NCBI GenBank assembly: GCA_039815375.1 | Contig: JBCBZJ010000031.1 | Location: 1-28,522, forward strand | DNA: 28,522 nucleotides | DNA from: Verrucomicrobiota bacterium | GTDB lineage: Bacteria; Verrucomicrobiota; Verrucomicrobiia; Opitutales; Coraliomargaritaceae | Direction of reading: 5' to 3' | Shown here: piece after piece, positions 1 to 28,522 of the stretch | How the letters are laid out: each line of letters starts with the position of its first letter | Position numbering within the stretch: position 1 is the first letter of the stretch | The notes under the pieces: generated by a model | Seen by the model: the letters and a program-made list of their open reading frames with translations, nothing else | Database searches by the model: none | Told to the model about the DNA's origin: nothing | Made by a program: the position numbers and the translations under genes

Positions 1-1
1 A

Positions 2-1663
2 TTCCATTTCTGGTTGCCGAATGCCATGGCTGGCCCCACGCCGGTAAGCGCCTTTCTTCATTCTGCTACCATGGTTAAGGCAGGGGTCTTTCTGATGGCT
101 CGGCTTAATCCTTCGCTTAGTGGGACCGGACTCTGGGAATACACTCTGGCGGTATCCGGCTGCCTGACCCTTCTGCTTGCGATGTTTCTTGGGCTCTTCC
201 AGAAGGATGTTAAATCCATTCTTGCTTACACGACATTGGGTGTTTTGGGCATTTTAACCATGCTCCTGGGTATCGGCTCCGAGTATGCGATCAAGGCAAT
301 GGTTGTTTTTCTTATTGGGCACGCACTTTACAAGGCAACTCTCTTCATGGTGGTTGGCTCGGTTGACCACGAAACCGGAACGCGTGATGTTACGCTGTTA
401 CGCGGTCTGCGGAAGCTCATGCCGATCACTGCAATTGCAGGCGGACTGGCTGCGCTCTCCATGTCCGGTTTGCCGCCTTTTTTCGGGTTCATTGGCAAGG
501 AGCTTATTTATAAGGCCGGTATTAAGCTGAACGGACTCGAAATTCTTTTCCTCGCTGCCGCACTCGTCGGCAATCTGGCTATGATGGGCCTCGCGCTAAA
601 GGCAGGCATTGGTCCTTTTTTCGGGAAGCCGAATCATGAAGCCTTGCCTAAAAAACCTCACGAAGCCCCCTGGTCGATGTGGATTGGTCCGATTGTTTTG
701 TCCGTATCCGGCCTGATCATCGGGATCATCCCTTTCTGGGTAACCGATTTTATGGTCATTCCCGCGATTGCTGCGATTAAGGGGACCGAAGTGGTTCACC
801 TTGACCTCGCACTCTGGAATTTGGTCAAACCCAACCTGCCTCTCTTGCTCAGTGGGATTACAGTCCTTGGAGGATTCTTTGTTTTCCTTTACCGAGTCCA
901 CTTCTGGGCCCTTTCCGAACGAGTGCTCTCCGGCATCCGTCCTTTCGGTGCGGAAGCCATGTATGAACGTATCTTCAATACCACCATCTGGTTTTCAAAG
1001 GCGCAGACTCGTTGGCTCCAAACCGGTCGCCTGCATGACTATGTCTTCATGATCGTGGTGGTGACGGTCGGTTTCCTGGTATGGGCTATCTCCAACTATG
1101 GCGGATGGTCTTTCTCCGTGGATTGGGCTGAATACGATATTCTCATCGTGGGCTTGGTAGTGATTATGACTATCGCGACGGTTCTCGCTGCAGTGGCAAC
1201 CAGTTACATGACAGTCCTCGTTTCACTCGGCACGGTTGGTTTCGGCATTGCGGTGATCTTCGCTTATTATGGTGCTCCGGACCTTGCCATTACTCAGCTC
1301 CTGGTTGAAGTGCTTACAGTTGTGCTCTTCATGTTTGTTATCCTGAAGCTGCCACCGCTAAAGAATCTTTCGAGTAGGGCGACTCGCATTCGCGACGTCA
1401 TCGTCGCCTCAACTTTCGGCGGCCTGATTACAGTGCTGCTGCTCAAGGCGATCAATATCCAGTTTGATCATGCCATTTCTGAGCGTCTGGCTGAAATGAG
1501 CTATCCGGAAGCAAAAGGTAAAAACGTGGTCAATGTCATTCTTGTAGATTTCCGGGCCTTGGATACTTTCGGTGAGATCGTTGTTGTGGCGACTGCTGCG
1601 CTTGGCATTGCAGCTTTGGTGGCAGCCGGACTCAACAAAGGGAAAGGAGCTGAACCTCGATGA
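2..1663 (+). CDS. mrpA: Na+/H+ antiporter Mrp subunit A (5' end lies outside the window)
   Basis: The frame is open from base 2 (FHFWLPNAMAGPTPVSAFLHSATMVKAG). It carries the NuoL/MrpA motifs AYTT and HALYKA and the MrpA C-terminal motifs APDLAITQLLVE and NVVNVILVDFRALDTFGE. It is followed by mrpB-G with overlapping or adjacent starts and stops. Confidence 0.97.
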   Translation, partial: FHFWLPNAMAGPTPVSAFLHSATMVKAGVFLMARLNPSLSGTGLWEYTLAVSGCLTLLLAMFLGLFQKDVKSILAYTTLGVLGILTMLLGIGSEYAIKAMVVFLIGHALYKATLFMVVGSVDHETGTRDVTLLRGLRKLMPITAIAGGLAALSMSGLPPFFGFIGKELIYKAGIKLNGLEILFLAAALVGNLAMMGLALKAGIGPFFGKPNHEALPKKPHEAPWSMWIGPIVLSVSGLIIGIIPFWVTDFMVIPAIAAIKGTEVVHLDLALWNLVKPNLPLLLSGITVLGGFFVFLYRVHFWALSERVLSGIRPFGAEAMYERIFNTTIWFSKAQTRWLQTGRLHDYVFMIVVVTVGFLVWAISNYGGWSFSVDWAEYDILIVGLVVIMTIATVLAAVATSYMTVLVSLGTVGFGIAVIFAYYGAPDLAITQLLVEVLTVVLFMFVILKLPPLKNLSSRATRIRDVIVASTFGGLITVLLLKAINIQFDHAISERLAEMSYPEAKGKNVVNVILVDFRALDTFGEIVVVATAALGIAALVAAGLNKGKGAEPR

Positions 1664-2103
1664 AGTATTTCATTTTTGCCCAGGCTGCACGGATACTGTT
1701 TCCGACCCTTTTAGTCCTGTCGCTGATTGTACTCTATCGTGGGCATAACCTACCCGGCGGCGGCTTCATTGGTGGACTGATGGCAGCAACGGCTTTCATC
1801 CTTATTGGTATAAGTGACAGCATGGACCAAGCGCAGCGATACCTGCGGACGAACCCGGTCATATTGATGGCATGGGGTCTGGCGGTAGCTTTTATCAGCG
1901 GCATACCAGGTTTATTATCAGGCAGCCCATTCATGACCGGCCAATGGCTGCCCGGCTTCGCGCTGCCGCTTCTTGGCAAGGTTCACCTCGGCACGCCGCT
2001 TGTCTTCGATATTGGCGTCTATATGGTTGTTATAGGCTTCACGCTGCATACGACTTTTAGTCTTGCCCAGCTCAGTCACGTTGAAGAGGAGGAGGACGCT
2101 TAG
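1660..2103 (+). CDS. mrpB: Mrp antiporter subunit B
   Basis: Motifs RGHNLPGGGFIGGL and FDIGVY; ATGA overlap with mrpA. Confidence 0.96.
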   Translation: MKYFIFAQAARILFPTLLVLSLIVLYRGHNLPGGGFIGGLMAATAFILIGISDSMDQAQRYLRTNPVILMAWGLAVAFISGIPGLLSGSPFMTGQWLPGFALPLLGKVHLGTPLVFDIGVYMVVIGFTLHTTFSLAQLSHVEEEEDA

Positions 2104-2105
2104 CT

Positions 2106-2453
2106 GTGGAAGCCTTAATCGCAGTTCTCGTTGGCGTTCTTTTCGCCGCAGGCACCTACAGCCTGATGCGTCGGAGTATCGTGAAACTTGTCATCGGTGT
2201 GATCTTGATTTCTCAGGGAGCCAACTTGCTCGTCTTTACAGCGGGAGGATTGCTTGCAGGCCGACCAGCTTTGGTGCCTGGCGATGGAACAGTGCCACCT
2301 GCACCTTTTGGCGATCCGCTTCCACAAGCCATGGTGCTTACTGCGATTGTCATCGGCTTTGGACTGACTGCTTTTCTTCTCGCACTCGTCGCTCGTGCTC
2401 ATGAAGCCGTCGGTGATGATGATATTAATGCATTTAACAAAACCGACACGTGA
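2106..2453 (+). CDS. mrpC: Mrp antiporter subunit C
   Basis: Motif DPLPQAMVLTAIVIGFG; GTG start preceded by GAGGAGG. Confidence 0.96.
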   Translation: MEALIAVLVGVLFAAGTYSLMRRSIVKLVIGVILISQGANLLVFTAGGLLAGRPALVPGDGTVPPAPFGDPLPQAMVLTAIVIGFGLTAFLLALVARAHEAVGDDDINAFNKTDT

Positions 2454-3964
2454 GCGAGCTCAGCATATTACTACCCATCTTTATTCCATTGGTCGGTGCA
2501 GTGGTTCTGTTGTTGGGGCAACGCTCGCTCGGTGTCCAAAAGCTTGGGGGTGTTCTCTTTTCAGGCCTAACTTTTGCGGCTGCGATCTATCTTTTACTGG
2601 CAGCAGATGCCGCAGGGCACGTTGTTCTGCAGGTTGGTAACTGGAGTGCACCCTTTGGAATCAGTCTGGTTGCCGACCGCTTCAGTGCAGTGATGGTTGC
2701 TGTCTCCTCGTTTATGGGGGCCGCCGTTGCAGTCTACGCACTGAGCGAGATCGATGAGTCACGACTTCGCCGTTTTTTCTTTCCGCTTTATCTCATTCTG
2801 ATGTTTGGTGTGAACGGTGCCTTCCTGACAGGTGACCTCTTCAATCTCTACGTCTGGTTCGAAGTCATGCTGATTGCATCCTTCGTGCTTATGTCAATGG
2901 GTGGCGAACGCGGTGAGCTGGAGGGCGGAATGAAATACGTCTGCCTCAATCTCCTTTCGTCCGTAATGTTCCTTGCGGGGGCCGGTATCATCTATGGCAA
3001 GACGGGAACGCTAAATATGGCCGATATCGCGCAGAACTTGATCCATTCACCGGATGCAAACTGGGTCATTAGCAGCTCAATGCTTCTACTTGTGTCCTTC
3101 GGTCTGAAGGCAGGTATTTTCCCATTTTTCTTTTGGCTGCCCGCTTCGTATCACACACCACCTTCGGCGGTCTCGGCAATTTTCGCCGGGCTTCTGACAA
3201 AGGTCGGGGTCTACGCACTTTTCCGAGCCTATACCCTGATGTTCGTCCCGATTTTTTCCGAGGTGCAGACCATTATCCTTTTCCTTGCCGTGATGACCAT
3301 GATTACCGGGGTCTTTGGTGCTGCCTCTCATTTCGACATGCGGCGTATTCTGTCATTTCATATTGTTAGTCAGATCGGCTACATGGTGTTGGGCCTGGCT
3401 TTCATGACACCGCTTTCTATCGCAGCTGCAATTTTTTATCTGGTTCATCACATTATAGTGAAGACAAACCTCTTTCTCGTCAGTGGAGTAGTGATTCGAC
3501 TCAAAGGTAGTTCTGATCTCGCGAAAGTAGGTGGTCTTGCCAAGTCCGCGCCATGGCTTGCAGCACTTTTCTTTGTTCCGGCCTTCTCACTGGGGGGTAT
3601 TCCGCCACTCTCCGGGTTCTGGGCGAAATTTGCAGTGGTTAAAGCCGGTCTCGAAATTGAAGCGTGGATTTCGGTTACAGCTGCGCTTCTCGTCGGCGTC
3701 TTGACGCTTTATTCGATGACCAAGATCTGGGCTGAGGCTTTTTGGAAGGATCAGCCTGAAGATCATGTGCCTGTTACGACGAAGCATACCGGAGCACTAG
3801 GCTTCATGGTAGGGCCGATTGTAGTCATGGCTGTCGCAACCGTCATCATCGGTCTCTTCGGTGAGCCACTATTCGAATTCTCCGAGCGCGCCGCTGCCCA
3901 ACTGCTCAATCCAGAAGAGTATATTTCTGCCGTTCTCGGCCCTGCAACGGAGGAGCTGCCATGA
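2450..3964 (+). CDS. mrpD: Mrp antiporter subunit D
   Basis: Motifs GDLFNLYVWFEVML, WLPASY, LLTKVG and GIPPLSGFWAK; GTGA overlap with mrpC. Confidence 0.96.
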   Translation: MSELSILLPIFIPLVGAVVLLLGQRSLGVQKLGGVLFSGLTFAAAIYLLLAADAAGHVVLQVGNWSAPFGISLVADRFSAVMVAVSSFMGAAVAVYALSEIDESRLRRFFFPLYLILMFGVNGAFLTGDLFNLYVWFEVMLIASFVLMSMGGERGELEGGMKYVCLNLLSSVMFLAGAGIIYGKTGTLNMADIAQNLIHSPDANWVISSSMLLLVSFGLKAGIFPFFFWLPASYHTPPSAVSAIFAGLLTKVGVYALFRAYTLMFVPIFSEVQTIILFLAVMTMITGVFGAASHFDMRRILSFHIVSQIGYMVLGLAFMTPLSIAAAIFYLVHHIIVKTNLFLVSGVVIRLKGSSDLAKVGGLAKSAPWLAALFFVPAFSLGGIPPLSGFWAKFAVVKAGLEIEAWISVTAALLVGVLTLYSMTKIWAEAFWKDQPEDHVPVTTKHTGALGFMVGPIVVMAVATVIIGLFGEPLFEFSERAAAQLLNPEEYISAVLGPATEELP

Positions 3965-4287
3965 GCCGGGTCTTTGCATCGGTTTCTTTCCTTTTATTCT
4001 ACCTAGCTGAAGTGGTGAAATCCAACTTCCGCGTGGCTCACGATGTTTTAACACCACGCCACCGGATGAAGCCTGGTATCATTTCTGTCGACGTTTCCGG
4101 CATGACCGATCGACAACTTCTTTTTATGGCAAATTTCATCACCATGACGCCTGGCACCCTAGGTCTGACTTTTTCAGACGACCATACAAAGCTCTACATT
4201 CATGCGATGTATATCGACGGCGGCGAGGCCTCCCTAGCGGAAGAACTCAAAAACACCTATGGAAAGCGAGTTTGCCGTGTATTTTGA
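3961..4287 (+). CDS. mrpE: Mrp antiporter subunit E (short form)
   Basis: Motifs ANFITMTPGT and LYIH; operon position. Confidence 0.94.
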   Translation: MSRVFASVSFLLFYLAEVVKSNFRVAHDVLTPRHRMKPGIISVDVSGMTDRQLLFMANFITMTPGTLGLTFSDDHTKLYIHAMYIDGGEASLAEELKNTYGKRVCRVF

Positions 4288-4564
4288 TGAACTCGGCACA
4301 CCGCTGGCAATTGCTACGCTCATCGGATCGCTTTTTTTGCTAGCGGCCTTTGGTCTCGCACTCGTTCGCATCATTAAAGGCCCGACCGCATTTGACCGGA
4401 TCGTGGCACTCGATCTGATCGGAGGTATCTGCCTCTGCGCGATGATTTTCTTCGCCGTCCATTTTGATCAACAGGTTTTGATGGATGCAGCTTTCGCAAT
4501 TGCATTGGTCAGTTTCATCGGAACCGTTGCCTTCGCGCGCTATTTGGGGGGAGGGGAGCAATGA
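4277..4564 (+). CDS. mrpF: Mrp antiporter subunit F
   Basis: Motifs KGPTAFDRIVALD and SFIGTVAFARYL. Start is uncertain: GTG at 4277 chosen, ATG at 4259 also in frame. Confidence 0.93.
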   Translation: MYFDELGTPLAIATLIGSLFLLAAFGLALVRIIKGPTAFDRIVALDLIGGICLCAMIFFAVHFDQQVLMDAAFAIALVSFIGTVAFARYLGGGEQ

Positions 4565-4890
4565 GCTGGATCGTTGGGCTACTCCTCATTACAGGGGCCT
4601 TTTTTGCTTTCGTCGCGGCACTCGGGGTGAATCGCCTGCCGGATTTTTACATGCGTATGCACGCAGCGACCAAAGCAGGCGCCTTTGGAGCCAGCTTGCT
4701 CCTTGTCGCATCTGCAATTCATTTCGGTAGCATGCGCGCTGTTATTACTGCGCTCCTCATTATTGGCTTTTTCTACCTGACTACACCGATTGCTGCTCAA
4801 ACCCTTGCCCAGGTGGCCTATCGCAAAAAGGTTCCTCTTTGGGACAAAACCGGACGCGACCAACTGGCCGAGGACGAGAAAGAAGACTAA
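4561..4890 (+). CDS. mrpG: Mrp antiporter subunit G
   Basis: Motifs RLPDFYMRMHAATK and LTTPIAAQ. Confidence 0.95.
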   Translation: MSWIVGLLLITGAFFAFVAALGVNRLPDFYMRMHAATKAGAFGASLLLVASAIHFGSMRAVITALLIIGFFYLTTPIAAQTLAQVAYRKKVPLWDKTGRDQLAEDEKED

Positions 4891-4941
4891 CCAAAGGCAC
4901 TTCAGAAGCGTAAATTTCTTGCTTCCTCTTGAGATGATACC

Positions 4942-6594
4942 ATGCAGGTGTGCATGCTTGCTCACCTGTCGATTTCATTTCGTCATGTTTTTCTTGTGCT
5001 CGGGCTGCTCGCGCTCCCGTTTTTACAACTGTCTGCTGCGGGCGGCGGTGCTTCAAAGTCCGACGGCCACACCTTTCCCTTGCCGGTGGAAACCTACGAA
5101 GAGCTTCAGGCCGAACGTGCTTACGAGCTCGGTATCGAGCCGAATGAGCTCGGTATTATCGAGATTCTCAAAGTCCGTATCGTAGCCGACCCATTCAATT
5201 TGATTGCGACACTGATTTTCTTCGGTGCGGTGGTTCACACTTTCATGGCGGCGAAGTTCAACAAGCTCGCCCACAAGTATGAGCATAAGCATCGCGAGAC
5301 GATGAACACTCACCAGAAATTCTATGTGGAGGGAAAAGAGCCTGTCAGCTTCAAGGCCACATTGTGCCACTTCCTCGGCGAAGTTGAAGCGATCTTTGGC
5401 ATCTGGCTGATTCCGATGCTTATCTGCCTCGTTGTTATGGAGCCGGATGGACTGATTACCGCAGCCCACTATGTTGACTCCCGCAACTACACCGAACCGA
5501 TGTTCGTTGTCATCATAATGGCGATCGCATCCAGCCGCCCGGTCATCCAGTTTGCCGAGACCTGTATGAAGGCGGTTGCTTCGCTCGGGAAAGAAACTCC
5601 TGCAGCCTGGTGGCTTTCCATCCTCGTGATCGCTCCGCTTCTTGGCTCCTTCATTACTGAGCCCGCAGCCATGACCATTGCTGCGCTCCTCCTCGGCCAG
5701 CAGTTCTATCTGCTTGATCCATCGCCAACCTTCAAATACGCCACACTTGGTTTGCTTTTCGTCAATATTTCGGTTGGCGGCACCCTCACGCACTTCGCTG
5801 CACCGCCCGTGCTCATGGTCGCCAGCACTTGGCACTGGAACCTGCCCTATATGTTTACACACTTCGGCTGGCGAGCCGTCATCGGCATCATTATTGCCAC
5901 AGCCGTCTATTTTCTCATTTTTAAGAAGGAGTTCTCTGAGCTCAATGATAAGGCCAAGCAGCTTCAGAATGAGGTTAAGGCTGAGCAAGAACCAGAGCCC
6001 GCACCACTTTGGGTGATCCTTGTGCATCTAGCCTTCGTTGCCTGGACTGTCATCACGCTGCACCATCCTCCTTTCTTTATCGGCGGCTTCCTTTTCTTTA
6101 TCGCCTTCACGATGGCGACACACCACCACCAATATGACATCCAGCTCAAGTCGCCGCTTCTTGTCGGCTTCTTTCTTGCGGGACTTGTCACCCACGGTGG
6201 TCTCCAGGGTTGGTGGATCTCTCCCGTGCTCAGTATGCTCGCCGAGGTTCCCCTCTTCATTGGCGCGACTGTCCTGACCGCCTTCAACGACAATGCAGCT
6301 ATCACCTTCCTTGCCGCACAAGTCCCGGCCTTTAGCCCGGATGAATTCATCGGTGGCCACTGGGTATCTAAGACGGGTAAGGCTCTAGCTACTGCACAAG
6401 GCCTCGAATACGCTGTTGTTGCCGGTGCGGTTACCGGCGGTGGTCTCACCGTCATCGCAAATGCGCCGAATCCAGCCGGGCAGAGCATCCTCAGCAAATA
6501 TTTCAAGGGTGGGGTTTCACCTCTGCATCTCGTGCTTGGTGCTTTGTTTCCAACAGTCGTGATGGCAGCTTGCTTCATGATCCTGCCCCACTAG
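4942..6594 (+). CDS. Putative Na+/H+ antiporter (DUF1504 / ion-transporter superfamily)
   Basis: Multi-TM protein with HFLGEVEAIFG, GSFITEPAAMT, VNISVGGTLTHFAAPPVLMVA, TAFNDNAAIT and GGGLTVIANAPNPAG. It starts 51 nt after mrpG; exact start uncertain. Confidence 0.88.
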   Translation: MQVCMLAHLSISFRHVFLVLGLLALPFLQLSAAGGGASKSDGHTFPLPVETYEELQAERAYELGIEPNELGIIEILKVRIVADPFNLIATLIFFGAVVHTFMAAKFNKLAHKYEHKHRETMNTHQKFYVEGKEPVSFKATLCHFLGEVEAIFGIWLIPMLICLVVMEPDGLITAAHYVDSRNYTEPMFVVIIMAIASSRPVIQFAETCMKAVASLGKETPAAWWLSILVIAPLLGSFITEPAAMTIAALLLGQQFYLLDPSPTFKYATLGLLFVNISVGGTLTHFAAPPVLMVASTWHWNLPYMFTHFGWRAVIGIIIATAVYFLIFKKEFSELNDKAKQLQNEVKAEQEPEPAPLWVILVHLAFVAWTVITLHHPPFFIGGFLFFIAFTMATHHHQYDIQLKSPLLVGFFLAGLVTHGGLQGWWISPVLSMLAEVPLFIGATVLTAFNDNAAITFLAAQVPAFSPDEFIGGHWVSKTGKALATAQGLEYAVVAGAVTGGGLTVIANAPNPAGQSILSKYFKGGVSPLHLVLGALFPTVVMAACFMILPH

Positions 6595-6848
6595 CAAGAA
6601 GGACTTTAGGTGGCGAATCCAGCTCGCTGCTGATATCAGCTCTTAGAAGCAACTTCTCGAGTGGCATCGCCGGAGCAAGATGCCCAGCCTATCAGCCAAT
6701 TTAGTGGTGATTGTGTCTTGTGGACTATTTCTGTTTCATTTAAATTCTGGTAAAATATTCGATGATATATTTTCATTCTTTACCTTTGGTTGACGTAGAA
6801 AAAGATTGAATTAGCACCTACGTCACTTCTCCCTGCTAACCCCTTACT

Positions 6849-8105
6849 ATGGCAGAAAAAAACACTTTAATTCAATCGATACCTCCGATTCGAACAGAAG
6901 CAGCGTCCACTTCTTCGTCGGACAAGAAGAGTTCAAAAAAGTCTTCACAAAAGCTAGACAGCAGTGAAGCTCCTTCGACTCAGACGAAAATCGGAACTTC
7001 AGAGGTGTATGCTTCTGAACAAGTCGCTTCAAGTGATGCTCCGGTTTCAATCTCACTCTTTCAGGGTATTGTTTACGGCTCCTTTGTGGTGAACCTCGTC
7101 TTCGCTGGCCTTATTGGCGTTTTTCTGATGCGAAGGGTTCGAGATATAGTCACACCACGTTACGCGAAAGCTTGCCGCATTTTTGGTGGAATTTGCCTGG
7201 GAATCAGTCTGCACGGTGTTTTAGCTGCTTTCCTTTATAGCAATTTTTTGTGGGGTTCAGGAAGTGTCCCAATCTTCTTTATGAATGTGCTTTGGATCTT
7301 TGCAGGTCCGGCATTGGCTTTCGTTTTGAGTCATCTGCTGACTCGCTTCGAAACTCCGGTCAAAAATAAGATGTTTATTAATGCGGCCTTCTATGGAGGC
7401 GCGTATTTGTTGTCTGCGATTGCGGTTTCTGCAGTTATCACGGTCAATGCAGGACTGGTTTTTAGTTTGATTTCAATCGGTCTCTTTTTAGTTCCGATAC
7501 TCAGCTATTTTCAGCACCTAAAGCTCGCTTATTCGCGCCATGCCGAGTTAAGAGAGCCTTATGCGAGATTTCTTACTTATACGCTACTCTACGGTCCTTG
7601 GCTCATTCCGGTGTTGGCGCTCGCGAAGTCAGCGGGATTATCGGCAGAAGTTGTTCAACTACTATTGAATCTGATCAGTATCGATCTGGTTGTCTTCGGT
7701 GGACTTGGCCTTGCGCTCTTTGTCAAAAATGAGGAACCAGTAGAGGAGTCGCCTGAATCGGAAGCTGCTAAACCAGTCGTAAAACCAAATTCAAAATCGA
7801 GTAAAAAGCAATCAGTTGATCCTGCCGTCAAAGCAGCTCCCAAGAAACCAAACAAAAACGAATTGGAGGATCCAATTATCCAATTCTTGAACGATAACCC
7901 TGAGGTTGCCCCAGAAAATACAGCTGATTCTTCAGCTCCTACTGAAGCAGCGAAAGGAACGAGACTGCCCAATAAATCTGATACTGCTGCTGGCTTTAAA
8001 ATCCCTTCCCCGGATGGCGCTTTAGGAGCATCGGACGCTTCGGTTGATGCAAAGAATGCTCCAGAAGGTATCCGACCGCCCCGCAAGCCTAAGAAACGCT
8101 TCTAG
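6849..8105 (+). CDS. 7-TM microbial-rhodopsin-like protein lacking the Schiff-base lysine, with low-complexity N- and C-terminal tails
   Basis: Seven hydrophobic segments at residues ~70-292 align by eye with proteorhodopsin helices A-G. Examples: RDIVTPRY ~ RDRVSAKW; PIFFMNVLWIFAGP ~ PTVFRYIDWLLTVP; YTLLYGPWLIPV ~ YIIIFGWAIYPV. The CDS itself is confident; the fold call is an inference. Confidence 0.65.
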   Translation: MAEKNTLIQSIPPIRTEAASTSSSDKKSSKKSSQKLDSSEAPSTQTKIGTSEVYASEQVASSDAPVSISLFQGIVYGSFVVNLVFAGLIGVFLMRRVRDIVTPRYAKACRIFGGICLGISLHGVLAAFLYSNFLWGSGSVPIFFMNVLWIFAGPALAFVLSHLLTRFETPVKNKMFINAAFYGGAYLLSAIAVSAVITVNAGLVFSLISIGLFLVPILSYFQHLKLAYSRHAELREPYARFLTYTLLYGPWLIPVLALAKSAGLSAEVVQLLLNLISIDLVVFGGLGLALFVKNEEPVEESPESEAAKPVVKPNSKSSKKQSVDPAVKAAPKKPNKNELEDPIIQFLNDNPEVAPENTADSSAPTEAAKGTRLPNKSDTAAGFKIPSPDGALGASDASVDAKNAPEGIRPPRKPKKRF

Positions 8106-8207
8106 TTGATTCGGATTTCGTGGTGGCGTATGGGCAAGACGGCCCCACGGTCTGGTTGAACCCGGGTTATGCGAAAGGACGGCGCAACGTGCCTGAAAAC
8201 TGAAGGC

Positions 8208-8489
8208 TTAGGGAGTCTTAAGACCGAGTTTGTTGTAACTTTCCGAATTCAAGTCGATGTACTCGATCAAGGCATTCATTAGCGGGTAGAAGTTATTCTG
8301 GTCGTTCACTCCGGCCCAGATATAATCTATGTAGGTCTCAGCTACAAAAATATCTTCAAGCGTGAGCGGGTCCGTGATGATCAGCTGCATATACTCATTC
8401 GCACCTTCACTGCGCCCACCCCAGCGAATCCATAGTGGCCATCGCGATTTGAAAAGAAGTGCTCGCAGGAATAGTTCCGGATATTTCAT
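8208..8489 (-). CDS. Small hypothetical protein (93 aa)
   Basis: ATG preceded by AGAGGA; protein-like composition; co-oriented downstream of the TIGR01777 gene. No family recognised, and it may be a fragment. Confidence 0.5.
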   Translation of the reverse strand: MKYPELFLRALLFKSRWPLWIRWGGRSEGANEYMQLIITDPLTLEDIFVAETYIDYIWAGVNDQNNFYPLMNALIEYIDLNSESYNKLGLKTP

Positions 8490-8571
8490 TCCTCTGCATG
8501 GCTCCGAATGGCTTCTAGCTCAACCTGTTGAGTATTGAGCTGCACAATATCTTACAATGATTGGATTTATT

Positions 8572-9570
8572 CTAATTCTCCGCTGGTGCGCTGTGTAGGA
8601 AACCGGTTTGTTTTCCGATCATCTCGTCCTGCGTCTTTTTGAAAAAAGTTGAAAGGGCGGGCCTTAGCTCGGGATACTTAAAATTATACCCTTCTTCGAG
8701 CAACTTGCGCGGCACGACCTTTCGGCTCTTAAGAATGAGCTCGGTTTCTGTCTGAATCATTCGTGCTCCAATTTCCAATAGCCAGCGCGGCATCGGAATG
8801 CCTATGTGGTTCCCAATGCCACCGGCATGTTCGCGGAGCGCACGCATGAAGTCCCGGTTCATCATCGGATTGGGGCTCGCGCAGTTATACAGTGCGCCCT
8901 TCAGGTGTCCCTCCAGAATCGCTTCCACAATGCCGCAGAAGTCGTCGATGTGCAGCCAGCTGATGAATTGAGTGCCTGGACCTTGTGGGCCACCAAGCCC
9001 AAGCCGCGCTAGATTCTTCAGCGGGACCATCGCACCCGCATTGTTTCCGAGGGTTATCGCGATGCGTAAACAGACCTTGTGAGTTTGCTTGAGCGTCCAT
9101 CGGTTGAACTCAGCTTCCCATTCTTTGCAGACGGTGACGGAGAAGCCATCCCCAATGATACCGTTGACTTCGTCATTGGCCGGCGTGTTGCCCCTGGTGT
9201 CTGCATAGATCGTAGCGGAGGCTGCATTGACGAAGTATGCGGGTGGTGCTTTTGCATCATGAATCGCCCGTGCCAGAATTCGCGTGCTGAACAAGCGCGA
9301 CTCCATGATGTGGCCCCGGTTCTTGGCATTATAGCGGCAGTCGACGCTGCGTCCACTGAGGTTGATCACGGCATGGGCTCCCTCTAATTCGTCACACCAG
9401 GGGCCCTTAGTCACCCCATCCCAGAAAGCGATCCGGTAGGGCTCGGTTTGGGTGTTGAAGCGGCGACTGAGGACAACGACCTCGTAACCGCGTGCAACGA
9501 GGTGCCTGGCAAGATTGCTTCCGAGGAAACCGTTTCCGCCCGCAAGTATAATTTTCTTAGGCTTAGTCAT
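8572..9570 (-). CDS. TIGR01777-family NAD-dependent epimerase/oxidoreductase (with DUF1731 C-terminus)
   Basis: Rossmann motif GGNGFLG, INLSGRSV, GPQGPGTQFISWLHIDD, and SRKVVPRKLLEEGYNFKYP. Confidence 0.93.
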   Translation of the reverse strand: MTKPKKIILAGGNGFLGSNLARHLVARGYEVVVLSRRFNTQTEPYRIAFWDGVTKGPWCDELEGAHAVINLSGRSVDCRYNAKNRGHIMESRLFSTRILARAIHDAKAPPAYFVNAASATIYADTRGNTPANDEVNGIIGDGFSVTVCKEWEAEFNRWTLKQTHKVCLRIAITLGNNAGAMVPLKNLARLGLGGPQGPGTQFISWLHIDDFCGIVEAILEGHLKGALYNCASPNPMMNRDFMRALREHAGGIGNHIGIPMPRWLLEIGARMIQTETELILKSRKVVPRKLLEEGYNFKYPELRPALSTFFKKTQDEMIGKQTGFLHSAPAEN

Positions 9571-10090
9571 TATTTTGTTTCTTTAAAAATCTAGTTACCA
9601 GGTGAAGAGGTATGAGTCCAAGGAGCCAAAGCGCGACATAGCTATAGCCAAAGCCGAGGTCTAGAATAGCGAGATAGAGCATCGTCTGATGAAGCTCGTC
9701 GAGCCGACCTGCGTTAAGTATAAAGGGCAATGTCGCTGCTATCTGAATCGGTGTGAAGATGAGTGGAATGATCAGAACGGTGCGGAGCCAGCTTCGCCCA
9801 TCATCGAAATCGATTCGTCTCCAGACGAGAAACAGAGTGATCAGGTATTGGACGCCTCCAAAGAGAAGCGAATAAACCAACATGAATCCGATGAAGAGGA
9901 GATCGTGGGCATTCCATGCTCCAAAGTATCTCTCCAGTTGATCGAAGGCGAAGCCGAACGGAGTTAGGAACAAAGGAAGCCAGAGAGGGCTTGTAAGCGT
10001 CCACTTGCGGTAATTCCTTAAAATTCTGCCGGGTTGGTTTACGGGCCTGCTTTTTGGGACATGTGCGGTTGTCTGGTAAGTGGCATTCAT
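9563..10090 (-). CDS. Hypothetical membrane protein (about 4 TM)
   Basis: Hydrophobic segments; overlaps the neighbouring genes on both sides, consistent with translational coupling. Confidence 0.8.
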   Translation of the reverse strand: MNATYQTTAHVPKSRPVNQPGRILRNYRKWTLTSPLWLPLFLTPFGFAFDQLERYFGAWNAHDLLFIGFMLVYSLLFGGVQYLITLFLVWRRIDFDDGRSWLRTVLIIPLIFTPIQIAATLPFILNAGRLDELHQTMLYLAILDLGFGYSYVALWLLGLIPLHLVTRFLKKQNND

Positions 10091-10701
10091 TTTCTTCCAT
10101 CATCTTTCTTTACCGTGGTGCCTCGCTTATAGCCGTCGCAGTATTTGCCCGCGTCCTTCAATGGCAGGGGCGCCTCGTAGTCCAGATCGTTGAAGCTCTC
10201 TTTTGCTCCCCAATTGAAGATCTTTTCGAAATAGGGAAGCCAGCGCGCCTCGGCGATCTCCTCCTGAAAGTAGACCTCATGGGCCTTCTCTTTGATACCC
10301 ATTTCATACAGTGTCGCATCGTGCTCAGTAATGCCCAGCTCGCGAAAGTGACGTAGCATAACGATATATTCGCAGACGTTTCCGCTCTCGAGTCGACCTG
10401 CAAAGAAATAAGGCATAAACCGCCCGATTACATGGCAGCTGAATCCGATCAGCCTGCCGATCAGGTGATATTTCAATTCGAGGAAGCGATTCACGGGAAT
10501 CTCATATCGATCCATGATTTGCTTCACTTCACGCCTGTGGGCCCACTCGTCTTTCTCGATCTCGCGGATTGGTGCACGTTCCGCTTCAGTTTTTAAAGAT
10601 GCCGTATGTCCGATGTAAGCGAAAGCAGCAGCTTTCTCTGCAGAGTATGCGAGCTGTAGGCTCTTGACCAGCTCGGGAGCTTCTTGGATTATCGGATTCA
10701 T
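10087..10701 (-). CDS. Ferritin-like di-iron carboxylate protein, Coq7/CLK-1-like
   Basis: Ligand pattern E22-x6-Y29-x22-E52-x2-H55-x49-E105-x6-Y112-x25-E138-x2-H141. Confidence 0.82.
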   Translation of the reverse strand: MNPIIQEAPELVKSLQLAYSAEKAAAFAYIGHTASLKTEAERAPIREIEKDEWAHRREVKQIMDRYEIPVNRFLELKYHLIGRLIGFSCHVIGRFMPYFFAGRLESGNVCEYIVMLRHFRELGITEHDATLYEMGIKEKAHEVYFQEEIAEARWLPYFEKIFNWGAKESFNDLDYEAPLPLKDAGKYCDGYKRGTTVKKDDGRK

Positions 10702-10709
10702 TGTTATTG

Positions 10710-10733
10710 AACTTTCAGTAAAAAATGAAATAT
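10710..10733. promoter_or_regulatory. Putative operator, internal copy (AACTTTCAGT-AAAA-AATGAAATAT)
   Basis: Shares the 10-nt arm AACTTTCAGT and the arm spacing with the palindrome upstream of the regulator; lies just upstream of the di-iron gene start. Confidence 0.65.
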
Positions 10734-10743
10734 ATGGTGAAAA

Positions 10744-11127
10744 CTAGATTGGTAGCTCCGGTGGGAACTCGTGTTGATTGCGCCGTCCTTTCTTCCGCAT
10801 CTTCGCGAAGTTGAACATGTTGAAGAAGTGCATGCCGCCGAGGACGATCAGGACGATGCCGACCTTTGTCGTCAAATATTCGACTGCGCCAACGACTGTT
10901 TCAGGATGAGTCCCGTATTTCAGGAACATCATTACGAAACCTAGGTTCACGAGGTAGAAGCCCACGCGAAGCAGGTGATTGACGGCTCCGGCCATCTCTT
11001 CATTGCCGTGGAAGGTGTCCACAAGGAAGATTCTACCTGCCTTGAAGAGCGTTTGTGCGACCCAGATTGTCATTGTGATCGTGACGATTCCGTAGAATGC
11101 GTAGGTGGTGAGTATTAAAGTGTTCAT
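10744..11127 (-). CDS. Conserved hypothetical membrane protein (3 TM)
   Basis: Motif WVAQTLFKAGRIFLVDTFHGNEEMAGAVNHLLRVGFYLVNLG; I recall this family as a frequent neighbour of GbsR/MarR regulators. Confidence 0.85.
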   Translation of the reverse strand: MNTLILTTYAFYGIVTITMTIWVAQTLFKAGRIFLVDTFHGNEEMAGAVNHLLRVGFYLVNLGFVMMFLKYGTHPETVVGAVEYLTTKVGIVLIVLGGMHFFNMFNFAKMRKKGRRNQHEFPPELPI

Positions 11128-11149
11128 GTGATTATCTTTGTTTGAAATG

Positions 11150-11665
11150 TTACTTGAAGCGTTTGAGAAGGAAGGGGAGCACTTTGCTCTCCTCAGATCG
11201 TGAAACCTTATTCAGAATGAGATCGGCGGTGCTGACGAAATCGGCAAGTGCTTTAGTTTGCTCGGCGAAGAGCTGCTGTTCGCGATTCTTGGAGTTGAAC
11301 TTCTTGGAGGAGGATGACTTGAGTAGTTGTAGCGCAGGATCGATTTCCCGCCGCTTCCGCTCACGGGCGATGATGCAGAACATCGTCCAGACGTCCTTTT
11401 CGGCTTCGAAATACTCCTTGCGGTCACCGGGGTAGGTGACCTTACGAATCAGTCCCCAGCCAACCAGGTCGCGCAGGTTGCTGTTGGCATTACCCCGGCT
11501 AATTTTGAGCTCAGCCATGAGTGTATTGGTGTCGACAGGATCAACGGCGACCATGAGAACTGCGTGGATCTGTGCCATCGTGCGGTTGATACCCCAATTG
11601 CTACCCAGAGTGCCCCATTGTGCGATGAATGCGGCGCGCGTATCTTTAAAGTCGGTATCTTGCAT
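11150..11665 (-). CDS. GbsR/MarR-family transcriptional regulator
   Basis: Motifs FIAQWGTLGSNWGINRTMAQIHA, the HTH ELKISRGNANSNLRDL, and GDRKEYFEAEKDVW. The start is moved to ATG 11665 because the longer ORF runs through the promoter/operator. Confidence 0.92.
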   Translation of the reverse strand: MQDTDFKDTRAAFIAQWGTLGSNWGINRTMAQIHAVLMVAVDPVDTNTLMAELKISRGNANSNLRDLVGWGLIRKVTYPGDRKEYFEAEKDVWTMFCIIARERKRREIDPALQLLKSSSSKKFNSKNREQQLFAEQTKALADFVSTADLILNKVSRSEESKVLPFLLKRFK

Positions 11666-11668
11666 GTT

Positions 11669-11701
11669 TAAACTTTCAGTAATTACTGGAAGTTTAGTCA
11701 A
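11669..11701 (-). promoter_or_regulatory. 28-bp palindromic operator overlapping a putative leaderless sigma-70 promoter
   Basis: TAAACTTTCAGTAATTACTGGAAGTTTA (11669-11696) has one mismatched pair. On the minus strand, TTGACT (11701-11696) is followed by 18 nt, GAAAGT, 6 nt and the ATG. Confidence 0.75.
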
Positions 11702-11952
11702 TAATAAAAAGCCAGAAAACCAAAAATCTTGGATTTTGGCGATCGAACAATGAGATGCCGGGCATCCGGCCATCAACCGATTGAGGATCGATTGTCATTC
11801 ATTGTCTGAGGATGAAGCGTGAAGAGATATCCCGAGAATCTTCGGTAAACGATCTGCAATATTTCCACATTCCGATAGCAAACAGCTTGATTCGGAGAGT
11901 TAGTGGCATAAGACAAAAACAACTTCGGCGGACTTAAATCACATCCTGTCTC

Positions 11953-12618
11953 ATGAATCTCATTCCGATCTCCTCGCTTAGCAGAAAGCTTGTCTTTCTT
12001 TTGAAACTTCAAGTCGCTGTCATGGCTGTATCGATCCTGACCGGGATCTATGAATACATCGAGTATTCCTCTGTGCCTGAGGACACCTCCTATTACGACG
12101 TCTACTTCACATCGGACACGATCGCAGGCATCGTCGGGCTGATCTTCATGATTATGGCGATCATCATTGGGATCGTCTTCCTCAAGTGGATCTACCGGGT
12201 GAACAAGAACCTCAATACTATGAGCGGAGGCGGCCTAAAGTTTACCCCCGGCTGGTCGATCGGCTGGTACTTCATTCCTTTCGCCAACATTTATAAGCCC
12301 TACCAGGCAATGAAGGAGATTTACTTAACCTGTAAGGATAATCCTGATGCCAAGACCTCGTTGCTCGTGCAATGGTGGTCTTTCTGGATTCTATCCAGCG
12401 CCGTAGGCCAGATCGTCTTCCGCGCAACGTCGGGTGCTGAAACCGTGGGCGATCATCTCGACGGCGTCATTATTTACATGTTTTCAGACGGCATCGACAT
12501 ACTCCTCAATCTCATCGCGATCAAGCTGGTCCTCGCTATCCTCGCCGCTTACCGCCAGAACATTGACGAAAGCGATATCGATCAGATGAACGCGACAGTA
12601 AAGACGATGAAGTCTTGA
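11953..12618 (+). CDS. DUF4328 domain membrane protein
   Basis: Motif WIYRVNKNL...TPGWSIGWYFIPFANIYKPYQAMKEI; several TM segments. Confidence 0.85.
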   Translation: MNLIPISSLSRKLVFLLKLQVAVMAVSILTGIYEYIEYSSVPEDTSYYDVYFTSDTIAGIVGLIFMIMAIIIGIVFLKWIYRVNKNLNTMSGGGLKFTPGWSIGWYFIPFANIYKPYQAMKEIYLTCKDNPDAKTSLLVQWWSFWILSSAVGQIVFRATSGAETVGDHLDGVIIYMFSDGIDILLNLIAIKLVLAILAAYRQNIDESDIDQMNATVKTMKS

Positions 12619-12701
12619 GCTTAAAACTGCTGTTCCGGGCAAAACCCTCAAAATCAGTGAAGCAAAATTGTAATCACGATTTGGATTTCGACCAGCTTTG
12701 G

Positions 12702-13163
12702 CTACTTCGCACAAGGTAGCTCCGGGTCACCGGCAAAGAAAGCAGCGAGCTTCGTCTTCGCCATCGCGACTTCTTCTTCAGTAAGAGACTGATACTTCCG
12801 CTCGTAGCTCCAACCGTAGCCCCAACGATACCAGTTTTTGAAATAAGGACTACCGCCCATTCGCACACCAAGATACATCGCTTCAGCCAAATTAGCATCG
12901 CCGGTGGATTCCAGCACGCAGTCACGGAGTGCTTCATCGGCCGCGAGGCGCTCGACCTCGGTTCCGCCTTTCCAGTAGGCGATGTCGTGCTCCATACAAC
13001 AGACACACCAGTCGTCCGAATTGATTAAAGAGCCATCTGGAAAAAGTGAACAACCGTCACTCGTAAAGTCACTCAGCTCTCCCGATACCTTGAAAGGGAT
13101 GAGGTGGTAGAGCACCACCGCGATGAGTGCGATACTGACTGTCACGATCAACCAAATTCTCAT
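12702..13163 (-). CDS. Exported or membrane-anchored protein with a phospholipase A2-like CCxxHD motif
   Basis: N-terminal hydrophobic anchor; DGCS, CCMEHDIAY, ADEALRDCV, MYLGVRMGG. Confidence 0.7.
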   Translation of the reverse strand: MRIWLIVTVSIALIAVVLYHLIPFKVSGELSDFTSDGCSLFPDGSLINSDDWCVCCMEHDIAYWKGGTEVERLAADEALRDCVLESTGDANLAEAMYLGVRMGGSPYFKNWYRWGYGWSYERKYQSLTEEEVAMAKTKLAAFFAGDPELPCAK

Positions 13164-13296
13164 TCTGTGATCACTCCAGATTCCGAGTAATTCTGCAAGG
13201 TAAGAGGTGAATCAAAATCGCTGAGTATTTTATCCGATTTCGATAAGGACTCATTCGTTTCTTGCCTCTGCAGACTATCGTCATTAGGCAAAGCAC

Positions 13297-14139
13297 ATGT
13301 TTTTCCGAACCTGGTCCCGTTCCTGGGAGTTTGCCAAGCTGAGCTACGGCACGCTCCGTGATCACAAACACCTGATCGTCTTTCCGGTCATTTCAACGGC
13401 GGCTACGATCCTGGTCCTGATGAGCTTCCTGCTCCCCTTGAAGCTGACGGGCACTTTGGACACCTGGCTGGCAAGTATCGATTCGGCCGAGGGAGCTCCG
13501 GAAGACCTGTCGATGTATATCGCAACCTTCGCCTTCTACTTCTGCAACTACTTCGCCATTGTCTTTTTCAACACTGCGCTCATCGCCTCGGTCATGGATA
13601 TCTTTGAGGGTGGGAAGGGGAACCTGAGCTTCGGCCTGAAGTTCGCCGCCAAGCGCATTCATGCCATCTTCGGCTGGGCACTGGTTTCCGCCTGTGTTGG
13701 CATGATTCTTAATGCCCTTGAGCGAAACGAAAAGATCGGTCGCTTCGTCGCCAGCTTGATCGGTTCTGCATGGACCGCGCTGACCTATTTCGTCATCCCT
13801 GTTATCGTCAGCGAAGGCCTCGGCCCCGTCGCCGCGATTAAGGAATCAATGAATGTGCTCAAGAAAGAGTGGGGTACTGCGCTGACCGGTAATTTCTCCA
13901 TGGGCACTTTCGCTTTCCTGCTACTCCTTCCCGTCATCGCGCTGGGCTTCCTACTAGGTATGTCACTTGGCCCTGCTCTCGCTATCGCCGTCTGCGTGCC
14001 CCTCGGCATCCTCGCCGTGCTCATCAGCACCACCGCCGACGCTATCTTCAAAGCCTACCTCTACAGCTACGCCACCGGTAAAACCCTGCCTGATAATATC
14101 GATACCTATGGCATGCGCGATGCGTTTTCGCAGAGGTAA
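13297..14139 (+). CDS. DUF6159-like integral membrane protein
   Basis: Motifs RSWEFAK...LIVFP, IVFFNTAL, IFGWAL, and TYFVIPVIVSEGLGPVAAIKES...KKEWG. Confidence 0.78.
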   Translation: MFFRTWSRSWEFAKLSYGTLRDHKHLIVFPVISTAATILVLMSFLLPLKLTGTLDTWLASIDSAEGAPEDLSMYIATFAFYFCNYFAIVFFNTALIASVMDIFEGGKGNLSFGLKFAAKRIHAIFGWALVSACVGMILNALERNEKIGRFVASLIGSAWTALTYFVIPVIVSEGLGPVAAIKESMNVLKKEWGTALTGNFSMGTFAFLLLLPVIALGFLLGMSLGPALAIAVCVPLGILAVLISTTADAIFKAYLYSYATGKTLPDNIDTYGMRDAFSQR

Positions 14140-14222
14140 ATCTAAAACGGACGAGGGCTAAAAAAGGGGGCAACACAACCTTAGACAAGCTCACGTCAGG
14201 CAATCTAAAGATCGGGGTGGCT

Positions 14223-14433
14223 TGTCTGGAGCAGAGTAATGTGATGCTCGCAGAATCTGGTTGTTATATTCAGAGATTTATCTGAGCTACACCGAGCAGT
14301 TGGGGCAGGTGGCAATTTGACGACCGACGCCTATCTGGCGACGCTGGCGGTCGAGCATCAGGCTGAGCTGCAAAGCACGGACGAAGATTTTGAGAGGTTT
14401 GGCGGCCTACGCTGGCGGAATCCGTTGAAGTAG
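14223..14433 (+). pseudogene. VapC/PIN-domain toxin remnant (3' part only, frameshifted)
   Basis: The frame open at 14245-14433 ends ...GAGGNLTTDAYLATLAVEHQAELQSTDEDFERFGGLRWRNPLK*, a typical VapC C-terminus. There is an in-frame TGA at 14242; the preceding segment LEQSNVMLAESG is in another frame. No N-terminal half is present. Confidence 0.85.
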
Positions 14434-14552
14434 GGATCTGTTTTTTAAGTTTGCACCATAGAGATCGCCGAGTGTGCGGAGTTTTTGTTTCGTGCCCTTT
14501 CCGATTTTGATCGTTGTGCGGCTGAGTAGTGTTTTGCTAAACTTCCAGTAAG

Positions 14553-15017
14553 ATGAGTTCTTCGGAAATAAAAGTCGGCATTGAGGCGGCGTATGCGCAG
14601 GCCCTGAAGAGTTTCAGTGAAGGCGGTGTTCCCGTTGGTGCCTCGCTCTTGATCGACGGTGAGGTTGTTTCGGTTGGGCATAACCAGAGACATCAAAAGA
14701 AGAGTAACATTCTTCATGGGGAGATGGATTGTATTGAGAACGCAGGTCATGATGTGGACTTTACCCGGGCGACGATCTTCTCCTCACTTTCGCCCTGTAT
14801 CATGTGTTCCAATGCGATTCTGTTGTTTCGGATTCCACGCTTGGTTATTCTGGACGACACGAACACTGGGGATTTCGAAACGAATGTAGATTTCCTGCGA
14901 GGCAAGGGCGTCGAGGTCATCATCAAGGAACATGGTCCCTCAATGGAGTTGAATCGACGCTTTCAAACCGAGCCAGAGACCCGCCCGCTCTGGATGGCGG
15001 ATGTAGGGATTTCCTGA
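14553..15017 (+). CDS. Cytosine/nucleoside deaminase (yeast Fcy1-like, CDA fold)
   Basis: EGGVPVGA, then the Zn-binding motifs HGEMDC and SPCIMC. Confidence 0.9.
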   Translation: MSSSEIKVGIEAAYAQALKSFSEGGVPVGASLLIDGEVVSVGHNQRHQKKSNILHGEMDCIENAGHDVDFTRATIFSSLSPCIMCSNAILLFRIPRLVILDDTNTGDFETNVDFLRGKGVEVIIKEHGPSMELNRRFQTEPETRPLWMADVGIS

Positions 15018-15266
15018 GCCGAAGGAAAGAGTCTCTTTTGTTTATAGTGCAGCTACCGATTCGAGGCGAAGAGCTTCGCGAGCTTTTCCTTCTGTCTCAC
15101 CTTTTCAATAAGCAATATTATGCTCCATGCAGAAGGCGCACCAACCTTATGAGTTGATCAAAGAGCTGTCTGGAAGACGTGAACAGCAATTGCTTAGAAC
15201 GCTCACGCCCTGGAGGGAGATGTTATGACAGGGGTTCAAGGACTCGCCGTTGATTACCAATTGTTT

Positions 15267-15295
15267 GCGGAATTTAGGGGTCAAAAAAGGGACAA
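15267..15295 (+). repeat. Imperfect direct repeat, copy 1 (GCGGAATTTAGGGGTCAAAAAAGGGACAA)
   Basis: Matches 16842-16869; contains a tandem GGG(A/T)CAA unit. Confidence 0.7.
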
Positions 15296-15687
15296 TTGAG
15301 TAACCGTCGTGAATCCCTTTCAAATGTGGCTATAGCTGCGGTTAGGCAGAGCACTTTTGCCTGCAAGTTAGCGAAGGAATTTTTTCTCTAGCACGATGAA
15401 CGAAAATTTAATTATAGGCTGCTATTGGTCTAATCGTTTCGCATCAAAAAAGAGCGTGAAGTCTACAGCAAAATTATCGTCTGGGTATCGATCAGGAGGT
15501 AATCACGACGCTCAATTACATGATCCTCTCAGATACATTTGTCAGCGACTATTACCTTTTTCTTTGCAAAACCCCTCTCGTTCTTACTCGCTACTTAAAG
15601 GACTCGCGGGTGGGAAACCGCCTCTAATCTTCAATGTTAATGCTTTAGCTATTACTACAGCTGCTTAGAATATTGGCTAAACTAAGA

Positions 15688-16323
15688 CTAGATCTTTGAC
15701 TTACGTCGTCGCCCACAAACAAATAGTGTGGAGCAACCTAAAATAAGACCAAACGCTGATGGTTCAGGAACAACAGCTCCATTAACTCCCCAAGTGATAT
15801 CAGGAAAAGCGCTTACAGAGGAGAGGTCAAACACTCCAGAACCACTGCTCGGCAAGCCGAGATCAGACAAACTGGTGTTGGCGTAGGTTGCAACAGATGC
15901 AATCGAGTCACCAATTTGTGTCCCAGGAAGAAGGGAGATAGAGTATATGCCTGGTGATAATGCTAAACGGAAGCTACCACCCGAAGTGAATACACCAGTA
16001 GCAGTGTTGGGTATGACTGGCACTGTAAACGGACTACCTGGTGGGAAGACGCTTACAGAAGTATCAACATACTCGTCAAAATTAGCGAAAACCTGCACAT
16101 TCGAAATAAAAACCTGTGTCGATCGCGAATCAACTTGTGTCAACGCTAATCTACCTACGGTTTGAGGCGATACGGATGGCAATTCATCGATGATTCCTGA
16201 TACAGTCACTATTAAGTCAGAGCCAGACTCAGTGAAGTCCAAATTGATAGCTGCGAAGGAATGTGTTGACGTGATGCAAACCCCAAAGGTCAACAGAAAT
16301 ATTCGAGGATAAAAATTTCTCAT
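15688..16323 (-). CDS. PEP-CTERM sorting-domain surface protein
   Basis: Signal peptide, Ser/Thr/Gly-rich body, and C-terminal VPEPS + TM helix + RRRKSK. Confidence 0.92.
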   Translation of the reverse strand: MRNFYPRIFLLTFGVCITSTHSFAAINLDFTESGSDLIVTVSGIIDELPSVSPQTVGRLALTQVDSRSTQVFISNVQVFANFDEYVDTSVSVFPPGSPFTVPVIPNTATGVFTSGGSFRLALSPGIYSISLLPGTQIGDSIASVATYANTSLSDLGLPSSGSGVFDLSSVSAFPDITWGVNGAVVPEPSAFGLILGCSTLFVCGRRRKSKI

Positions 16324-16595
16324 AATTTTAATATGTATCGATATCGATGATGCAAAAGATAAAATAGTAAGGCGATGGCCAATAATCTCTGAGGAGTTTA
16401 CACTGGTTAGTCAATTCAATTCTACAATCTGGAAGCTTTAGTTCGGTAAAACAAATGTCGCCATTATCCTTCGCTGATTGCATCAAGAAATGAGGCAGAT
16501 GCGTTCTATCGCCTGACGCCTGATCGTTTTGAGCACGATATTGATGAAGAAGCCTATAGTGACCTACTCATAGGACGATTACTTCAATCGCATAA

Positions 16596-16790
16596 CCGAC
16601 CCAAATCTTCATTGCCACGCTTAAGCATCATCAGAAAGTTACAGGTTGGGTGACGAACCATAATATACTGCCTGTGCTTGGGAAGTTGCCTGTTATGAAG
16701 ATTGAGCCAATCGAAGTGCTGATTGCTGTTCAAAAGGTGGAGGATATGGGGCTGTCATCCGCTAACGTCGAACTATCAGTCTCAAGTTGA
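16596..16790 (+). pseudogene. Tyrosine integrase remnant (P4-like core-binding/middle domain fragment)
   Basis: A start-less frame encodes KHHQKVTGWVTNHNILPVLGKLPVMKIEPIEVLIAVQKVEDMG, resembling the P4-integrase pattern 'H..KV...LEN.IFP.LG..PI.EI.P.EVL..L.K.E.RG'. Confidence 0.72.
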
Positions 16791-16841
16791 ACACTGGAGT
16801 GGGGCGCACCTAAATCAGCTGTAGTTTAAGTCTTAAATGAC

Positions 16842-16869
16842 GCAGAATTGGGGGACAAAAAAGGGACAA
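16842..16869 (+). repeat. Imperfect direct repeat, copy 2 (GCAGAATTGGGGGACAAAAAAGGGACAA)
   Basis: Matches 15267-15295; lies about 50 nt downstream of the integrase remnant. Confidence 0.7.
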
Positions 16870-17058
16870 AAGTTGGCTATTTTAGGGTATTTTACGGCAT
16901 TTTAGTCCAAATGTGCGAAGTTGGATTATTTTGTAAAAATCTTATAGTCAGCACCATGCATAAAATTTTAATTTCTGCTTGTGTGGCAAGCCGTCACGAC
17001 TGTAAGGATAGCAAGACTGATGATGAACAACCCAATCCTCATGAGCGAGAGTTCCAGC

Positions 17059-18318
<1,260 letters not shown>

Positions 18319-18380
18319 CAAAGCAGTGAGCTTGGTTTCCTAATTTATGACAATGCTTTGTTGATTTAGATTCTATAAAA

Positions 18381-18392
18381 CATAACGTTATG
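18381..18392. promoter_or_regulatory. Perfect 12-bp palindrome CATAACGTTATG in a divergent promoter region
   Basis: Lies between the divergent ybdG and 18415 genes, 14 nt downstream of TTGATT (18361-18366). Function is inferred. Confidence 0.45.
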
Positions 18393-18414
18393 AAATATCA
18401 AAGAAAACCTCATA

Positions 18415-18939
18415 ATGGAAAATACATTGAGTAGGCCAAGAACTGCTGCGGAGCTTGTAATTGAGAGCGCCAATATGGATGACTTCCGTCTCCGCCTCAT
18501 TGACTGGCAGGAAGAGCTGACCGAAGTCAGCAGCCGAAAGGAGTTTGCCAAGCGCATTGCTGAGCCACCGATTCTACTCGCGGAGCAAAACGGCGATCAT
18601 GGCCAGTGTGATGCTTACCTTGCTGCTTATGTTGAATGGCTCTGTGAGCTGCATCGGATTTCTGTTCCCGATTGGGTGCAAGAAGCTGAACGTGTTGCGC
18701 GTAAAACGACGCCAAGCTTCTGGGGAGAATTGCATGGAGAGGTCCCCAAAGCTTTTGCGCGCCGGGCTGTGTCGGCCACGCCGAAGAATAGCTTAAAGCT
18801 TCGCCGCGGCCGACCGCGCGTGAGCGCAGAACAGAAGCGGAAGAAGGGCGTCGAACGCCAAAGGCGCTACCGTGCCCGGATCCGCGCCAAGCTGGCCAAG
18901 CTGAAGCTACTTGAGGGAAATTTCTTAGCTACGGATTAA
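18415..18939 (+). CDS. Hypothetical protein: antitoxin-like N-domain plus AT-hook-like and basic helical tail
   Basis: N-domain EPP...GD...DAYLAAYVEWL...PDWV...R...P.AFARR; C-terminal RRGRPR and KRKKGVERQRRYRARIRAKLAKLKLLE. Confidence 0.7.
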   Translation: MENTLSRPRTAAELVIESANMDDFRLRLIDWQEELTEVSSRKEFAKRIAEPPILLAEQNGDHGQCDAYLAAYVEWLCELHRISVPDWVQEAERVARKTTPSFWGELHGEVPKAFARRAVSATPKNSLKLRRGRPRVSAEQKRKKGVERQRRYRARIRAKLAKLKLLEGNFLATD

Positions 18940-19098
18940 CACAAATAGACACAGACTAGAATTGCTGCGCTTTTCTATTTGTCAGGCCTATGGTAGAGAC
19001 ACCTGTTTCCAGACGTCCATGCTTCGCTCATGTGTCTCGGACAGCTCCGGTCGCCGTCCCAGCCTCGGCATGTTCAGCAGCATACACTCGCGCTATCT

Positions 19099-20931
19099 TT
19101 ACCCCTTCGCCGCTTTGGCTGCCTTGCGGCGTTTGTTCTCGTCGAGCTCGCGTTTACGCATACGGAGGAACTGAGGTGTGGCCTCAACGAGTTCGTCGGG
19201 AGCGATATACTCGATGGCGCGCTCTAGGGAGAACTTAAGTGGTGGGGCGAGCTGGATGCCTTTGTCGGAGCCGGAGGCGCGCATATTGTCGAGCTGCTTG
19301 GCCTTGGCGGGGTTGACGGGCATGTCTTCCTTGCGCGGGTTTTCGCCGACGATCATGCCGCCGTAGACTTCTTCACCGGGACCAATGAAGAGTTTGCCAC
19401 GGGTCTGGATGTTATCGAGGGCATAAGGCATCGCTTTGCCGAGCTCCATACTCACGAGGGTGCCGGTCTGGCGGGTGGTGATCTCACCGCTGAACGGGCG
19501 ATATTCGAGGAAGGAATGGCTCATCACACCGTGGCCTGAAGTCATGGTGACGAGATCGCTCTCGAAACCAATGAGACCCCGGGTAGGTGCCTCGGCTTCG
19601 ACGGTAACGCCAGCGTTGTGATGTTCCATGTTGGTGACCTTGGCCTTTCGCTTGGCGAGGTTCTCCATCACACCCCCGAGGTGGTCTTCAGGAACTTCGA
19701 CCCAGACCTGCTCAAAAGGCTCGTGCTGTTTGCCGTCGATTTCCTTGTAGAGCACGGTAGGGCGGGAAACGAGGACTTCGAAGCCTTCGCGGCGCATAGT
19801 CTCGACGAGGACGGCGATCTGCATGGCGCCTCGAGCGTTGACGAGGAAAGTGGTGCCTTTGTCGGTGTCTTCAATAGAAATGGAAATATTGGACTGAGTC
19901 TCACGGACGAGACGCTCACGGATTTGGCGGGAGGTGACTTTCTTGCCGTCTTTACCAGCGAGGGGTCCATCGTTAACGGAGAACTCCATTTGCACGGTGG
20001 CAGGGTCGATCTCGACGAAGGGAAGAGCTTCTGCATCGGGTGTGGCGGCAAGGGTGTCGCCGATATCCACGTCGTCGAAACCGGCAAGGCCGACGATGTC
20101 TCCAGCCACAGCATTCTCAATGTCATCGGTAGCAAGGCCGGAGAAGGTCTTCATCTTGGTGACTTTGACACGGTCCTTGGAGCCGTCCTTGCGGAGTGCG
20201 TGGATGGTTTGGCCCTGCTTGATCTCTCCGGAAAGCACGCGGCCTATGGCCATGCGACCGACGTAGTCGTCCCAGTCGATATTGGAGACGAGCATGCGGA
20301 AGTCGCCTTCTTCGATAGTTGGTGGCGGGATACGTTCAATGACAGTCTTGAAGAGGTCGTTCATGTTCTCGCGTGGGCCGTCGACTTCGCAGTCGGCAAA
20401 GCCGTTTTTTGCCGATGCGTAAAGGAAAGGTGCGTTGAACTGATCCTCATCAGCGTCGAGATCTAGGAAGAGTTCGAGTACTTTGTCGTGGACCCAGTCG
20501 GGCCGGGAAGTATCGCGGTCTATCTTGTTTATTACACAGATTGTCTTGAGGCCGGCATCAAGGGCCTTGCGAAGGACCCACCGGGTCTGAGCTTGGGGAC
20601 CGCCGACGGCGTCGGTTAGGAGTAGGACACCGTCGACCATTTTCATGACGCGCTCGACCTCGGCGCCGAAGTCGGCGTGGCCTGGAGTGTCGACAATGTT
20701 AATGGTGTAGGTGATGCCATCTTTCGGGTTCTCCCACTTGATGGCGGTATTCTTGGCCTTGATGGTGATGCCCTTTTCACGCTCGAGGTCCATTGAGTCC
20801 ATCACGCGTTCCTCAACGGCCTGGTTTTCGCGGAAGGTGCCGCTTTGCTGGAGCAAGCAGTCGACGAGGGTGGTCTTGCCGTGGTCAACGTGGGCAATAA
20901 TGGCGATGTTACGGATGTGTTCGGCGTTCAC
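19099..20931 (-). CDS. typA: Translational GTPase TypA/BipA
   Basis: Motifs [46 protein letters not shown] and [21 protein letters not shown] start. Confidence 0.98.
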
Positions 20932-20932
20932 T

Positions 20933-20967
20933 GGTTAGCGGATAATTGAAAATGGATAGTGGATGAT
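20933..20967. repeat. Degenerate heptamer tandem repeat x5 directly upstream of the typA start
   Basis: ggttagc ggataat tgaaaat ggatagt ggatgat. Confidence 0.6.
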
Positions 20968-21041
20968 CGGGGACAGGTGGTAGCCCCAAAAAGCGCGGGA
21001 TAAGGCCTGTAGAATGGTTCTTAGTCAACGCTATAGAATCT

Positions 21042-21108
21042 ACAGATTGCACAGATTTAGACAGATCCTCTTTTTTTGGGAAAATCTGCGCCCATCTGCA
21101 TAATCTGT
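21042..21108. repeat. Inverted repeat built from three CAGAT units per arm (9-10 nt period)
   Basis: ACAGATtgc ACAGATttag ACAGAT ... ATCTGcgccc ATCTGcata ATCTGT; lies directly downstream of the LMW-PTP stop. Confidence 0.8.
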
Positions 21109-21117
21109 GAACAGAAA

Positions 21118-21582
21118 CTACGTTGTGAAGCTCTTTAGCAATCCGCGGCAGCCATCTTCGATGAGGTCCATAACGTGTTCGAAACCCTGGTCGCCGCCAT
21201 AGTAGGGATCGGGCACCTCGGTTTCATCGTGTTCTGTGCAGTAATCGCAAAAAAGCTTCACTTTGGCACGCTGCTCGTCACCCCGCGCGAGGGAGAGAGC
21301 ACCGGCTTTGTTATCCGAATCCATTGCAAGGATAAGGTCGTAGTGTTCCATGTCGAAGCTGTCGAGCTGCTTGGAGCGTCCGATGACAGGAATGCCACGG
21401 GCGCGCATAACCTGCTGCATGCGACGGTCTGGTGGGCTGCCAGAGTGAAAGCCGATCGTGCCGGCAGATTCAATGTCGAATCCATCTGACAACCCTGCTT
21501 CGTTGACAATGTGCTGAAAGACGCAATGAGCGGCAGGAGACCGGCAGATGTTGCCCATGCAGAGGAAGAGGACAGATTTCAT
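21118..21582 (-). CDS. Low-molecular-weight protein-tyrosine phosphatase
   Basis: P-loop CMGNICRSP and the DPYYG loop. Confidence 0.96.
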
Positions 21583-21670
21583 TTATTTTTAAACGACAGC
21601 GGGCACGGAGGATAAGAAATTTAGTTTGATCGAAATCGATTGAGCGCGAGAGGTCGATGGCGATTTGGAT

Positions 21671-22663
21671 TTAAATAGAAGTGTCAGAATACTGAGCGAT
21701 GTGCATTTGTGCCACACTTTCTAGATCTTCGACTTGGACGACAGTGGTGAGTGCGCCACGTATCTTGCGGGAGCCTTTGATGCCTTTGGTTAGTGCGATG
21801 AACTTGGGGCGCATCCAACGCAGGTCAGTGTGTCGTTGTTCGCGGAAGGGACGGGCCATAATCTGCCGAGTATAGTCGATAATGGTCTGCCAGCGCTCCT
21901 CCACAGTGGGTGGCGGAGGCACTTTGCCGTGTTCCAGTGCATGCTTTATATCGCGAAAGATCCAGGGATAGCCAAGTGCGGCTCGGCCGATCATGAGCCC
22001 AGCGCAACCAGTGGTTTCGCGGATGCGAATGACATCCTCGGCCCGTGTGATGTTGCCATTGCCAACAACCGGTATTGTAAGCGCCTCGGCAACTTCAGCG
22101 ATAATCGGCCAGTTGGCATCGCCGCTGTATCCCTGCACTTTTGTTCGGCCGTGAATGGCAAGAGCACGGGCACCTTCACTTTCGACGATGTGGCCGACTT
22201 CTTTAGCCACAATTGTATCATCATCCCAGCCGGTGCGAATTTTGGCCGTGACGGGTGTCTCTGGCACAGCCTCGACCACTGCACTGACAACCTTACCGAG
22301 TTTGTTGGGGTTGCGCAGCATGGAGGATCCCGCATCCATACAAACCACACGATCGGCAGGACAGCCGAAATTGATATCGATGAAGTCGGGACGGAGTCGA
22401 TCTGTCAGAAGACGGGCGGCCTGTCCCATTGTGACGGGATTTGAACCGAAGATCTGCACACCCATGGGCCGTTGCTCCTCGGTGAAGTCCACGGTCTCCC
22501 ACAGCTTGGGGTCCTCACGGTTCAGCGCATCTGCCTGCACAAACTCGGTGACCATGACGTCGGCGCCCTGCTTTTTGCAGAAATCGCGAAACACAATGTC
22601 CGTAAACCGTGCCATAGGGGCGAGGTAGAGCGGAAATTTGCCATCTTGGAACCAGGGAAGCAC
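21671..22663 (-). CDS. dusB: tRNA-dihydrouridine synthase (DusB-like)
   Basis: Motifs [38 protein letters not shown] and [13 protein letters not shown]. Confidence 0.93.
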
Positions 22664-22666
22664 AGG

Positions 22667-22699
22667 GAGTGAAAGTTGGAAGTTAAGAGTGAGAAGTTA
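22667..22699. repeat. Degenerate heptamer tandem repeat directly upstream of the dusB start
   Basis: gagtg aaagttg gaagtta agagtga gaagtta. Confidence 0.6.
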
Positions 22700-22877
22700 A
22701 ACGAAGCCGGAAAGGAATGATTCAAGAGGATCGCACAATGGTGACTTTTCAGACGGAGGCACTGCTTATCAGCTTCGTGTCGAGTTCCTGTAAAGCCTCC
22801 AATATTCTTCCCGATTGTCAGCTTTTCATTTTCAAAACTGTGTTTCCGGACTGAACCGATCATATCCGGGCTGCTGC

Positions 22878-23369
22878 CTAGACATCCATAAGGAAGGGGA
22901 GACGATCCGGCATTCTATTCCAATCGAGTGTTCTATTGGAGGGTGAGTAGATAATGACCATGACAGGAGCTTGGCTTTAGTTTCCTAGGGTCGTTCGATT
23001 GAGAACAATGTGCCAGAGGAACCTTGCGAAGGAGATATGCCTCTCTTTCCCGTCGGTACACCAGTAGGACATCTCCTGAAATCCTTGACCGGTTTGAATG
23101 TTCAATACGGCACCGATGAAGCAGAATGCAGGGTTATGAATGACGTGGCGGTCTTTTGTGCCGTTGCTTAGATGATAGAGCCTTTTGATTCCTTCGGCCT
23201 GGCCAAGAAGTGATTGTTCGTCATCGAAAAGCGGAACTTTTTGACCGTTGAAGCCGAAGTCCTTTAAGGGGATCTGCTCTATACTTCGGAAGCGTTGGAG
23301 ACGGGAATGACGCTGTAGAAGACGACGACAAACAATAACAAGATAAAGTTTATCCAGGGTGGACTCTAT
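22878..23369 (-). pseudogene. Disrupted exosortase-associated EpsI-like gene
   Basis: The anchor PWINFILLLFVVVFYSVIPVSNASE is in one frame. It then shifts to IPLKDFGFNGQKVPL...IKRLY...NGTKDRHVIHNPAFCFIGA...SYWCTDG...RTTLGN*, with an in-frame TAA at 22977-22979 followed by APVMVIIY...LDW. No start codon. Confidence 0.78.
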
Positions 23370-23370
23370 A

Positions 23371-25053
23371 TTACAGAGGCTTTGGTTGAATTACCGGCAA
23401 GCTCGAAAGGAAATCGACGGCTGAACTTTCCTTCGTATCCGACCAGACGACGTAGAGGCTCCAGTTCGTAGTGCGTCCAAAGAACTTTCGCCAGGTATCG
23501 GCGATCAGGAAAGCAGGGTAGTTGGCGATAGTGACACCGTCCTCATCGCCGAACCAATAGATAAAGGTGCGCTCGAGGCCGTATTTCTGGTTTTTAAGCT
23601 GCAGCTTGCGAGCTTTCGCAGGAATGCCTTTTTCATGATTGAACTCGACGGTTTTGCTTCCAACAGGTTCCCATCCAAGGCCCATTTGGCAATATTCCGG
23701 CGTATGGATGGTCTTACGATTGCCATCGGAGGGGACAATCATGACACCGACGCGTTCATTCCCGCGCACATATTGACGATTGAGCACGTTACTCCGTTGG
23801 TAGAAGTCTTCGCCTTCTGCATCGGCTATGTCACTGCCTTCCCATTCGGCATATTCACCAAGAAGATAAGGCAGCGAGTAAGTGATGGCACCCGCTCTGA
23901 AGTCGGTGCGAACCATATAGAGCATACCAATGAGCATGCAGGCTGCAGAAATGGTCATAAATGCTGACCAACGTGCCACTGGCTGCAGCGGTATAAACGG
24001 GCGTTTAATGGGCAGGCACACAAAGAAAAAGAAGGTCAGCCCGACCAGGGTAGCCAGTGATTTTATAACCAGAGGAATGGCGACTCCATCGGTTCCGAGA
24101 ATCAGGTTGATCGATTCACTAACCTTCGGGTAAGAAAGGAACATGATCAACTGGAAGGGAACACAGCGGATCGCGTAGTGGAAATTTCGATACGCCAGTC
24201 CGATGGAAAAAACTGCGACCATCAGTGTGACACCGAGCACGTAGAGATTCGGTCCGGGAATTTGGGAAAGTAGAGCCAAGCCGCTTGATATGGCAAAGAT
24301 GATACTCCCGAGGCGCATTCGCTCATGATCTGCAGTTGTTAGTTTCCAGCAGGTAACCCAACCGGCTACGCCGATAAAGAAAAAGATGTATCCAAACCGA
24401 TCAAACTGGTTGTAGACAGTGCCCATCCATGCTGTGACACAGGCTGAGACCACAGGTAAGTATGCCATGGCGCTCAGCACCACGGTAAAGGCGAGCATAT
24501 TGCTCGATGGTGAGGAATCCGTGCTGTCGTGCTCCGTCCTCTTCGCCAGTAGCTCGGTTATAACAAAGAAGCCGGGTAGGGCGATGGCAAAAGCGGTTAG
24601 GCCTATAAGGTCGTGCAAGAGACCTTCTTCGATGACGCTACCACGCATGTAGCTGAAACCTAGCAGGATGGTGAGGCGTAGTCCGTTTGCCAGCAAAGCG
24701 ATGATGGCGGCAAGGAGTGTTGCCACTACCTTGTTAATGGGTGAGATGTGGGGATGGATGCCGCCCCACAGGATACCTACAAAGATGAGAGTGCGCAGCA
24801 TTTCAGAACCACTGCACGCGGGAATGATGTCGAAGGTCATTCCCGGGAGCGATAGGATGGTGCCCGAACGCGACACATCGAGATTAGTGATGCGCAGACA
24901 AATCTCAGCCATCCAGGCAGAGAACTCGCGTAACTGGAGCTCATAAGCTTCGCTAAGAACAGGAAAGATAAAAAAAATCAGTCCGGCAATTGCAAGCGGC
25001 ACGACGATACGGTCGATGCTTGAAGTCGAGGAGCTCGTCGAAGCGCTACTCAT
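23371..25053 (-). CDS. Exosortase-family transpeptidase fused to an EpsI-like domain
   Basis: Catalytic triad C80 (PACSG), R126 (ANGLR), H147 (LHDLIG); C-terminal EpsI motifs DGNRKTIHTPEYCQMGLGW and FIYWF. Confidence 0.9.
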   Translation of the reverse strand: MSSASTSSSTSSIDRIVVPLAIAGLIFFIFPVLSEAYELQLREFSAWMAEICLRITNLDVSRSGTILSLPGMTFDIIPACSGSEMLRTLIFVGILWGGIHPHISPINKVVATLLAAIIALLANGLRLTILLGFSYMRGSVIEEGLLHDLIGLTAFAIALPGFFVITELLAKRTEHDSTDSSPSSNMLAFTVVLSAMAYLPVVSACVTAWMGTVYNQFDRFGYIFFFIGVAGWVTCWKLTTADHERMRLGSIIFAISSGLALLSQIPGPNLYVLGVTLMVAVFSIGLAYRNFHYAIRCVPFQLIMFLSYPKVSESINLILGTDGVAIPLVIKSLATLVGLTFFFFVCLPIKRPFIPLQPVARWSAFMTISAACMLIGMLYMVRTDFRAGAITYSLPYLLGEYAEWEGSDIADAEGEDFYQRSNVLNRQYVRGNERVGVMIVPSDGNRKTIHTPEYCQMGLGWEPVGSKTVEFNHEKGIPAKARKLQLKNQKYGLERTFIYWFGDEDGVTIANYPAFLIADTWRKFFGRTTNWSLYVVWSDTKESSAVDFLSSLPVIQPKPL

Positions 25054-27388
25054 TTAAAGCCTCCAAAGCCGTCTGCACATCACTCCGCCTCAGGAAGGTA
25101 TTTTTCCAAACAGATTCGTCCATGGCTAAGAGTTCCCGATAGATTTCGCCGGATTTATCGGGTAGTCCGGTATCGCGAAATGCGGCGGCGAGATAGACGT
25201 AGAGGAAAAACTGTGGTTCTGCCGAGGCGTCGTAGGCTTCTTGCATACGCTCCTGTACTTCGAGCAGATTGCGCTGCTGAACAGCGAGTGCCGATTGTTC
25301 CAGCGCCAGCTGGATCATGGCAGTAATTTGCAGATAACGCGCGTCTGCATTTTCCGGTTCGGCAGCAAGCACCTTGTTGGCTGTCCTAAGTGCATTGCGT
25401 GGTTGGTTGGTCTGGAGTTGAAGTTTCGCGAGTCGAGTCTGGCTGTAGGTGTCGTCCGGAGTTATATTCAAAACACGACGTAATGAGCCGACCGCTTTTT
25501 CCGGATGTCCGTTCAACTCGTGGATAATGGACTGGCCTTGTAGCGCGACAATGTTGTCAGGTTCGCTGCTGAGTATTTCCCGGTAGAGCTTGCCGGCTTC
25601 GGCACTACGTTGCTGGTCAACTAGAAAACGAGCATAATCAAGGTAAGCAAAAAAGTCGGAAGGATCGATGGCCTGTTTAAAAAAGGATTCAGCGGAATCC
25701 GTTTCGCCATTCTGGAGTGCAACTCTAGCGCGGACCAAATTTCGGTTTCGTTCGGGAAGGTTCTCTGATGCAAGTTTTTCCAGAACTATTTCTGTTTGGC
25801 CCTCCTCGAGGAGAATCATGAGTTCGACCATGCGAATCTCGATGTTCTCTGTGTTGGCCTTGATAAGTGGGGCCACTATCTCGAGTGCTTCTTCGGTCTT
25901 GCCTTCCTGATAGGCCTGATTCGCAAGGGTCATTTGAATGCCGAGATCGTCTTTGAACTGACGACCAAGGGCCTGCTGCATCAGTTCAGGATTGGTTGAC
26001 TGCCCGGTATCGCTCATAACTTGCGCGAAAAGTCGAATTGAAGTGGGTGAGTGAAGCTCACGCTCGTGTAAATGATTTAGCAGGGTCAGTGCTTCGCCCT
26101 GTTTATTATCCTGGTAAAAGCCGCGTGCGGCCTCGGTTATGAAAAGGGGCGATTTGTAGAAAAAACCTGCCATACCCTCGATGCGCTCCAGTGGATGGAC
26201 GTCCTCGATCGCAGTGTAGAGCGCAACCGCACCTTCCGGTCGTCCATTCGTTACGGCCTCGCGGATGCCGAGCCATCGAATTGCCGGTGAATCCCGGAGA
26301 AATGATTCGATACGAACGAAGAGATCGTTACTTGGCGTTTCACCATTAGCGACCTTTCCGAGAAAACTGTAGAGTAGTTTTTCGCCTTCGAGCTCCTTTG
26401 GATTGGCAGTCATGCCGAGCAGCGGAGTGGTCACTGTTCGCGGCGGAAACAAGGACATTTCCTCGGCTGCTAGAGCTCTAAGTTCCCCGAGATTCGAATC
26501 CGGTCCGTTTTGAATGACGCGCAGTAGGGCGGCAATGATTCTGGATTCATGCGCGACAGCGAGCGCAACCGGGTGCTCACTGCGAGTTTGAATAAGCGTA
26601 GCAAGTTGATCCTCAGCTTCAGGCAATCTGCCTTGCATGAGAGTAAACATTGCTTTCTTGAGCATCCACTCACCGTGCGGATCTTCTTCATCCGCCATTT
26701 GGATGAGACCTTCTGCCTGATCAAACTGATTGTCAAAAACGAGCAGTGAAAGAAGGAGGTTGTATCCTTCGGTCGAGAGTTGTGATGTCGATTGTCGATC
26801 AATGAGAAGGCTGCTCGCCTCCTCTCGCCGACCGATGACCTCTAGCTTCCGAGCCATTTGTAAGATAATTGCCTCATCGCCGGTCTTCTCGGCAAGTGAC
26901 TGCCAGATAGCCAGGGCCTCATCGTGAAGTCCATACCGTGAGTAGAAACGACCTTTGGCGTTAAGGTTCTCGGGTGTTTGGTCGAGTTCGGGGAAGAGGC
27001 GGTTGAATTCCTCGATACGTTCAAGGACCGTAACCTCGTAGGTGTCGATGATGATGAGAAGGACAGAGAGTTTTCTAACACCGGACTCCCAGACTGATTG
27101 CATGTGGCGATGTGCATTTTCCGGTTGTCGAAGAATTACGGCAAGAAGGCCGGCTTCGAAAGCGATGTCTGATCTGGATGGGTCTTCACTAAAGGAAGTA
27201 ACGGCAAGGTCGTAGGCTGGCTGCAAGGCACCTTTACGTTGTAGGTCGCGGATGGCGTCGATCGGATCTGCAAAACTTTGGTCCTGTGAGGTTTCTTCTG
27301 GAGTCGATGACAGAAAAAAAGTGGCGCTGATCCCTACCGCGAGTAGGATGACCAGCGTCACTAAGAATGCTAAGACCTTTTTCCTCAT
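25046..27388 (-). CDS. Membrane-anchored tetratricopeptide-repeat protein (PrsT-like context)
   Basis: N-terminal anchor; helical repeats such as YREILSSEPDNIVAL, LRRVLNITPDD and ANKVLAAEPENADARY. Overlaps the exosortase start. Confidence 0.85.
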   Translation of the reverse strand: MRKKVLAFLVTLVILLAVGISATFFLSSTPEETSQDQSFADPIDAIRDLQRKGALQPAYDLAVTSFSEDPSRSDIAFEAGLLAVILRQPENAHRHMQSVWESGVRKLSVLLIIIDTYEVTVLERIEEFNRLFPELDQTPENLNAKGRFYSRYGLHDEALAIWQSLAEKTGDEAIILQMARKLEVIGRREEASSLLIDRQSTSQLSTEGYNLLLSLLVFDNQFDQAEGLIQMADEEDPHGEWMLKKAMFTLMQGRLPEAEDQLATLIQTRSEHPVALAVAHESRIIAALLRVIQNGPDSNLGELRALAAEEMSLFPPRTVTTPLLGMTANPKELEGEKLLYSFLGKVANGETPSNDLFVRIESFLRDSPAIRWLGIREAVTNGRPEGAVALYTAIEDVHPLERIEGMAGFFYKSPLFITEAARGFYQDNKQGEALTLLNHLHERELHSPTSIRLFAQVMSDTGQSTNPELMQQALGRQFKDDLGIQMTLANQAYQEGKTEEALEIVAPLIKANTENIEIRMVELMILLEEGQTEIVLEKLASENLPERNRNLVRARVALQNGETDSAESFFKQAIDPSDFFAYLDYARFLVDQQRSAEAGKLYREILSSEPDNIVALQGQSIIHELNGHPEKAVGSLRRVLNITPDDTYSQTRLAKLQLQTNQPRNALRTANKVLAAEPENADARYLQITAMIQLALEQSALAVQQRNLLEVQERMQEAYDASAEPQFFLYVYLAAAFRDTGLPDKSGEIYRELLAMDESVWKNTFLRRSDVQTALEALNE

Positions 27389-27397
27389 AGGCGTGGT

Positions 27398-28309
27398 TTA
27401 GGTGGATGCAGCTTCGCCGCTGCTGCGGAAGCGCATCTGCATTGCGATGCAGAAAAGTGCAAGTGACATCAGTAAGGCGGTGCTGGGCTCAGGGGCACCA
27501 GATGGCTTTGCGTCAACGATGGTCTGTGAGAAACTACCGGCCTGTAGGAAAACTGCGGAGTCGTAGTAGGCATCACCAGCGTCGGCAATACCGAGTTGTA
27601 TGTTGTAGATTTCGCCAGCCTCAAGTCCTGTGATTTCAGCCGTAAAGACATCGGTGAACCCATCGTATTCGAAGGCATAAGGGGATGAGCCGCCACTGAG
27701 GCTGTTGTCGTTAAAAAGCTCAGGGTAACTGTCGTTGTTGATCGTGTTGATCGCAACCGGGTTGTTACTATTCGGGATGAGAGCTACGTTTTCACCGTCA
27801 ACGAAGAAGCCGAAGACGTCGTTGAAGGAGGAACCCACCCATTCAACATACTCTTCGGAAGCGAATGAGAAATTGAAGTAGGCGGAATCGCCGCTACTGA
27901 CGAAATCGAATGAGAGAATTGTCGCGTCGTAGGTGTTGTAGCCGGGGATTAGCCCGTTAAGTGTATCATCTCCGCCTGTGCGGGAATTGAAACTCGTGCT
28001 TCCACTGGTATTTTGATTGTTGCCTGCGGAGGAGGCTCGACCGCTGGTAAGAATGACACCAGACTCGATATCATTCCCCGGAGCATATCCACCAGTAAAG
28101 TAACCTGCAGATTGGTTGTTTCCGGTATATTGGATGTTGCTGATTTCGATTCCTGGGCCGACAAGTGATTGTGCCAGAGCCTCCGGAGAGTCCATCGGCG
28201 TAATAACAGTTTGAGCAAAAGCCTGTCCTGCAATAAGGATGGCTGAAGGGGCGATGAGCCGTGTGATCGTTACTTTGGATAGAGCTTTCATTTTATTGTC
28301 TTTCTTCAT
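27398..28309 (-). CDS. Choice-of-anchor L domain protein with a PEP-CTERM-like sorting signal
   Basis: Signal peptide ending AFA-Q; motifs SGVILTSG, DATILSFDF, FASEEY..VGSSFNDVFGFF, EYDGFT and IADAGD..YDSAVFL; tail APEPS + TM. Start set at ATG 28309, 7 nt after AAGAAGG; 28315 and 28291 are alternatives. Confidence 0.87.
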   Translation of the reverse strand: MKKDNKMKALSKVTITRLIAPSAILIAGQAFAQTVITPMDSPEALAQSLVGPGIEISNIQYTGNNQSAGYFTGGYAPGNDIESGVILTSGRASSAGNNQNTSGSTSFNSRTGGDDTLNGLIPGYNTYDATILSFDFVSSGDSAYFNFSFASEEYVEWVGSSFNDVFGFFVDGENVALIPNSNNPVAINTINNDSYPELFNDNSLSGGSSPYAFEYDGFTDVFTAEITGLEAGEIYNIQLGIADAGDAYYDSAVFLQAGSFSQTIVDAKPSGAPEPSTALLMSLALFCIAMQMRFRSSGEAAST

Positions 28310-28427
28310 GCCCATACCTTCTTTTGAAAATAGGGCGTTATACTTAGTTAAAATTAGTGGTTTTATCAATGCTTTAAACGGTTTGGATTAATCTTTTTTA
28401 TGTTATTTGCTTCGCTCTTAAAAACTA

Positions 28428-28444
28428 AACACTAAGCGTGCCAA
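28428..28444 (-). promoter_or_regulatory. Putative sigma-54 (-24/-12) promoter TTGGCACG-CTTA-GTGTT
   Basis: Perfect -24 element with correct spacing; the -12 reads TGT rather than TGC. Oriented toward the PEP-CTERM cassette. Confidence 0.6.
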
Positions 28445-28460
28445 TTTTTATGAAAAATTG

Positions 28461-28473
28461 TAAAGCACTGATA
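28461..28473 (-). promoter_or_regulatory. Putative IHF site TATCAG-TGCT-TTA
   Basis: Fits WATCAR-N4-TTR; lies just upstream of the -24 element in AT-rich DNA. Confidence 0.5.
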
Positions 28474-28522
28474 TACAATTACATAAAAAATACATATACA
28501 TATGATTTTTTTGAGCTTTCAG

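Follow-up and report, generated by a model that had tools for sequence, protein, structure and literature searches.

Rhodopsin-like proteins without the retinal-binding lysine are already known from bacteria and archaea. Rh-noK of marine betaproteobacteria, reportedly the subject of a study by Yamauchi et al. in 2019, is a bacterial type-1 rhodopsin that lacks the lysine of helix G. In the accessible text of two works that cite it, Rh-noK is found in tandem with a working proteorhodopsin (PR) and is rescued by a lysine (PMC10308929, bioRxiv 2025.04.29.651185). The flotillin-associated rhodopsins (FArhodopsins) have a rhodopsin fold without retinal, and their genes belong to a conserved cluster that is not photosynthetic. 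According to the available part of PMC10308929, they adjoin flotillin, the lysine is retained in the marine representatives, and they were always found together with a pump paralogue; the available part of the preprint likewise reports a pump paralogue for both FArhodopsins and Rh-noK. In archaea, the haloarchaeal opsin-related proteins (ORPs) form an expanded lysine-less clade of proposed non-light sensors, which the accessible sections of Becker et al. 2016 (PMC4915679) link to HAMP/MCP transducers and flagellar genes. The rhodopsin surveys of PMC10284914 and PMC9601134, as far as their available text goes, were restricted to sequences that have the lysine of helix G, so that lysine-less sequences are missing from them by design. 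Two uncharacterised lysine-less clusters appear in PMC13739731, the accessible main text of which never names Verrucomicrobia.

The gene discussed here, at positions 6849..8105 (forward strand) of a 28,522-nucleotide contig of a Verrucomicrobiota bacterium (genome G000; the whole stretch is called the window below), belongs to a family of lysine-less type-1 rhodopsins that is new and specific to its lineage, and whose set of partner genes had not been described. Unlike Rh-noK, as it is presented in the accessible sources, the proteins of this family mostly occur without a pump, do not stand in tandem with PR, and have lost most pocket residues. Where the FArhodopsins, in the same sources, have flotillin, the partners here are a protein with a kinase fold, a ParA ATPase and two unknown proteins, and neither the 27 window ORFs nor the recurring neighbours scanned include a flotillin gene. 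In contrast to the ORPs as far as they are described in the available text, the carriers lack FliG (0/20, compared to 10/41 other genomes), and a HAMP/MCP transducer is neither present in the window nor recurrent among the neighbours. The preliminary description of this locus had suspected that the long-tailed architecture is new, and the literature searched, which covered few subscription journals, indeed contained no description of the architecture or of the family.

The reading frame is intact, as stated earlier, and encodes 418 amino acids. Its GC3 is 0.41, compared to 0.56-0.71 in the neighbouring genes, and scans for promoters and terminators at its ends returned nothing usable. The DNA is present in marine metagenome runs, with the region on one contig in one run, which may be its source, and only in pieces in contigs of three other runs; none of the runs listed as containing it is an RNA run. 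Elsewhere in the window, genes for an exosortase, a TPR protein and a PEP-CTERM-like protein stand in a row (23371-28369), and there is a weak PEP-CTERM match at 15688-16323.

The preliminary description had recognized a seven-helix, proteorhodopsin-like protein, and structure prediction bears out the seven helices and the microbial rhodopsin fold. The AlphaFold2 model of residues 64-298, calculated from a 19-row alignment, has a mean pLDDT of 92.5 and a pTM of 0.88, and contains seven long helices (residues 70-97, 103-134, 142-164, 172-192, 199-230, 237-261 and 266-293), so that the rhodopsin fold occupies residues 68-293 (7050..7727). Foldseek aligns the model to the Exiguobacterium rhodopsin ESR (PDB 4hyj) with a TM-score of 0.84, and the matches listed are all rhodopsins wherever the title names the molecule. 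In an exhaustive structural alignment against 48,161 chains, microbial rhodopsins come first (Z 23.2, rmsd 2.3, 213 residues aligned); ranks 1-35 have Z values of 16.8-23.2, GPCR-like folds reach at most 13.7, and no unrelated membrane family matches better. At the sequence level, the protein as a single query has no rhodopsin match in Pfam (including Bac_rhodopsin, PF01036), NCBIfam or the PDB sequences, and with the true rhodopsin of its own genome it gives only E=0.010. Similarity to rhodopsins beyond chance therefore appears only with relatives. A single one of 19 members matches PF01036 (E=0.0054), whereas with the 19-row profile of the membrane domain, 14 of 15 PDB matches (E up to 10) are microbial rhodopsins, the best at E=0.0012 and with the FArhodopsins 9r21 and 9r23 in the top rows. 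A basal relative from another family (L017) aligns to the true rhodopsin of G000 with 28% identity over 230 residues (E=2e-16). Feature matches to PF01036 in the Atlas score 0.87-0.88, below the bar of 0.9, and the top structure there is a GPCR. Taken together, the model and the profile comparisons confirm the protein as a homologue of type-1 microbial rhodopsins with a seven-helix fold.

Loop charges are distributed unevenly, with on average 4.7, 3.1 and 4.7 lysine and arginine residues in loops AB, CD and EF, compared to 0.7, 0.5 and 0.6 in BC, DE and FG. By the positive-inside rule, the N-terminus is predicted to be outside and the C-terminus inside.

Residues were compared in a 61-row alignment of 39 family members, 21 lysine-bearing rhodopsins and one other lysine-less protein, anchored on the motifs of the true rhodopsin of G000 (L001). 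The bacteriorhodopsin numbers are used as labels, placed via these motifs. The alignment reproduces the residue map that had been drawn by eye, including H122 in the column of PR H75. In helix C (7272..7340), W149 and P154 (W86 and P91) are kept, and R82, D85, T89 and D96 are replaced by M145, L148, A152 and V159, the DTE motif of the proteorhodopsin clade reading L/A/V. Helix F (7557..7631) keeps P254 (P186), and has P250 and I253 in place of the retinal-pocket residues W182 and Y185, which leaves W149 as the only one of the pocket aromatics. At the DxxxK position of helix G (7677..7691), S277 and V281 replace D212 and K216. Both counterion carboxylates are thus absent (L148 and S277), as is the Schiff-base lysine, and helix G has no lysine anywhere. 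Lysine is found in the Schiff-base column in 0/39 family members. All 21 true rhodopsins, in contrast, have R82, D85, T89, W182, Y185, D212 and K216. Judged from these residues, the protein is not photoactive in the usual way, and the earlier view of a lysine-less scaffold with its N-terminus outside, kept for a non-photochemical role, is supported by the fold, the alignment and the loop charges.

The alignment indicates that the pocket decayed stepwise, from the basal members of the family to those in family f1. The nine basal members have lost D85, T89 and K216, and eight of them have Ile at the G122 position, but R82 (9/9), W182 (8/9), Y185 (9/9) and D212 (9/9) are retained. In the 25 members from f1, neither W182 (0/25, Pro in 22) nor Y185 (0/25) is left, R82 is kept in three, and H122 is present in 16; this three-way comparison of true rhodopsins, basal members and f1 leaves out five divergent members. 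Family-wide, no polar residue of the pocket is conserved, and the tryptophan at the W86 position (W149) is the sole invariant. Since further pocket residues were lost in steps, restoring the lysine alone would be unlikely to yield a pigment.

Relatives of the protein were found in 19 of 61 related genomes, with 24-36% identity, and three full-length sister proteins are 37-41% identical to it. A search of 1.84 billion representatives yielded 80 clusters at E<=0.001, and 69 at E<=1e-10; the weak rows include five true rhodopsins with the DTK motif and one unrelated lysine-less type (P0081), which has G-A-Q at the helix C motif and falls outside the family in the tree. The family, which comprises about 70 clusters, is distributed in Opitutales/Puniceicoccaceae and has no Pfam name, and members that were looked up are either not annotated or annotated as 'hypothetical protein'. 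Cultured carriers are Thalassobacterium maritimum SDUM461003 and T. sedimentorum SDUM461004. In the tree, the 39 members form one side of a 100/100 branch, and the protein from G000, with a branch length of 0.56, is not on a long branch for the family. As the tree has no outgroup and does not separate the relations among its 21 true rhodopsins, it supports a single loss and identifies no parent clade, whether PR proper, as suggested in the preliminary description, or another. Retinal binding was probably lost once, early in Opitutales.

By profile score, the closest lysine-bearing relatives are the DTK-motif rhodopsins of Opitutales, which retain R, D, T and K in helix C as well as the DxxxK of helix G, and lack long tails. 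They probably correspond to clade P5 of Bar-Shalom et al. 2023 (PMC10284914), matched by motif and taxon as given in the accessible part of that work. The same holds for the residues and tails of ESR. Out of 190 pairs, the 22 closest were evaluated; ten of these are saturated, and the other 12 give dN/dS values of 0.05-0.155 over the barrel. It is thus under purifying selection in the relatives, the gene of G000 having no close DNA partner. This is the outcome of the dN/dS comparison that had been suggested at the outset.

Some single loci deserve mention. The family gene of G341 is broken into pieces of 95 and 276 residues (L075:6001-7139), through a frameshift or an assembly error. Locus L070, filed under Yoonia sp., has the cluster described below with neighbours of the Opitutales type and 49% identity to the first row of the query alignment, and is probably a mis-binned contig. 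After the genes of the basal members in f12 and f16, an NAD-dependent epimerase gene was found in all four loci read (L017, L019, L120 and L122). The true DTK rhodopsin of G000 is encoded on contig C10 (L084:8746-13410), preceded by a coiled-coil gene and two small genes, and followed by crtY and blh. The small genes have no Pfam match, and their products presumably resemble roadblock/LC7 proteins. The three upstream genes are also present in G003, and the locus of G000 possibly represents an operon for a sensory rhodopsin and not for a plain pump. A coiled-coil gene after c5 in f12 (L110:4300-4905) and one near the DTK rhodopsin of G021 (L086:727-1611) share 39% identity over 59 residues (E=5e-7), a score that coiled coils inflate; for the G000 counterpart, the comparison gives E=0.016. 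The similarity may point to an ancestral connection of the ParA module with the operons of DTK rhodopsins.

The partner genes of the family lie outside the window, on another contig (C12), and were hence invisible when only the window was considered. In the relatives, they form a cluster on one strand together with the family gene, in the order lysine-less rhodopsin, Hanks-type kinase fold, c2 (241 residues), ParA/MinD ATPase and c5 (about 345 residues). The kinase-like gene follows in 24 of the 25 distinct f1 carriers. The exception is G000, in which the other four cluster genes are intact (C12:74615-78353), apart from the gene at 6849-8105. A 115-residue ORF upstream of the kinase gene in G000 (L080:8224-8571) was considered as a remnant and rejected, as it gave only background scores with the terminal-motif matrices. 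Two genomes of family f32 (G092 and G192) show this five-gene order too, with a member that has diverged strongly. In f12 and f16, the genes for c2, ParA and c5 stand together at another site, where the kinase gene is missing. In the relatives sample, c2 is present in 20/20 carriers, including two from other families in which the genes are unlinked, and in 3/41 non-carriers; across the order, in a sample of 351 genomes, it is found in 30/32 carriers (all except G085 and G107) and 16/319 other genomes, counts that are given without a test statistic and overstate independence because kin share genes; carriers also tend toward larger genomes. Of the 16 genomes with c2 only, three have a one-helix substitute in its place and two a member so divergent that it falls below the threshold; in G017, the cluster is cut by the end of the contig. 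The other ten yielded no member as far as they were examined. In G008 and G253, the cluster genes have no tail protein beside them, and G113 has, in front of the kinase gene, one for a membrane protein without detectable homology. The kinase and c2 genes of G008 (L081:1298-8278) follow a microcompartment locus on the same strand, again with no tail protein in front. A gene for a type II/IV secretion ATPase (PF00437) is located near the cluster in G000 (L080:5830-6927) and in one relative (L068:1626-2831).

The kinase-fold protein is probably catalytically dead, as judged from its active site residues. Both catalytic aspartates are present in 0/17 sequences read; 15 have Glu at the Asp of the DFG motif, and the two with Asp there have Asn at the Asp of the HRD motif. 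For c2 and c5, no Pfam, NCBIfam or convincing PDB match was obtained. The former appears to contain a small SH3/Tudor-like barrel (with Z values of 5-6.7 for some 60 residues, which is below the bar set by the tool). The latter has no usable Atlas match, and a likeness to an alpha-CTD that had been considered found no support. A second c5 paralogue in G000 (C63, L089:5688-6629) ends in a basic amphipathic segment, presumably resembling the membrane-targeting helix of MinD; the c5 proteins of f12, f16 and f32 end in a similar segment, the copy of the f1 cluster does not. The predicted complex of the kinase-fold protein, c2 and tail residues 384-418 scored 0.21, compared to a mark of 0.32, which speaks neither for nor against a contact.

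Outside the barrel, three conserved motifs stand amid variable linkers, and all three are kept in the protein from G000. The N-terminal motif (6849..6890, residues 1-14, with conserved M1, E3, L7, P12 and P13) is the tip of a Ser/Thr-rich, hydrophilic tail of 67 residues, which is predicted to be outside. The presumably cytoplasmic Pro/Lys-rich C-tail (7728..8102, residues 294-418) is 125 residues long and contains a short DPII-type motif (7869..7889, residues 341-347), also present in two one-helix substitutes, and the basic C-terminal motif (8049..8102, residues 401-418), which is found in lineages with the kinase-like gene. All kinase-bearing genomes with a tail protein that was read have this last motif (18 from f1, and G010, G092 and G192), and it is absent in 6/6 carriers from f12, f16 and f22, which have no kinase orthologue. 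In G010, G235 and G363, the slot of the barrel gene is occupied by a gene for a one-helix protein with matching terminal motifs, and the same topology, as there is a single helix followed by basic residues. In G014 and G030, the barrel and a one-helix tail protein are encoded by two separate genes, with the latter between the barrel gene and the kinase-like gene. Genus g9 holds both the full form (G031) and the one-helix form (G235 and G363), and it is thus probable that the barrel was lost more than once. In comparisons with helix A, two of the four one-helix proteins give E about 0.001 without composition correction, which hints only weakly at a derivation from this helix. We read these patterns as suggesting that the tails matter more than the barrel.

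What the family does is best approached from the tails and the partner genes. There is, in our estimate, about an even chance that a type-1 rhodopsin was recycled as the membrane anchor, or landmark, of a ParA positioning module, which would consist of the ParA/MinD-type ATPase, c2 and c5, joined in two families by the kinase-fold protein. The N-terminal motif on its long linker would hold on to something outside the inner membrane, the helices would keep the protein in place in the membrane, and its basic, proline-rich C-tail would recruit the kinase-fold protein and c2, which in turn would set the site of ParA action. The arrangement is reminiscent of HubP of Vibrio cholerae. According to the available part of PMC8789113, this membrane protein is tethered on the outside and recruits ATPases of the ParA family through a long cytoplasmic region of low complexity. 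The analogy is one of working principle, with no relation in sequence or fold, and the ParA link is here one of gene linkage. As far as the source describes it, HubP is built from LysM, a single helix and a tail that is acidic, whereas the family has a rhodopsin barrel and a basic tail; the N-tail of the G000 protein contains no Pfam domain, and so no LysM of the HubP type. Flagella were ruled out as a cargo by the absence of FliG from the carriers. Microcompartments are present in 17/20 carriers compared to 12/41 other genomes, a difference confounded by kinship and genome size.

The one-helix substitutes favour the anchor, whereas the retention of the barrel and its purifying selection favour a receptor: most carriers keep the full barrel, which a mere anchor would not need. 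The carriers without detectable c2 and the clusters without a tail protein also speak against the anchor, as do the unlinked position and the low GC3 of the gene in G000. In the strongest rival reading, which is possible although doubtful, the barrel would sense something other than light, such as a lipid, a small molecule, an ion or the state of the membrane; through the tail, the signal might then reach the kinase-fold protein and the ParA module, much as in a GPCR. Such a role would fit the retention of the barrel as a gene of its own in G014 and G030 after the tails had split off, the polar residues of the basal members together with H122 in f1, and the location of lysine-less haloarchaeal opsins next to transducers, according to the accessible part of PMC4915679. 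It is at odds with the three genomes that dispense with the barrel, and with the loss of the basal polar set in f1, and a classical phosphorylation output is unlikely because the kinase is without the full catalytic set in 17/17 sequences. For the copy in G000, it is rather unlikely that an orphan has been drifting since it left the cluster while the rest of the family serves as anchors. Its isolation among the f1 carriers, its low identity to matches in relatives and low GC3, and the broken copy in G341 could be explained in this way, but the frame and the tail motifs are intact, as are the four partner genes on C12, and the sister proteins and the branch length do not indicate unusual divergence. 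The copy has moved but retains the full set of tail motifs, so that it most likely continues to act in trans.

Other explanations keep the protein closer to light or to its neighbours in the window. Non-covalent binding of retinal or a carotenoid, as a store or antenna, is suggested by the intact fold, the invariant W86 and the presence of crtY and blh in G000. These genes are on contig C10, next to the true rhodopsin, and none of the 27 window ORFs is a blh or crt gene, as observed before. Binding of this kind is nevertheless very unlikely, as 30/32 carriers have no true rhodopsin and the pocket residues G122, W182 and Y185 are replaced. That the protein serves a true rhodopsin pump as a regulatory subunit, which has been proposed for Rh-noK and FArhodopsins, was among the functions considered in the preliminary description. 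G000, one of the carriers with a true rhodopsin, has the DTK type, as have all three pump-bearing carriers of the relatives sample. However, PF01036 rhodopsins occur in 2/32 carriers of the 351-genome order sample and 3/20 of the relatives sample, and never adjacent to the family gene in the loci read, so that this role is highly improbable and, for the family, largely refuted. The initial association with Na+/H+ antiporters was based on position: the gene is on the same strand as the MrpA-G cluster and the Na_H_antiport_3 gene (14..6594, forward strand), 254 bases downstream of the latter. These genes have no BLAST match in 34 other loci (which include some genomes twice, and of which 19 have flanks of only about 1.5 kb), and the pump positions of the protein have no carboxylate. 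The antiporter neighbourhood is incidental and peculiar to G000, and a partnership in pH or sodium balance is hardly credible.

The choice between the anchor and the receptor can be tested directly, because nature has supplied the controls, in the form of members with half a pocket, split genes, one-helix substitutes and cultured strains. If, as we consider possible but not probable, a light-driven pump turned into a ligand- or membrane-sensing receptor with a C-tail that couples it to a Hanks-type pseudokinase and a ParA ATPase, then bacteria would have found an independent route from a rhodopsin to a GPCR-like receptor, here one that controls intracellular placement. There would be living intermediates for each step, with the pocket half kept, the pocket lost, the barrel split off and the barrel lost. 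The known bacterial lysine-less cases adjoin a functional pump, so that light still plays a part, whereas this family is mostly pump-free. To the standing question of what lysine-less opsins do in general, it brings a fixed set of partner genes, and these point to an undescribed ParA module in non-flagellated Opitutales.
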